Shown: piece after piece, positions 1 to 64,000 of the stretch | How the letters are laid out: each line of letters starts with the position of its first letter | Position numbering within the stretch: position 1 is the first letter of the stretch | Assembly (NCBI GenBank): GCA_035528415.1 | Contig: DATKYQ010000002.1 | Location: forward strand, 8,176-72,175 | Length of the DNA: 64,000 nucleotides | Source: Myxococcota bacterium | GTDB lineage: Bacteria; Myxococcota; B64-G9 | Direction: 5' to 3' | Notes under the pieces: generated by a model | Told to the model about the DNA's origin: nothing | What the model saw: the letters and a program-made list of their open reading frames with translations, nothing else | Database searches by the model: none | Made by a program: the position numbers and the translations under genes

Positions 1-855
1 TCGGTGGCGGACACGGCCAACGAGGGGCTCCTGCTTCTGGGCGGAGTGCTATCGCGCCGCCGCGAGACCGATGAGCATCCTTTCGGTTACGGGCGCGAGC
101 GGTATTTCTGGGCTTTCGTGGTGGCCCTGGTGATCTTCTCGATGGGCTCGGTGTTCGCCGTCTACGAGGGGGTGGACAAGCTGATCGAGCCGCACCTGCT
201 CGAGTCGCCAATCTGGGCGGTGGGCATCCTGCTGGTGGCCATGCTGCTCGAAGGCCTCTCGCTGCGTACGGCGGTGCAGGAGTCGAACCGCGAGCGCGGC
301 AATCTCGGCTGGTGGGCGTTCATCCGCCGTTCGAAGATTCCCGAGTTGCCGGTGGTGTTGCTCGAGGACATGGGCGCGCTGGTCGGGTTGTTCCTGGCGC
401 TTATCGGGGTGGGTCTGGCGATGTTGACCGGCGACCCCCGGTTCGACGCCATGGGCTCGCTGGCAATCGGGGTATTGCTGTTCGCCATAGCAGTGGTATT
501 GGCGATAGAGATGCGCTCTCTGCTGATAGGCGAGGCCGCCTCGCGCAAGGTGATAAAGGCCCTGCGCCAGGTGATAGAGAACCATCCCCCGGTGCGCAGG
601 TTGATCCACATGCGCACCGAGCACATCGGGCCCGAGGAGTTGCTGGTGGCGGTCAAGGTGGAGTTCGACCGCGAACTGGGTTTCGAGGGAGTCTGTTCCG
701 CGATAAACGCCATGGAAGTAGTCATACGCCAGGCGGTGCCGATAGCCAGGGTGATCTACATAGAGCCGGATATCTATCGTCCCGCCAGGGAGGACGAGCC
801 CCCCGACATGAGCGGCGTCGGTCCAGGCGAGCAGGATGCCGAAGGCCAGGAGTAG
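1..855 (+). CDS. Cation diffusion facilitator (CDF) family metal efflux transporter; 5' end lies upstream of the window (N-terminal ~70+ aa missing)
   Basis: Translation contains an HPFGYGRERY motif (CDF TM3-4 region), multiple TM helices and a C-terminal cytoplasmic domain (VKVEFDRELGFEG...YIEPD). Reading frame is open to the window edge; the M at position 4 is a GTG artefact of the ORF finder. Confidence 0.8.
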   Translation, partial: SVADTANEGLLLLGGVLSRRRETDEHPFGYGRERYFWAFVVALVIFSMGSVFAVYEGVDKLIEPHLLESPIWAVGILLVAMLLEGLSLRTAVQESNRERGNLGWWAFIRRSKIPELPVVLLEDMGALVGLFLALIGVGLAMLTGDPRFDAMGSLAIGVLLFAIAVVLAIEMRSLLIGEAASRKVIKALRQVIENHPPVRRLIHMRTEHIGPEELLVAVKVEFDRELGFEGVCSAINAMEVVIRQAVPIARVIYIEPDIYRPAREDEPPDMSGVGPGEQDAEGQE

Positions 856-1172
856 GAGCGTAAGGGGGTCACGTCTCATTCCCGGACTCTAGCGACTTTG
901 GCCGTGTCCGGTTTTCCCGACCACGGGTGTCCGAATTCCGGACACCCGGTCATTGATAACTGGTTGAGATTACGGGCATAGCCCGGCTGGCACGTTCATT
1001 GCTTGGCTATTCGACTATGCATGCAAGCAAGATGAAAAGAGGCTTGACAGACGATGCAAAAAGAGCGAATTTCGAGAAAGTTTTTACGAGAAATTTTTTA
1101 ATTCGGGTGGCACCGGGAGGTCTCTGGGGATCGGCCTTTTGCGATACCCTATAGTGCCGAAGGAGTACGAAA

Positions 1173-3440
1173 ATGAAGAAACTGACATCGATTACTTTGG
1201 TCTTTCTTGCCGGCGCCTGGTTTTCCGCCTGCGCGGGATCTTCAACCACAACCAGTTGCACAGACAATAACGATTGCGTCGCGGGCTACCTATGCGACCA
1301 GGGCAAATGCAACCAGCACGACCCCGTGCGGATTACCACCGAAAGCTTGCCGAATGCCACCATCGACGCCGAGTACGATTTCACCACTGAAGCATCCGAC
1401 GGAGTTGGATCTTACGAGTGGTCGCTCGGTGAACATCCGAGCTGGCTCGGCATCAACGCCGGAACGGGCGCGCTGAGCGGCACCCCGACCGAGGCGGCCA
1501 GCGGGCTGACCGTCAAGATTCATGTCAAGGACGCCTCCGAGGGCCGCGACAGCAGCGCCGATAAAAGCTTTACCCTTGACGTTTCGGTCTGCGTCGAGGG
1601 CGATACATCAATATGTCATGAAGTTCAGGACGACAAGTGCATGGAGGGCCGCAAGAACTGCACGGGCGGCCAGTGGAGTTCGTGCATGAACCTCGAGTAC
1701 TCGACCGACCGGGACTACTGCGGTCCCGGCTGCGACGTTTGTGACGGGGACGTGGCGGACGATTGTCTGCACGGCGCCTGTTCCTGCGGCGACTATGCGG
1801 CCTGCGAGGGTGCCGATATCTGCTGTGATAGTGATTGTCTCAATGGCAGCAGCGATGCCGAAAACTGCGGCGCCTGTGGCCTGAAGTGTGCAGACGGTAT
1901 GCAAAATGCCTCCAACCCGCACTGCACAGACGGCGTCTGCACCCATGATGCCTGTACGGCGGGCTTTCTCGACTGCGACGCGGACACCGCCAACGGCTGC
2001 GAGACCGTGCAGAGCACCCAGATCTGCGGTGCCTGCGACACCGATTGTACGCAGCAGATGCTGCACGTGGGCGCGAGCGAGTGCGTTGATGGAGACGGCG
2101 GCGGACAATGTGACTACACCGGCGACGGAACGCAGGGAGAGGGCTGTGACTTCGGCTTCCTCGACTGCGACGGCGATCGCGGCAACGGCTGCGAGACGGC
2201 TATCTCAGAGGAAAGCGAAGACAACTGCGGCTCGTGCGGTAATGCCTGTGCGGCCAAGTGCCAGGTGGCTCCGGAGGGCGATCACTACTACTGTGCTTGC
2301 ACGCAAAACTCCGAGTGCGGTTCCGGCGGTCAGTGCTGCGACGGCGCCTGTGTGGACTTGTTTGATCCGTCTCGTTGTGGAAGCTGTGACAACGACTGCG
2401 CCCCTCAGTTGGCAAATACAACGGACGTCCTGTGCAATCAGGGGACCTGCGACTATACTTCCTGCGCCCAGGGATATCTCGATTGTGATTCCGATCGTTC
2501 CAACGGTTGCGAGACGTCCTTCTCCAACGATGACTGCGGGTTGTGCGGGTTTTCCTGCGGTGCCAACGCCTTCTGCGACGTGGGAAACTGCGCCTGTGAC
2601 GCCGACTTCGGCAACTGCCTCGATGGATTCGCGGACGGTTGCGAGACAGACCTGCGGGTCAGCAAGAATCATTGCGGCGCCTGCGATATCAACTGCGATG
2701 ACCTGGTTGACCATGTTCGGGACAATCTGTGTGTCGATTCACTCTGCGATTTCACGAATTGCCTGCCGGGCTTCCTGTCCTGCGATGACGATCGCACCAA
2801 TGGATGCGAGGAAAACATCTGGGTGGTGGACGCATGCGGTTCGGGTTGTCAGGGCAGGGTCGACTGCAGCATCCAGGTGCAAAACAGCGATGACCAGATC
2901 TGCACCAGCGGCAATTGCGACTTTGGAAGCTGCCAGCATGGATATGGCGACTGCGATCAAGATCGAACCAACGGCTGCGAATACGATATCTATCAAACTA
3001 CGAGTTGCGGGCCCAACTGCAATCAGCTGGTGGATTGCACGGTGCAGACACAGCACGCATCGCAAATATTTTGTTCGGATGGATCGTGTGATTACAGTCT
3101 CTGCGGCATTGCCACACCTTTCTCAACCTGGGCCGATTGCGACGGTGACCGGACGAACGGCTGCGAGGAGCAGATTCGCGCGACCGACAATTGCGGGACC
3201 ACTTGCGACAACACTATCGACTGCAATGTACAGGTTCTAAACGCTGACGGCACGCTTTGTTTTGGGGGATCGTGCGACTATGATCTCTGCCTCTCCACTA
3301 GCGGCCATGACAATACTGACTGTGACGGTGACAGGACGAATGGCTGCGAGACCGATCTCAAGATCGATTTTTATAATTGCGGCTCGTGCGGCCACCCCTG
3401 CACGGTCATGCAAACATGCGTCAACGGCGTCTGTAGCTAG
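1173..3440 (+). CDS. Secreted lipoprotein with ~8 Myxococcus-type cysteine-rich repeats (CxxGxxDCDxDxxNGCE)
   Basis: AAGGAG RBS 8 nt upstream of the ATG. Lipoprotein signal MKKLTSITLVFLAGAWFSAC. Eight repeats ending in (F/Y)LDCDxDxxNGCE(T/E). About 14% Cys overall. Confidence 0.8.
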   Translation: MKKLTSITLVFLAGAWFSACAGSSTTTSCTDNNDCVAGYLCDQGKCNQHDPVRITTESLPNATIDAEYDFTTEASDGVGSYEWSLGEHPSWLGINAGTGALSGTPTEAASGLTVKIHVKDASEGRDSSADKSFTLDVSVCVEGDTSICHEVQDDKCMEGRKNCTGGQWSSCMNLEYSTDRDYCGPGCDVCDGDVADDCLHGACSCGDYAACEGADICCDSDCLNGSSDAENCGACGLKCADGMQNASNPHCTDGVCTHDACTAGFLDCDADTANGCETVQSTQICGACDTDCTQQMLHVGASECVDGDGGGQCDYTGDGTQGEGCDFGFLDCDGDRGNGCETAISEESEDNCGSCGNACAAKCQVAPEGDHYYCACTQNSECGSGGQCCDGACVDLFDPSRCGSCDNDCAPQLANTTDVLCNQGTCDYTSCAQGYLDCDSDRSNGCETSFSNDDCGLCGFSCGANAFCDVGNCACDADFGNCLDGFADGCETDLRVSKNHCGACDINCDDLVDHVRDNLCVDSLCDFTNCLPGFLSCDDDRTNGCEENIWVVDACGSGCQGRVDCSIQVQNSDDQICTSGNCDFGSCQHGYGDCDQDRTNGCEYDIYQTTSCGPNCNQLVDCTVQTQHASQIFCSDGSCDYSLCGIATPFSTWADCDGDRTNGCEEQIRATDNCGTTCDNTIDCNVQVLNADGTLCFGGSCDYDLCLSTSGHDNTDCDGDRTNGCETDLKIDFYNCGSCGHPCTVMQTCVNGVCS

Positions 3441-3453
3441 TTAAGTACCAGTT

Positions 3454-4947
3454 TCAAAACCTTCCCACCCAGACGATTCCCGCGCCCGTGGGGCCCACGC
3501 TCGGCAGCAGGCTCGACTCCGTGAAGATCTCCTTGGGCCTGTATGTCAAAGGCGCGATGATGGCCGTCAGCGCGGCGGCGCCGGCCAGGACGTAGCTGGT
3601 TATGGCCACACCCAGGCAGGCGTTGGCGTTTTGCTTGGCCGCATCCTTTCCCTTTTCCGTCACCGCTTTATTAAAATCCCGCATATAGCCTTCGTAGCCC
3701 AGGGTCGTACCCAGCCCTACTCCCAGCATGACACCGGCGGCGATTGTATAGGGCCACCAGGATCTGTACCAGGGACGCGGCGCGTAGTGAACCGGTAACT
3801 CGGGTAGCTGCTGTTCGGCAGGCTCCGGCCGGGCCGTCTCCTTCGGCAACGCGCGCGCCTCGATGGGCGGCTTGGCCTTGCCGGTCACTAAAAAGCCGGA
3901 CAAGTCGGCTGCGTAGCCGGCTACCTCTTCGGGCCCGGAACCCGCGTACTCCAGCCAGCCCTCGCGCAACTTGCGTCCCCGCTCTAGGTCTACCAGGGAG
4001 GCCGCCAGGTAGGCACGTCCCTTTTCGGTGCGGCGCCTGACCGCCACCAGGTAGCGCAGCCCCAGCCGTTCGCCCAGCCATGGCCACCACTGAGCAGGCA
4101 GCTTGTCGGCGCCGGCCGGCAGGCGCACGCACGGGTAGGCCAGGTCTAGCGCTATGGCGCCCTCGAAAGAAAGCTGAAAGCGAACGCGCACCGGCTGCTC
4201 GCCGACCTCTACCCAGCGCTGTGCGCCGCCCGTCTTCGGGTGCAACACCTGCAGGTGGTAGCGCCCCTGGGGATAGCTGCCGATGAAAGGCGTTTTGGCT
4301 ATCTGCTGGCCGTCGAGCAGGATCTCGGCCCCGGGCGGATCGCTTTCCACGGCTAACTGCCCCTGCGGCAGGCCGCCTAAGCGCTTTCTGGCCTTGTCCC
4401 AAAGCCGGATGGTTTTGGGCGAGTAATCTTGTCGGCTGAGTTCCATTTCCGGCCGCGTGCGTAGTACCACGGCGAAGCATTGCAGCGCCTGGTCTTCCTT
4501 CTTCAACCCGGCCAGGCTGATGCCTTGGAATATCTTGGTCTTGATCCACAGCCGCCAGCGCTCGGCGTCTACGGGCAGGCGGGCTATTCCTTCTTGAACA
4601 CGCTTCAAGGTAGAAAGCGCCTTGGCGTACTGAAAGCTGTACGACTGCAGGTATCCCTGCTGGAAGATGCCCTCCAGCCGCTCCAGGCCCTCCGCCGCCG
4701 GCCCGGCCTGCCCGCCGCCCGAGAGCAACACCGCGGTGCGCTCGGCCGAGAGCACCTCTATCTTTCCCCCGGCGGCAAGCTCGTGTTGCACGGCTCCTGC
4801 CAGGCGCGCAAGCAGACTGTCTTCATGGCCGTCGATCAACGCCACCACCGCAAGCGGACCCTTGACATCGCCAGCGGCGAACGCGCTGAAGGGCGAAAGC
4901 GCACAGGCGCAGAAGAAAAACAGCAGCGCGATCGAAAGTCTGGTCAT
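3454..4947 (-). CDS. PEGA-domain protein with signal peptide and C-terminal TM helix
   Basis: Signal peptide MTRLSIALLFFFCACALSPFSAFAAG. PEGA-like block ESDPPGAEILLDGQQIAKTPFIGSYPQGRYHLQV. Hydrophobic C-terminal helix; protein ends in F. Confidence 0.65.
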   Translation of the reverse strand: MTRLSIALLFFFCACALSPFSAFAAGDVKGPLAVVALIDGHEDSLLARLAGAVQHELAAGGKIEVLSAERTAVLLSGGGQAGPAAEGLERLEGIFQQGYLQSYSFQYAKALSTLKRVQEGIARLPVDAERWRLWIKTKIFQGISLAGLKKEDQALQCFAVVLRTRPEMELSRQDYSPKTIRLWDKARKRLGGLPQGQLAVESDPPGAEILLDGQQIAKTPFIGSYPQGRYHLQVLHPKTGGAQRWVEVGEQPVRVRFQLSFEGAIALDLAYPCVRLPAGADKLPAQWWPWLGERLGLRYLVAVRRRTEKGRAYLAASLVDLERGRKLREGWLEYAGSGPEEVAGYAADLSGFLVTGKAKPPIEARALPKETARPEPAEQQLPELPVHYAPRPWYRSWWPYTIAAGVMLGVGLGTTLGYEGYMRDFNKAVTEKGKDAAKQNANACLGVAITSYVLAGAAALTAIIAPLTYRPKEIFTESSLLPSVGPTGAGIVWVGRF

Positions 4948-4951
4948 TTGC

Positions 4952-6025
4952 TCAGAACCGGAATGTAGCGTCGAGAGCCATGCCTCCGGGAAGCGGGGCC
5001 AAGCCGAGATCGAAAGCCGGCTCTGCCGTGGGCGCAGGTTCGGCCGTGGCCAGGTCGATCACGGCGATCAGCCCGGCCGCCAGCAGCCCGGCGCCTCCCA
5101 GACCGTAGACCACGTAGGCCTGCAGGTAGCGCGAGTCGGCCTTGTCCTGGTACGAGTCGCCGCAGGTCAGGCCACCCTGGCGACAGTTGTCGGCGCTCTC
5201 TTGTGCCCCGTTCGCGCTGTGGTTCAGTATACCTGCCACTACCATGGCGACGGCTCCGGCGCCGGCCGCGGTCCAGAAGGGCCAGTCGCGGTAGAACGGC
5301 CGCGCCTGGCTGGCAATGGCAATCCGGGGTAAAAGGGCCACCAAGCGTACCGTCTTGCCGATAGGCACGCGCACCGTCCGCGAGAATGGCTCGTGACCGG
5401 GCTTCTTTATCTCGACAAGATGCTCGCCGGCCGCGATAGCGGCCAGCGGGCCCACCAGGGGGGCTACGCCCATCTTCTTGCCGTCGATCAGCACCTCGGC
5501 CCCGGTAACGGAAGTCTCGATCTCGATCGAGCCCTTGTAGCGCTCGGGCTCGAACATGGCAATGGTCAGCTCACGCAGCTTGTCGCCCGAAGGCGCGCCG
5601 TTGCTGCCCACACTGGCCGAACTGATCACTTTCTTTGCGCTGACATCGACCAGCACCAGGTGGGTGCGGGTTCGGCCGGTGCTCAGCCCGACCTCTCCGG
5701 CGATGACGAACCTGGCCCCGGCCGCACCGCCCAGGCCGGCCAGGCACTCGGCCCCGGTTCCGCAGCGCAGGTATTTCTCGTTGCCCTCGACCAGCAGCAC
5801 CGAGTCCATGGTCACGCCGTTCATCAAGGCGCCTGTGCGCTGTTTCTGAAAATATTCCCTGACCGCCTTTTCCACCCGGGCAACCAGTTCGGGAGTGGCT
5901 CCACCCGAGGGGGTGAAGTGCCACATCATGTGGGTCCAGCTCCCGGAACCGCCCTCCGGCGCGGCCATTGCCGGGCTGCCGGGCAGGACGACGACGGACA
6001 AGATGATGATCAGCAGAAAACGCAT
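4952..6025 (-). CDS. PEGA-domain protein (paralogous architecture to the neighbouring gene), signal peptide plus C-terminal TM
   Basis: Signal peptide MRFLLIIILSVVVLPGSPAMAAP. PEGA block IEIETSVTGAEVLIDGKKMGVAPLVG...GEHLVEIKKPGHEPF. Only 4 nt from the downstream PEGA gene, so probably an operon. Confidence 0.65.
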   Translation of the reverse strand: MRFLLIIILSVVVLPGSPAMAAPEGGSGSWTHMMWHFTPSGGATPELVARVEKAVREYFQKQRTGALMNGVTMDSVLLVEGNEKYLRCGTGAECLAGLGGAAGARFVIAGEVGLSTGRTRTHLVLVDVSAKKVISSASVGSNGAPSGDKLRELTIAMFEPERYKGSIEIETSVTGAEVLIDGKKMGVAPLVGPLAAIAAGEHLVEIKKPGHEPFSRTVRVPIGKTVRLVALLPRIAIASQARPFYRDWPFWTAAGAGAVAMVVAGILNHSANGAQESADNCRQGGLTCGDSYQDKADSRYLQAYVVYGLGGAGLLAAGLIAVIDLATAEPAPTAEPAFDLGLAPLPGGMALDATFRF

Positions 6026-6095
6026 GGGATTGTGACCCTCCCGCGGTCTATTTATCTCAAGGCCGTATAGCTGTCAACATTGTATCCTGGTGATC

Positions 6096-6869
6096 TCAGT
6101 AGAAGTTCTGCGTGTTCCAGCTGTCCTCATAACCGATTCCTATGCCAGTGAAACCGCAGCGCATGATGTTGCAGTGGTGCGATAGATCGGGGCAGGGCGG
6201 TTCGTTCGAGCCGTTCATGTACAAGTCTATTTCGCAGGGCGGATCGCAGCCGTAGGCGCAGTTTTGTCCCCAGGGGAAATCGGCGTGGAACAGCCCACCC
6301 TGGGCCTTCATCTGGATCGAGTGGTTGCGCCCGTGGGCCGACCACTCGAGGCTATAGGCCAGGGGCTTGTGGCACTCGGGCGCATCGCCGTCGTCTTGTG
6401 TGGCCCGGGTGAGATTGACCAGTTCATACTGCCAGCACTCCCACTCGTTGGGTTCGAACCACGAGTCGTTCTGTCCGTCGTTGTCGTAGTCGTAGTCGAT
6501 AGCGCCGCCTGTGCAAATCTGCCCGCTGGGCACGCAATCGAGCCCGTCGATCGTTGAAGGCGTGTATCCGGCTTCGCATGCACAGACCGGACCGTCGCTC
6601 CAGGTGATTGTGCTCCCGTGACCCGAGCAAGTCTGACCGTCGTCATGTCCCGCGTCCCACTCGTCGCTTCCGGGATCCGAGCCGGGGTCCGACCCGGGAT
6701 CGCCGGTCGGGTCCGTAACGTCGGCGCCCCCGTCAAGGGCATCGGCATCGATTCCATGGCCGGCATCCTGAGCGTCGGAGTCAAGTTGGATGATCCCCGT
6801 GCAGCCGCAAGCAAGGAGCGTAAGCAAGGCAAGGCAATAAAAATGCAACCAGCGCAAAAGAGCCTCCAA
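6096..6869 (-). CDS. Cysteine-rich secreted lipoprotein, hypothetical
   Basis: Lipobox LLACGC. Asp/Gly-rich linker (GDPGSDPGSDPGSD). 20 Cys in the C-terminal half. No recognisable catalytic motif. Confidence 0.55.
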   Translation of the reverse strand: MEALLRWLHFYCLALLTLLACGCTGIIQLDSDAQDAGHGIDADALDGGADVTDPTGDPGSDPGSDPGSDEWDAGHDDGQTCSGHGSTITWSDGPVCACEAGYTPSTIDGLDCVPSGQICTGGAIDYDYDNDGQNDSWFEPNEWECWQYELVNLTRATQDDGDAPECHKPLAYSLEWSAHGRNHSIQMKAQGGLFHADFPWGQNCAYGCDPPCEIDLYMNGSNEPPCPDLSHHCNIMRCGFTGIGIGYEDSWNTQNFY

Positions 6870-6972
6870 CGAAGCGCACCAATTCTACCACATGAGCGGC
6901 ACGATCTCGACCAACGACCGCCTTTGACCGCATTTGACATTGATGATACTGGTGATCACCCGGAGGTGAGCG

Positions 6973-8754
6973 ATGAACGTTCCCGAAAGAATCGAATCCC
7001 TGCGCAAGCTGATGTCGGAGCACGACCTGCGGGCCTACATCGTACCCAGCGCCGATCCGCACCAGAGCGAGTACGTAGCCAGGTGTTTCAGGCGCAGGTC
7101 TTTCCTCTCGGGCTTCACTGGTTCGGCCGGCACACTCGTTGTGTGTGCCGACAAGGCCGGCCTGTGGACCGACTCGCGCTACTTTGTACAGGCTTCGAGG
7201 CAACTCGAGGGTAGCGGCATCGAGCTTTTCAAGATGGGCGAGCCCGCGGCGCCGGAACTGGAGGCCTGGTTGGCGGCCGAACAGGGCGCCGGCGGCAGGG
7301 TTGGCCTCGACCCGCGCCTTTTCTCGCTTAACTCCTTCGAGAAACTCACTCGAACACTCGAACCCGCGGGCGTCGAAATCTTGGAAGTCGACGACAATCT
7401 GGCCGATCATGTCTGGGGAGCCGAGCGCCCGGCGCCGCCGGCCGGCGAGATCCGCGTTCATCCGGGTGACTACGCGGGCGAACCTTCCGGGGCGAAGATC
7501 GAAAGGCTGCGCGCGCTGCTCGCCGAGCGCGCCATTGCAGCCCACGTAGTCTGTGCCCTTGACGAGATCGCCTGGCTGTTCAATCTGCGCGGTGCCGACG
7601 TGTCTTACAACCCGGTCTTCATCGCCTATGCCGTGGTCGAAAAAGTGGGGGTCTCCCTGTTCGTCGACGAAGGCAAGCTTTCACCCGCGGCTCGCCGGGC
7701 GCTCGGCGGCTACGTTACGGTCAAACCGTATTCCGAAATCGAAAAGGCTCTTTCCGGCCTTGGTCGGACCGGCGCGCGGGTGTGGCTCGATCCGGCCACT
7801 TGCTCCCGCTGGATCGAAAGCCGCCTGACGGGCACCGGCGCCGAGTTGATCCGCGAAACCGGGCCGCTGCCGGCCTGGAAGGCAAAGAAAAACACCGCCG
7901 AGATTACCGGCTTTCGCGCGGCCCACTTGCGCGAGGGCGAGGCTCTTACCAGGCTGCTGGCCTGGCTGCACGAATCTGCCGCGGGAGCATGTGAACAGGA
8001 CGTAGTGGACAAGATCGAGGAGATCCGAACGGGATTTCCGGAGTACATCGGTCCCAGCTTCGAGACCATAGCGGCCTGCGGACCCAACGGGGCCATCGTG
8101 CACTACGGTGTAACGCCCGAAAGTAACCGCAAGCTGCAACCCGGTGAGATATTGCTGGTCGACACCGGCGGCCAGTACACGGACGGCACAACCGACGCAA
8201 CGCGCACCATGGCGCTCGGGAGTCCGAGCGCCGAGCAACGCCGGGCTTACACCGCCGTGCTCAAGGGCCACCTGCTGCTTTCGCGCAGTCGCTTCCTGGC
8301 CGGGGCCGACGGCTACCAACTGGACGTTTTGGCCCGCGCGCCGCTCTGGGGGGCCGGTTTGCACTACGGTCACGGCACGGGACACGGGGTGGGCGCGGCG
8401 CTGTGCGTGCACGAGGGGCCATTCAGCGTATCGATGCGCAAGGTTCTCGTGCCGCTCGAGGTCGGCAATGTCCTTTCCATCGAACCCGGTTACTACAAAG
8501 AGGGCGCCTTCGGTATTCGTATCGAGAACCTGGCACTGGTGTCAGAGCGTGAGCAGACCGATTCGGGCACTTTCCTGGGTTTCGAAACCCTGACACTGGC
8601 TCCCTACGAGCGCGACTTGATAGAAATCGACAGCCTGTCTTTGGAAGACATTGAGCAGATAAACGACTATCACCAGAGAGTGTATGAAGAGTTGGCCTCC
8701 AGGTTGGACGACCGGATAAAAACCTGGCTACGAAAGGCGACCCGTCCGCTATGA
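6973..8754 (+). CDS. pepP: Xaa-Pro aminopeptidase (M24B family, aminopeptidase P-like)
   Basis: N-terminal creatinase/prolidase-like domains. M24 metal-binding core (HGTGHGVG...EPGYY...IRIEN...E) and the C-terminal domain typical of three-domain aminopeptidase P. Confidence 0.85.
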   Translation: MNVPERIESLRKLMSEHDLRAYIVPSADPHQSEYVARCFRRRSFLSGFTGSAGTLVVCADKAGLWTDSRYFVQASRQLEGSGIELFKMGEPAAPELEAWLAAEQGAGGRVGLDPRLFSLNSFEKLTRTLEPAGVEILEVDDNLADHVWGAERPAPPAGEIRVHPGDYAGEPSGAKIERLRALLAERAIAAHVVCALDEIAWLFNLRGADVSYNPVFIAYAVVEKVGVSLFVDEGKLSPAARRALGGYVTVKPYSEIEKALSGLGRTGARVWLDPATCSRWIESRLTGTGAELIRETGPLPAWKAKKNTAEITGFRAAHLREGEALTRLLAWLHESAAGACEQDVVDKIEEIRTGFPEYIGPSFETIAACGPNGAIVHYGVTPESNRKLQPGEILLVDTGGQYTDGTTDATRTMALGSPSAEQRRAYTAVLKGHLLLSRSRFLAGADGYQLDVLARAPLWGAGLHYGHGTGHGVGAALCVHEGPFSVSMRKVLVPLEVGNVLSIEPGYYKEGAFGIRIENLALVSEREQTDSGTFLGFETLTLAPYERDLIEIDSLSLEDIEQINDYHQRVYEELASRLDDRIKTWLRKATRPL

Positions 8755-8851
8755 AAAAAATCGGTGTCCTGGTACAGATTGATTCCAGATCTTTCACAGG
8801 CTTGCCACGTCCATAGCACATATGACCGCAAACCCCAGGAGGGATAAAAAC

Positions 8852-11209
8852 ATGAAAAAGTCAACAATTCTGACACTATTGGCAGTTATGGCCGTTGTAT
8901 TGGCGGCCCCTTCGGCCTCTGCCGTCGGCCTGCTGATTCCCACCGACCGTTCGCTGAGTCCGTTGGGCATCAAGTACCACCGGGCCGAAGTGAAAATAAA
9001 GGATCGCGTGGCGGTCACCCACGTCGATCAGGTGTTTTACAACAACACCGACCAGGTGCTCGAGGCCACTTATATCTTTCCGTTGCCCAAGGGGGCCACT
9101 GTCTCCGACTTCTACCTGTACATCAACGGCAAGCGCACCAAGGGCGAGATTCTCGAGAAGAACCAGGCGCGCAACATCTACGAGGGGATAGTCAGGCGCA
9201 TGCGCGACCCGGGGCTGCTCGAGTACCTGGGCCGCGATCTCTTCAAGTGCCGCGTCTACCCGGTGCCCCGCAGGGGCGAGCAGCGCATCGAGATCGAGTT
9301 CAGCCAGATCATGCCCTACGAGGGCGGCATCACAAAGTACTCCTACCCGATGCGCACCGATCGCACCTCGGCCCGGACGATGAAAGACTTCACCCTGTCG
9401 GTCAACATCCAGTCCAAGACCGCCATCAAGACCATCTACTCGCCGACCCACAAGATCTACAGCCGCAAGCGTGACGATCATAATGCCACGGCCGGTTTCG
9501 AAACCATGGCAGCCACCCTCGACCACGATTTCGAGATGTTTTACACGGTTTCCGACAAGGACGTCGGGCTGAACCTTTTGACCTACCGCGAGCCGGGCGA
9601 ACCCGGCTTCTTCATGCTGATGGCCTCGCCCAAGAGCGAGTTCCGCGAGCGCGAGATCATCGGCAAGCGTATCTCTTTCGTGATCGACACTTCGGGATCG
9701 ATGGCCGGGGCCAAGATGCGCCACGCCAAGAAGGCCATCAAGTACTGCCTGCAGAGACTGAACCCCGACGACCTGTTCAACGTGATCCGTTTTTCGACAG
9801 ACGTCGAGGCCTTCGTCAAGCAGCCGGTCTCGGCCGGTAAGGACAACGTCCAGCGGGCGCTCAACTTCGTCGGTCACATGGAGGCCGCCGGCGGCACGGC
9901 CATTGACGAGGCGCTGACGACCGCCCTGGCCGGGCACGTCAAGGCCTCAGAGCCCAATATGATGGTCTTCATGACCGACGGGCATCCGACCGTGGGCGAG
10001 ACCGACCCGGCCCGGATCATCAAGCATACCGCCGGTGCCAACAAGGTAGCGGCCAAGATCTTCGTCTTCGGGGTTGGCGACGAGATCAACACCAAGCTGC
10101 TCGACAAAGTCTCGGGCGGCAACCACGGCGATTCAACCTATGTCAAGCCCAACCAGGAGATCGAACACACCCTGGCCACTTTCTACGACAAGGTCAGCCA
10201 CCCGGTTATGTCCGATGTCACACTCGACTTCGGTTCGATCCACGAGTACGACGTGTTGCCCAAGCACATCCCCGACCTGTTCAAGGGCGGCCAGGTGATC
10301 ATGCTGGGGCGTTACCGCTCCAACGGCCACAGCGCCTTGACGCTGAGCGGAAAGATGGGCGAAGGCTCGAAGAAGTTCGTCTTCGAGGGCAAGTTCCCCA
10401 AGGTCGAACGCGACAACGACTTCATCCCGCGACTGTGGGCCACGCGCAAGATAGGCTTTCTGCTCGACAACATCCGCCTCGGCGGCGAGCGCCGCGAGCT
10501 GGTTGACGAAGTCATCCGTCTTTCGAAGCGTTACGGCATCGTCACTCCCTACACCTCGTACCTGGTGACCGAGGACAACCGCAACATGGTCGCCCGCGAG
10601 CAGCAGCGCCCGAGACCGCGGCCGATCATGAAGTCTCCCCCGCGGACCACTCGGCCGGGCTGGGGCATGGACAGGTCGGCACGCGGCGGATCGGCGAGTG
10701 GGCGGGCGAACATGCCCGCGGCTGCGCCCGAGGCCGAGTCCACCGGCAGCAAGGGAGTTTACGACTCGGTGGCTGCCAGCGCGCCGCGACGCAAGGCCAA
10801 GGCTCACATGCGCATCTTCGCCGAGAAGAAGGAAATGGCCATGCAGGCCGAGAGCGGCGAAGATGCCATCTCCATGGCCGGCGCCGTCAAGGACATGAAG
10901 AACGCCCGGGCACCGCGCGACGACGAGGACGAGGCCAGCGGCATCCGCTACGTCTCGGGACGGGCCTTCAGCTTCAAGGGCGGCGCCTGGACCGACTTGC
11001 GATACAAGAGCGGCATGCGGATGCTCAAGGTCAAGTACCTCTCGAGCGCCTACTTCCGGCTGATCGCCAAGTCGAGCTTCCTCAAGGAGGTCTTCACCCT
11101 GGGACAGCGCGTGATCGTCGTGGTCGGCACGAACAAGGCCATAGAGATCGGCACCTCGGGCAAGGAGACCATCAGCGACAGCGAGGCGCGCGAGTTCACA
11201 GCGCAATGA
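8852..11209 (+). CDS. VIT domain + von Willebrand factor A domain secreted protein
   Basis: Start chosen at the ATG preceded by an AGGAGG RBS (MKKSTILTLLAVMAVVLAAPSASA signal peptide). VIT-like N-terminus (KYHRAEVKIKDRVAVTHVDQVFYN). vWA MIDAS motif ISFVIDTSGSM...NVIRFSTD. C-terminal Arg/Ala-rich low-complexity tail. Confidence 0.8.
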   Translation: MKKSTILTLLAVMAVVLAAPSASAVGLLIPTDRSLSPLGIKYHRAEVKIKDRVAVTHVDQVFYNNTDQVLEATYIFPLPKGATVSDFYLYINGKRTKGEILEKNQARNIYEGIVRRMRDPGLLEYLGRDLFKCRVYPVPRRGEQRIEIEFSQIMPYEGGITKYSYPMRTDRTSARTMKDFTLSVNIQSKTAIKTIYSPTHKIYSRKRDDHNATAGFETMAATLDHDFEMFYTVSDKDVGLNLLTYREPGEPGFFMLMASPKSEFREREIIGKRISFVIDTSGSMAGAKMRHAKKAIKYCLQRLNPDDLFNVIRFSTDVEAFVKQPVSAGKDNVQRALNFVGHMEAAGGTAIDEALTTALAGHVKASEPNMMVFMTDGHPTVGETDPARIIKHTAGANKVAAKIFVFGVGDEINTKLLDKVSGGNHGDSTYVKPNQEIEHTLATFYDKVSHPVMSDVTLDFGSIHEYDVLPKHIPDLFKGGQVIMLGRYRSNGHSALTLSGKMGEGSKKFVFEGKFPKVERDNDFIPRLWATRKIGFLLDNIRLGGERRELVDEVIRLSKRYGIVTPYTSYLVTEDNRNMVAREQQRPRPRPIMKSPPRTTRPGWGMDRSARGGSASGRANMPAAAPEAESTGSKGVYDSVAASAPRRKAKAHMRIFAEKKEMAMQAESGEDAISMAGAVKDMKNARAPRDDEDEASGIRYVSGRAFSFKGGAWTDLRYKSGMRMLKVKYLSSAYFRLIAKSSFLKEVFTLGQRVIVVVGTNKAIEIGTSGKETISDSEAREFTAQ

Positions 11210-11245
11210 AGTGACGGCCGGATTCCCCTGCCCGGAATTTTTTAA

Positions 11246-12844
11246 TCAACCACAAAGACGATCAATGAGCGCGTCAGCGGCGCGGATGCCGTCGATGGCC
11301 GACGAGACTATTCCGCCGGCGTAGCCGGAGCCTTCGCCGGCCGGATACAGACCGGCGCAGCCGGGGCTTGCGCCGTCGGGGCCGCGCAAGATCCTGACCG
11401 GGCTCGAGGTGCGGGTCTCCAAGCCGATCACGGCGGCCCGGGGATGATCGAGCCCGCGCATCTTCTTGCAGAAGACCGCAAGTCCACCCCTGAGAGCATC
11501 AGAGAGCCAATCGGGCATCAAAGCTCCGACGTCGGCCGCTGTCACCGCGGGGCGGTAGTTGATCGCCGGCAGACGCGCGCTGCGCGCCCCGGGCGCGCAG
11601 CGCATGAAATCGACAAGTCGCTGGGCCGGGGCGCGAAAGCCTCCACCTCCGGCGGCGAAGGCGGCCCGTTCGAGTTGTTGTTGAAAGCGCACTCCCTCCA
11701 GCGGGAAGCCTTCGCCGCCGAAGTCATCTACGGAAACGGCGGCCACCACGCCGGCGTTGGCCTCACCCGAATCCCGGGCGCTCGTGCTCATGCCGTTGGT
11801 GGTAAGCCCGTCAGCCTCGGTCGGGGTGGGAATGACGGTTCCTCCCGGGCACATGCAAAAGGTGTAGACGCTGCGACCGGCGACTCTGGCGGTCAAGCGA
11901 TAGCTGGCCGGGCCAAGACCCGGGTGGTTGCCATACTGGATAGCGTCGATCAGCTCCTGCGGATGGGTCATGCGCAGGCCCACGGCGAAGGGTTTGGCCG
12001 CAATCGGCAGGCCAATCTCGTGCAAGCCTGCGAAAAGGTCACGCGCCGAGTTGCCGGGCGCCAGCACGGCGCCCTCGCAGGCCAGCCTGCCGTCTTCGAG
12101 CACCAGCGCGCGCAGCTTGCCGGCCTGAAGCGACAGGTTGACAACCTTCGTTTCGAAGACGAACCTGCAGCCGTCGTCTTCGAGCCGTCCGTGCAGGTTG
12201 GCCAACACCTGCGGCCAGCGGTCGCTGCCCACGTGTGGTTGGGCGTCTACCAGGATCTGATCTCTACTGCCAGCGCCGCTGGCCTGCAGCACTTCAAGCA
12301 CGTGGCGCACAGCCGGCTGATGCAGGCGGGTAAAGAGCTTGCCGTCCGAGTAGGCGCCCGCGCCGCCCAGGCCGAAATGGAAGTTGCTTTCGGCTTGGAA
12401 TTGTCCGCGCCCGACCAGAGCGGCGATGTCCCCGTGGCGCGCGGCCAACTGGCGTCCCCTCTCGACCAGCAGCGGGCGCAGGCCGGCCTGGCATAAGCGC
12501 ATGGCGGCGAACAGTCCGGCCGGCCCGGCGCCGACCACGGCGACATCCCTTTGGCCGGCAACAGTCCGTGCGGGCGCAAGCGGCGAGGGCGGGCCGACCA
12601 TATGGGTATGCAAAGGAAGATGTTCGGGTGGACGGGAGAGCCTGGCGCGGATGCCGAGCACGAAGCGCGGTCTGCCGTGTCGCGAGTCGATCGAACGGCG
12701 CACGACACTGGCGTCGATCACTCGCTCGAGCGGCACGCCCAGGCGAGCCGCGGCCAGACGGGAGGGATCTTCATCCCGAGCCTCGATCGCCAGCTCGACA
12801 CCGTCGAGTTGCAGTTCGCATTGCGCGTCGGATACCATCTCCAA
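11246..12844 (-). CDS. FAD-dependent dehydrogenase (COG2509-like, NAD(FAD)-utilising)
   Basis: Rossmann dinucleotide motif VAVVGAGPAGLFAAMRL. GG-motif HFGLGGAGAYSDGKL typical of the COG2509 family. Confidence 0.75.
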   Translation of the reverse strand: MEMVSDAQCELQLDGVELAIEARDEDPSRLAAARLGVPLERVIDASVVRRSIDSRHGRPRFVLGIRARLSRPPEHLPLHTHMVGPPSPLAPARTVAGQRDVAVVGAGPAGLFAAMRLCQAGLRPLLVERGRQLAARHGDIAALVGRGQFQAESNFHFGLGGAGAYSDGKLFTRLHQPAVRHVLEVLQASGAGSRDQILVDAQPHVGSDRWPQVLANLHGRLEDDGCRFVFETKVVNLSLQAGKLRALVLEDGRLACEGAVLAPGNSARDLFAGLHEIGLPIAAKPFAVGLRMTHPQELIDAIQYGNHPGLGPASYRLTARVAGRSVYTFCMCPGGTVIPTPTEADGLTTNGMSTSARDSGEANAGVVAAVSVDDFGGEGFPLEGVRFQQQLERAAFAAGGGGFRAPAQRLVDFMRCAPGARSARLPAINYRPAVTAADVGALMPDWLSDALRGGLAVFCKKMRGLDHPRAAVIGLETRTSSPVRILRGPDGASPGCAGLYPAGEGSGYAGGIVSSAIDGIRAADALIDRLCG

Positions 12845-13018
12845 GACATCATAATGCCAACGTGAGCCCGGTCACAAGCGCGCGCTCAGCACACTCCCAA
12901 AGACTCACACTGTTGCAATCCGAATACACTGCCGTACCACGTAACCACTTGAATAACAGGTGTTATCCAGACGGCACGTATCTTGCGACCAGGTGCGTCA
13001 AGACGATGGAGGTGCCTG

Positions 13019-13780
13019 ATGAAAAAGCGTCCGAGACACAAGCGCAGACTTACGGTCATCATCTTATTGAGCCTTGCGAACACTTTCTGCGCGACGATCG
13101 ATCGCGGCCGATCGAAGTCATCGATCAGCGCCGCTGCCGAATACGGCATGGCCGGAAATCGCAGCTATGGTTGCGGGGGCGAGGTATTGAGCGAGCAGCG
13201 CCATCACCAGATCGGCGGCAAGGTCACTTATCGTTACGAGGACCAACACGGCCTGATAGCCCAGGCGGACGCCGGCGCCCTCTTCGGTTCGCTGGCCAAT
13301 CACTTCGGCTTCGAACCCACCAGGCGCGACTACTTCATGGGCTCCATCGGCGGGCTTATCGGTTACGATTTGAACTATCTGGGAGTGGATCTGGGCGCCG
13401 GAGTGCTGTTCGACGATCGCGGCCGGGTGTTGGCGGTGCCGCGTTTCAACTTGCGCCTGGGCTCCCTGAAGAACGCCTGGTTCGAGACGGGTATCGGGCC
13501 CCTGGATGCGCCCTTCGACGGGCGCCTGCTGTACGGCGGTATCGGCCTGCGCGGTGACATTTTCCGCCTGAACTTCGGGGCGGCCTTCATCGGCCGCCCG
13601 CTGGTAAACCTGGATTGCGGCTACGACGAGATAACCATGGGCGAGTTGACCGACAACGGCCTCGATCTCGGCGGCTACGCCACCTTGACCCTGATGTTGG
13701 GTCACGGCATCGGCCTCGACCTGGGCGCCATAGCCGCCGAGAACTTCTCCGGCCGCCTCGGCCTGCGCATGGAATTTTAA
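13019..13780 (+). CDS. Putative outer-membrane beta-barrel protein (hypothetical)
   Basis: GGAGGTG RBS before ATG at 13019. Basic N-terminus plus hydrophobic signal peptide. Alternating Gly/aromatic beta-strand pattern. C-terminal ...RMEF (terminal Phe, as in OMP beta-signals). Confidence 0.5.
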   Translation: MKKRPRHKRRLTVIILLSLANTFCATIDRGRSKSSISAAAEYGMAGNRSYGCGGEVLSEQRHHQIGGKVTYRYEDQHGLIAQADAGALFGSLANHFGFEPTRRDYFMGSIGGLIGYDLNYLGVDLGAGVLFDDRGRVLAVPRFNLRLGSLKNAWFETGIGPLDAPFDGRLLYGGIGLRGDIFRLNFGAAFIGRPLVNLDCGYDEITMGELTDNGLDLGGYATLTLMLGHGIGLDLGAIAAENFSGRLGLRMEF

Positions 13781-13856
13781 AAAACAAGAGTCGGATGCTA
13801 TTTTCCGTGTTCGTGGTAGGGTTGGGACTCAGGCGACTGGAACGAAAGGACACAAG

Positions 13857-14417
13857 ATGCCGGCTCTTGGATGGGAAAAACTCGAAGAAAAAGAGAGCTA
13901 CCATTGCAGGATCTTCTCGATTCAAAAACAGCGCTCGCGCTCGCTGCGCGACGGGCGTGAGCACGACTTCGATCTTCTCTACTCGCCCGACTGGGTCAAC
14001 GTGGCGGCCGTGACCACGGCCGGCAACCTTTTGCTGATTCGCCAGTATCGCCACGGCAGCGGGGAGATCACCACCGAGATTCCCGGCGGCATGCTCGATG
14101 ACGGAGAGAGCCCGCTCGAGGCCGCCAGGCGGGAGCTGTCCGAAGAGACCGGCTACACCTCGGCGGAGTGGGAGCAGATCGGCATTGTCGAGCCGAATCC
14201 CGCCTTCCAGACCAACCGCACTTACACCTTCCTGGCCCGCGGCGCGACCCGCACGGGAGCCCAGCACCTGGACGCCAACGAGGATATCGAGGTTTTCGAA
14301 CACCCCCTGGGCAACATCTGGAGCCTGGTAGCCGGCGGGAAAATCAAGCACGCCCTGGTGTTGTGCGCCGTGTTGCACCTGGTGCGTCACGGCGATCTCA
14401 GCCAGCCCGGGATGTGA
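13857..14417 (+). CDS. NUDIX hydrolase (ADP-ribose pyrophosphatase-like)
   Basis: Nudix box GGMLDDGESPLEAARRELSEETGY. Confidence 0.85.
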   Translation: MPALGWEKLEEKESYHCRIFSIQKQRSRSLRDGREHDFDLLYSPDWVNVAAVTTAGNLLLIRQYRHGSGEITTEIPGGMLDDGESPLEAARRELSEETGYTSAEWEQIGIVEPNPAFQTNRTYTFLARGATRTGAQHLDANEDIEVFEHPLGNIWSLVAGGKIKHALVLCAVLHLVRHGDLSQPGM

Positions 14418-14420
14418 GCC

Positions 14421-15785
14421 ATGCGCGCGCAGGTCTTCCTTATCCCCTTCCTGCTGGTCGCGCCGGTCGCCGGCGCGGGTGATTTTCCACCCGAGCATCT
14501 TCTCGGATCGCTCGAGGAAGGCGTCTCGCCTGATGTGCTGATTATCAAGCAGGGCCGGCCCGGAACCGTCGATATGGCTTACCAGCCGGTTCTCGAACTC
14601 TACCCGCTTCTGAAGATGCCGGCTGCCTGGGAGGTGCGGGCCGAGTATGTCCAGAAACGATTGATCAGTTACTTCGACTGGCGGGCGGTGGCCTACAGCC
14701 CGGTGGCGCTTCGGCGTGAGTTCAGCTTGAGAAGGGTGGCCGGCGGGCTGATCGTCTTGCAGGGTCTGGCCAGCCAGGACTTTCTGCGCATCGATCGCTG
14801 GATGATCGAGCCACGGCTGCGAGGCTACGAGGGATCGATGGTCACGCCGGCCGAATGGACGGTCGAGGTTGGCGGTCGAAAAGGCCCGACCTACGACCTG
14901 GTAAATTGGCTGACCGTCAGCCGCGACGGGCGGCGCCTGGCCTATGCCGGCAAGAAGGCCGATCTCTGGCAGGTTGTGCTGGACGGCAAGCCTGGCCCGG
15001 GATACGCGCGAGTGGACAAGCCGGTCTTCTCCCCCGACGGAAAGAGGTTCGCCTACTGCGCCATGAAGGGCATCAAGTGGCATGTCGTCACCGACGACGG
15101 GCACGAGGGGCCGGGCTTTGCCCAGGTGGATTGGCCGGTCTTTAGCCCGGCCGGCAAGCGGCTGGCTTACACGGTCGTGGACGGCACCAGGCATCACGTT
15201 GTTCTCAACGGGGAAGAGGGCGAGGGCTACGACATGGTCGAGCGCCCGGTCTTTGGAGCCGATGGGAGAATGGCCTACGTGGCCAGAAACACGGGTGAGA
15301 TGTTCGTGGTGCTGGGCAAGCGCGAGTTGCCGGCGCACCAGCTGGTTAGATGGCCCACCTTCAGCGCCGACGGCAAATCTTTTGCCTACAGCGTCCTGGA
15401 CGGATCGGAGGGCTACATGGTTCTGGACGGCAAACCACGGCAGAAATTCGACGAGGTCGATTGGCCGGTCTTCGCGAACTGCGGCGGATCTTTGGCCTAC
15501 CGTGCGCGGGAGGGGGTCAAGTGGATCATGGTTGTTGACGGCCGCTTCGACCGGCGCTTCGATCTGGTTGAACGGCCGATTTTCGGACCGAGTGGCAAGC
15601 TTGTGGCCTTCGCCGCTCAGAAGGACCAGAAATGGTTCGCGGTATCCGGAAGCGCCGTCAGCGATCCTTTCGACTGGGTTGGCCGGTTGCGGGTGAGTCC
15701 TGACGGCAAGCTGGTGGGTTTCGGCGCCCAGCTGGGATCGCAGACCTGGTGGAAGGTAATGCAGATGGGAAAAAAGATGCCCTGA
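14421..15785 (+). CDS. Secreted beta-propeller protein with ~8 PD40/TolB-like repeats
   Basis: Signal peptide MRAQVFLIPFLLVAPVAGAG. Repeats of about 46 aa with P(V/I)FSPDGKRLAY-type cores (FSPDGKRFAY, FSPAGKRLAY, FSADGKSFAY, VSPDGKLVGF). Start is 4 nt after the NUDIX stop. Confidence 0.7.
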   Translation: MRAQVFLIPFLLVAPVAGAGDFPPEHLLGSLEEGVSPDVLIIKQGRPGTVDMAYQPVLELYPLLKMPAAWEVRAEYVQKRLISYFDWRAVAYSPVALRREFSLRRVAGGLIVLQGLASQDFLRIDRWMIEPRLRGYEGSMVTPAEWTVEVGGRKGPTYDLVNWLTVSRDGRRLAYAGKKADLWQVVLDGKPGPGYARVDKPVFSPDGKRFAYCAMKGIKWHVVTDDGHEGPGFAQVDWPVFSPAGKRLAYTVVDGTRHHVVLNGEEGEGYDMVERPVFGADGRMAYVARNTGEMFVVLGKRELPAHQLVRWPTFSADGKSFAYSVLDGSEGYMVLDGKPRQKFDEVDWPVFANCGGSLAYRAREGVKWIMVVDGRFDRRFDLVERPIFGPSGKLVAFAAQKDQKWFAVSGSAVSDPFDWVGRLRVSPDGKLVGFGAQLGSQTWWKVMQMGKKMP

Positions 15786-15937
15786 TTGCACCTGTGGTGC
15801 GAAGACGCCTATACACACAGCCCTGTCCCTTGCAGTGCGTCAAGCGCATGAAACACAAACACTCCCACTCAGCGCCGGATGTTGGCGCGACTCTTGCTTA
15901 CATCCCGGGATGCATGACAAGGGAAGGGAGGTTGGCG

Positions 15938-16237
15938 ATGGCAGATTCAAGCTACAAGGGGACGGCGGTGGTGAGCCCTTCGATGGTTCGCGGCATCTTC
16001 AACGAACTTTGTCAAAACGGCTATAACGAACGACAGATCGAGGCTCTTTCCGCAGAATTGGCCGAGATGGCCGCGATGCGACGCGAGCATCAAGAAGCCC
16101 AGGGTCTGTGGCGGCTGGCCAACCAGATATCAGTGGGTGAACGCGCGGACAACGCCGAAAACGGGCTGTTTGCTATCGGCTGTCCCGAAGGATTTGAGTC
16201 CCTGTGTCTCTCGGCGGCTAGCGCACCCGCAAATTGA
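15938..16237 (+). CDS. Small hypothetical protein (99 aa)
   Basis: GGGAGG RBS 7 nt upstream of the ATG (MADSSYKG...). No recognisable domain. 3' end overlaps the convergent gene by about 20 bp. Confidence 0.35.
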   Translation: MADSSYKGTAVVSPSMVRGIFNELCQNGYNERQIEALSAELAEMAAMRREHQEAQGLWRLANQISVGERADNAENGLFAIGCPEGFESLCLSAASAPAN

Positions 16238-16957
16238 CCTTATTGACATGATGCTTGAAAACGCGCACCCCGCCGCCGGCCGAGACTGCCTGCAGAATGC
16301 CGTCTACATCCTCGACCAGGATGCCCGATAGTCGTGAGACGGGGGTTTGCTCGAAGGCCTCGGGCAGCAGGGGAGTGGAGGCGCCCAGGATCACCACCTC
16401 GCGGCAACCGCGTGCGGCCACCAGAATCTCGTCGATGGTGTGATTGATGATCGCCGTGCCGGTGATCAAGGCGATCTGACATCCGGGTAACCGCTGACGG
16501 GCCTCGCCGGCCGGTCTGATCTCTCCCTGGGCTGTAGCGATTCTTTCGAAGATGGTGAGCGAGGCCGCCATTTGCCTGACGGGCCCGGCAAGCGGTTTGA
16601 AGTTTCCAACCATGCCGACGTGATCTTCAGGCCCGATGCCGATTTGTTCAAGAACGTCTCCCGGCTGGTAGTCGGGACCGGGCCGATTGGCAAGCGCGTT
16701 GGCGCAGGCCAAGCCCAGGGCCGCCTCGATGGGGTCGGCAGAGGACAGCCGAGCCAACAGATCCGCAGCCTGGCGCCCGGCGACGGGATGCAGATCGTCG
16801 AGCAGTGTGCAACAGTGCTCTTCGCGGGGAAGGAAAGTGAGTGCGATGCCGGTGCCGCCGTCCGTGAGCCTTACGGCGGTGTAACCCAGCCCGATGCGCA
16901 CCTCGGCGACGGAAGCTGCGGCGGCTTTCGGTGTGAGAATTTCAATGATGCGGGATG
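16218..16957 (-). CDS. DUF4213/DUF364 family protein (Rossmann-like, putative metal-chelation/cofactor-related)
   Basis: VAEVRIGLGYTAVRLTDGGTGIALTF (DUF4213-like) followed by a Rossmann-like C-terminal half (ALITGTAIINHTIDEIL...VVILGASTP). The six-frame ORF extends to 17111 but would then overlap the divergent lipoprotein start. A TTG at 16957 preceded by AGG is proposed as the start; the start is uncertain. Confidence 0.5.
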
Positions 16958-17106
16958 CTATCGACAAGACCTGCCTTTCAGGTTCGCAAAGATTCGGGCC
17001 GCATCTTCTCTCATGACGTGCTTCGAGCAAACACTTTTTTTCGATTTGACTTTTTATTGTCCTTTCGTATGTTGTTATCTTGGGCACGAGGAGGAATGTA
17101 GAGACA

Positions 17107-17342
17107 TGCAAAAGTTTCTTGTTATCGTAGGGGCCGGATTGCTCCTACTGGCCGGTTGCAAGACTATGCCAGTGGCCGGCGAATGTCCCGAAGTGGCCAA
17201 TCTGCACTGCATGACACGCAAGATCTGCAGCCCGGATCGCGAGCGCGGGTGTCAGAAATGCATCTGCGAGTCTCCCTGGGGAAAAGACGACATCCAACAG
17301 GACGACCTGCAGCGCGGGCGCTCGCCGGACAACAAGTTTTAG
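17107..17342 (+). CDS. Small cysteine-rich lipoprotein (78 aa)
   Basis: GGAGGA RBS. Signal and lipobox MQKFLVIVGAGLLLLAGC. 8 Cys (CPEVANLHCMTRKICSPDRERGCQKCIC). Confidence 0.5.
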
Positions 17343-17345
17343 TCG

Positions 17346-17375
17346 AACCATTTGCATGGTTGACTATTTTTCGGG
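17346..17375 (+). terminator. Possible intrinsic terminator (AACCAT-TTGC-ATGGTT hairpin followed by a T-rich run)
   Basis: 6-bp perfect inverted repeat directly after the lipoprotein stop, then gactatttttcgggg. Confidence 0.3.
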
Positions 17376-17463
17376 GCTGGGATAGAAGCATCTCCCCCGG
17401 GGTTGGGAGTATGTGGGGATCTCGGGATTCCAGGAGACGTTTTTCAATACAAGGAGGTTTCTC

Positions 17464-18474
17464 ATGGCGGTAAAAATCGCGATCAACGGATTCGGGCGCA
17501 TCGGGCGCTGTGTCACCCGGGCCATCTACCAGAACGGGCTTGAAGACAAGTTCGACCTGGTACACATCAACGACATCACCGACGACAAGACGCTGGCCCA
17601 CCTGCTGAGACATGACTCCAATCACGGTGGTTTCAAGTTCGAAGTCGGCGTCGGACAGGACCGCATCACCATAGGGGACAAGAAGGTGACCACCTCGGCC
17701 ATCAAGGACCCGACCGAGCTGCCCTGGAAAGAGAAGAAAATCGACGTCGTGCTCGAGTGCACCGGCATTTTCCGCAGCGGCGATACGGCCGGCAAGCATC
17801 TTACGGCAGGCGCCAAGCGGGTGCTGCTCTCGGCCCCGCCCAAGTCGAAAGACATCCGGACCTTCGTCTACGGCGTGAACCACAAGGAGTTTGATCCCGC
17901 CAAGGACAAGGTCCTCTCAAACGCCTCCTGCACCACTAACTGCCTGGCCCCGGTGGCCAAGGTTCTCGACGAGTCTTTCGGCATCGAACACGGGCTGATG
18001 ACCACAATTCACTCCTACACCAACGACCAGCGCATCCTCGACCTGCCGCACTCCGATCTCAGGCGCGCCCGTTCGGCGGCCTCTTCGATGATCCCCACCA
18101 CTACCGGGGCGGCCAGGTCCGTGGGCATGGTGTTGCCGGCTTTGGCGGGCAAGCTGGACGGCATCTCGGTGCGCGTGCCCACCTCCAACGTCTCGCTGGT
18201 CGACCTGGTTGTGGTGGTCAAGAAGCAGACCACGGCAGAAGAAGTCAACGCCGCTTTTGCCAAGGCCGCCGCCGGTGAACTCAAGGGCATCCTGGGGTTC
18301 TGCGAAGAGCCGCTCGTGTCTCATGACTTCAATGGCGATCCGCGCTCGTCGATTGTCGACGCCGACAACACGGCGGTCATGGCCGGCAACATGGTCAAGG
18401 TTCTTTCCTGGTACGACAACGAGTGGGCCTTCTCTTGCCGCATGCTGGACATGATCGCGTACATCGCGGGTTGA
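17464..18474 (+). CDS. gap: Glyceraldehyde-3-phosphate dehydrogenase
   Basis: MAVKIAINGFGRIGR N-terminus with AAGGAGG RBS. Catalytic SCTTNCLAP motif. Confidence 0.95.
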   Translation: MAVKIAINGFGRIGRCVTRAIYQNGLEDKFDLVHINDITDDKTLAHLLRHDSNHGGFKFEVGVGQDRITIGDKKVTTSAIKDPTELPWKEKKIDVVLECTGIFRSGDTAGKHLTAGAKRVLLSAPPKSKDIRTFVYGVNHKEFDPAKDKVLSNASCTTNCLAPVAKVLDESFGIEHGLMTTIHSYTNDQRILDLPHSDLRRARSAASSMIPTTTGAARSVGMVLPALAGKLDGISVRVPTSNVSLVDLVVVVKKQTTAEEVNAAFAKAAAGELKGILGFCEEPLVSHDFNGDPRSSIVDADNTAVMAGNMVKVLSWYDNEWAFSCRMLDMIAYIAG

Positions 18475-18478
18475 CGGC

Positions 18479-19651
18479 ATGGCCATCCGCTTCATCGAGG
18501 ATCTGCCGATCGGCGGCCGGCGCACCTTCATCCGCGTCGACTTCAACGTGCCGCTCGAAGGCTCCCGTATTAGTGATGACACACGGGTGCGCGCGGTGCT
18601 GCCCACCGTGCGCCACGCGGTGGCGCGCGGTGCGCGGGTGATCCTGGCCTCGCACCTGGGACGCCCCAAGGGCAAGCGGGTGGATAGCCTGCGCCTCGAG
18701 CCGGTCGGCGCGCTCCTGGCCGAGCTGCTCGAACTGGAAGTGATCGCCGCCGACGACTGTGTCGGGGACGGGGCCAGGAAGCTTGCGAACGATCTGCGGG
18801 ACGGACAGGTGTTGCTGCTCGAAAACCTTCGTTTCCATCCCGAGGAGAAGGCCAACGACCCGGCCTTTTCGAAGAAGCTCGCCGATCTGGCCGAGATATA
18901 TATAAACGACGCCTTCGGCACGGTCCACCGGGCCCACGCCTCGATCGCCGGCATGGTCGGCTACTTCGAGGAAAAGGGAGTCGGCTACTTGATTCGCAAG
19001 GAGCTCAGGTTTCTGGGCGAGACGCTCGGCAAGCCCGCCAGGCCGTTTCTGGCCGTGCTCGGCGGCGCCAAGGTGTCAGATAAAATTGGCGTGATAGCGA
19101 GCCTGCTGACCAAGGCGGACGCCGTGCTGATAGGCGGGGCGATGGCCTACACTTTTCTCAAGGCCCGCGGTGACGAAGTAGGGCAATCGCGTGTCGAGAA
19201 CGACAAGTTGCGCAAGGCGTCCGAGCTTCTCGCTATGGCCCGCGAGCGCGACGTCGAGTTGCTCTTGCCGGTCGATCACGTCGTGGCCGCCGGCCCCGAT
19301 GCCGAATCGGGCGAAGTGGTTGCCGGCGCGATTCCACCAAACAGGATGGGGCTGGACATCGGACCGCAGACGATCGAACTTTTCGCTTCGCGCCTGCAGA
19401 ACGCCAAGACCGTATTCTGGAACGGGCCAATGGGTGTCTTCGAGAAGGAACCCTTCGCGGAGGGTACCTTCGCCGTCGCCCGGGCACTGGCCGAGTCACA
19501 GGCGATATCGATAGTCGGAGGCGGCGACTCGGCCGCGGCGGTCGCGCGGGCCGGGTTGACGGACAAAATGTCGCACATTTCTACCGGTGGCGGGGCCAGC
19601 CTGGAATTTGTCGAGGGCAAGGTGTTGCCGGGTATTGCCGCGCTCGAGTAA
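18479..19651 (+). CDS. pgk: Phosphoglycerate kinase
   Basis: Canonical PGK motifs ([23 protein letters not shown]). Confidence 0.95.
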
Positions 19652-19678
19652 TAGGACCGGGCGCCGGAGGAAGTTATA

Positions 19679-20434
19679 ATGAGAAAGCCGTTCATTGCCG
19701 GAAACTGGAAGATGAATCTCGACTCACGCGCGGCCGCGGAACTTGCCGGCCGGATTCTCGAAGCCGCCGGGTCGCTCGACACTGTGGACGTCGCGGTGGC
19801 TCCCGTGGCCACCTCGTTGCCGGCAGTGCTTGAGGTGCTTGCGGGCAGTCGCATCGGCGTCGCGGCGCAGAATTGCCACTGGGAGCAATCGGGCGCATTC
19901 ACCGGCGAGGTCTCGGCCGAGATGGTCGCCGAGATCGGCTGTTCACACGTCATCATCGGACACTCAGAGCGCCGCCAGTTCTTCGGCGAGACCGACGAGA
20001 CCGTCAACAAGAAGCTCAAGGCCGCGTACAGGGCGCATCTTTCACCGATAGTCTGCATGGGCGAGACTCTCGAACAGCGCGAGGCCGGCGCCACAATGCA
20101 GGTGGTTTCCAGCCAGCTCAAGGGTGCGCTTAGCGACATCACTCCCGAGCAGGCGCGCGGGCTGACGCTGGCCTACGAGCCGATCTGGGCCATCGGCACC
20201 GGCCGCACGGCGACTCCCGATCAGGCACAGGAGGTGCATGCATTTCTCAGGGGCCGGCTGGCCAAGATGTATACCGAAGAACTGGCCGGGGCGATGCGCA
20301 TCCAGTACGGCGGCAGCGTCAAGCCGTCCAACGTTCGTGAACTGATGTCCCGGCCCGATATCGACGGCGCGCTTGTCGGCGGCGCGAGCTTGAAAGCCGA
20401 GAGTTTTGCGGGCATACTGAACTTTCAGGGTTGA
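19679..20434 (+). CDS. tpiA: Triosephosphate isomerase
   Basis: [26 protein letters not shown] motifs. Confidence 0.95.
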
Positions 20435-20464
20435 TCTTCAACCGCAGCGCAAGGAGCAGAAGAA

Positions 20465-20833
20465 ATGTATACCTTCCTGGTGATCATTCACGTCTTCGTC
20501 TCGCTGATTTTGATCATGGTGGTGCTGCTGCAGTCGGGCAAGGGCGCCAGCATGGGCGCCGCCTTCGGCGGCGGCGGCCAGACAATGTTCGGCTCCCGCG
20601 GGCAGGCCTCGTTCATAGAGAAGCTGACGGTCGGCGCGGCCGTGCTGTTCATGGTGCTATCGGTGGTGCTGGCCACGCTCTCGGCCCGTAGCGGCTCAGA
20701 CCTGGAAAGCGATGTACCGCCAGGAGTGGAAGCAGGCATGCTTCCGGATGAACAGAAGCCCGCGGCCAAGGCCGAGCCTGAGCCGACAGACAAGCCTGCC
20801 GCAGAACCCGCCGAAGCACCGGCGAAGTCATAA
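20465..20833 (+). CDS. secG: Preprotein translocase subunit SecG
   Basis: LLQSGKG...FGGGG signature with two TM helices. Conserved gap-pgk-tpiA-secG synteny. Confidence 0.85.
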   Translation: MYTFLVIIHVFVSLILIMVVLLQSGKGASMGAAFGGGGQTMFGSRGQASFIEKLTVGAAVLFMVLSVVLATLSARSGSDLESDVPPGVEAGMLPDEQKPAAKAEPEPTDKPAAEPAEAPAKS

Positions 20834-20862
20834 GCAACGAAGGCGGGAAAGACGAACTAACC

Positions 20863-21345
20863 TCAAGGATTGCCGATCGGAACCTGTAGCCCGCTGGCGG
20901 TGGTTGTGGTGGGTGACTGGGGTACCTGGAACTTCTCGCCCTTCTTGAGCGTGATCACGGCCAGCTTCACGATGCCGGCGGTATGGACGGTGTCTATTAC
21001 CTTTACCGACTCGCCGTAGTTGGCCTCGGGGTCTATGTTGAGGAAGATCGTCTTCTCGCGCCGGTTCTTGAAAATCTCGGCAAGTTTATTGCCAAGCTCT
21101 TGGCGGTTTACCTTGTTCTGGTTCAGGAAGACCGAGTTGTCCTTGGTGAAGGTCAAGACTACCTGGTCCTGGGTGACGTCGGGGGGCAGGTCGACCTCGG
21201 CCTTCTTGGGCACGTCGAGCCTGTGCTGCATCAGCATCATCGGGGTAACCACCATGAAGATGATCAACAACACCAACAGGATGTCGATCAGCGGAGTGAC
21301 GTTCATGTCCGACGAGACACCCCTTTTTCCAACCTGCATGGACAT
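20863..21345 (-). CDS. exbD: Biopolymer transport protein ExbD/TolR
   Basis: NVTPLIDILLVLLIIFMV TM segment typical of ExbD/TolR. Confidence 0.85.
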   Translation of the reverse strand: MSMQVGKRGVSSDMNVTPLIDILLVLLIIFMVVTPMMLMQHRLDVPKKAEVDLPPDVTQDQVVLTFTKDNSVFLNQNKVNRQELGNKLAEIFKNRREKTIFLNIDPEANYGESVKVIDTVHTAGIVKLAVITLKKGEKFQVPQSPTTTTASGLQVPIGNP

Positions 21346-21348
21346 GTA

Positions 21349-21786
<438 letters not shown>

Positions 21787-21821
21787 TGCCGGACACTCTC
21801 CGTTTGAGGGTCAGTCGGGCG

Positions 21822-22562
21822 CTAGGCCCTGGCGCCGGCCGGAGCGCCGGCCGTGGCCGGCGGTTGGACAGCCGGCCGCTTCTCTTTCGTTTTCACGAGC
21901 ACATCGAGAATCTCGATGGCGGATTCGTTGGTGTCCACCTGCAGGGTCTCCACCTGGCTGGTAAAGAAGTTGTAGAGCAGCACCGCGATGATGGCCACGC
22001 CGATACCGGCTCCGGTGGTCACCAGCGCCTCGGCGATGCCGGCCGAAACGGCGCCCAGGCCGCCGCTACCCTCGGCCGCCATGCCCTGGAAAGAGTTGAT
22101 TATGCCGAAAACCGTGCCGAACAAACCGACGAAGGGCGCTGTCGAGCCGACCGTGGCCAGGCCGGCCATGCCGCGCCGCAAGCCGGCCATCTCGCGCGCA
22201 CCCGATTTCTCGATGGCCCTGTTGACAGCGCCGAGCACATCGTAACCCGGCGGGCTGCCCTTGGCGTCGGCCTCGATCATGCTGCCCTTGATGAACTCCA
22301 TCAGTCCCGAGCGAATCACCTTGGCGATGTGGCTCTGCTTGAACTGCAAAGCCGCGTCGGCGGCCTCGCGGAACTTGCCCTGGGCGAGCAGATCCTGGAT
22401 CAGCATGGCATAGGCCCGCGACTGCGCCTTGGCCTTGACAAAGACGATCATCCGCTCGATGGACACGGCCACGACGTAGATGGACATGACTCCAAGGATC
22501 GAGACCACTCCCTTGGCGATGAAACCCATCCGGGCCCACATCTCGGGTATGGTGAAATCCAT
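21822..22562 (-). CDS. exbB: MotA/TolQ/ExbB proton-channel family protein
   Basis: Three TM helices. Conserved ExbB C-terminal region (GIAEALVTTGAGIGVAIIAV). Confidence 0.85.
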   Translation of the reverse strand: MDFTIPEMWARMGFIAKGVVSILGVMSIYVVAVSIERMIVFVKAKAQSRAYAMLIQDLLAQGKFREAADAALQFKQSHIAKVIRSGLMEFIKGSMIEADAKGSPPGYDVLGAVNRAIEKSGAREMAGLRRGMAGLATVGSTAPFVGLFGTVFGIINSFQGMAAEGSGGLGAVSAGIAEALVTTGAGIGVAIIAVLLYNFFTSQVETLQVDTNESAIEILDVLVKTKEKRPAVQPPATAGAPAGARA

Positions 22563-22595
22563 GTTAACCTCCTGCCTGACTGTTTTGGCCTCCGG

Positions 22596-23339
<744 letters not shown>

Positions 23340-23396
23340 GTTCGCACCTCGCTTCGAATGTTCGCCCGCAGGCGGCTCTGGTATGCAAGCTCCGCC

Positions 23397-24458
23397 TCAT
23401 TGGACGTTCGAAGCGGCCGGTTGGTTGCCGGCCGTAGAGGTTTCCTTCTTCTCGTCTTTTTTGCCCGCCTCGGCCTTTTTCTGGGCCTCGGCCTCCTTTT
23501 TGCGCTCGCCCAGGATCTTGCCTGCTTCTACCCGCAGGTCGTAGGCCAGCTGGCCGTCCCAGGTGCGCGCCACCTCCTCGGTTTCGTACAGCATGCGCTT
23601 GAGGTAAAGCAGGTTGGCGTAAACCATGGCCTCGGCATAGCTCTCTTTGAGACCAATGGCACGCCTGCATGCCTCGATGCCCTGGTCGGCAAGCTTTAAG
23701 CAAGCCACGGGCCCTTTGAGTTTTTCCGGCTGGTAGTGCAAAAGATTCCAGGCGTAGGTGCCCACCTCGTAGAACAGGACAGCTTTCTTCTTTTGATCTT
23801 CCACAGCCTCGGCCCGGCTCCAGTACCAGTCGACGGCGTCCTGCACCAGGTTACTCTTGTCAGCGATTATGGCCAGGATCTTCATGGTTTCTATGTCGTC
23901 GGGTTTCTTTTCGAGGTCGGGCTGGAAGAACTTCAGGGCGTCCTGGTAGCGCTTGCCGTCGATGAAAAGAGTGATCAGGTACTGGCGCGCCTCGTGGTCC
24001 GCGGGGTTCTTTTCGAGCATCTTCAAGAAAATCTGTTGGGCGCGATCGGCGAGTTTCTTATCATTGGGAGCGGCCGAGAGCAGGATCTTGATAAGGAACA
24101 CCCGCGCATTCTCGTCGTCGGGGTGTTTCTTGAGGTGTTTTTCGAAGGCCTCGGCGGCCAGGGCCGCGGCGTTCTTATCCTGCTCGGACTGCGAGGCAGG
24201 ATCGTAGATGCTGAAATAGGCGTAGCCCAGGTTGAGGTAGATGTTGGGTGTATCGGCATCGAGGACGACGGCCTGCCTGTACTTCTCGATGGCGCCGCGG
24301 TAGTCGGATGTCTTGTAAAGCGCGTTGCCATCGCGCGCTATCTTTCGGGCACTAATGGTGTCGAACACCCCGCAGGCACCCAGCTCGGCACTCAGGGCCG
24401 AAATGACGAGGATCATCAGGTAATGTCTTGGCGCCGGCATCGCGTTTTCCATATCCAT
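23397..24458 (-). CDS. Tetratricopeptide-repeat lipoprotein (Ton-operon associated)
   Basis: Start chosen at MDMENAM... (signal plus ELGAC lipobox). Multiple TPR repeats. Co-oriented with exbB-exbD-exbD-tonB. Confidence 0.65.
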   Translation of the reverse strand: MDMENAMPAPRHYLMILVISALSAELGACGVFDTISARKIARDGNALYKTSDYRGAIEKYRQAVVLDADTPNIYLNLGYAYFSIYDPASQSEQDKNAAALAAEAFEKHLKKHPDDENARVFLIKILLSAAPNDKKLADRAQQIFLKMLEKNPADHEARQYLITLFIDGKRYQDALKFFQPDLEKKPDDIETMKILAIIADKSNLVQDAVDWYWSRAEAVEDQKKKAVLFYEVGTYAWNLLHYQPEKLKGPVACLKLADQGIEACRRAIGLKESYAEAMVYANLLYLKRMLYETEEVARTWDGQLAYDLRVEAGKILGERKKEAEAQKKAEAGKKDEKKETSTAGNQPAASNVQ

Positions 24459-24684
24459 ATGCGATTTTTTCGTACCGAGGTAATAGCCATTTTCTAAGCA
24501 GCATGCAAGAAAAAATTTGCATTGCCCACTGAATGGCGATCGTGCCGGTATAAAATGGACGAATTTACTTGCATAGGGGTGTGGAGATATGGTACGCGCG
24601 CTGTTCATGGCATGATTATTGTTGAGTTGGTGCTTAGCTCATTGTTTTGTAAATGAATTGTTTTTTTCGAACCCAAACTCGGAG

Positions 24685-29346
<4,662 letters not shown>

Positions 29347-29375
29347 AGCGCCTGAGATATGAAAGGAGGCCCAAG

Positions 29376-32087
29376 GTGAAACGAAATCGAATCACGACCC
29401 TGGCGTCGGTTTTGGTTGTCTTGCTTTCAGTTGCCCTGGCCATGCCCGCGCTGGCGGATCAGACCGGCAAGATGAAAGGAACCGTCTATGACCCCGACGG
29501 CGTGCCCTTGGCGGGCGTGACCGTCACTATCAGCAGCAAGAACATGATGGGCAAGAGAAAGATCCAGACATCCGAGGAAGGCAGTTTTCTGTTCTTCGGC
29601 CTGCCCCCCGGCAAGTACTCCATCGAGATCGAGCAATCGGGTTTCTTGCCATTCAAACAGGAGCAACTGATCATCAACATCGGCGGCACGGCCTCGCTCG
29701 ACATCCTGCTCGAGGTGCCCACCGCCGAGGAAACCGTGGTGGTCACCGCCAAGCGGCCGGTGGTCGACAAGGAAAAGACCAGCCTGGGCCAGAACTTCGA
29801 CGACGAGTTCCTCGAGGAGGTCCCGGTGGCGCGTAGTTACCAGAGCGTCGCCCAGCTGGCCCCGGGCGTGGTCGGCGGTTCCAACCCCAACGTCCACGGC
29901 GGCTCGCTGTACGGCAACCAGTACCTGGTTGACGGCGTCAACACCACCGACCCCTCGACCAACACCTTCGCCGCCAACTTCAACTACGACGCCATCAAGG
30001 AAGTCCAGGTGTTGACCGGCGGGCTGGATGCCGAGTACGGCCAGGCCACCGGCGGGATCATCAACCTGGTTACCAAGAGCGGCGGCAACGAGTTTCACGC
30101 CGACACCTCGTTCTACATGACTCCCGACTGGCTGCGCCTGCGCGAAGACTTCGAGAAGGACACCGTGGGCGAGTCGAATGCCTACAACTTCAACCTCAAT
30201 GCCGGCGGCCCGATCATCAAGGACAAGCTGTGGTACTTCGCATCGGTGCAGTTCAACTACAGTAAGTCGTTCATCGCCCCGACCGAGAACTTCTTCGACC
30301 CGACCGATCCCGATCTATACCAGCACCCGGGCCAAAGATGGCTGAGCTTCTACTACCTGGGCAAGCTGACCTACCAGATGACCGACAAGCACAAGCTGAC
30401 CTTCATGTTCCAGGGCGACCCGGCCTGGATCGACAACGTCTCGCAGGGGTCCACCATTGCTCCCGAGGCAGAGGAGAAGCGCTACCAGTTCGGCGGTTTC
30501 TACTCCCTGGCCTGGGAGGCGCTGTGGTCCAAGAACCTGTTCCAGCGCACCCAGGTCGGCCTGATGCGCTCGGGCATGAAGCAGTCGCCGATGTCGGGCT
30601 GTACCGATGTGGACAACCCCGACTGCCGGGCCCACTCTGACGCGGACACCGGGCTGAGCACCGGCAACTACACGCGCAACTCGATCGATCACCGCTGGCG
30701 GCTGCAGGTCGACTCGGCCTGGACCTACTACCTGGACGACTTTCTGGGCGACCATGAGATCAAGGCCGGCTGGAACTTCGCCCGTACCTGGTCTGATTGG
30801 GATTTCAAGTATAACGGCGGCGGCATGTACACCGACAAGAGCGGGCGGCCCTACCGCTTCACAGAAATCGTCCCCGACCCGGTCACGGGCAGAAAAGGCT
30901 TTTTGACCGAGGACATCGGCTACACGCTGGGCGTCTTTTTGCAGGACTCCTGGAAGATTTTCAAGACCTTGACCTTCAAGCCGGGTGTGCGCATCGACTA
31001 CGTGCGCATGGGGGGCAAGGAGGGCACCACGGTGGAATACGCCGCGGCCAGCCCGCGCATCAACCTGGTCTGGGACGCCACCGGCGACGGCAAGACCGTC
31101 GTCAGGGCCGGTTACAACCGCTACGTCGATCCCGGCTGGTTCAACGTGTCTTCCTTCCTGGGCAACAAACAGGCCTGGACGCGCACCATGGAGTACAACC
31201 CGGCCACGCAGCAGTATGACATCTTCTTCTCCGAGTCCAATAACCCCAACGAGCAGTCCGGGGTGATCGGCTCGACCAACAACACCGCCCCGCACTCCGA
31301 CGAGTTCTCGGTGCAGGTCGAGCGCGAGTTGTTCACCGACTTCTCGCTGGGGATCAACGGGATCTACCGCGAGTTCAAGTACCTGTTCGAGGACGTCGAG
31401 GTCAACGAAATCTGGAACCAGGACGGCTCGGACCTGATCGGCTACAAGAGCTCGCGCGAGAACTACATCTACCAGACCCAGAACCCGCGCGAGGCCTGGC
31501 GGCGTTACTGGGGCTTCGAGGTCGTGGCCCGTAAGGCCTTCAGCGACAACTGGCAGATGAACGCCTCGTACACATACTCGCGCTCAATGGGCGCGCCCGA
31601 GGGTTACTGGTCTTCCTACATGGACAACCCCCGACAGGATTCCTATATGTGGAGCTTTGCCTCGTTCGACCGGCGGCACGTGATCAAGATCGACGGCTCC
31701 TACCACCTGCCCTGGGGCGTCGAGTTGGGCGCCAGCGTTTGGTGGGCCACGGGCGCTCCCTACTCGAAGTACTTCAAGGACAGCTACTACGGGGCGTACT
31801 ACATGCTGCAAGCCCCGGCCGGATTCGACCCTGATCACCGGGGCAACGAGTACTGGAACCGCACCCCGGACGTTATGTACATCAGCCTGAAGATAGTCTG
31901 GGATCTGAAGGAGCTGACCGGCCAGCAGATCGACATCATCGGCTATGTCAACGATGTCCTGAACCTGCGCTACAAGACCGACCTCGAGACCAGCGCCTAT
32001 CCCGCGGGCAGCGCCCGCGAGTATGGCAAGTACTACGGTCTGGGCAGCGGCCTGTCGGCACAACTCGGCCTTCGTTACCGCTACTAG
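29376..32087 (+). CDS. Oar-like TonB-dependent outer-membrane receptor with N-terminal carboxypeptidase-regulatory-like domain
   Basis: GTG start with AAGGAGG RBS. Signal peptide. CarboxypepD_reg-like domain (GTVYDPDGVPLAGVTVTISS...GKYSIEIEQSGF). TonB-dependent receptor plug and barrel. C-terminal ...GLRYRY aromatic terminus. Confidence 0.85.
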   Translation: MKRNRITTLASVLVVLLSVALAMPALADQTGKMKGTVYDPDGVPLAGVTVTISSKNMMGKRKIQTSEEGSFLFFGLPPGKYSIEIEQSGFLPFKQEQLIINIGGTASLDILLEVPTAEETVVVTAKRPVVDKEKTSLGQNFDDEFLEEVPVARSYQSVAQLAPGVVGGSNPNVHGGSLYGNQYLVDGVNTTDPSTNTFAANFNYDAIKEVQVLTGGLDAEYGQATGGIINLVTKSGGNEFHADTSFYMTPDWLRLREDFEKDTVGESNAYNFNLNAGGPIIKDKLWYFASVQFNYSKSFIAPTENFFDPTDPDLYQHPGQRWLSFYYLGKLTYQMTDKHKLTFMFQGDPAWIDNVSQGSTIAPEAEEKRYQFGGFYSLAWEALWSKNLFQRTQVGLMRSGMKQSPMSGCTDVDNPDCRAHSDADTGLSTGNYTRNSIDHRWRLQVDSAWTYYLDDFLGDHEIKAGWNFARTWSDWDFKYNGGGMYTDKSGRPYRFTEIVPDPVTGRKGFLTEDIGYTLGVFLQDSWKIFKTLTFKPGVRIDYVRMGGKEGTTVEYAAASPRINLVWDATGDGKTVVRAGYNRYVDPGWFNVSSFLGNKQAWTRTMEYNPATQQYDIFFSESNNPNEQSGVIGSTNNTAPHSDEFSVQVERELFTDFSLGINGIYREFKYLFEDVEVNEIWNQDGSDLIGYKSSRENYIYQTQNPREAWRRYWGFEVVARKAFSDNWQMNASYTYSRSMGAPEGYWSSYMDNPRQDSYMWSFASFDRRHVIKIDGSYHLPWGVELGASVWWATGAPYSKYFKDSYYGAYYMLQAPAGFDPDHRGNEYWNRTPDVMYISLKIVWDLKELTGQQIDIIGYVNDVLNLRYKTDLETSAYPAGSAREYGKYYGLGSGLSAQLGLRYRY

Positions 32088-32109
32088 CTAGGCACGCTAA
32101 CCGCTCAAA

Positions 32110-32141
32110 GGCCGCCCCCCTGACGGGGGACGGCCTTTTTT
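32110..32141 (+). terminator. Rho-independent terminator
   Basis: GGCCGCCCCCC-TGAC-GGGGGACGGCC hairpin (10 bp, one mismatch) followed by TTTTTTATTT, 22 nt after the TBDT stop. Confidence 0.8.
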
Positions 32142-32201
32142 ATTTGCCTGGGGAACGCGGCTGTGCTAGGAAAGCGCCTGGTCTCAACAGGCGGAGGTCG
32201 T

Positions 32202-32283
32202 GCCCAGGTGGTGGAAACGGTATACACGTACGTTTGAGGGGCGTATGGGGTAACCCTTGCGGGTTCGAGTCCCGCCCTGGGCA
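32202..32283 (+). tRNA. tRNA-Leu (anticodon GAG), class II, CCA not encoded
   Basis: Manual cloverleaf fold. 7-bp acceptor GCCCAGG/CCTGGGC. 3-bp D-stem with GG in the loop. Anticodon stem TACGT/GCGTA and loop TTGAGGG (U33, anticodon GAG, G37). 13-nt variable arm with GGG/CCC stem. T-arm GCGGG-TTCGAGT-CCCGC. Discriminator A73 (a Leu identity element). Confidence 0.75.
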
Positions 32284-32290
32284 TCGATTC

Positions 32291-32323
32291 AATCCTCCCT
32301 CCCCCGAAGGGGGAGGGAGGATT
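32291..32323 (+). repeat. Perfect 15-bp inverted repeat (AATCCTCCCTCCCCC-GAA-GGGGGAGGGAGGATT) immediately 3' of tRNA-Leu, no U-tract
   Basis: Seen directly in the sequence. Could be a tRNA 3' processing/terminator hairpin or an integration-site remnant. Confidence 0.6.
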
Positions 32324-32374
32324 CTAGATAAGGCAACTTGCCAAGCCGGCCCCATCTGCGATACGCTCTGCCGC

Positions 32375-34834
32375 ATGATGCATCTTCTTACGTTCCTGGT
32401 GGTTAGCTGCGTTTCCGGACCGGTCGTCGGCCCAGGACCCGGGGACATCTTGCGCGCGCAGGCCTTTGCACCGCTTTTGGCACAGTCTTTCGGAATGGAC
32501 GTCGACGAGGGTGAAAAGGCCGCGCGTCCCGAGAAGAAGGCCAAGCCAAAACCGAAAAAGAAGCCGGCCGAAGTCAAGAATGAAAAAGACCTCTGGAGCG
32601 AGCCCGCAGAAAAGGCCAAGGGCGAGGGGAAAGAGGGCGACAAAGGAGAAGACGACAAGGGAGAAGGCGACGTCGAAGAGATCCCCGAGGACGAGATAGA
32701 AGATGTCGATACGGGCGATGAGGGGGCCGATCAGGGGAAGGGCGAGCAAGTCCCGGACGAAGGCGAGCAAGGCCAAGATACCCAGCGCGACAAGTGGGGG
32801 GACGAGGAACGCATCAAGAACGCCGAGTCACTGGACAACGAAAAAGACCTGCCCCTGGTCAAGAAACCCGCTCGGGCCGATGCCGGCATGAAAAAGCCGG
32901 TGGCCCAAAAACCATTACCCGCGCCCGACGCCGGTATGGCCAAGGAGCCTCGGCCGGTCGCCGGCGGCGCGGCGGAAGAAACCCGGGAGGACGCAGGACA
33001 GCAAGGCGAACCGCAAGTCGCCGGCAAGATTCGGCCGCCTTCGGGCAGTGTGGCCGATCTGTCCGCCTTGTGGGAGCAGCGGCGCATCCATCTGTCGCAA
33101 AGAGACTTCGAACTGGCGGGCCAGGATCTGGAGCGCTTTCTGCAGTTGAAGGAGGAGCTCGACATCCGCAACCTGTACGGCCGCGCCCAGGTGCTCTTGC
33201 GAGAGGCCCTAAAGGCGCGCCGGGCCGAGGATCTCAAACTGGCAGGCAAGTTGGTGGAGGCGGCGGTAGCGGCCGCCCCCGATATGCCGGCCGTCTACAT
33301 GGGCAGGGCTTCATTGTGGTTCGCCCAGAACCCGCTCGGAGTGGGTCGGGTGCTGGGCGCCTTGATGGATGCCTCGCGGGCCGCTTTCGCAGACCCTTTG
33401 TCGCTGAATCGATTCCTGGTTGACCTGATTACGGGCCTGTTGATGGGACTGGTGCTGGCCGCGGGAATTTTCGTCCTGGTTCAGTTCCTGCGCTACCTGC
33501 GCCTGTTCTTCCACGATTTTCACCATCTCTTCCCGGCCGGCGTGGCACAATTGCAAACCGGATTTCTTGCCGTTCTGGTGATTTTGGTGCCGGTCATTTT
33601 CAGAACCGGCCTGGTATCGGTGCTGATAGTGTGGGCTTTGATCGCCTGGGTCTATCAGCAACGCCGCGAGAGGATCGTCACCTTCCTGGTGGTTGTTTTC
33701 CTGGCCATGATTCCGTTTGCCTTGAACTGGATTGTCGCAGGTGTCAACCTGCCCGAAACCCTGATCGGCGACGTGGCGGCCGTAGAACGGGGGGCGGCCC
33801 CCAGCAGAAGCATAGGTCGCTTGAAGGCTTACCTGGAGGAGGATCCCGGATCTGAGGTCGTGCTGGCTTCGCTGGGAGGATACTACAAGCGCACGGGGGA
33901 AATGGCCCTGGCACGCGGTTACCTCGAGCGGGCGATCGGCGCACATCCCGAATCGGCCGTGCTGCACAACAATCTGGGCAACGTCCTTTTCCTGACCGGC
34001 GATCTTACCGGGGCGCTGAAGCATTACGACCGGGCCGCCGACAAACGACCCGATTTGGCAGAGCCTTACTATAACCTGAGCCGGGCCTATTCGGCGAGAC
34101 TCGATCTCGATAAGGCGCGCGAACATCGGCGTGATGCCAACCGGCTTGATGCGGAAGGCGTGCGCCGCTGGATTAAAATGGCCAAGACCGGCCGGGCCCG
34201 CGACGCCGTGATAGATATTCCGCTTCCCGATAAATGGCTGCGGGCGGCCATCGGCAAGAGGGACGGGCATGAGTTACGGGAGGCCGCGGAGACCATCTGG
34301 GAGAACTGGGGCGGCGTCGGCAGCACGGGTGCATTTCCATACGTCGGCGCGGGTGTGATTGCCTTGATGGTGTTGTTGCTTTTGTTGCGCGGTAAAATCT
34401 ACATTTCCGGCCCGTGCGTGCGCTGCGGCCGGCCCGTCTGCCGCAGGTGCAACTCGGAGTTGCCCGATGACACCACTTGTGGACAGTGCTTTCACGCCTT
34501 CAGCCACAAAGACCAGGTGGATGCCAAATCGCGTATCGCAAAGGAAATCCAGATCCGCCACTACCGCCTGCGAAAGGAGCGCCTGGCGCGATTCATCACC
34601 TTCGTCTTGCCGGGCGTCGGACAGATGGTGAAAGACAGGCCGCTTCGCGGAGCGCTGTTCTTGGCGGTCTCTTGCTGTGTGCTGACACAAGTATTGCTGG
34701 GCGGCGACGGCCTGATGGTCGACCCGCATTCACTGGGAACCGGAATCGATTGGATCAAGTTCGTGCCGCTCATGATTTTATTCGCCGGCACCTATGCCTG
34801 GGCCGTCCTGGACGCGTTCCGGGCGGAAACTTGA
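32375..34834 (+). CDS. Large membrane protein: signal/anchor, Lys/Glu/Asp-rich low-complexity region, TPR repeats, ~8 TM helices, CxxC...CxxC zinc-ribbon
   Basis: The six-frame ORF begins at 32144 but runs through the tRNA; first plausible ATG is 32375 (MMHLLTFLVVSCVSG). TPR-like blocks (ALARGYLERAIGAHPESAVLHNNLGNVLFLTGDLTGALKHYDRAADKRPDLAEPYYNLSRAY). Zinc ribbon CVRCGRPVCRRCNSELPDDTTCGQCF. Confidence 0.55.
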   Translation: MMHLLTFLVVSCVSGPVVGPGPGDILRAQAFAPLLAQSFGMDVDEGEKAARPEKKAKPKPKKKPAEVKNEKDLWSEPAEKAKGEGKEGDKGEDDKGEGDVEEIPEDEIEDVDTGDEGADQGKGEQVPDEGEQGQDTQRDKWGDEERIKNAESLDNEKDLPLVKKPARADAGMKKPVAQKPLPAPDAGMAKEPRPVAGGAAEETREDAGQQGEPQVAGKIRPPSGSVADLSALWEQRRIHLSQRDFELAGQDLERFLQLKEELDIRNLYGRAQVLLREALKARRAEDLKLAGKLVEAAVAAAPDMPAVYMGRASLWFAQNPLGVGRVLGALMDASRAAFADPLSLNRFLVDLITGLLMGLVLAAGIFVLVQFLRYLRLFFHDFHHLFPAGVAQLQTGFLAVLVILVPVIFRTGLVSVLIVWALIAWVYQQRRERIVTFLVVVFLAMIPFALNWIVAGVNLPETLIGDVAAVERGAAPSRSIGRLKAYLEEDPGSEVVLASLGGYYKRTGEMALARGYLERAIGAHPESAVLHNNLGNVLFLTGDLTGALKHYDRAADKRPDLAEPYYNLSRAYSARLDLDKAREHRRDANRLDAEGVRRWIKMAKTGRARDAVIDIPLPDKWLRAAIGKRDGHELREAAETIWENWGGVGSTGAFPYVGAGVIALMVLLLLLRGKIYISGPCVRCGRPVCRRCNSELPDDTTCGQCFHAFSHKDQVDAKSRIAKEIQIRHYRLRKERLARFITFVLPGVGQMVKDRPLRGALFLAVSCCVLTQVLLGGDGLMVDPHSLGTGIDWIKFVPLMILFAGTYAWAVLDAFRAET

Positions 34835-34850
34835 TGCCGCGAGGGAAGCC

Positions 34851-36022
34851 ATGGCGCTCAAGGGAACCCTGAAAGACTTCGGCATCGCCGACATTTTCCA
34901 GCTGATCAGCCATCAGTCCAAGACCGGGGTGCTGCACCTGCATTCGAAGGATCAGGAAGTGCGCATCTCGTTCGTAAACGGCGACGTTGTGCGGGCCGAG
35001 TCGACCACTCGCAAAAGCAAGGATCTGCTGGGGGCCATGTTGGTCAGGGCCAAGATTCTCTCCGAGGCCCAGCTGGAACAGGCTCTCGAGATCCAGAAGC
35101 GCACCCTGAAGCGCTTGGGAAGCATCCTGGTGGAACGGGGGTTCATCAGCCAGTCCGACATCAAGGAGTTTACCCTGTTGCAGACGACCGAGACGGTCTA
35201 CAAGCTTTTCAACTGGGAGGTTGGAACCTACGCCTTCGAGGCGGAAGACGTGGTTTACGACAAGGACACGGTCGAGCCGATTCGCTCAGAGAACGTTCTG
35301 ATGGAAGGCTTCCGGATGGTCGACGAATGGCCGATGGTCCGGAAAAAAATTACCTCGTTGGAGATGACCTTCAAGAAAGTCAAGAAGCTCCCCGGCCAGG
35401 CGGCGGGTAGCGTTGATGACGAGATCGACAGCGCCATTGACGACATGTTCTCGGAGGGCGGCGGTAAAGGCGCCAAGGCCGGGAGCGTCGGAAGAAGTGA
35501 GATCAAGGTATACGAGCTGATCGAGGAAGGTCGCGGTGTTCAGAAGCTGATAGACCTGTCTAGATTGGGTGAGTTCGAAACCTGTAAGGCACTGGTCGGC
35601 TTGCTGGCCGATGGGTACATCAAGGTTGACACGGTTCGCAAGGACATCGCCGGGGAGAAACCCGGCCGCCGGGTTCGCTCTTTTTCCTTCGGCCGCGTTT
35701 TCGTCCAGGCCGGCATGTACCTGTTCATTGTCGGGCTGCTCTTCATTCTTTACCGCACGGTGGATGTGCTGGCCTTGTTCGAACCGTCCGAGGGCAGGTT
35801 TTTTGAGAATCCTGCCGCCAAGACGTTGGTGGGTAAATCCCACCTTCAACGCCTGCGGACGGCCCTCGACGTCTATCGCCTGGAGCAAGGACATTACCCC
35901 GAAGAACTGTCCGAGCTGGTGTCAAGTGGCCTGGTGTCGGAATCGGCGCTGAAGTTTCCCTGGCGCTCGACGAGAGCCTATCGCCGCGTCGATGGCGGCT
36001 ACCTGCTGCTGAGGCCTTTCGA

Positions 36023-36026
<4 letters not shown>
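34851..36026 (+). CDS. DUF4388-like N-terminal domain / TM helix / C-terminal T2SS GspG (pseudopilin)-like domain fusion protein
   Basis: GAGGGAAG RBS. N-terminus MALKGTLKDFGIADIFQLI (DUF4388-type motif). Hydrophobic helix AGMYLFIVGLLFILY. C-terminus LQRLRTALDVYRLEQGHYPEELSELVSSGLV...FPW, resembling the GspG core (L..AL..YRLDNGRYPTTEQGL.ALV...DPWG) but without a prepilin leader. Confidence 0.6.
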
Positions 36027-37043
<1,017 letters not shown>

Positions 37044-37057
<14 letters not shown>

Positions 37058-39620
37058 GAACGCCATGGAACGAGGCCGGGCCAACCTCAAGGCCGTTGTG
37101 GAGAAGAGTTTCGACTGGCACAAGTGGTTGCTCCCCGGCGCTCTGGTGCTGATGCTGCTCGGTTTGGGGATCACGGTTGCGGTATTCGTCAACCCGGCCG
37201 CTACCAGTCCCAGCCTGCCTATCAAAGATGAAGATGTCGGCAAGGTGGCCAGCGCGGACATCCGTGCGCCGATCAGTTTTACAGTGCCGGACATCGAGTC
37301 TACCGAGCGCAAGCGAGGCGAGGCCGAAGAGGCTGTGCACTCGGTTTATGATTTCGAAACGGATCTGGGCAACGAGCGGGTGCGTCGCCTGAAAGAGGCC
37401 TTCACAGAGATGGCCGGGGTGGTCAACGAGCACCAGGCCTTGCTTGATAATCAGGGCGGCGCCGACACAAAGGGATCCGCCGCAGGGAGAAACGCGGCTC
37501 CAGGTGACGGCGAGAAAAGAAGCAATCCCAGGAAGGGCAAGCCGGGAGATCACTCCTCACGTGAGATCGACGCCAGGCGCGAAGCCGACCTGGTTTCATT
37601 GCGTGAGAGCCTGAAGGCCAAGCTTTATGCCCGTAAGGATCATTTCGTCAAGATTCTCCAGGTTGTGGTCGGCGAGGATGACTTTGACAGGCTTTGCCAG
37701 GATCGCTTCTCGGTCAAGTCCCTGTCGGCCTTGAGCACGCTGGTGGCGCGCACCATGCGCCACATGATCGTCCAGAGCCGCGAGTTGATGGCGGCCGAAC
37801 GAGCCCGGGGCATCACGGTGCGTTTCCTGCGGGAGGGAATACAAGATCGGGAACAGGTCGTAATGAATTTCACCAAAATACTCGATCGTGAAGAGGCGCT
37901 GTCGCGGGTCAGGCAGACGGCCGCCCTGGAACTGCCCGATATGCCGCGCTCCCTGCTGAACGTGATCGTCCGCCTGGCGGGAAACCTGATGGTGCCCAAT
38001 CTGTCGTACAACCGGGCCGAGACTGAGCGGCGCAAGCGGGAGGCGCGTGAGGCGGTTCAGCCACTGGAGATTCGCATCCAGAAGGGCGCCAAGATCATTC
38101 GTGACGGCGATCCGATTAAAAAGACCCACATCCGCATTTTCCAGCAGATGCAGAAGCTGACCGAGGTCTCCAACGCGCCGGAGATGGCCGTGGGGACGGT
38201 CATGATGGTAATCTTGATACTGCTGATTGTAGTTTTCTTCTCGGCCCGAAACATTCGCGCTTTCAGAACCGAACCCAGGGATCTGTTCTATCTCGGGATG
38301 GTGCTGTTCATGTTCATCATCACCACCAAGATCTGGTTCTGGGTCTTCGGGGCTGTCTGGGAGCGATTCAAGTTCTTCCCGCTGGAGTCGTTCTACTACG
38401 CTATTCCCTTCGCGGCCGGCGCCATGTTGGTGCGCTTCGTGCTCAACAGCGAAATGGCCCTGGGCTTCGCGGCCGCGGCGTCGATCATCGCCGGCCTGCT
38501 GATGGAGAATAGCATCGGCTTCACGATCTACTGCCTGGTAAGTTCAATCGTTGCTGCCTGGGCCGTCGCATCGGCTAAACAGCGAGCATCACTCTTCAAG
38601 GCGGGTGCCGTCACCGGCCTGGCGAATATCGGCCTGGTGGTTGCCTTGACGCTGTTTGCGGGAACATTTTTCACGCATGAAACCATCTTCAATGCAATCT
38701 TTGCCTTCGCCGGAGGAATTTTAGCGGCGATGATTGTCATGTCGAGCGCTCCGGTTGTCGAGGTACTGTTCGGCTATACCACCGACATCAAGCTGCTGGA
38801 GTTGGCCAACCTGAACCATCCCCTGCTCAAGGACCTGATCGTCCAGGCCCCGGGTTCATACCATCACAGTATTATTGTCGGTTCGCTGGTGGAGGCCGCC
38901 GCGGAGACGATCAACTGCAACCCGCTCCTGGCCCGCGTGATGGCTTACTACCATGATATCGGCAAGGTCAAGAGCCCCAGCTACTTTTCCGAGAACCAGC
39001 GTGACGCCAACAACCCGCACGACAAGCTCAAACCAAGCCTGTCGGCGACCGTCTTGAAAACCCACGTCAAGGACGGGGCCGAGCTTGCCCGGGCCAGCAG
39101 GCTGGGCCAGCCGATCGTCGACGCCATCCTGCAGCATCACGGCACGTCGTTGATAAAGTACTTCTGCCAGAAAGCCAAGGAGCAGGAGGATCCCGAGAAC
39201 CCGGTCAAGGAGGAGGAGTTCCGCTATCCCGGGCCCAAGCCACAGAGCCGCGAGGTGGCGCTGGTCATGCTGGCCGACAGCGTCGAGGCGGCGGCCAAGA
39301 GCATCTCCGATCCTTCCCCCGCCAGGCTGCAAGGACTGGTGCAGAACATGATCAACCGCATCTTTGCCGATGGGCAACTGGACGAGTGTGACCTGACGCT
39401 CAAGGATCTTCACGAGATTGCCCGGGCCTTCAACCGCGTACTGACCGGCATCTACCACCGGCGCCCCGATTACCCGGAATCGGCCACCAAGGAGCGCGAG
39501 TCGGGCGAACGCAAGACCCGCACCGGCGAACACAAGGCGGCCCCGGCCAAGAAAGAAGGCGCCGAAAAGCAGCACGAAGGCGAGGAGAAGCCAGAGGATC
39601 TCAAGCGACTAGGGATGTAA
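37044..39620 (+). CDS. 7TM receptor with intracellular HD-GYP/HD hydrolase domain (PgpH/YqfF-like phosphodiesterase)
   Basis: Large extracytoplasmic N-domain, 7 TM helices, HD domain (HHSIIVGSL...YYHDIGKVKSP). Start could be ATG 37044 or 37065. Confidence 0.8.
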
Positions 39621-39622
39621 CG

Positions 39623-40078
39623 ATGACAGTACGCCTTACAAGGCGGCCCGGCTTGCCCCCGCCAAGAAGCGGCGCCGTCCGCAAGAGAGCCGAGCGTTTA
39701 CTCAGACTTTTGAATCTTGAAGATCGCGAGCTTTCGATCCTGCTCACCGGCGACGAAGAGATGACCGAGCTCAACAGCATCTGGCGAGGGCTTAAACGCA
39801 CCACCGACGTGCTGGCCTTTTCGCAACTGGAAGGGGAGGGCGGGGATACACATCGGCACCTGCTGGGCGACGTGGTCATCTGTGTGCCGCAGGCATTGCG
39901 CGGGGCCAAGCAGGAGCATAGCGAGCCGCTCGCGGAGATCACCCTGTTGCTGGTTCACGGCACGCTTCACCTGCTGGGCTACGAACACGTCGGCGCGGGC
40001 CGCAAGGCGGCCGCCGCCATGCGCAAGGAGCAGAAGCGCCTGCTTGCGCTGCTTGAAGGCAAGATGCGTAATGCCTGA
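39623..40078 (+). CDS. ybeY: rRNA maturation endoribonuclease YbeY
   Basis: Zinc-binding motif LLVHGTLHLLGYEH. Confidence 0.9.
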   Translation: MTVRLTRRPGLPPPRSGAVRKRAERLLRLLNLEDRELSILLTGDEEMTELNSIWRGLKRTTDVLAFSQLEGEGGDTHRHLLGDVVICVPQALRGAKQEHSEPLAEITLLLVHGTLHLLGYEHVGAGRKAAAAMRKEQKRLLALLEGKMRNA

Positions 40079-41717
40079 ATTTGAGACCGGGGGAAGGCGA
40101 TCAGGGGCCTGGTTGCGAGCGGCAACAGCCGTCGCCAGTGGGATCTTGATGGCCTTCTCGCTGCCGCTGGTGATGCCCGTGATGACGTCGGGTGAGCCAC
40201 TGCTGGGTCCCTGGTCTGAGTCGCTGGCGCTTTTCGGGCTGGTGCCCCTTTTGTGGCATCTTCGCGGGGCCGCGCCGAAGCGCGCTTTCTGGTTGGGAAC
40301 TTTAGCCGGCCTGGTCTACTTCATGCTGTGCCTGTCATGGCTGAACGTGGCCATGACGATTTTCGGGCACCTGCCGCAGATTGCGTCGCTGCCGATCCTC
40401 GGGCTGCTTTCGGGTTTCCTGGCGCTATTCTGGGGTGCCGCTTTCTGGGTGGCGGTCAGGATCGAGAAGAGGCTGGGCTTTCCCGTGTGCCTCGGATTGC
40501 CGCTTTGCTGGGTGGGGTTCGAGTTTTTACGCAACTACGTCTTGACCGGATTTCCATGGGCGGCGATTGGAACCACCCAGGCGCGCAGCCTGTGGCTGGC
40601 ACAGTTGGCCAGCCTGGGGGGCGTCTACCTGGTGGCCTTCGTGGTGGTTTTGACAAACACGACGCTCGAGTCCCTGCTGGCTTGGGTAAGGCACAGGGCG
40701 CCCCTGGCCGCGCGCACGGTAGCCGGATGGGCGGTGCTAATGGCCCTGGCGTCGATATTCGCCTCGCTTCGTCTGCAAGACGGCGCACAGCCGGACGGTA
40801 CGCGAATCAGGGTGGCGATCGTCCAGGGCAACCTGGACGAGAGAACCTATCTCAGAGGCGGGTCGGCACAGCGACGAGTCCTTGCGCGCATGCTGCGGCA
40901 GAGCGTTCTGGCTAGGCGTGCGGGGGCGGTTCTGGCAGTCTGGCCGGAGGGAACACTGCCTGCACCCCTATCTCCCCTGACCAAGTCTCTTGCAAACCTG
41001 GCGCCGCGCCTGCCAGCCGGAGAGCCTCTGCCGCGGGAGATGATCATCGGCGGCATCACCCGCGGCTACCGCGACGGGAAATTGCTGCTGACCAACAGCG
41101 CCTTTTTAGTGGATTCCGATCTGCACATCGAGGCCCGTTACGACAAGCGCCACCTGGTGCCCTTCGGCGAGTATGTGCCGCTGGCCTCGATCTTGCCATA
41201 TCAATGGTTCGTGCCTCCCGGCATCGCCTTCTTCTCGCCCGGGCCGAACCACCTGCCGCTCGATGCCCGGGCGGGCAAGCTGGGGATGATGATCTGCTAC
41301 GAGGCGATATTTCCCGAGATCGCAAGGGTTGCAGTCAATGGCGGCGCACGCCTGCTCGTCAATATCACCAACGATTCCTGGTACGGGGAAAGCTCGGCCC
41401 CCCACCAGCACCTGGCCCAAAGCCGCATGCGGGCCATCGAGACCGGCCGCTATCTGGTCCGCTCGGCCAATACGGGAGTCTCGGCCATAATCGATCCCTA
41501 CGGAAGGATAGTCGGTCGCATACCGCTGGGCCTGTCTCGGAGCGCCGGCGATCGCATAGGCTTCGGAGACTTGGAGCCGCCCATGATGCTTACGAAAACC
41601 GTGGCCTTGATCGATGGCAAGACGATCTACACAACCATCGGCGATCTGTTCGCCTGGCTGTGTTCGGCACTGGTGCTGGGCCTGTTGGGTTGGTCGTTTG
41701 CGAGAAAGAACTCTTAA
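40071..41717 (+). CDS. lnt: Apolipoprotein N-acyltransferase
   Basis: ATG 40071 overlaps the ybeY stop. About 7 N-terminal TM helices and a CN-hydrolase domain (RYDKRHLVPFGEYVP...MMICYEAIFPE). Confidence 0.85.
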   Translation: MPEFETGGRRSGAWLRAATAVASGILMAFSLPLVMPVMTSGEPLLGPWSESLALFGLVPLLWHLRGAAPKRAFWLGTLAGLVYFMLCLSWLNVAMTIFGHLPQIASLPILGLLSGFLALFWGAAFWVAVRIEKRLGFPVCLGLPLCWVGFEFLRNYVLTGFPWAAIGTTQARSLWLAQLASLGGVYLVAFVVVLTNTTLESLLAWVRHRAPLAARTVAGWAVLMALASIFASLRLQDGAQPDGTRIRVAIVQGNLDERTYLRGGSAQRRVLARMLRQSVLARRAGAVLAVWPEGTLPAPLSPLTKSLANLAPRLPAGEPLPREMIIGGITRGYRDGKLLLTNSAFLVDSDLHIEARYDKRHLVPFGEYVPLASILPYQWFVPPGIAFFSPGPNHLPLDARAGKLGMMICYEAIFPEIARVAVNGGARLLVNITNDSWYGESSAPHQHLAQSRMRAIETGRYLVRSANTGVSAIIDPYGRIVGRIPLGLSRSAGDRIGFGDLEPPMMLTKTVALIDGKTIYTTIGDLFAWLCSALVLGLLGWSFARKNS

Positions 41718-42487
41718 TAAGCGCCTAGTTCCGTGGCCGCCCCGCCACCGTGGGCGGTCATGGCCACCGTGTAGCGGTCGCCCTGGCCGCTTTTGAACTC
41801 ATACTTGACCAGCCCGCCCGGGACATCGTCCGAGAAGAAGAAGTCCAGGTTGCCGGAGCCGGCGCCAGAGCTGAAGCGCACGTGGTTCGAAGATACGCTC
41901 AGCGTGCCGGAAGCGACCGTGACCGTGCCGACCGCATGTTCGCCGATCCACTGGTCTTCGAGAGCCCGGGGCGCAGCGAAGCCGCCCTCGCCGGGATCGA
42001 ACTTGATTTCGCTGATCTCGGCTTTTCCCATCCTGGCCAGCAGCCGGACGATCCGAGTGCGATCGGCCGAAAAGAGAACCTCGAAGACGGAGGTGCTGTC
42101 CGCGTCCTCACCCATGGCCTTGAGGCGCCACCACTCGCTGCCGTCGTCGTTGCGCTTGAGAAAAGCCTTTTCGACCTTCAGCGGCTGCTCGGGACCTTTC
42201 GAATCACCGGCTTCCTGGACTTCGTGTTTCCAGCTGGTCCACTCGCCGGGTTGGTATGCATGGCGCGCCAGCCAGAAGCCGCCGGCCCAGAAATAAGCGG
42301 CCATCAGGCCCATGGCGTAGCTCTTGTACATCGGGGCGGTGATGCCGGCGGCGGCATTGGCGGCCATGGCGTTGGCCGAATCGTCGACGGCCTGGTCGAC
42401 GGCCGCGTCGAAGAAGAAGCAGCCGGAGGTGAACATGGATGCGGTCAGCAATGCCAGCAGTGATTGATAAAAAGTTTTTCTGAGCAT
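41714..42487 (-). CDS. Hypothetical lipoprotein
   Basis: Start chosen at MLRKTF... with GGGAGG RBS. Lipobox FTSGC. No recognisable domain. Confidence 0.5.
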   Translation of the reverse strand: MLRKTFYQSLLALLTASMFTSGCFFFDAAVDQAVDDSANAMAANAAAGITAPMYKSYAMGLMAAYFWAGGFWLARHAYQPGEWTSWKHEVQEAGDSKGPEQPLKVEKAFLKRNDDGSEWWRLKAMGEDADSTSVFEVLFSADRTRIVRLLARMGKAEISEIKFDPGEGGFAAPRALEDQWIGEHAVGTVTVASGTLSVSSNHVRFSSGAGSGNLDFFFSDDVPGGLVKYEFKSGQGDRYTVAMTAHGGGAATELGAY

Positions 42488-42609
42488 TTCGCGAGCCTCC
42501 CGGAAAAAGTTGAGGGCCAGTTGCCGAATTGAAGCTCCACCCGGAGAGCATGTCAAAGAAATTCATCGCTCGTCATTGACTTGGATCACCAGTGTGCTAG
42601 AAGTCGGGC

Positions 42610-43512
42610 ATGACCGCTTGCATAAAAATATCGGATCTCCACAAGAAGTTCGGGGACACCACGGCCGTAGACGGAATTTCATTCGAGATCATTAGAGGGG
42701 AGAGCTTCGGGTTGCTGGGGCCCAACGGGGCGGGAAAGACCACCACCTTGAACATGCTGTCCGGACTGCTCGAACCGGACTCCGGTTCGGTGGAGATCGA
42801 AGGCCTTGCCGGCGCCGCTCCCGCGCGACTCAGGCGCGAGATCGGCGCCGCCCCGCAGTCGCTGTCCCTCTACGAAGAAATGACGGCCGAGGAGAATCTT
42901 TCTTTTTTTGGGCGCCTGTACGGGCTCTCCGGTAAGCGACTCAAGGAGCGCGTCGGCTGGGCGTTGGCATTCGCGCTGCTCGAAGATCGCAAGGCCGAGA
43001 GGGTCAAGGTCTTCTCGGGCGGCATGCAACGGCGGCTGAACATGGCTTGCGCCCTGGTTCACGATCCGCCGCTTTTACTATTGGATGAGCCTACGGTCGG
43101 CGTCGATCCACAATCGCGAAATCATATCTTCGAAAGCATCGAGGCGCTCAAAGGCGAAGGTCGCACAATAGTCTACACCACCCACTACATGGAAGAGGCC
43201 CAGCGCTTGTGTGATCGGGTGGCGATCATCGATCAGGGAAAGATCATGGCCCTGGATAAAGTCGACCGGCTGATTGCGAGCCATGGGGGCGCCTCGGTTG
43301 TCGAGGTGACACTGGCCGAGCCGCCCGCCGACCCCGCGGCCCTGCCGGGCAAGCTCACGGGCTCGCAGCTCAGGGTAGAGACCAGCGAGCCCCTGAAGGT
43401 CGTCGCCCGGATCGCCTCGAGCGGCGTCAAGATTCTCAAGCTGATGGTTGACCAGGCCGACCTGGAATCTGTGTTTCTCAACTTGACCGGCAGGAGGCTC
43501 AGAGACCAATGA
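42610..43512 (+). CDS. ABC transporter ATP-binding protein (ABC-2 type)
   Basis: Walker A GPNGAGKTT. ABC signature FSGGMQRRL. Walker B LLLLDEPTVGVD. Confidence 0.9.
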   Translation: MTACIKISDLHKKFGDTTAVDGISFEIIRGESFGLLGPNGAGKTTTLNMLSGLLEPDSGSVEIEGLAGAAPARLRREIGAAPQSLSLYEEMTAEENLSFFGRLYGLSGKRLKERVGWALAFALLEDRKAERVKVFSGGMQRRLNMACALVHDPPLLLLDEPTVGVDPQSRNHIFESIEALKGEGRTIVYTTHYMEEAQRLCDRVAIIDQGKIMALDKVDRLIASHGGASVVEVTLAEPPADPAALPGKLTGSQLRVETSEPLKVVARIASSGVKILKLMVDQADLESVFLNLTGRRLRDQ

Positions 43513-44768
43513 ACGGCATCTTGACCCTGGCGTTCAAAGATCTGCGTCTGCTGTGGCGCGATCGCTTCGGCATGTTCTGGGTGTTTGCCTTCCCGCTGAT
43601 CATGGCGCTGCTCTTCGGCTCGCTCTACTCGGGCGGCGGCGGCGCGCAGAACATCAAGATCGGCGTCATCGACCAGGATCAAACACCGCGCTCGGGCTCC
43701 TACGTCGAGAGACTGGAGAAAACGGATGCATTGAAGGTCGAGCGCCTGCCGCTCGACCAGGCGCGCCGGAAAGTGCGTCAAGGAGATCTCTCGGCTTACG
43801 TGCTTCTGGAGAAGGGCTTCGGCGAGCTGAGCTTCGGAGGCAGCCGGGGTCTGCCGCTGCAGATGGGGGTCGATCCGTCAAAGTCGTCGGCCCGGGCTTA
43901 CCTGCAGGGAATTCTGGTGCAGAAGTGGTTCGAGTCGCTGCAGGACGTGTTTGCCGAGCCCGAGAGCATGCGCAAACTCGTGCGCAAGGGATTGACAGAT
44001 GTCGACGAGTCGCCGGATGTCTCGGCTGAACAGCGGCTGGTGCTAAAGACGTTCATGGGCAGCGTGGACAAGTTTCTGGATCAGGTCGACTCCGACGTCT
44101 ATCGCTCGGGCGAACCCCTGGGAAACATGCAGATCAAGACCGTCTCGGTCATCAGCGACACAACCCGCCCGCGCAGCCCCTTCGATATCACCTTTCCCTC
44201 GGGCATCTTGTGGGGCCTGATTGGCTGCGCCACGGCCTTCGGCATCTCGATTGTCTCAGAGCGTAACTCGGGCACGCTCAAGCGCATCAGGCTCTCTCCG
44301 CTGGGCCGTCCGCAGATCATGGCCGGCAAGGGAGTGGCCTGCTTCATCGCCTGTCTGGCGACGGCCGCTGTGCTTTTGGTGATCGGGAAGATCTTCTTCA
44401 AGGTACAGGTCGACGATCCGTTCAAGGCGGCCATGGCGCTTGTAAGCGTCTCGTTGTGTTTCGTGGGCATCATGATGTTGATTTCCGTGCTTGGAAAAAC
44501 CGAACGGGCCGTCTCGGGCGCCGGCTGGGCCGTGTTGCTGGTGATGGCCATGTTCGGCGGCTGCATGATGCCGCTGGCTTTCATGCCGGGTTGGATGCAG
44601 GCCATCAGCAACCTGAGCCCGGTCAAGTGGGGTGTATTGGCCATCGAGGGGGCCGTCTGGCGCCAGTTCAGCTACACAGAGATGCTGCCCGCCTGCGGCG
44701 TCCTGGTCGGAGTCGGGGCGCTCTTTTTCGCAATCGGCGTCCGTCTATTCTCGCGCAACGAGGCATGA
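43509..44768 (+). CDS. ABC-2 family transporter permease
   Basis: Translationally coupled to the ATPase. N-terminal TM helix, large periplasmic loop, 5 C-terminal TM helices. Confidence 0.8.
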   Translation: MNGILTLAFKDLRLLWRDRFGMFWVFAFPLIMALLFGSLYSGGGGAQNIKIGVIDQDQTPRSGSYVERLEKTDALKVERLPLDQARRKVRQGDLSAYVLLEKGFGELSFGGSRGLPLQMGVDPSKSSARAYLQGILVQKWFESLQDVFAEPESMRKLVRKGLTDVDESPDVSAEQRLVLKTFMGSVDKFLDQVDSDVYRSGEPLGNMQIKTVSVISDTTRPRSPFDITFPSGILWGLIGCATAFGISIVSERNSGTLKRIRLSPLGRPQIMAGKGVACFIACLATAAVLLVIGKIFFKVQVDDPFKAAMALVSVSLCFVGIMMLISVLGKTERAVSGAGWAVLLVMAMFGGCMMPLAFMPGWMQAISNLSPVKWGVLAIEGAVWRQFSYTEMLPACGVLVGVGALFFAIGVRLFSRNEA

Positions 44769-44818
44769 TTTGGTCGCGTCACGGCTATGTTCTGAGGTAA
44801 AAAACAACTAGACAGAAA

Positions 44819-44836
44819 ATACACAATATTGTATAT
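44819..44836 (+). promoter_or_regulatory. Palindromic putative operator (ATACACAATATTGTATAT, core ACAATATTGT) in an AT-rich promoter 12 bp upstream of the abiEi-like gene
   Basis: Perfect 10-bp palindrome at 44823-44832 with imperfect extensions. AbiEi antitoxins are known autorepressors that bind inverted repeats. Confidence 0.4.
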
Positions 44837-44847
44837 TTACTGTCGAT

Positions 44848-45444
44848 ATGAAAAATGACTTTAATGACAGCCTGTTGGTGTCTGACTTTGATGAAACGCT
44901 GGGCGGCGTGTTTATCATTTCCGATTTGGCAAACATGTTCGCTGAAGTCCATCGAACTGCTCTGTACCGACGAATAGATCGCCTGGTGGAACTCGGAATT
45001 CTATCTCGATTCTCCCGTGGAATATACATATCCAAGAACTATCAACGCGAAATCTTGTGTCAGAAACTAGCCCCGGATTCATACATCAGCTTTGGTAATA
45101 TTCTTGCGGATGCGCTTGTCATTGGCAGCAGGCCGGACTACCGGGTGGATGCCGTGAAAATCGGCAAGACGCGGGTTTACACCGACGGGAGACTGAGTAT
45201 TCGCCAGTTCGGCTGCACAAAGCATGTCTTCTTCGGGTATTCGAGAATACAGGGGGTTCAAAAAGCAAGCCCGGAAAAGGCCTTCTTGGACACCCTCTAT
45301 TTTTACCAACATGGAGCGAGATTCCATTTTGACATATACTCGGATGTGAACATGGATCTGCTAGATGGGAAAAAGTTGGCAGACTACCTTACTCGTTATT
45401 CAAACCCAAAGTTCGTACGATTCGCCACGAGGTTTGTCGGATGA
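44848..45444 (+). CDS. abiEi: AbiEi-like antitoxin/transcriptional regulator (type IV TA / abortive infection), wHTH
   Basis: N-terminal wHTH with the characteristic ...RLVELGILSRFSRGIYI motif. ~47% GC versus ~65% flanks. Overlaps the downstream nucleotidyltransferase gene by 4 bp. Confidence 0.65.
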   Translation: MKNDFNDSLLVSDFDETLGGVFIISDLANMFAEVHRTALYRRIDRLVELGILSRFSRGIYISKNYQREILCQKLAPDSYISFGNILADALVIGSRPDYRVDAVKIGKTRVYTDGRLSIRQFGCTKHVFFGYSRIQGVQKASPEKAFLDTLYFYQHGARFHFDIYSDVNMDLLDGKKLADYLTRYSNPKFVRFATRFVG

Positions 45445-46181
45445 CTCCCAGCCGAACTACGAATATGAGCGTCCATGAATTCATGATCTGGGTGATGCAC
45501 CGTTTTTCCGAAGTCTTTCGCGAGCATGCCGTTCTCAAGGGTGGGATGCAACTGATGCTTTTGAGTAGCGAGCGAGCGACAAACGATCTGGATTATGTCT
45601 TCGTGCCTTTCACGTCCAAGAAAGACATCGCCGCGCGCATCGAAGAAGTACTCGTGCAATTACCCGATGCGAGGGTGCGGGCAAGCCTGCACTCCAGCAG
45701 TGGAAGATTTCTGGTTACCCTAGGCGAGACCAGCGTGCAAATCGAGTTCAATGTATCGACCGATGTACCCACTGAACCGCTGACCACGGAACTCTTGGCC
45801 CGCAAGGCCGGGGTCTTGCCACGGGTAATTCGCGTCATGAGCAAGGATGTCGCCATGGCGAACAAGCTGGCGGCATGGAATGAGCGCCGCCTTGCCCGTG
45901 ATCTCTATGATATCTACTACTGGTATGCCCATCTGGATGTGCTGCCCGACCAGGATGCGCTAAACAGCAGACTGGCGAAAATCTCCTCTCGTTTGCCCAA
46001 GTTCAAGAACCTCAAACACATGAGCCAGGCCGAATTCTGGAAGGTTTTTCAAAATGAAGTTCATAACCTGGATGAAAAGGATTTTCTCGTGCAACTGGGC
46101 CCCCTGCTCCCAGCCCATCGTCTGGAGGGACTGATGCCCGTACTCAAGGTCAAGCTTTCCGAGCTGGCATATCGATACTAA
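45441..46181 (+). CDS. abiEii: AbiEii/AbiGii-family nucleotidyltransferase toxin (DUF1814)
   Basis: NTase motif LKGGMQLMLLSSERATNDLDYVF (hhLKGG.AL.....R.S.DLD). Size (246 aa) and pairing with an upstream AbiEi-like gene match the family. Confidence 0.7.
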   Translation: MTPSRTTNMSVHEFMIWVMHRFSEVFREHAVLKGGMQLMLLSSERATNDLDYVFVPFTSKKDIAARIEEVLVQLPDARVRASLHSSSGRFLVTLGETSVQIEFNVSTDVPTEPLTTELLARKAGVLPRVIRVMSKDVAMANKLAAWNERRLARDLYDIYYWYAHLDVLPDQDALNSRLAKISSRLPKFKNLKHMSQAEFWKVFQNEVHNLDEKDFLVQLGPLLPAHRLEGLMPVLKVKLSELAYRY

Positions 46182-46272
46182 ACACCTGTATCGGCAAATA
46201 CGTTTTTTCTCGACTGGCGCGGCCGGAGATGTTAATTATCGCCATCCTGTCGATCGGGAAGCGGGAGGCATC

Positions 46273-47365
46273 ATGTTCAGAGAGATCGTAGAGCGCCTGA
46301 AAAGTCTCCAGGAGAGACTGGTTGCGCTCAGGGGGCCTCTTTGACGTCGCCGGCAAGCAGGCGCGCGTCGCGGTCATAGACAAGGAGATGGAGCAGGCTT
46401 CCTTCTGGGACAACCCCAAGCGGGCCGGGGAGATCCAGAAAGAGCGGGCGGATCTGCTTGATACCGTCGAGAAATTTCTGGGCGCCGAGAAGAAGGTAAC
46501 CGAGGGACTAGAGCTTTGCGAGCTGGCCGCGGCCGAGGAGGACGCCGAGATGGGCCGCGAGCTCGAGAGAGATCTTGCGACGATTGAGAAGAAAGTGCGT
46601 GCCATGGAGCTTGCCCGCATGCTCACGGGGCCCAACGACCAGCGTGACGCCTTCGTCAGCATCAACTCCGGCGCGGGAGGCACCGAGTCTTGCGATTGGG
46701 CCAACATGCTGTTGCGCATGTACCTGCGCTACAGCGAGTCACGCGGTTGGGAGACGTCCATTACCGAATACCTGGCCGGCGACGAGGCGGGGGTCAAGTC
46801 GGTCACCTTCTCGGTAGAAGGCAAGGCCGCCTTCGGCTACCTGCGGGCCGAGGTGGGCATCCACCGCCTGGTACGCATCTCACCCTTCGACGCCGGAAAG
46901 CGCAGACACACCTCGTTCGCCAGCGTCTTCGTCTATCCCCAGGTTGATGATGATATAGAGATCGAGATCCGCGACGAGGATCTCAGGGTGGACACCTACC
47001 GCGCCTCGGGCGCCGGCGGACAGCACGTCAACAAGACCGACTCGGCCGTGCGCTTGACGCACCTGCCGACCGGCGTAGTGGCGGCCTGCCAGAACGAGCG
47101 CAGCCAGCATCGCAACAAGGCCATGGCCATGAAGGTACTCAAAAGTCGGCTCTACGACTTGGAAATGGAAAAACGCCGCGAGATCGAGGACGCCTTGCAT
47201 GCCCAGCAGAAGGAGATAGCATGGGGCTCCCAGATTCGCTCCTACGTGCTGCAACCCTACCGCATGGTCAAGGATCACCGCACCAAGCACGAGACCGGAA
47301 ACGTCGACCGGGTGCTCGACGGTGATCTCGACGATTTCATCGAGACCTACTTGCTCCAGGAGTAA
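46273..47365 (+). CDS. prfB: Peptide chain release factor 2, requires programmed +1 ribosomal frameshift at 46339-46345
   Basis: Frame 0 is MFREIVERLKSLQERLVALRGPL-stop. After CTT TGA C the +1 frame continues DVAGKQARVAVIDKEM... with RF2 motifs (SPF, GGQHVNKTDSAVR). Confidence 0.9.
46330..46345 (+). promoter_or_regulatory. prfB: prfB +1 frameshift cassette: internal SD-like AGGGGG, then CCT CTT TGA C
   Basis: Matches the canonical RF2 autoregulatory frameshift site (SD, 3-nt spacer, CUU UGA C). Confidence 0.85.
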
Positions 47366-47446
47366 CTTCGATCCGTAAACGGAATCATTTGGCTCTCCCG
47401 GTTGTTGTGGACGGGTACACCGGCAGTTCGCAGACCGTTACAGGTG

Positions 47447-47465
47447 CCCGAGATAGCGGGTTTTT
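47447..47465 (+). terminator. Weak candidate terminator (CCCG-AGATAG-CGGG then TTTTT) 80 nt after prfB
   Basis: Only a 4-bp GC stem, so low confidence. Confidence 0.25.
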
Positions 47466-47467
47466 CC

Positions 47468-47496
47468 TTGACCGGCTGTCCGGGATGGGCTATCTT
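47468..47496 (+). promoter_or_regulatory. Candidate sigma70-type promoter for lysS (TTGACC - 17 bp - TATCTT)
   Basis: -35 element at 47468-47473, -10 element at 47491-47496, 56 nt upstream of the lysS ATG. Confidence 0.35.
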
Positions 47497-47551
47497 ACGG
47501 CGATTTTGTGCCTGTAAAAACGCTTGGGAATCAATAGGTTATCCGGGAGAA

Positions 47552-49029
47552 GAATGGAAGATCAAGTTGCCCAGAGGCGTCGCAAGCTGGCCGAGCTGCG
47601 ATCCCGGGGCATTGCCCCCTATCCCAACGATTTCAACCCGGACTTTCTGGCGGCGGATGTCATTGCACGCTGCGGCGATCTCGATGGCGAGGGCCTTGAG
47701 CGGCTCGATACGAGCTTTTCGCTGGCCGGGCGGGTGATGGCCTTGCGCTCGTTCGGCAAGGCCGCCTTCCTGAAGATCGGCGATCGCTCCGGGCTGATCC
47801 AGGTCTATGCCCAGAAAGACGCGCTGGGTGACGAGGCATACGAGATATTCGCAAAGTTCATCGAGGTTGGGGACATAGTCGGCGTGCGCGGCAAGTCCAT
47901 GCGCACGCGCACCGGAGAACTGACCATCGGGGCCGATGTGCTGCGCCTGCTTTCTAAAAGCGTGCGTCCCTTGCCGGAGAAGTGGCACGGCCTGCGCGAT
48001 ATCGAGATACGCTACCGGCGCCGCTACCTCGACCTGATAGTCAACCGCGAAGTGGCCCAGCTGTTCGTCCTGCGCGCCGGGATCCTCAAGTTCATGCGAG
48101 CGTTTTTCGACGCGCGGGGATTTTTAGAGGTGGAGACACCCATGATGCACCCCCTGGCCGGCGGTGCCACGGCCAGGCCTTTCGTCACTCACCACAACGC
48201 CCTGGACATGGATCTCTACATGCGTGTGGCCCCCGAGCTATATCTCAAGCGCCTGCTGGTCGGAGGGCTCGAGCGGGTCTACGAGCTGAACCGCTGCTTC
48301 CGCAACGAGGGTATCTCCACCCAGCACAATCCCGAGTTCTCCATGCTCGAGTTCTACCAGGCATATGCCACCTACACCGACCTGATGGAGCTGACAGAGG
48401 AGCTGCTCGGCTCGCTGGCCGAGGATATCGTACACACCCGGTGCTTGAGCTACCAGGGCGTGGAGGTCAGTCTAGAGACGCCGTTTGAGCGCATGACGGT
48501 CAAGGGCGGCTTGGCAGCGGCACTTGGGGTCGACCAGGCGCGCCTTGACGAGCCCGCTTTTCTTGCGCAAACCGCGGACAGGCTCGGAATCACCGTCGAG
48601 CCCGGCACGCCGGCAGGGCAATTGCTGATGGCATTGTTCGAAGAGAAGGTCGAGACCAGCCTGATCCAGCCGACTTTCGTCCATGATTTCCCGCTGGCCG
48701 TGTCGCCCCTCTCCCGTAAGAAAGACGGGCAGCCGGATCTGGTGGATCGTTTCGAACTCTACATCGCCGGCCGCGAGATGGCCAACGCCTTTTCAGAACT
48801 GAACGATCCGGACGATCAACGCGAACGCTTCGCCGCGCAGATGGAGGCCAAGGCCAGGGGTGACCAGGAGGCCATGCCCTACGACGAGGACTATGTCGAG
48901 GCCCTGGAGTACGGCATGCCGCCGGCGGGGGGCGAAGGAATCGGCATCGATCGCCTGGTAATGCTTTTTACGGATGCACCTTCCATCAGGGACGTGATCC
49001 TGTTTCCCCTTTTGAGGCCCCGGCAGTAG
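47552..49029 (+). CDS. lysS: Lysine--tRNA ligase (class II)
   Basis: GGGAGAAG RBS. Anticodon-binding OB domain. Class II motifs ([28 protein letters not shown]). Confidence 0.9.
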
Positions 49030-49079
49030 ACGGCGGCGAGCAAGAGTCGCACTCCGGCTCGCCGTGCTCGGAGGAGCAC

Positions 49080-50939
49080 TTGGAAAAGCGCCGTACCTGG
49101 AAATCGTTCTGGCTTGTCACGACGACAGGTGTGCTTTTGACGCTGGGGTTTCTGCTGGGCGGAGAGTACCTGCTGCGGGTCGGCTGGAAGGGTGTCAACA
49201 TGTCCACCGACACCATGGCCTATCTGTTTCTGGCCGGGGAAGGCATGCTGATCGGCGGTCTGCTCGGCCTGATGGTGGGCTACTATCCGTCGCTGGAAGG
49301 TCTCATCTGCAGCCTGGTAATAGTTGTGCGCTTGCTGGTCAGGGACGATTTCCAGTTGGGCCTCGATAATTTCGTCGAGGTGCTGCTCAAGTTCGAGTCG
49401 CACTTCGCCATGCTCTACCTTACGGCCTTCGTCCTGTTCTTGGCGCGCGGCGGCGGCCTGTACTACCCCTTCTTCGTCGGGATGCGTTACCTGCGCTTCA
49501 AGATGATCACCGCTATCTCCGTGGCCGGCGTGGCCCTGGGCGTTGCGGCCATGGTGGTGGTGCTGAGCGTGATGAGCGGGTTCGAGATGGATCTCAAGGA
49601 CAAGATCGTCGGAACCAACGCCCACGCCATTGTGCAGAAGCGCGGGCTGGATTTCAGCGAGTGGCCGCTGGTGATCGAGAAGGCCAAGCATACACCAGGC
49701 GTGCTGGCCGCCACCCCCTTCGTCTACAACGAGGTGATGGTGTCTTCCGAGTTCAACATCTCCGGCGTCTTCATCAAGGGCATCGATCCGCTAAGCGCGG
49801 GAAAAGTGACAGACCTGGACAGCAGCATCGAAGAAGGCGAACTGCGGCTGCTGCTTCACCCGGAGGAGATCGACGCTTACATTGAGAAGCAGCGCCGGGC
49901 TCGCAAACTGCGGCGAGAGAAGAAAGCCTCAGAGGCCGAACAGGCCGACGGGGGAAGCGCTGCCGACAGGCCCGCCGATGGCAATGCTCATGCCGACGCA
50001 GGCGCCGAGGACCAGCCGCGCCCAAAAGAGCAAGATAAACCCGCACAGGGGAACATCGACATCATCGATAGCGTTCCCCCTGCCCATGCCGCGGGAGAGG
50101 TGCCGGCGCCGGCGCCGCTGTCGCTCGAGCAGCGGGCCGACAAGACCCCGGCGATCTTCATCGGCAAGGAGCTTCTGAAGATCCTCAAGGTGCGTCTCGG
50201 CGACCGGGTCAACATTGTCTCGCCCCTGAGCGAAGAGCTCGGGCCGAGCGGGCCGGTGCCCAGGGCGCGCTCATTCCGGGTGGCCGGCGTGTTCGTTACC
50301 GGGATGTACGAGTACGACGCCAAGTCGGTCTATATATCCTTGAAGGAAGCCCAGGGATTCTTCGGCATGGGTGATGCAGTGACCGGCGTGGCCTTGAGGT
50401 TCAATAACATCGATCGAGCGGCAGCCATCTGCAAGGAGATCATATCGACCCTGGACGGCTATCCCTACTTTACGCGGACCTGGTACCAAATGAACAAGAA
50501 TCTCTTCACCGCTTTAAAGATGGAGAAGGTCGGCATGTTCATACTGGTGGTGATCGTCACCCTGGTCTCGGCCTTCGGCATCATCTCCACTTTAATCATG
50601 CTCGTCTGGGAAAAGGTCAAGGAGATTGCCATCCTCAAGTCGATGGGCTCCACCGGGGACGGAGTGATGAAGATCTTCATGTTCGAGGGAATAACCATCG
50701 GGATGGTCGGAACCGGCCTGGGATTGTTGCTTGGCTGGGGTGTTTGCATCCTGCTCAGGCGCTTCGGGATGCAACTCGATCCGGAGGTCTACTATATAGA
50801 GAACCTGCCGGTAAACATGGACCTGTTCGAGTTCATCTTGATTGCCGGCATCGCCTTGCATATAAGCTTCATTGCGACGATCTATCCTTCGCGCCGGGCC
50901 TCACGCCTGAGCCCGGCCGAAGGATTGCGCTATGATTGA
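49080..50939 (+). CDS. lolE: Lipoprotein-releasing system permease LolC/LolE (FtsX family), with an N-terminal extension or misplaced start and a low-complexity periplasmic insert
   Basis: Canonical LolC/E N-terminus corresponds to ...FFVGMRYLRFKMITAISVAGVALGVAAMVVVLSVMSGFE (ATG 49482). The in-frame upstream 135 codons (TTG 49080 or ATG 49198) are hydrophobic and may be a genuine extension. Ala/Asp/Glu-rich insert around residues 260-330. Confidence 0.7.
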   Translation: MEKRRTWKSFWLVTTTGVLLTLGFLLGGEYLLRVGWKGVNMSTDTMAYLFLAGEGMLIGGLLGLMVGYYPSLEGLICSLVIVVRLLVRDDFQLGLDNFVEVLLKFESHFAMLYLTAFVLFLARGGGLYYPFFVGMRYLRFKMITAISVAGVALGVAAMVVVLSVMSGFEMDLKDKIVGTNAHAIVQKRGLDFSEWPLVIEKAKHTPGVLAATPFVYNEVMVSSEFNISGVFIKGIDPLSAGKVTDLDSSIEEGELRLLLHPEEIDAYIEKQRRARKLRREKKASEAEQADGGSAADRPADGNAHADAGAEDQPRPKEQDKPAQGNIDIIDSVPPAHAAGEVPAPAPLSLEQRADKTPAIFIGKELLKILKVRLGDRVNIVSPLSEELGPSGPVPRARSFRVAGVFVTGMYEYDAKSVYISLKEAQGFFGMGDAVTGVALRFNNIDRAAAICKEIISTLDGYPYFTRTWYQMNKNLFTALKMEKVGMFILVVIVTLVSAFGIISTLIMLVWEKVKEIAILKSMGSTGDGVMKIFMFEGITIGMVGTGLGLLLGWGVCILLRRFGMQLDPEVYYIENLPVNMDLFEFILIAGIALHISFIATIYPSRRASRLSPAEGLRYD

Positions 50940-50950
50940 GGGGTTGAGTC

Positions 50951-51661
50951 TTGAAAACCCTTGTTGAAGTGGATGGCCTGGCAAAGAGTTACCAGCTAGG
51001 TGGAAAAATCATCGAGGTGCTGAAAAACATCCGATTCTCGGTGAGCTCCGAGGAGATGGTTGCAGTGCTGGGACCCTCGGGCGCCGGCAAGAGCACCTTG
51101 CTGCACATCCTGGGGACGCTCGACACTCCTGACGCGGGCAGGCTGTCGATCGACGGCCGCGACATGAGCAGGCTTTCGCCCGACGCCTTGGCGTCTTTCA
51201 GAAACAAGATGATAGGTTTCGTCTTCCAGTTTCATCACCTGTTGCCCGAGTTCACGGCCCTCGAAAACACTATGATGCCGGCGCTCGTTCAGCGAACCGG
51301 GCGCCGGCAGGCGGCCGGCATGGCCCGCGACATCCTGGAACAGGTCGGCCTCAGCCGGCGACTGAATCACAGACCGGTGGAGCTATCGGGCGGCGAGCGG
51401 CAACGAGTGGCACTGGCCCGGGCACTCGTCTTGAAGCCACGCTTGCTGTTGGCTGACGAACCCACCGGCAACCTTGACGAGAAGACAGGCGAGGGTATCA
51501 ATGAACTGCTGTTTGATCTCAACCGCAGGCTGGGAATGACCACCGTAATCGTGACCCACAATCCCAAGCTGGCTGCCGGGTTGAACAGGAGTTTACGCTT
51601 GCTGGACGGCCGGATAATCGAGCATGATGCCGGGGTGGGCGAAGGGAAGGAACTGCAATGA
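50951..51661 (+). CDS. lolD: Lipoprotein-releasing system ATP-binding protein LolD
   Basis: Walker [10 protein letters not shown]. Signature [15 protein letters not shown]. Walker [13 protein letters not shown]. Confidence 0.9.
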
Positions 51662-54243
51662 AGGGACACCGGGGCGGCCTCCTGGAAATCGTCGCCGTGC
51701 TGACATGCCTGGTTTGGCTGCGGCCCGCCTGGGCGGGGGACCTGCAGGCTGTCGAAATACAGGGCAACAAGCGGGTCGAGTCGGACGCCGTGCGCCTGGT
51801 AGTGACCTCTCAGCCGGGCGAGCCCCTGGATTCCTCCAAGGTGGGCCGGGACATCAAGGCCATCTTCGGGCTGGGGTATTTCGACGACGTCCGCGCCGAG
51901 GTCGACCAGAAGCAGCAAGGCGAGGTCCTCGTTTTCATCGTCCGAGAAAAACCCTCCATCGCCAAGATCGATTACCGCGGCAATGACGAGGTCGACCTGG
52001 ACAAGATCAAGGAAGTCGTCGATATCCAGCCACTGTCCGTGCTGGATGTCGCCAAGATCAAGAAGAACGCGCAGAAGATCAAGGAGCTATACGTAGAAAA
52101 GGGCTTCTTTATGGCCGACGTTGGCTACGAGTTGAAGAAGCTGCAAAAGAACAGGGTCTCGCTCACCTTTGTGATCAACGAGCGGGCCAAGGTTGAAATC
52201 CGGCGCATCACCTTCAGCGGCAACAAGCGCATCGGCACAGAAGAGCTCAAGGACATCATGGAGACGCGCGAGGGCGGTTTTTTCTCTTGGCTGACCGGCG
52301 CGGGGACCTTCAAGCAGGAGGGGCTCAAGCGCGACCTGATGCGTATCAACCAGTATTACTACGACCACGGCTTCATCAACGTCAAGGTGTCCGAGCCGGT
52401 GACCGAGATCAGCCGCGATCGCAAGAGCCTCTACTTGACCATCTCCGTGGAAGAAGGCGAACAGTACCGCTTCGGCAACATGGATTTCGCAGGCGACTTG
52501 CTGTGCAATGATCGCCAACTGCTCGATCGTATCGAGACCGCCATCGACGACGGCGGAGTAGGGTTGCCCCTTTCGCGCGAATTAGCGCTCGAATTGCGCA
52601 AGCGGATGAGCGACAAGGAGATGGCCGCATTGAAGATCTCGGTTCTCTCCGCGCTCGAGCAGGAGGTCACAAAGCGCATCTATAAAGGGATCTGGGAGGA
52701 AAACCAGCCGCCGCGGCCAAAGAGCGGGCTTTTGCGCGAGCGGGTCCGCACGGAGCTTCTTGCGCGCCTGAAGACGGACGTCCTGAAAATGCTTTTACTG
52801 ATCAAACCTGGCGAGATCTTCAACCGCACCAATCTCGGTATGAGCATGTTCCGTATCCAGGACATCTATAAGGATCGAGGCTTCGCTTACGTGGAGGTCG
52901 TGCCCAGCACGAACGTCGACGCCGAGGCCAGGATCGCCGACATCAAGTTCAACATCCAGAAGGGCTCGAAGGTATTCATCGAGGAGATCGAGATCGAGGG
53001 CAATGTCAAGACCCGCGACAAGGTCATCCGGCGACAACTGCGGGTCTACGAGGGCGAGTACTATTCAGGGACGGGACTGGCGATTTCCCACCGCCGGGTG
53101 AACAGCATGGGATTCTTCGAGAAAGTGGAGATCTCAGAGTCGAAAGGCAGCCGGCCCGACCGCATTGTCATCAAGGTCAAGGTCAAGGAGCGCCCCACCG
53201 GCACATTCCAGATCGGCGCCGGGTTCTCCTCGGTGGAAAACTTCATAGCCACGGCGCAGATCTCGCAGCAGAACCTCTTTGGCCGCGGCCAGACGCTGGC
53301 ACTGATGGCCCAACTTTCCAGCCTGCGTCAGCTCTTCTCGCTGAGCTTCATCGAACCCTACTTCCTGGACACGAACTGGTACTTCGGCTTCCGCGTCTTC
53401 AACACCCAGCTCGACTACTACACCTTCGTGCGCAAGGCGAGCGGCGGCGATTTGACCCTGGGCTACGAGTTCATCGACGACTGGCGCTTGTCCCTGACCT
53501 ATACGCTGGAGAACGTGGACGTATCCGAGCGCGGCGGAATGAGGTACTACAATCTCTTCTCGGACGGCTGGACTTCGAGCCTGCGCCTGACGATCTCCTG
53601 GGACACGCGCGACAACCGCCTGTTTCCCACCAGCGGCCACCTCTTGCAGGGGTCGGTGGAGCACGCCAGCAAGTACACCTTCAGCGAGAACGAGTTCACC
53701 AGGCTGTCCTGGGTGACCCGTTACTACTGGCCGGTGATCTGGGGCATTGTCTTGAAGAGCAACATCACCCTGGGTTACATCACGCCGGGCGCGCCCATCT
53801 TCGAGAAGTACTTCGTCGGCGGCATCTACACGGTGCGCGGTTACGAGCCGCGCTCGATCGGTCCCAGGCAAGATCTGGCGGCCGAGAAATGGGCGCCGGG
53901 CTCCTACCTGACTCCCTCCAGCGTGGGCGGCAACAAGCAGGTGATCGGCAATATCGAACTGGAATTTCCGATCTTCCCGCAGGTCAACATCCGCGGCGTG
54001 ATCTTCCTCGACGCCGGCAGCTCCTATGGCGAGGGAGAACACATCTTCTCGGAGCGTTACTCGGAGGACGCCGACAAGAACCGGCTCAAGGAGACCTGGC
54101 TCGGCATGTACTGGTCGACGGGATTCGGCTTCCGCTGGTTCTCGCCGATCGGCCCCCTGCGCTTCGAGTGGGGCATCCCGCTGACGCCCCGGCCGGGCGA
54201 CAAGGATATTCTGTTCGAGTTTACGATTGGCAACTTTTTCTGA
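51658..54243 (+). CDS. bamA: Outer membrane protein assembly factor BamA (Omp85), with ~100-aa insertion in the POTRA region
   Basis: Signal peptide and POTRA repeats. C-terminal Omp85 barrel ending ...EFTIGNFF. Confidence 0.9.
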
Positions 54244-54343
54244 TAAAGGCGAGGAAGAAGTTTGAATTTGAAAAGGGGCAAAGGAGTCGAACCAGAACAG
54301 ACAGCCGACCGGAATGGTCGGGAAATCACAGAGAGGATGAGAG

Positions 54344-54896
54344 CATGAAGATCGGCAGATATGTGTTGAGTAGCTCACTGGTTATTGCGCTTGGCCTGGG
54401 TATCTGGACGTCGCCGGCAGCGGCGCAGCAGAAGATCGGGTACGTCAACGTGAGCCATGTGTTCGAGAGCACCAACGAGGGCAAGGCGATCCTGAAACGG
54501 CTGAAGTCCGAACACCTGAAAAAGCAGAAAGAGTTGGACACGCGCATGAAGACTTTTCAGGGAAAGGCGCAGCAGTTCCAGCAGCAGTCGGCCATGTTGA
54601 AAGAAGACGTGCGCAAGGAACGCATACAGCAGTTGTCCAAGGAGGAGCAGCAGCTCCAGGCGCTTTTCATGCAGTACCAGAACGATATCAACAAGAAAAA
54701 AAGCGAGGCCTTGGGAAAGTTCGAGCAAAAGGTGATGGTCGTCGTCCAGATAGTCGCCAAGCGCGAGGGCCTCGACTACATCCTGCGCCAGGAGGTGCTC
54801 CTGTTCGGGCCGGACAAGATGGACATGACCAATCAGGTCATCCGCGAGTACGACAAGCGTCACGCGGCGAAATCCGAGAAAAAGAAAGGCAAGTGA
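54344..54896 (+). CDS. skp: Periplasmic chaperone Skp (OmpH)
   Basis: Signal peptide MKIGRYVLSSSLVIALGLGIWTSPAAA. Coiled-coil Gln/Lys-rich body. Located between bamA and lpxD. Confidence 0.8.
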
Positions 54897-54899
54897 TCC

Positions 54900-55943
54900 T
54901 TGCCGCGCAGCCTGAAAGAGATAGCGAATCTTTTGGGCGCCGATCTGGTGGGCGCCGACAAGAGCGTCTCCGGAGTGGCCGCGCTGGATGATGCCGGGCC
55001 GGACGACCTGTCTATTTTTTTAGGCACGCGAAACGCGGCCGCGCTGGATGGCACCCGGGCGGGCGCGCTGATCATAGCCCGCCGCGCACAGGCCGGGCTT
55101 GCTGACGGCCGGGCCGTGCATTGCCCCGTGCTGGTGGTCGAAGACCCCCGCCTGGCGTTGTCCAGGGTCCTGGATCTCTTTTACCCGGACGAGCCTTGCC
55201 AACCGGGCGTGTTACCCGGGGCGCTGGTCGACGCGCGGGCCGTGGTTGATGAACGAGCGCGGGTCGAGCCGGGCGCCAGGATCGAGCCCGGGGCGCGGGT
55301 GGGAGCGGGTACGCGTATTGGAAGCGGGACGGTCTTGTGCCGAGACGTGTTGGTGGGAGACGATTGCCGCCTGGGCAGAAACGTCGTGGTGCGCCGGCGC
55401 TGTCGGCTGGGCAACCGCGTCAGGCTGGGCGACGGCGTGGTGATCGGCTCGCGCGGCTTCGGTTTTGCAAACCTGGATCAAGCGCAAGCGGGAAAGCGCG
55501 CCGTTTCAATCAAACAGATCGGTACGGTGGTCATCGAAGACGACGTCGAGATCGGCGCCAACTCGACGGTCGACCGCGCAACGCTCGGCGCGACGCGTAT
55601 CGGAAGGGGTACCAAGATAGACAACCTGGTACAGGTGGGGCACAACGTCGTCATCGGCCGCGATGTGATCATTGCCGCCCAGACGGGGCTCTCGGGCAGC
55701 GTGTGTATCGGCGACGGAGCGCTTTTGGGCGGTCAGGTAGGGGTTGCCGACCACGTCACCATCGGGGCCGGAGCCCAGGTTGGATCCAAGTCGGGAGTGG
55801 GAAGCGATGTGCCTGCCGGCAGCCGTGTCGCCGGTTACCCGGCCGTGCCCGTCGGTCAGTGGTTGAGGGACTTTTTCTACAGGTACCGGCGCCCATCGTG
55901 CCGGCGTCCAGGCGCGGGAGATCCTGACGGGGAGAAGAAATGA
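54900..55943 (+). CDS. lpxD: UDP-3-O-acylglucosamine N-acyltransferase
   Basis: TTG start. Left-handed beta-helix hexapeptide repeats. Conserved position after skp. Confidence 0.85.
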
Positions 55944-56719
55944 CTCTGATTCACCCGACGGCGGTGGTCGATGCCCGGGCCGAACTGGCGCCCGACTGCG
56001 AGATCGGGCCCGGCGCCGTGATCGGCCCGGATGTTCGCATCGGGGCGCGCACCAAGATAGGCCCGTATGCCGTGCTCGACGGGCGGCTGACAATCGGCGC
56101 GGACAACCAGGTTTTCCCCCACGCCGTGCTGGGGACCCCGCCGCAGGATCTGAAATACGCCGAAGAGCCGACCAGCCTGGAAATCGGCGACCGCAACCTG
56201 GTGCGCGAGTTCGTTACCATCCATCGCGGCACGCCGCAATGCGGCGGTGTAACGCGCATCGGTTCGGATGTCTTCCTGATGGCTTATTGCCACGTGGCTC
56301 ACGACAATCTGGTCGGCGATCACGTGGTGGTGGCCAACAGCGTGCAACTTGCCGGGCATGTCGAACTGGGCGAGCACGCCGTGGTAGGAGGCTGTTCGGC
56401 GGTGCACCAGTTCGTGCGGATCGGATCGCACGCCTTCATAGGCGGGGGAAGCGTGGTGGTCATGGACGTGCCGCCCTTCTGCAAGGCCACCGGCAACCGG
56501 GCCCGCCTGCACGGCCTGAACAGCGTAGGAATTTCAAGGCGCGGCTTCGGAAACGAAGAACTGCGCCTGCTGCGCCAGGCCTATCGCCTGGCCTTCCAGT
56601 CCGGCCTGCTGATAACCGAGGCGGCCGAGCGGATAGAGAAAGAGATAGTTCCAAATTGCGCCGCGGCGGCCGTGCTGGCTGCATTCCTGCGTGAATCGAA
56701 GAGAGGAATAACGCGCTAG
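55940..56719 (+). CDS. lpxA: Acyl-ACP--UDP-N-acetylglucosamine O-acyltransferase
   Basis: [17 protein letters not shown]-terminus. Hexapeptide repeats. C-terminal alpha-helical domain. Confidence 0.9.
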
Positions 56720-56729
56720 ACCACTCTCC

Positions 56730-57302
56730 CTATTCGGGATGGCAAGTGAAAATGGGGGTGTCGCCGTCGGGGCCGCCGGTCAGGGTGAAGCTGACCACGG
56801 CGTTTTCCCAGGCGGCCTTTATGCCGGGCAGGATCTTCTTGAAGTTTTCACAGGTGATCAGGTTGGAAGCCACCAACACTTTGTATTTGGTGCCGGATGG
56901 GCAGGAGATTTGGATCCCCAGGCCCCTGGGCTCGTCCCAGTAGACACCCAGCGAGGTCGTCAGGGTTCGCCGGTCGGAACTGTTTTCGCAAAAAGACATG
57001 CAGATCGCATCGTCTTTGTGAATCTCGAAGTTCCAGCGGTAGTAGTCCATGTTCGCAAGGTCTATCGGGTTGAGAAAAACTATCTGCGTTCCATCCGTGA
57101 AGTCGCACTGCGTGCCGTCTGCGGAAAGGGTGCCTATGTCGTCCGTGGGGTGCAGGCAGTCTGCTGCCGCTGTCAGGCTTGCCTTCCAGCAGTTTTCGCC
57201 GCTGAACCAGTCGCAGCCTATTTCCTCGCCGACGAGTTCGTCCCCGCAGGCGCAGAACGTGGCTGCCAGCAAGAAGCAGGCGGCGACGGCGGTAAGTTTC
57301 AT
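56730..57302 (-). CDS. Hypothetical lipoprotein
   Basis: Signal and lipobox MKLTAVAACFLLAATFCAC. Cys-rich. No recognisable domain. Confidence 0.5.
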   Translation of the reverse strand: MKLTAVAACFLLAATFCACGDELVGEEIGCDWFSGENCWKASLTAAADCLHPTDDIGTLSADGTQCDFTDGTQIVFLNPIDLANMDYYRWNFEIHKDDAICMSFCENSSDRRTLTTSLGVYWDEPRGLGIQISCPSGTKYKVLVASNLITCENFKKILPGIKAAWENAVVSFTLTGGPDGDTPIFTCHPE

Positions 57303-57303
57303 C

Positions 57304-57591
57304 CTATTCGAGATCGATCACGTTACAGGTAATGGTGCGGATAACGCCCTCGATCATCTGGATATGCGAGTACGAAATCTTTCCCACGGCGTTGACATCA
57401 TCGGCCTCGACCAAGGCGATCAGATCGTACTGCCCGGTGACGGCATGGGCGGTCTTGACACCCGCGGTGGTGGTGAGCTTCTTGAGGATGCTGGGAACCG
57501 TGCCGGCCGCTCCCTCGATGAGGATATATGCTCTCGCTGCCATGGCTTCCTCCACTCGGTTTATGAACGCCCAACCGTACCCTTGGGCCAA
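57304..57591 (-). CDS. Stand-alone Lrp/AsnC ligand-binding (RAM) domain protein
   Basis: 95 aa. AYILIEGAAGTVPSILKKL...VTGQYDLIALVEADD pattern typical of the AsnC C-terminal domain. No HTH. Confidence 0.45.
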   Translation of the reverse strand: MAQGYGWAFINRVEEAMAARAYILIEGAAGTVPSILKKLTTTAGVKTAHAVTGQYDLIALVEADDVNAVGKISYSHIQMIEGVIRTITCNVIDLE

Positions 57592-57683
57592 TCAAAAGGC
57601 AAGGGATTTTACAGATCCATCGATTGACGAATCGGCGCAAGAGGTGGCAAGATGATGGCGTGCAGATCACGAAAAACGGCTTG

Positions 57684-58640
57684 ATGATTTTAATTGTTGT
57701 CCTGGTGCTAATCCCGGGTTGTTCTGAGGAGCAGTCCCGGCAGGCGGACGAGACGGGCGGCAGGCGGATCGCCGAGGACATAGTGGCCAAGGTCAACGGA
57801 GTTGCGATTTTACGTAAGGAATATGTGAGCGCCCTGCGCCAGGCAGAACAGGATTACAGGCCAAATAGCGGCCAGCTTACAGAGCGCGAGAAAGACGTGC
57901 TCGGCAAGCGCATCCTGCACAAGATGATCCAGGACGAGTTGCTCTCGCAGCACGCCCTGGCGGAGGGGCTGAGCGTCACCCGCGAGGAGATCGAGGCGCG
58001 CTTCGAAGAGATCAAGAGGCAGGGCGGCGGGGACGAGGCCTTCGCGGCTTTCGTCGCGCGCCGCGGTCTCGATCCCGCTCGCATCCGGGCCAACCTCGAG
58101 CGCAACCTGCTGATCGAGAGATTGGCGGCCAAGATCAAGGCCGGGCAGAAAGTGGACCCTCAGGAGATCGCCGGCTACTACAAGTCTCACCTGCAAGAAT
58201 TCCGTGAGCCGGGCGAGGTGGATCTGGCGCATATTCTTTTTCGCGCTGGAGGGCAGGGCAATGATCCCGAGACGCGGGTTGGGCGCGTACGCTCTGAGAT
58301 TGCCGCCGGCATGTCGTTTGCCGCAGCCGCCGGTAAGTACTCCGACGACTCCGCAACGCGCGAGCAGGGCGGCAATCTCGGTACGCTGAAGCAGGGCGAG
58401 ATGATCGAGTCCATGGAGAAGGCCGCTTTCTCTGTGCCGCCGGGACAGGTGAGCCAGCCCGTGCGCGGCCCGTCGGGGGTGCATCTGCTGATGGTGCAGG
58501 CGGTTCGTCCCGGCAGGACGCGCTCTTTGCAGGAAGCCGGGCAGCAGATTCTTACAAAGATTCTCGATACACGAGTGCAAAATAAGATGACTGAGCTCGC
58601 AGCCGGCCTGGCCGAGCAAGGCAGAGTAGAGACTCCCTGA
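57684..58640 (+). CDS. SurA-like peptidyl-prolyl cis-trans isomerase (parvulin/PpiC type) lipoprotein
   Basis: Lipobox LIPGC. SurA-N-like region. Parvulin domain (ILFRAGG...GNLGTLKQGEMIESMEKAAFSVPPGQVSQPVRGPSGVHLLMV). The six-frame ORF starts at TTG 57624; ATG 57684 is preferred. Confidence 0.7.
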   Translation: MILIVVLVLIPGCSEEQSRQADETGGRRIAEDIVAKVNGVAILRKEYVSALRQAEQDYRPNSGQLTEREKDVLGKRILHKMIQDELLSQHALAEGLSVTREEIEARFEEIKRQGGGDEAFAAFVARRGLDPARIRANLERNLLIERLAAKIKAGQKVDPQEIAGYYKSHLQEFREPGEVDLAHILFRAGGQGNDPETRVGRVRSEIAAGMSFAAAAGKYSDDSATREQGGNLGTLKQGEMIESMEKAAFSVPPGQVSQPVRGPSGVHLLMVQAVRPGRTRSLQEAGQQILTKILDTRVQNKMTELAAGLAEQGRVETP

Positions 58641-58735
58641 GCAATATTCCCGGCGCTTTTATATTGGCAGAAATTGCCGCAGAGGGTAAAATAGTTTCTT
58701 TGTAAATACCGAAAAGGGTTTCGAGGGAGATCAAT

Positions 58736-60796
58736 ATGAAAAAGGGTTTTGTTGCCGTTCTTTCGCTGATAGCAGGCTTGGTTATCGGCTCGTGCGGGGC
58801 GGAGAGCATCGAGGAGACTGAATATTTCGGTAAGTTCGATCTGGCTAACGACTTCGACAAGGCCGACGGCATGGGAAACACAGCGGTGCCGTCTTCAGCC
58901 GACAATTCGGACACCGCCGTCTGGGAGGTTCGTAACGACTGGGGCGACAGCGACACGGTCGAGGCACGCAAGGCAGGTCTGGCCTGGGATGCGAACAGCG
59001 GCCTGGACTGGAACGAGAAGTATACCCTGTGGATCGAAAACATGCGCAAGATTGACTCAGCTACCGGATCATACGGTTACAAGACTTTCCAGGTAACTAA
59101 TCCCCAGGGAAAGACGATTCCGGCCCCGGTGCTGGAATGCGCGGAGACGGCCTACTTTTTACGGGCCACCTTCGCTTCCTGGTATTACCTGCCGTTTTTT
59201 GTCGAGGCGGTCGACAGCGACGGTACGCGGGTTTTCATGGGACACTTCGGCTGGCGCACGGCCCAGGGAAGATACAAGAACTCCAACCTGTTCAAAAGCT
59301 GGTACAAGGATTACACCGGCGGCAACTACTCAGCCGACAACTGGCCGCGCGACATCAAACTGCGGGCCAAGAAGCTCTACGGCTCGGACGACGACTTCCA
59401 GCCCTTCATCGACGCGGATGCCCGGGCCGGGGCCTACTTCGACGAGCTGTTTCTCAACAAGCGCGTGGGCCATTTCTTGATCCTGCTGCTTTCCAACTTC
59501 GGCTCGATTCACCTGGCCGACAGCGCCAACACCTTCAACATCAAACCCGAGGCGATCCGCGAGGGAGACGTTTTGCTCGAGCGCTGGCAGCGGCGCGGCA
59601 TCGGGCACACCCTGGTGGTCAAGAATGTCCAGGACGGGCAGAACCCCGGCACGCTGATGGCCGAACTGGTTTCCGGTTCGATGCCACGGCGCCAGCCCAA
59701 GTGGGAGGATCCCACCGCCTCCAAGCGCTATTTCACCTCCGACCAGACCGGCGGGGTGGGAAGCAACTACTCGGGCGACGAGTACGCCAAGATGGGCGGC
59801 GGCCTGAAACGCTGGCGGGTAGCCCGGGCACTGGAGGGATGGTACACGAATACCATCCTGCCCGAGGACGTGAATAACTGGGTTTCCTCTACCGATTACG
59901 CTGCCATCGCCGCCCGCCCGGCCCAATTCGAAGATCTGCTCGACAAGCTCGATCCCGAAGCCGCCCGCGACGCCTTGTTGCTGGTAATAGAGGACAAGCG
60001 CCTCCACCTCAGGGATCACCCGGCCTCCTGCTCGGCGCGCCTCGGGCGCGAGGAGGCCTTTACAGATCTGTACGACCTGATGCAGGAGCACTTCTACATG
60101 GACAAGGAGGAGGTCGACAAGCAGTATCGAGTAGTCGACGACTATGTCTTCGCCGAACTGGAGTACAGCATTTCCAAGACCTGCTGCTGGAACAGCACTA
60201 CCCATGGCATGTACGAGATCATCATGGACTACGAGCAGAACTTTCTTCAGTTGGGTGACGACTGCCGGCCACCGGTCGTGTTCATGAACGACAACGGCTA
60301 CGATGTCTTCCGGCAACACGCCGTGGAGATGGGCCGTGGCGACGAGTGGGTCGACTGGTCCGAGGACGAGGCCTGCTCCCAGCGCGACGTGGCCACGGAC
60401 ACCGAGGTCGTTCACTCCTGGACTCCCTACTGCACGACGTTCGCTCCCAGCGGCTGTCAGGCGGATCGTTTCGAGCCCAACAACAGCCGCGAGGATGCGG
60501 CGGCCATCAGCGACGGTTCCAGCACCGGCTTGACGGTCTGCGGGGGCGAGGAAGACTGGTACTGGGTGCGCCCGGGCCCGGGCGCCCTGAACGCCTCGAT
60601 ATACTTTATAAGCGCCGACGGCGATCTGGACATGAAGCTCTACGACAGCCAGGGCAACCAGGTCGAGAACTCGGCGGGGACCGGCGACTCAGAGAGCGTC
60701 GAGCACCAGGTCAGCGAAGAGGACGACTACTACATCGTGGTTTTCGGCTACAACGGCGCGGAGAATACCTACGACATCAACCTGACGGTTCCATGA
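58736..60796 (+). CDS. Secreted lipoprotein with unknown N-terminal domain (possible papain-like Cys/His fold) and C-terminal PPC domain
   Basis: Signal and lipobox MKKGFVAVLSLIAGLVIGSC. C-terminal PPC motif EEDWYWVRP...DLDMKLYDSQG...YYIVVFGY. Candidate catalytic Cys (ECAETAYF) and His (GIGHTLVV) are inference only. Confidence 0.65.
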   Translation: MKKGFVAVLSLIAGLVIGSCGAESIEETEYFGKFDLANDFDKADGMGNTAVPSSADNSDTAVWEVRNDWGDSDTVEARKAGLAWDANSGLDWNEKYTLWIENMRKIDSATGSYGYKTFQVTNPQGKTIPAPVLECAETAYFLRATFASWYYLPFFVEAVDSDGTRVFMGHFGWRTAQGRYKNSNLFKSWYKDYTGGNYSADNWPRDIKLRAKKLYGSDDDFQPFIDADARAGAYFDELFLNKRVGHFLILLLSNFGSIHLADSANTFNIKPEAIREGDVLLERWQRRGIGHTLVVKNVQDGQNPGTLMAELVSGSMPRRQPKWEDPTASKRYFTSDQTGGVGSNYSGDEYAKMGGGLKRWRVARALEGWYTNTILPEDVNNWVSSTDYAAIAARPAQFEDLLDKLDPEAARDALLLVIEDKRLHLRDHPASCSARLGREEAFTDLYDLMQEHFYMDKEEVDKQYRVVDDYVFAELEYSISKTCCWNSTTHGMYEIIMDYEQNFLQLGDDCRPPVVFMNDNGYDVFRQHAVEMGRGDEWVDWSEDEACSQRDVATDTEVVHSWTPYCTTFAPSGCQADRFEPNNSREDAAAISDGSSTGLTVCGGEEDWYWVRPGPGALNASIYFISADGDLDMKLYDSQGNQVENSAGTGDSESVEHQVSEEDDYYIVVFGYNGAENTYDINLTVP

Positions 60797-60809
60797 CCCG
60801 GGGGACGAG

Positions 60810-61808
60810 ATGACACGCCTGGCCCCAATTCTGATTCTGGTAGCGCTTTTGTCGACGCCGCGCGTGCTGGCCCAGTCGGCCCGCGCCGGCTGGAACGCGG
60901 TGACGCTGGACATCAACGGTCAGCCGGAGCCGATCTTCGGCTATCACATTTACTACGGCACAAGCCAGGGCGGGCCATACGACCAGGGTTTCTCAACAGG
61001 CAACGTGATCCAGACACAGGTCGACGACCTGCAAAACGGCCAGACCTACTACTTCGTGGTCACGGCTCTGGACGGGGCCGGCAACGAGAGCGGCAACTCC
61101 AACGAGGACAGCTACACGGTGCCCCAAGAAGACTGCAACAATCTCACAGACGACGATTATGACGGACTGACCGATTGCCAGGACGTTGAATGCCCCGCCG
61201 GCAGCGAGGCCTGCGACGGCTTCGACAACGACTGCGACGGGACGATCGACAACAACCTCAACGCGCCCGCCTGCGCGTTGCAGGATGGCGTTTGCGCGGG
61301 TTCCAGACAGCCTTGCGGCGGCGCTTCGGGGTGGCAGGCCTGCAATGGGTCGACCTACGGAGCGGACTTCCAGGCCGACGAGACGGCCTGTGACGGTCTG
61401 GACAACGACTGTGACGGCTCTACGGACGAGGATTGCACATGCACTCCGAATGACAGCCGCCCGTGCTCGATCGACGTCGGCGAGTGTAGCGCGGGAGTTC
61501 AGGTGTGCGCTGCAAGCGCAATGTGGGGCGCCTGCAGCGGCAAACTGCCCGGGAACGAAGCCTGTGACGGGCTGGACAACGACTGTGACGGGCTGACGGA
61601 CGAAGACCAGGTATGCCAGACGAACGATGGCGGCGTTGACGGAGGCGGTGACGCGGGCAGCGACGCGGGCAGCGACGCGGGCCAGAACGGATCGGATAAT
61701 TCGACCACGGTTATCGGCGGCTGCCAGTGTGGTTCCGAAACCAACGGGGGCCGCGGTCTTTGGCTGCTGGGCCTGCTTTTGGTGTTCACACTCCGCCGGA
61801 GAGATTGA
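60810..61808 (+). CDS. Secreted FN3-domain protein with four CDGxDNDCDGxxDE (MopE-like putative metal-binding) repeats and MYXO-CTERM sorting signal
   Basis: Signal peptide. FN3-like GYHIYYGTSQGGPY...YYFVVTALDGAGNES. Four CDG(F/L)DNDCDG motifs. C-terminal GGCQCGSETNGGRGLWLLGLLLVFTLRRRD (Gly-Cys motif, TM helix, Arg cluster). Confidence 0.75.
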   Translation: MTRLAPILILVALLSTPRVLAQSARAGWNAVTLDINGQPEPIFGYHIYYGTSQGGPYDQGFSTGNVIQTQVDDLQNGQTYYFVVTALDGAGNESGNSNEDSYTVPQEDCNNLTDDDYDGLTDCQDVECPAGSEACDGFDNDCDGTIDNNLNAPACALQDGVCAGSRQPCGGASGWQACNGSTYGADFQADETACDGLDNDCDGSTDEDCTCTPNDSRPCSIDVGECSAGVQVCAASAMWGACSGKLPGNEACDGLDNDCDGLTDEDQVCQTNDGGVDGGGDAGSDAGSDAGQNGSDNSTTVIGGCQCGSETNGGRGLWLLGLLLVFTLRRRD

Positions 61809-64000
61809 TTACAATCTCGCGATCGTCAATGGTGTCCACCCGGCGGCAAAAATCCCTGAAAGCTGGATAGTCGGCGGGAGCTACGCGGCCCGCCTTCACT
61901 AAGAGCGTTTTTTCGATTGTCATCAGATCGTCTTGCGCGCCTGACCTGTATGAGAACTTGCTCAACGGTGCTGCGAAGTCTGCCGGAGGCGGTAGTTGCG
62001 GCCGGGCACCTTTCGGCAGCCTGAGCACGACACTGGTTGCTGTGCGGGTCTCTGCGCCTATCATCAACGGCAGCGATCTGGATTGGCTGTGGGCCAGGCC
62101 CTGCCCCAGTCGGTAGGGATAGAATCCCTCGCGAATGACGAGGGAGCCTGCCTGCAGGTGCGCAAAGCCGGGTACGTTCAAATCGTATTCGATCACCAGC
62201 GGCAGGTCGGGGTTGGCCAGGTTGCGGATTTTATAGCTTTCCAGCCTGGCCCCGCTGAAGTAGTTGCCCAGGCCGGCCTCGAGCGCCTGCCTGCGCCGGT
62301 TGGGGCTGAAGGACGAGAGCAGGGCGCGGAAAGCCGGGGCCTGGGCGGTTGGAATGCTCTCCGTTCCCCGGCCGGAAAGATCGCCGCTTGCCGCAAGCGT
62401 CATCTCCAATCTAATGCTCCTGATTAAAGGCTGGCCGTGACTTGCCGGAAGTCTGGCGAAGGGACCGGCACCGGCCGAGGAGGTGGCCTCGACGGCCTGC
62501 CCGCCGGCCACAAAGGGATAGAGAACATCGAAGGCATTGAAGCGCGCGCCGGGATCCATCCAGAAAGTGTGTCCGCCCGTTGTTACGGCCAAAAGCCCGT
62601 GGCGATAGGTGCCGGGGTTCGGAAAACGGTAGTCCACATGCGAATCGGTTGAAGTGCGCGCCAAATAGACCCGGGGAGAAAGCCCCATCTCGCGCACTAA
62701 GGCCGCAAGCAAGATCAAGCGATTGCCCTCGCGGCGCAGGAGGATGTGCGGGGCGGGCTCGCCGAAGTTGGCAAACTCACCGGCCTGACGGATGTTGCGG
62801 GTGACCCAGTGAAACACTCGTCGCAGGCGCTCCTGTGGATCTCCTTTGCCTGCAATTTGCGAAAGGGCGCGCTTCAGCTCTGGCGCCGGCAGGCAGGCCT
62901 TGTCCAGGCCAATACGCAAGATATCGCGCAGGTCGCTCCAATTCGTTCCGAAGCCGAGCTGGATGAACGGCGCGTATTCGTCGAGCGGGACGGCGTCCGG
63001 CTCGGGCGCGATCAGCGGCAGGTCGTGTTCCCGAAAGACCGCGATCTCGAAGTCGCCCTGATCGCGCACGGCCGGAGCGGGAGTCTTGCCGTGGGCATCG
63101 ATCTCGAGCTTTGCCCCGCGCGGCAGGGCCACCGAGTACAACGAACGGAAGACGGACGTTGCCGGGGCGCGAAAGTACCAGCGCTTGCCGAGCCAACTTC
63201 CGGACCCGTCCACGGGCCCCGTAGACGGCGAGCCCGAGAGTGCCTCGATCTCGACGAAATCTCCGATCTGCAGCTGCTTGAGCGAGATCGAATCTTTTCC
63301 CGGGATGGCCTCGGCGTCAAAGATGCGGCCGTCGGCCTTGATCGTCCGGAGCTTTTCGAGGTTGGCCCCGCTCGCCGGCGGATCGATCTCCCCCCAGCGC
63401 TCGAGCCCGGCGGGTGTGAGCACCCTGGCGATGGTGTGGGTTCTGGCAACGCTCGAACCATCGCGGCCGATCTCGATCGACGTTTGATCGAGCACCAGCG
63501 CCGAGTCTCCCTGCACCACGGTTTGCGATTTGAGGAATTCTTCGATCAGGTCCTTGGCGTCGATCCGCTCTTCACCGACCAGGCGAATGTGGCTCGAACC
63601 GGCGGCGGCGTCAGCCGCCCGCCGGGCCGCGAGATCCCAGGGTGCAAAAGCGACGCGCGCAACCAGCGTCGCCTGTGCCTCGTCTCGTCGCCCCAGGACA
63701 TCAAGCAGGTTCGCGCGTCGGTCGAGTAGACGAGGATCGCGCGTCGCCAAGAGCGAGGCCTCGTCGATAAGTTTCAGGGCATCCCCGGCATGGCTCTGAC
63801 CGGCGAGCAAGTCGCATAAAGCCAGCGTGTTTTCCAGGCGGGCCGGGTTGGCATGCACGGCCGCTTCGAGAATTTCTTGCGCGCGATCTTCTCTTTCGCG
63901 GGCGATCCAGAAATCGGCAAGGCCCTCGAAGATTCCCAGGGCCTCGAGACGCTTAGCCAACTGTGTCGCCCGATCCGCCGAACCGGCGTGCAGTGCCCGT
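61786..64000 (-). CDS. TPR plus transglutaminase-like/DUF3857-type domain protein; N-terminus lies beyond the window end
   Basis: Open to position 64000. TPR-like N-terminal region. Central beta-rich domain and transglutaminase-like segment (...NIRQAGEFANFGEPAPHILLRREGNRLILLAALVREMGL). Confidence 0.6.
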   Translation of the reverse strand, partial: RALHAGSADRATQLAKRLEALGIFEGLADFWIAREREDRAQEILEAAVHANPARLENTLALCDLLAGQSHAGDALKLIDEASLLATRDPRLLDRRANLLDVLGRRDEAQATLVARVAFAPWDLAARRAADAAAGSSHIRLVGEERIDAKDLIEEFLKSQTVVQGDSALVLDQTSIEIGRDGSSVARTHTIARVLTPAGLERWGEIDPPASGANLEKLRTIKADGRIFDAEAIPGKDSISLKQLQIGDFVEIEALSGSPSTGPVDGSGSWLGKRWYFRAPATSVFRSLYSVALPRGAKLEIDAHGKTPAPAVRDQGDFEIAVFREHDLPLIAPEPDAVPLDEYAPFIQLGFGTNWSDLRDILRIGLDKACLPAPELKRALSQIAGKGDPQERLRRVFHWVTRNIRQAGEFANFGEPAPHILLRREGNRLILLAALVREMGLSPRVYLARTSTDSHVDYRFPNPGTYRHGLLAVTTGGHTFWMDPGARFNAFDVLYPFVAGGQAVEATSSAGAGPFARLPASHGQPLIRSIRLEMTLAASGDLSGRGTESIPTAQAPAFRALLSSFSPNRRRQALEAGLGNYFSGARLESYKIRNLANPDLPLVIEYDLNVPGFAHLQAGSLVIREGFYPYRLGQGLAHSQSRSLPLMIGAETRTATSVVLRLPKGARPQLPPPADFAAPLSKFSYRSGAQDDLMTIEKTLLVKAGRVAPADYPAFRDFCRRVDTIDDREIVINLSGGV

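Follow-up and report, generated by a model that had tools for sequence, protein, structure and literature searches.

An AbiE-type toxin–antitoxin gene pair, laterally acquired between a transporter gene and prfB in an uncultured Myxococcales lineage

The genome of an uncultured member of the Myxococcales carries, between a gene for a transporter and prfB, which encodes release factor 2, a low-GC insert with an intact AbiE-type toxin–antitoxin (TA) gene pair acquired laterally, a well-supported conclusion. Here we describe this insert within the 64,000-nt stretch of DNA that was analysed (hereafter the window). It is very probably a self-contained, functional AbiE-family cassette, consisting of a promoter/operator, abiEi and abiEii, which entered between the stop codon of the permease gene and the T-run preceding prfB. 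The AbiE pair beside prfB is an ordinary example of a kind of system already known, in which COG5340 (AbiEi) is found with DUF1814/COG2253 (AbiEii) as in S. agalactiae and L. lactis, and it leaves the current understanding of AbiE/MenT systems unchanged. Its chief value is for annotation, as a clean and well-bounded case of a lone AbiE module gained by this Myxococcales lineage.

An earlier reading of this DNA from its sequence alone (the sequence-only reading) had placed a horizontally acquired module at 44769–46272, coordinates that delimit exactly the gap from the ABC-2 permease stop codon to the prfB ATG (46273). Two ORFs overlapping by 4 bp (ATGA) are present there, and their translations contain both of the motifs that it had singled out, GILSRFSRGIYI and LKGGMQLMLL...RATNDLD. 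We set the insert at 44769–46202, with an uncertainty of around 20 nt at its left boundary, because comparison with an empty site in a relative identifies 46203–46272 as native prfB leader. The features of the locus are the following:

43509–44768, + strand: ABC-2 transporter permease gene, native left flank (PF12698, 126.7 bits; stop codon TGA at 44766–44768)
44769–46202, + strand: inserted DNA, 1,434 nt (junction alignments, position of the T-run, GC 0.50 versus 0.61)
44769–44808, + strand: left-junction non-coding segment (junction and upstream-region alignments)
44809–44837, + strand: sigma-70-like promoter, TAGACA, 17-nt spacer, TATATT (10/12 matches)
44811–44844, no strand: 34-bp palindrome with arms GACAGAAAATACACAAT and ATTGTATATTTACTGTC, candidate AbiEi operator (15/17 arm pairs)
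44848–45444, + strand: abiEi-like gene, 198 aa, N-terminal wHTH (around residues 20–62) and C-terminal domain
45441–46181, + strand: abiEii, 246 aa, DUF1814 nucleotidyltransferase toxin (PF08843, 63.4 bits)
46182–46202, + strand: right-junction segment found only in the window genome (junction alignment; weak, non-significant hairpin, z = −0.76)
46203–46272, + strand: native T-run (46203–46208) and prfB leader (empty-site comparison)
46273–47365, + strand: prfB, native right flank (PCRF and RF-1 domains; +1 frameshift site CTT TGA C at 46339–46345)

The interval 44769–46272 has the lowest GC content of the whole 64 kb, 0.500, about 4 sd below the mean of 1,504-nt windows (0.612, sd 0.027). The GC drop reported earlier stands, but the background from which it falls is about 61–62% rather than 65%. 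Third-position GC (GC3) is 0.55 in the abiEi-like gene and 0.64 in abiEii, versus 0.76–0.82 in neighbouring genes. A second low-GC patch in the window proved to be an ordinary TPR-protein gene. The overlap of the abiEii start with the abiEi stop suggests translational coupling. A candidate intrinsic terminator 3′ of abiEii was rejected, the hairpin ahead of the T-run being weak (−6.7 kcal/mol, z = −0.76).

The assignment of the downstream gene to AbiEii holds. Its product exceeds the PF08843 gathering cutoff (63.4 versus 22.5 bits, profile positions 10–223 of 238), matches 18 PADLOC AbiEii models and retrieves 9hlo_B in a profile search of the PDB (2.2e-5). The fold of the AbiEii model matches MenT3/TglT best (E ~2e-8), along with JHP933 and MenT1. 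The M. tuberculosis MenA3–MenT3 system (Rv1044–Rv1045, TglT/TakA), which supplies these best matches, has its phospho-acceptor Ser/Thr at the same position, but sequence identity to this system and to Rv2827c–Rv2826c is 13–17%. Nucleotidyltransferase motifs I/II (hGG...R.T.DhD), III (K...R) and IV (D) are all present, and G34, G35, R45, T47, D49, D51, E102, K142, R149, R150, D154 and D157 are invariant or nearly so among 50 homologues. The residues of S. agalactiae AbiEii that are essential by mutagenesis (G49/50, R63, D67, D69, K173, R180 and D192) all have identical counterparts here (G34/G35, R45, D49, D51, K142, R149 and D157, respectively). Thr47 (RATNDLD), invariant in the 50 homologues, aligns with the phospho-acceptor T65 (RSTVDID) of 9hlo_B and sits two residues ahead of the first catalytic Asp of motif II, as the type VII model requires. 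Because of this conserved threonine, the subfamily offers one more case in which to test the auto-phosphorylation model proposed for AbiE/MenT control. In contrast to the S. agalactiae toxin, AbiEii is 246 rather than 287 aa long and has a G-to-DxD spacing of 13 rather than 15 residues.

For the upstream gene, the AbiEi assignment holds on a full-length PADLOC match and on fold, despite sub-cutoff scores with Pfam and NCBIfam. PADLOC AbiEi model PDLC02241 matches the protein over its full length (3.6e-27, 13–194), whereas the curated models fall short (PF13338, 15 bits against a cutoff of 25; NF047376, NCBIfam TAA_AbiEi, 31 against 150). Among ten more distant, profile-linked relatives that were scanned, one passes the PF13338 cutoff (P0316, 27 bits) and three score 20.7–22.1 bits. 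The AF2 model (pLDDT 95.1, pTM 0.87) retrieved only two structures by Foldseek at E ≤ 1e-3, which are the two solved AbiEi-family antitoxins: the top match, S. agalactiae AbiEi (6y8q, 1.1e-7; 17% identical in sequence when structurally aligned), and Rv2827c (1zel, 1.6e-4; TMq 0.63). As modelled, the protein has the two-domain AbiEi/COG5340 fold, a wHTH followed by a C-terminal antitoxicity domain, and by homology it would serve as antitoxin and autorepressor. Profiles and fold searches were needed for both proteins, as single-sequence PDB searches returned nothing significant; the AbiEi profile itself gave marginal matches to PDB sequences (E ~0.1). In a weak alignment of this kind (E ~0.1), the putative toxin-contacting loop reads G-S-R, and the S. 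agalactiae loop D85-E86-I87 is not conserved.

At E ≤ 1e-30 the AbiEi subfamily comprises 98 clusters (50% identity) and, among the members listed, nearly all are without Pfam annotation. The subfamily exposes a gap in the curated models, and can be identified from its fold, its PADLOC matches and a compact, putative 34-bp operator around the promoter hexamers before an apparently leaderless start. Gene order is that of S. agalactiae and L. lactis AbiE, a bicistronic arrangement of regulator gene and then nucleotidyltransferase gene. Examined from the partner side, eight of eight other subfamily loci encode a partner of around 200 aa immediately 5′ of AbiEii or of a cut ORF at its position; in three of them the contig end cuts the downstream ORF, which has no Pfam record. 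A tblastn search with AbiEii found no match in 72,556 plasmids and 50,697 phage records. We rejected a functional tie to the translation genes prfB and lysS because the cassette-family loci L015, L017, L020, L021, L023, L024 and L026 each lie in an unrelated context.

The predicted promoter is found in the same register in nine subfamily loci. The end of its −10 element is separated from the ATG by 10 nt and a Shine–Dalgarno sequence is lacking, from which a leaderless or near-leaderless mRNA is predicted, unlike in S. agalactiae and L. lactis AbiE. The palindrome ends 3 nt before the ATG and takes in the whole −10 element and five of the six bases of the −35 element. Its 15 of 17 pairs were reached in none of 20,000 shuffles, and its centre is kept in register in eight of nine subfamily loci; in L017 the core is changed symmetrically, from AAT/ATT to ACA/TGT. 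Published AbiEi proteins bind inverted repeats within their own promoters, an inverted repeat in the promoter is a feature shared with S. agalactiae and L. lactis AbiE, and the 34-bp palindrome is likely to be the AbiEi operator. Its layout is a single contiguous palindrome of 2 × 17 bp, in contrast to the two 23-bp repeats spaced 3 bp apart in S. agalactiae and to the four repeats that the larger Rv2827c (293 aa) binds with negative cooperativity.

A mechanism can be proposed from the homology to AbiE of S. agalactiae and MenAT of M. tuberculosis. AbiEii would be a Mg2+-dependent, polymerase-beta-type nucleotidyltransferase that, when free, adds nucleotides to tRNA 3′ ends, blocking translation and arresting growth; modification of tRNA is demonstrated for M. 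tuberculosis MenT and is suggested here by analogy. The wHTH domain of AbiEi would bind the 34-bp palindrome with its promoter hexamers and repress the operon, and its C-terminal domain would neutralize AbiEii, the most likely route being induction of the toxin to phosphorylate its own Thr47 in the active site. If the cassette is lost, or host expression is shut off as in phage infection, active toxin would then be set free, leading to addiction and/or abortive infection. For the cassette, toxicity, its target, the chemistry of neutralization, repression and leaderless transcription are all predicted, and any role in phage defence would follow from family membership. The sequence-only reading had labelled the pair type IV, a class in which no complex of toxin and antitoxin forms: membership in the AbiE family stands, but a 2026 preprint takes AbiE of S. 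agalactiae, the prototype, out of type IV and places it in type VII through auto-phosphorylation of the toxin induced by the antitoxin, and a toxin–antitoxin complex is now reported for it.

Alternatively, the cassette may be a purely selfish addiction module, or the remnant of a lost mobile element, that plays no part in phage defence and persists since its loss is costly. We regard this as a serious possibility, if somewhat short of probable. The cassette is solitary and outside any defence island, and in a more distant relative (L005) it is stacked with a HicA/HicB-like TA pair rather than with defence genes. Chromosomal TA systems have been described as clustering in small spots, being mostly addictive and rarely lying beside defence systems (PMC13617665), and S. 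agalactiae AbiE gave no protection against 32 coliphages in E. coli. However, AbiE of L. lactis does bring about abortive infection, and T7 plaquing is lowered by related DUF1814 systems. Both genes of the cassette are under purifying selection (dN/dS against L005 of 0.13 for the abiEi-like gene and 0.14 for abiEii), which fits either role, and the two roles can coexist.

The history of the slot was compared across three host lineages: the window, its closest relative (L004) and L005, in which the permease orthologues are 92% (L004) and 88% (L005) identical at the amino acid level. In L004 the site is empty, with 7 nt (AGCGTGC) in place of the insert between genes that are 90–94% identical in amino acid sequence; there the permease stop codon lies within a terminator-like hairpin that is directly followed by the T-run. 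In L005 the same slot holds the cassette plus the HicA/HicB-like pair, so that one chromosomal slot is known in empty, filled and doubly filled alleles. When the window is compared with L005, synonymous divergence (pS) amounts to 0.184 in the cassette (CI 0.138–0.229) and 0.441 in the flanks (0.415–0.467), and none of 5,000 flank blocks has a pS as low as that of the cassette. Non-coding identity between the two is 90–93% within the insert, versus 72% in the prfB leader. The cassette is younger than the split between the window and L005 hosts, and its horizontal acquisition, as the sequence-only reading had proposed, is supported by the empty site in L004 together with the deviant composition. 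A metagenome scan for further alleles of the slot returned only L012 (a duplicate of L005, 99.985% nucleotide identity), L013 (a short contig fragment, 65%) and L014 (a distant homologue, 33%). More distant permease orthologues (L006, L007 and L009, 63–65%), of which only L007 extends far downstream, provide no outgroup for the slot, given that their available DNA shows no prfB after the permease.

The filled allele could also have been gained whole from a related Myxococcales donor, by allelic replacement with homologous recombination in the conserved flanks, rather than by insertion of the cassette itself into the same site. We consider this rather unlikely. The left junction is the same in the two lineages, its non-coding segment (44769–44808) being identical in L005 at 40 of 43 positions and absent upstream of more distant cassette relatives; identity to L005 across 44500–44700 is 0.94–0.96; and no recombinase was found within 10 kb on either side. 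Yet around 11 differences from L005 fall in the 3′-terminal 69 nt of the permease gene, adjoining the 93%-identical junction, and the prfB leader is just 72% identical. The right junctions are unlike, with 21 unique nt in the window and around 690 nt carrying the HicA/HicB-like pair in L005, and no clear extended recombination tract was seen in the flanks.

Vertical inheritance, with the cassette already present in an ancestor shared by the window, L004 and L005 lineages, a deletion in L004 and no recent transfer, is quite improbable. The slot and left junction shared with L005 would fit such a history, and chromosomal TA systems are frequently lost by deletion (PMC13617665). However, the pS of 0.18 in the cassette against 0.44 in the flanks comes from the same genome pair, the GC3 gap of 0.15–0.25 is still unameliorated, and a deletion in L004 must restore the exact arrangement in which the terminator-like hairpin abuts the T-run. 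The sequence-only reading had held that the same genes at the same locus with native GC across the lineage would speak for vertical descent; L005 does share the locus, but with foreign GC and with a cassette pS that does not reach half the flank value, and the nearer L004 is without the cassette. Decay of the pair into a non-functional remnant is most improbable: toxin erosion is common in chromosomal TA systems (PMC13617665) and the relative L020 carries a truncated AbiEii of 179 aa, but here both frames are full length, the catalytic residues are all intact, dN/dS is 0.13–0.14, and the promoter and candidate operator are conserved.

As to how the laterally acquired cassette entered, neither an integrase nor a transposase was found within 10 kb on either side, and there are no flanking direct repeats; the sequence-only reading had likewise seen no integrase or direct repeats. 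The nearest tRNA lies at 32201, and 43500–47500 contains no Rfam match that would point to tRNA- or ncRNA-linked integration. With no mobility gene, tRNA/att site or direct repeats found around it, the insert does not fit a classical genomic island or integrative element. An inverted repeat (I9, 44836–44850 and 46168–46182) was rejected as the ends of the cassette; it is probably due to chance because it is not conserved in L005. We give little credence to a further idea, that the site between the terminator-like hairpin of the ABC operon and the T-run is a recombinase-free landing pad, used repeatedly, into which the cassette moves as a discrete unit between diverged Myxococcales lineages; if true, targeting would have to rely on a trans-acting mechanism not yet described, such as recognition of the terminator hairpin. 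The TA 'spots' of Photorhabdus (Mol Biol Evol 2026, PMC13617665) differ from this slot in holding type II systems, often with Tn3/IS traces of which none was found here. They resemble it in being small, variable slots between core genes that hold zero, one or two TA systems in close relatives and are reused without a mobility gene.

The low-GC stretch between an ABC-2 permease gene and prfB carries a further instance of the known AbiE system, and its sequence-only reading as a horizontally acquired toxin–antitoxin or phage-defence module is supported as a whole. Slightly beyond the routine are an AbiEi subfamily outside the curated sequence models, a compact candidate operator enclosing both promoter hexamers and a three-state slot at a terminator-like hairpin, without a recombinase. 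The boundaries proposed there, 44769–46272, are right: both open reading frames lie between the permease stop and the prfB ATG, overlap by 4 bp (ATGA) and contain the motifs quoted for them.

44766–44768: stop codon (TGA) of the ABC-2 permease gene (PF12698), left flank
44809–44837: promoter-like site (TAGACA, 17 nt, TATATT), directly upstream of abiEi
44811–44844: 34-bp palindrome with arms GACAGAAAATACACAAT and ATTGTATATTTACTGTC, within which the promoter-like site sits
44848–45444, plus strand: abiEi-like ORF, 198 aa
45441–46181, plus strand: abiEii ORF, 246 aa
46273: ATG of prfB, right flank

At 50.0% GC, against 61.2% for the whole window, 44769–46272 is the lowest of all 1,504-nt windows in the 64 kb (mean 0.612, s.d. 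0.027), and GC3 is 0.55 and 0.64 in the abiE genes versus 0.76–0.82 in neighbouring genes. The reported GC trough is real, but the background is ~61–62%, not ~65%. The sole other compositional outlier of the window, 23200–24800 (GC about 0.55), was rejected as an island and corresponds to a TPR-repeat protein gene (23397–24608, minus strand). On the right flank, prfB contains a programmed +1 frameshift of the classical type (46273–46345): frame 0 reads MFREIVERLKSLQERLVALRGPL up to a TGA; the slippery sequence, CTT TGA C, occupies 46339–46345, an SD-like AGGGGG lies 3 nt before it, and the main frame picks up again at 46343.

The AbiEii assignment of the 246-aa protein is borne out by Pfam (PF08843, 63.4 bits, cutoff 22.5, almost the entire model covered), and the protein also matches 18 PADLOC AbiEii models. 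In a 50-sequence alignment of its homologues, G34, G35, R45, T47, D49, D51, E102, K142, R149, R150, R153, D154, Y156 and D157 are invariant or nearly so. The corresponding profile matches the Streptococcus agalactiae toxin chain 9hlo_B (E = 2.2e-5) as well as JHP933 and MenT4; through the 9hlo_B alignment, all residues essential for toxicity of the S. agalactiae protein (G49/50, R63, D67, D69, K173, R180 and D192; Dy et al.) have identical counterparts, and T65, its phospho-acceptor (2026 preprint), aligns to T47. The best PDB matches of the AF2 model (pLDDT 92.5, pTM 0.88) are MenT3/TglT, JHP933 and MenT1 (E from 2e-8 to 3e-4).

The AbiEi assignment stands with a qualification, as the 198-aa protein scores below the cutoffs of Pfam AbiEi_4 (15 bits versus 25, winged helix–turn–helix only) and NCBIfam TAA_AbiEi (31 bits versus 150). 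PADLOC model PDLC02241, however, matches it over its full length (3.6e-27). An AF2 model from 50 homologues, of very high confidence (pLDDT 95.1, pTM 0.87), has a winged helix at its N terminus followed by an alpha/beta domain at its C terminus; Foldseek against the PDB (E ≤ 1e-3) returned four chains only, all from 6y8q (S. agalactiae AbiEi, E = 1.1e-7) and 1zel (Mycobacterium tuberculosis Rv2827c, E = 1.6e-4, TMq 0.63). A profile search of 1.84 billion representatives brought up 956 clusters at E ≤ 1e-10, of which 98 reach E ≤ 1e-30. Nearly all AbiEi relatives listed from a 5.8-billion-protein set lack a Pfam annotation, and among ten more distant members scanned, one passed the AbiEi_4 cutoff and three scored 20.7–22.1 bits. 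On the strength of the PADLOC, fold and distant-relative results, and despite the low Pfam and NCBIfam scores, we file the protein as AbiEi, in a subfamily missed by curated sequence models.

On metagenome contigs, among them one of 188 kb from ENA, the exact cassette was found solely with these same surroundings, and a permease-based scan of GTDB species genomes yielded two informative Myxococcales MAGs. The closest relative, L004, has flanking genes with 90–94% amino acid identity to the window (dS 0.18–0.30) and lacks the cassette: after the permease TGA come AGCGTGC and, next, TTTTTTCTCGACTGGCG..., the prfB leader. The permease stop there lies within a hairpin, CACGC...GCGTG, directly abutted by a T-run, CTTTTTT (L004 9244–9273), which looks like the terminator of the ABC operon. 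The window has the insert between the hairpin position and the T-run (46203–46208), so transcripts of the ABC operon could run on into abiE, and those of abiE into prfB.

The more distant relative, L005, with flanks at 79–90% amino acid identity (dS 0.53–0.83), has the cassette at the same position. Its AbiEi is 95% (dS 0.17) and its AbiEii 93% (dS 0.25) identical to those of the window; pooled pS is 0.184 for the cassette (95% CI 0.138–0.229) versus 0.441 (0.415–0.467) for six flanking genes, and none of 5,000 contiguous flank blocks of equal size was as low (minimum 0.376). Non-coding identity is 40/43 and 38/42 within the insert and 51/71 in the adjacent prfB leader, and the high-identity tract is limited to the cassette. 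Because its divergence lies below that of the flanks at both coding and non-coding positions, the cassette is, by these comparisons, younger than the split of its two host lineages. Together with a GC content foreign in both carriers (0.47 and 0.53) and its absence from the seemingly undisturbed site of the nearest relative, this age supports lateral acquisition, as first proposed; the same three observations argue against ancient vertical presence with later loss in L004. A dN/dS of 0.13–0.14 between window and L005 shows purifying selection on both genes. A more distant Myxococcales MAG (L015, JALVPF010000104; same MAG as L009) has a 66%-identical cassette elsewhere, flanked by nifU and by an HNH/ScoMcrA-like nuclease gene, and the subfamily therefore circulates at varied sites in Myxococcales.

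How the cassette entered does not fit a single simple model, as left junctions are identical and right junctions differ between the window and L005. In agreement with the sequence-only reading, no integrase or transposase lies within ±10 kb and no direct repeats flank the cassette; nor was a tRNA found nearby, an Rfam match in 43500–47500, or a relative on catalogued plasmids or phages. Site-specific insertion lacks a known enzyme, and import by homologous recombination is weakened by the divergence from L005 of the last 69 nt of the permease gene and of the prfB leader (72% identical).

In L005 and its duplicate from another metagenome, L012 (99.985% nucleotide identity), abiEii is separated from the same T-run by some 690 additional nt.

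L005 11104–11501 and L012 9104–9498: second toxin–antitoxin pair, HicA plus HicB-like, between abiEii and the prfB T-run
L005 9289–9467 and 6031–6210: two copies of a MITE-like repeat, about 165–180 nt, 88% identical

The L005 HicA (62 aa) matches PF07927 (41.8 bits, cutoff 27), and the preceding 70-aa ORF is weakly HicB/UPF0150-like (15 bits, below cutoff). The slot thus has three states: empty, AbiE, and AbiE with the HicA/HicB-like pair. It behaves like the chromosomal toxin–antitoxin spots of Photorhabdus, which are small, repeatedly acquire systems at one location and often retain no mobility gene (2026 comparative study, PMC13617665). One MITE-like copy lies just upstream of the abiE −35 hexamer and the other in the space separating lnt from the next gene; (C)TAG bounds each copy, and neither the window nor L004 has the element. 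Between abiEii and the HicB-like ORF, L005 also has a 51-aa ORF (10800–10955, minus strand) whose product has a hydrophobic core (MKSLEDIMLTIVVITLLVAALVVGW...) and no Pfam match; it may encode a small membrane peptide or have arisen by chance.

The arms of the palindrome upstream of abiEi pair at 15/17 positions, a value reached by none of 20,000 shuffles of the intergenic region. We compared eight further subfamily loci from unrelated contexts (L005, L015, L017, L020, L021, L023, L024 and L026; partner proteins 50–95% identical, where measured). The start-codon-aligned consensus, calculated without the near-duplicate L005, is T.GACAG..A.TACACA....TGTATA.Tat.TGTc..TATG, and the best palindrome centre keeps the same register in 8/9 loci. 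In L017 the core is altered symmetrically, from AAT/ATT to ACA/TGT, so that the dyad is kept, as would be expected if two copies of a protein bind the site. The −10 hexamer ends 10 nt before the abiEi ATG, which no Shine–Dalgarno sequence precedes, so the transcript is likely leaderless or near-leaderless. Published AbiEi proteins autorepress through promoter inverted repeats, two of 23 bp spaced 3 bp apart in S. agalactiae and four for Rv2827c; the single 34-bp palindrome appears to be a more compact version of this design. In L021, another palindrome similar to the operator core (TACACACAATAGTGTAC, about 3915–3945) precedes the main operator by some 45 nt, so some members may have two operator sites, as in Rv2827c.

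By analogy with the MenT family, free AbiEii would be expected to act as a nucleotidyltransferase on tRNA 3′ ends, stopping translation. AbiEi should repress the operon via the palindrome and would neutralize AbiEii, probably through induced auto-phosphorylation at T47, the model on the basis of which the 2026 preprint reassigned the S. agalactiae system, formerly type IV, to type VII. The biological role may be abortive infection, addiction or both: Lactococcus lactis AbiE protects against phage, and S. agalactiae AbiE gave no protection against 32 coliphages.

In L018 (3549–6759), a subfamily AbiEii (P0011, 54–56% identical) has no AbiEi gene directly upstream. Its neighbours are AAA_14/DUF4143 genes and a separate AbiEi_4/AbiEii pair that Pfam recognizes, a grouping that resembles a small defence or toxin–antitoxin cluster. 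In L020 (1246–4044), the 215-aa AbiEi homologue apparently has a mis-called start in the database, its extra 14 codons (ATG TTGACAGTTATTGCACAATATTGTAT...) being operator and promoter. The AbiEii partner is truncated (179 aa); directly downstream, on the opposite strand, comes a hipBA-like pair (HTH_3 plus HipA).
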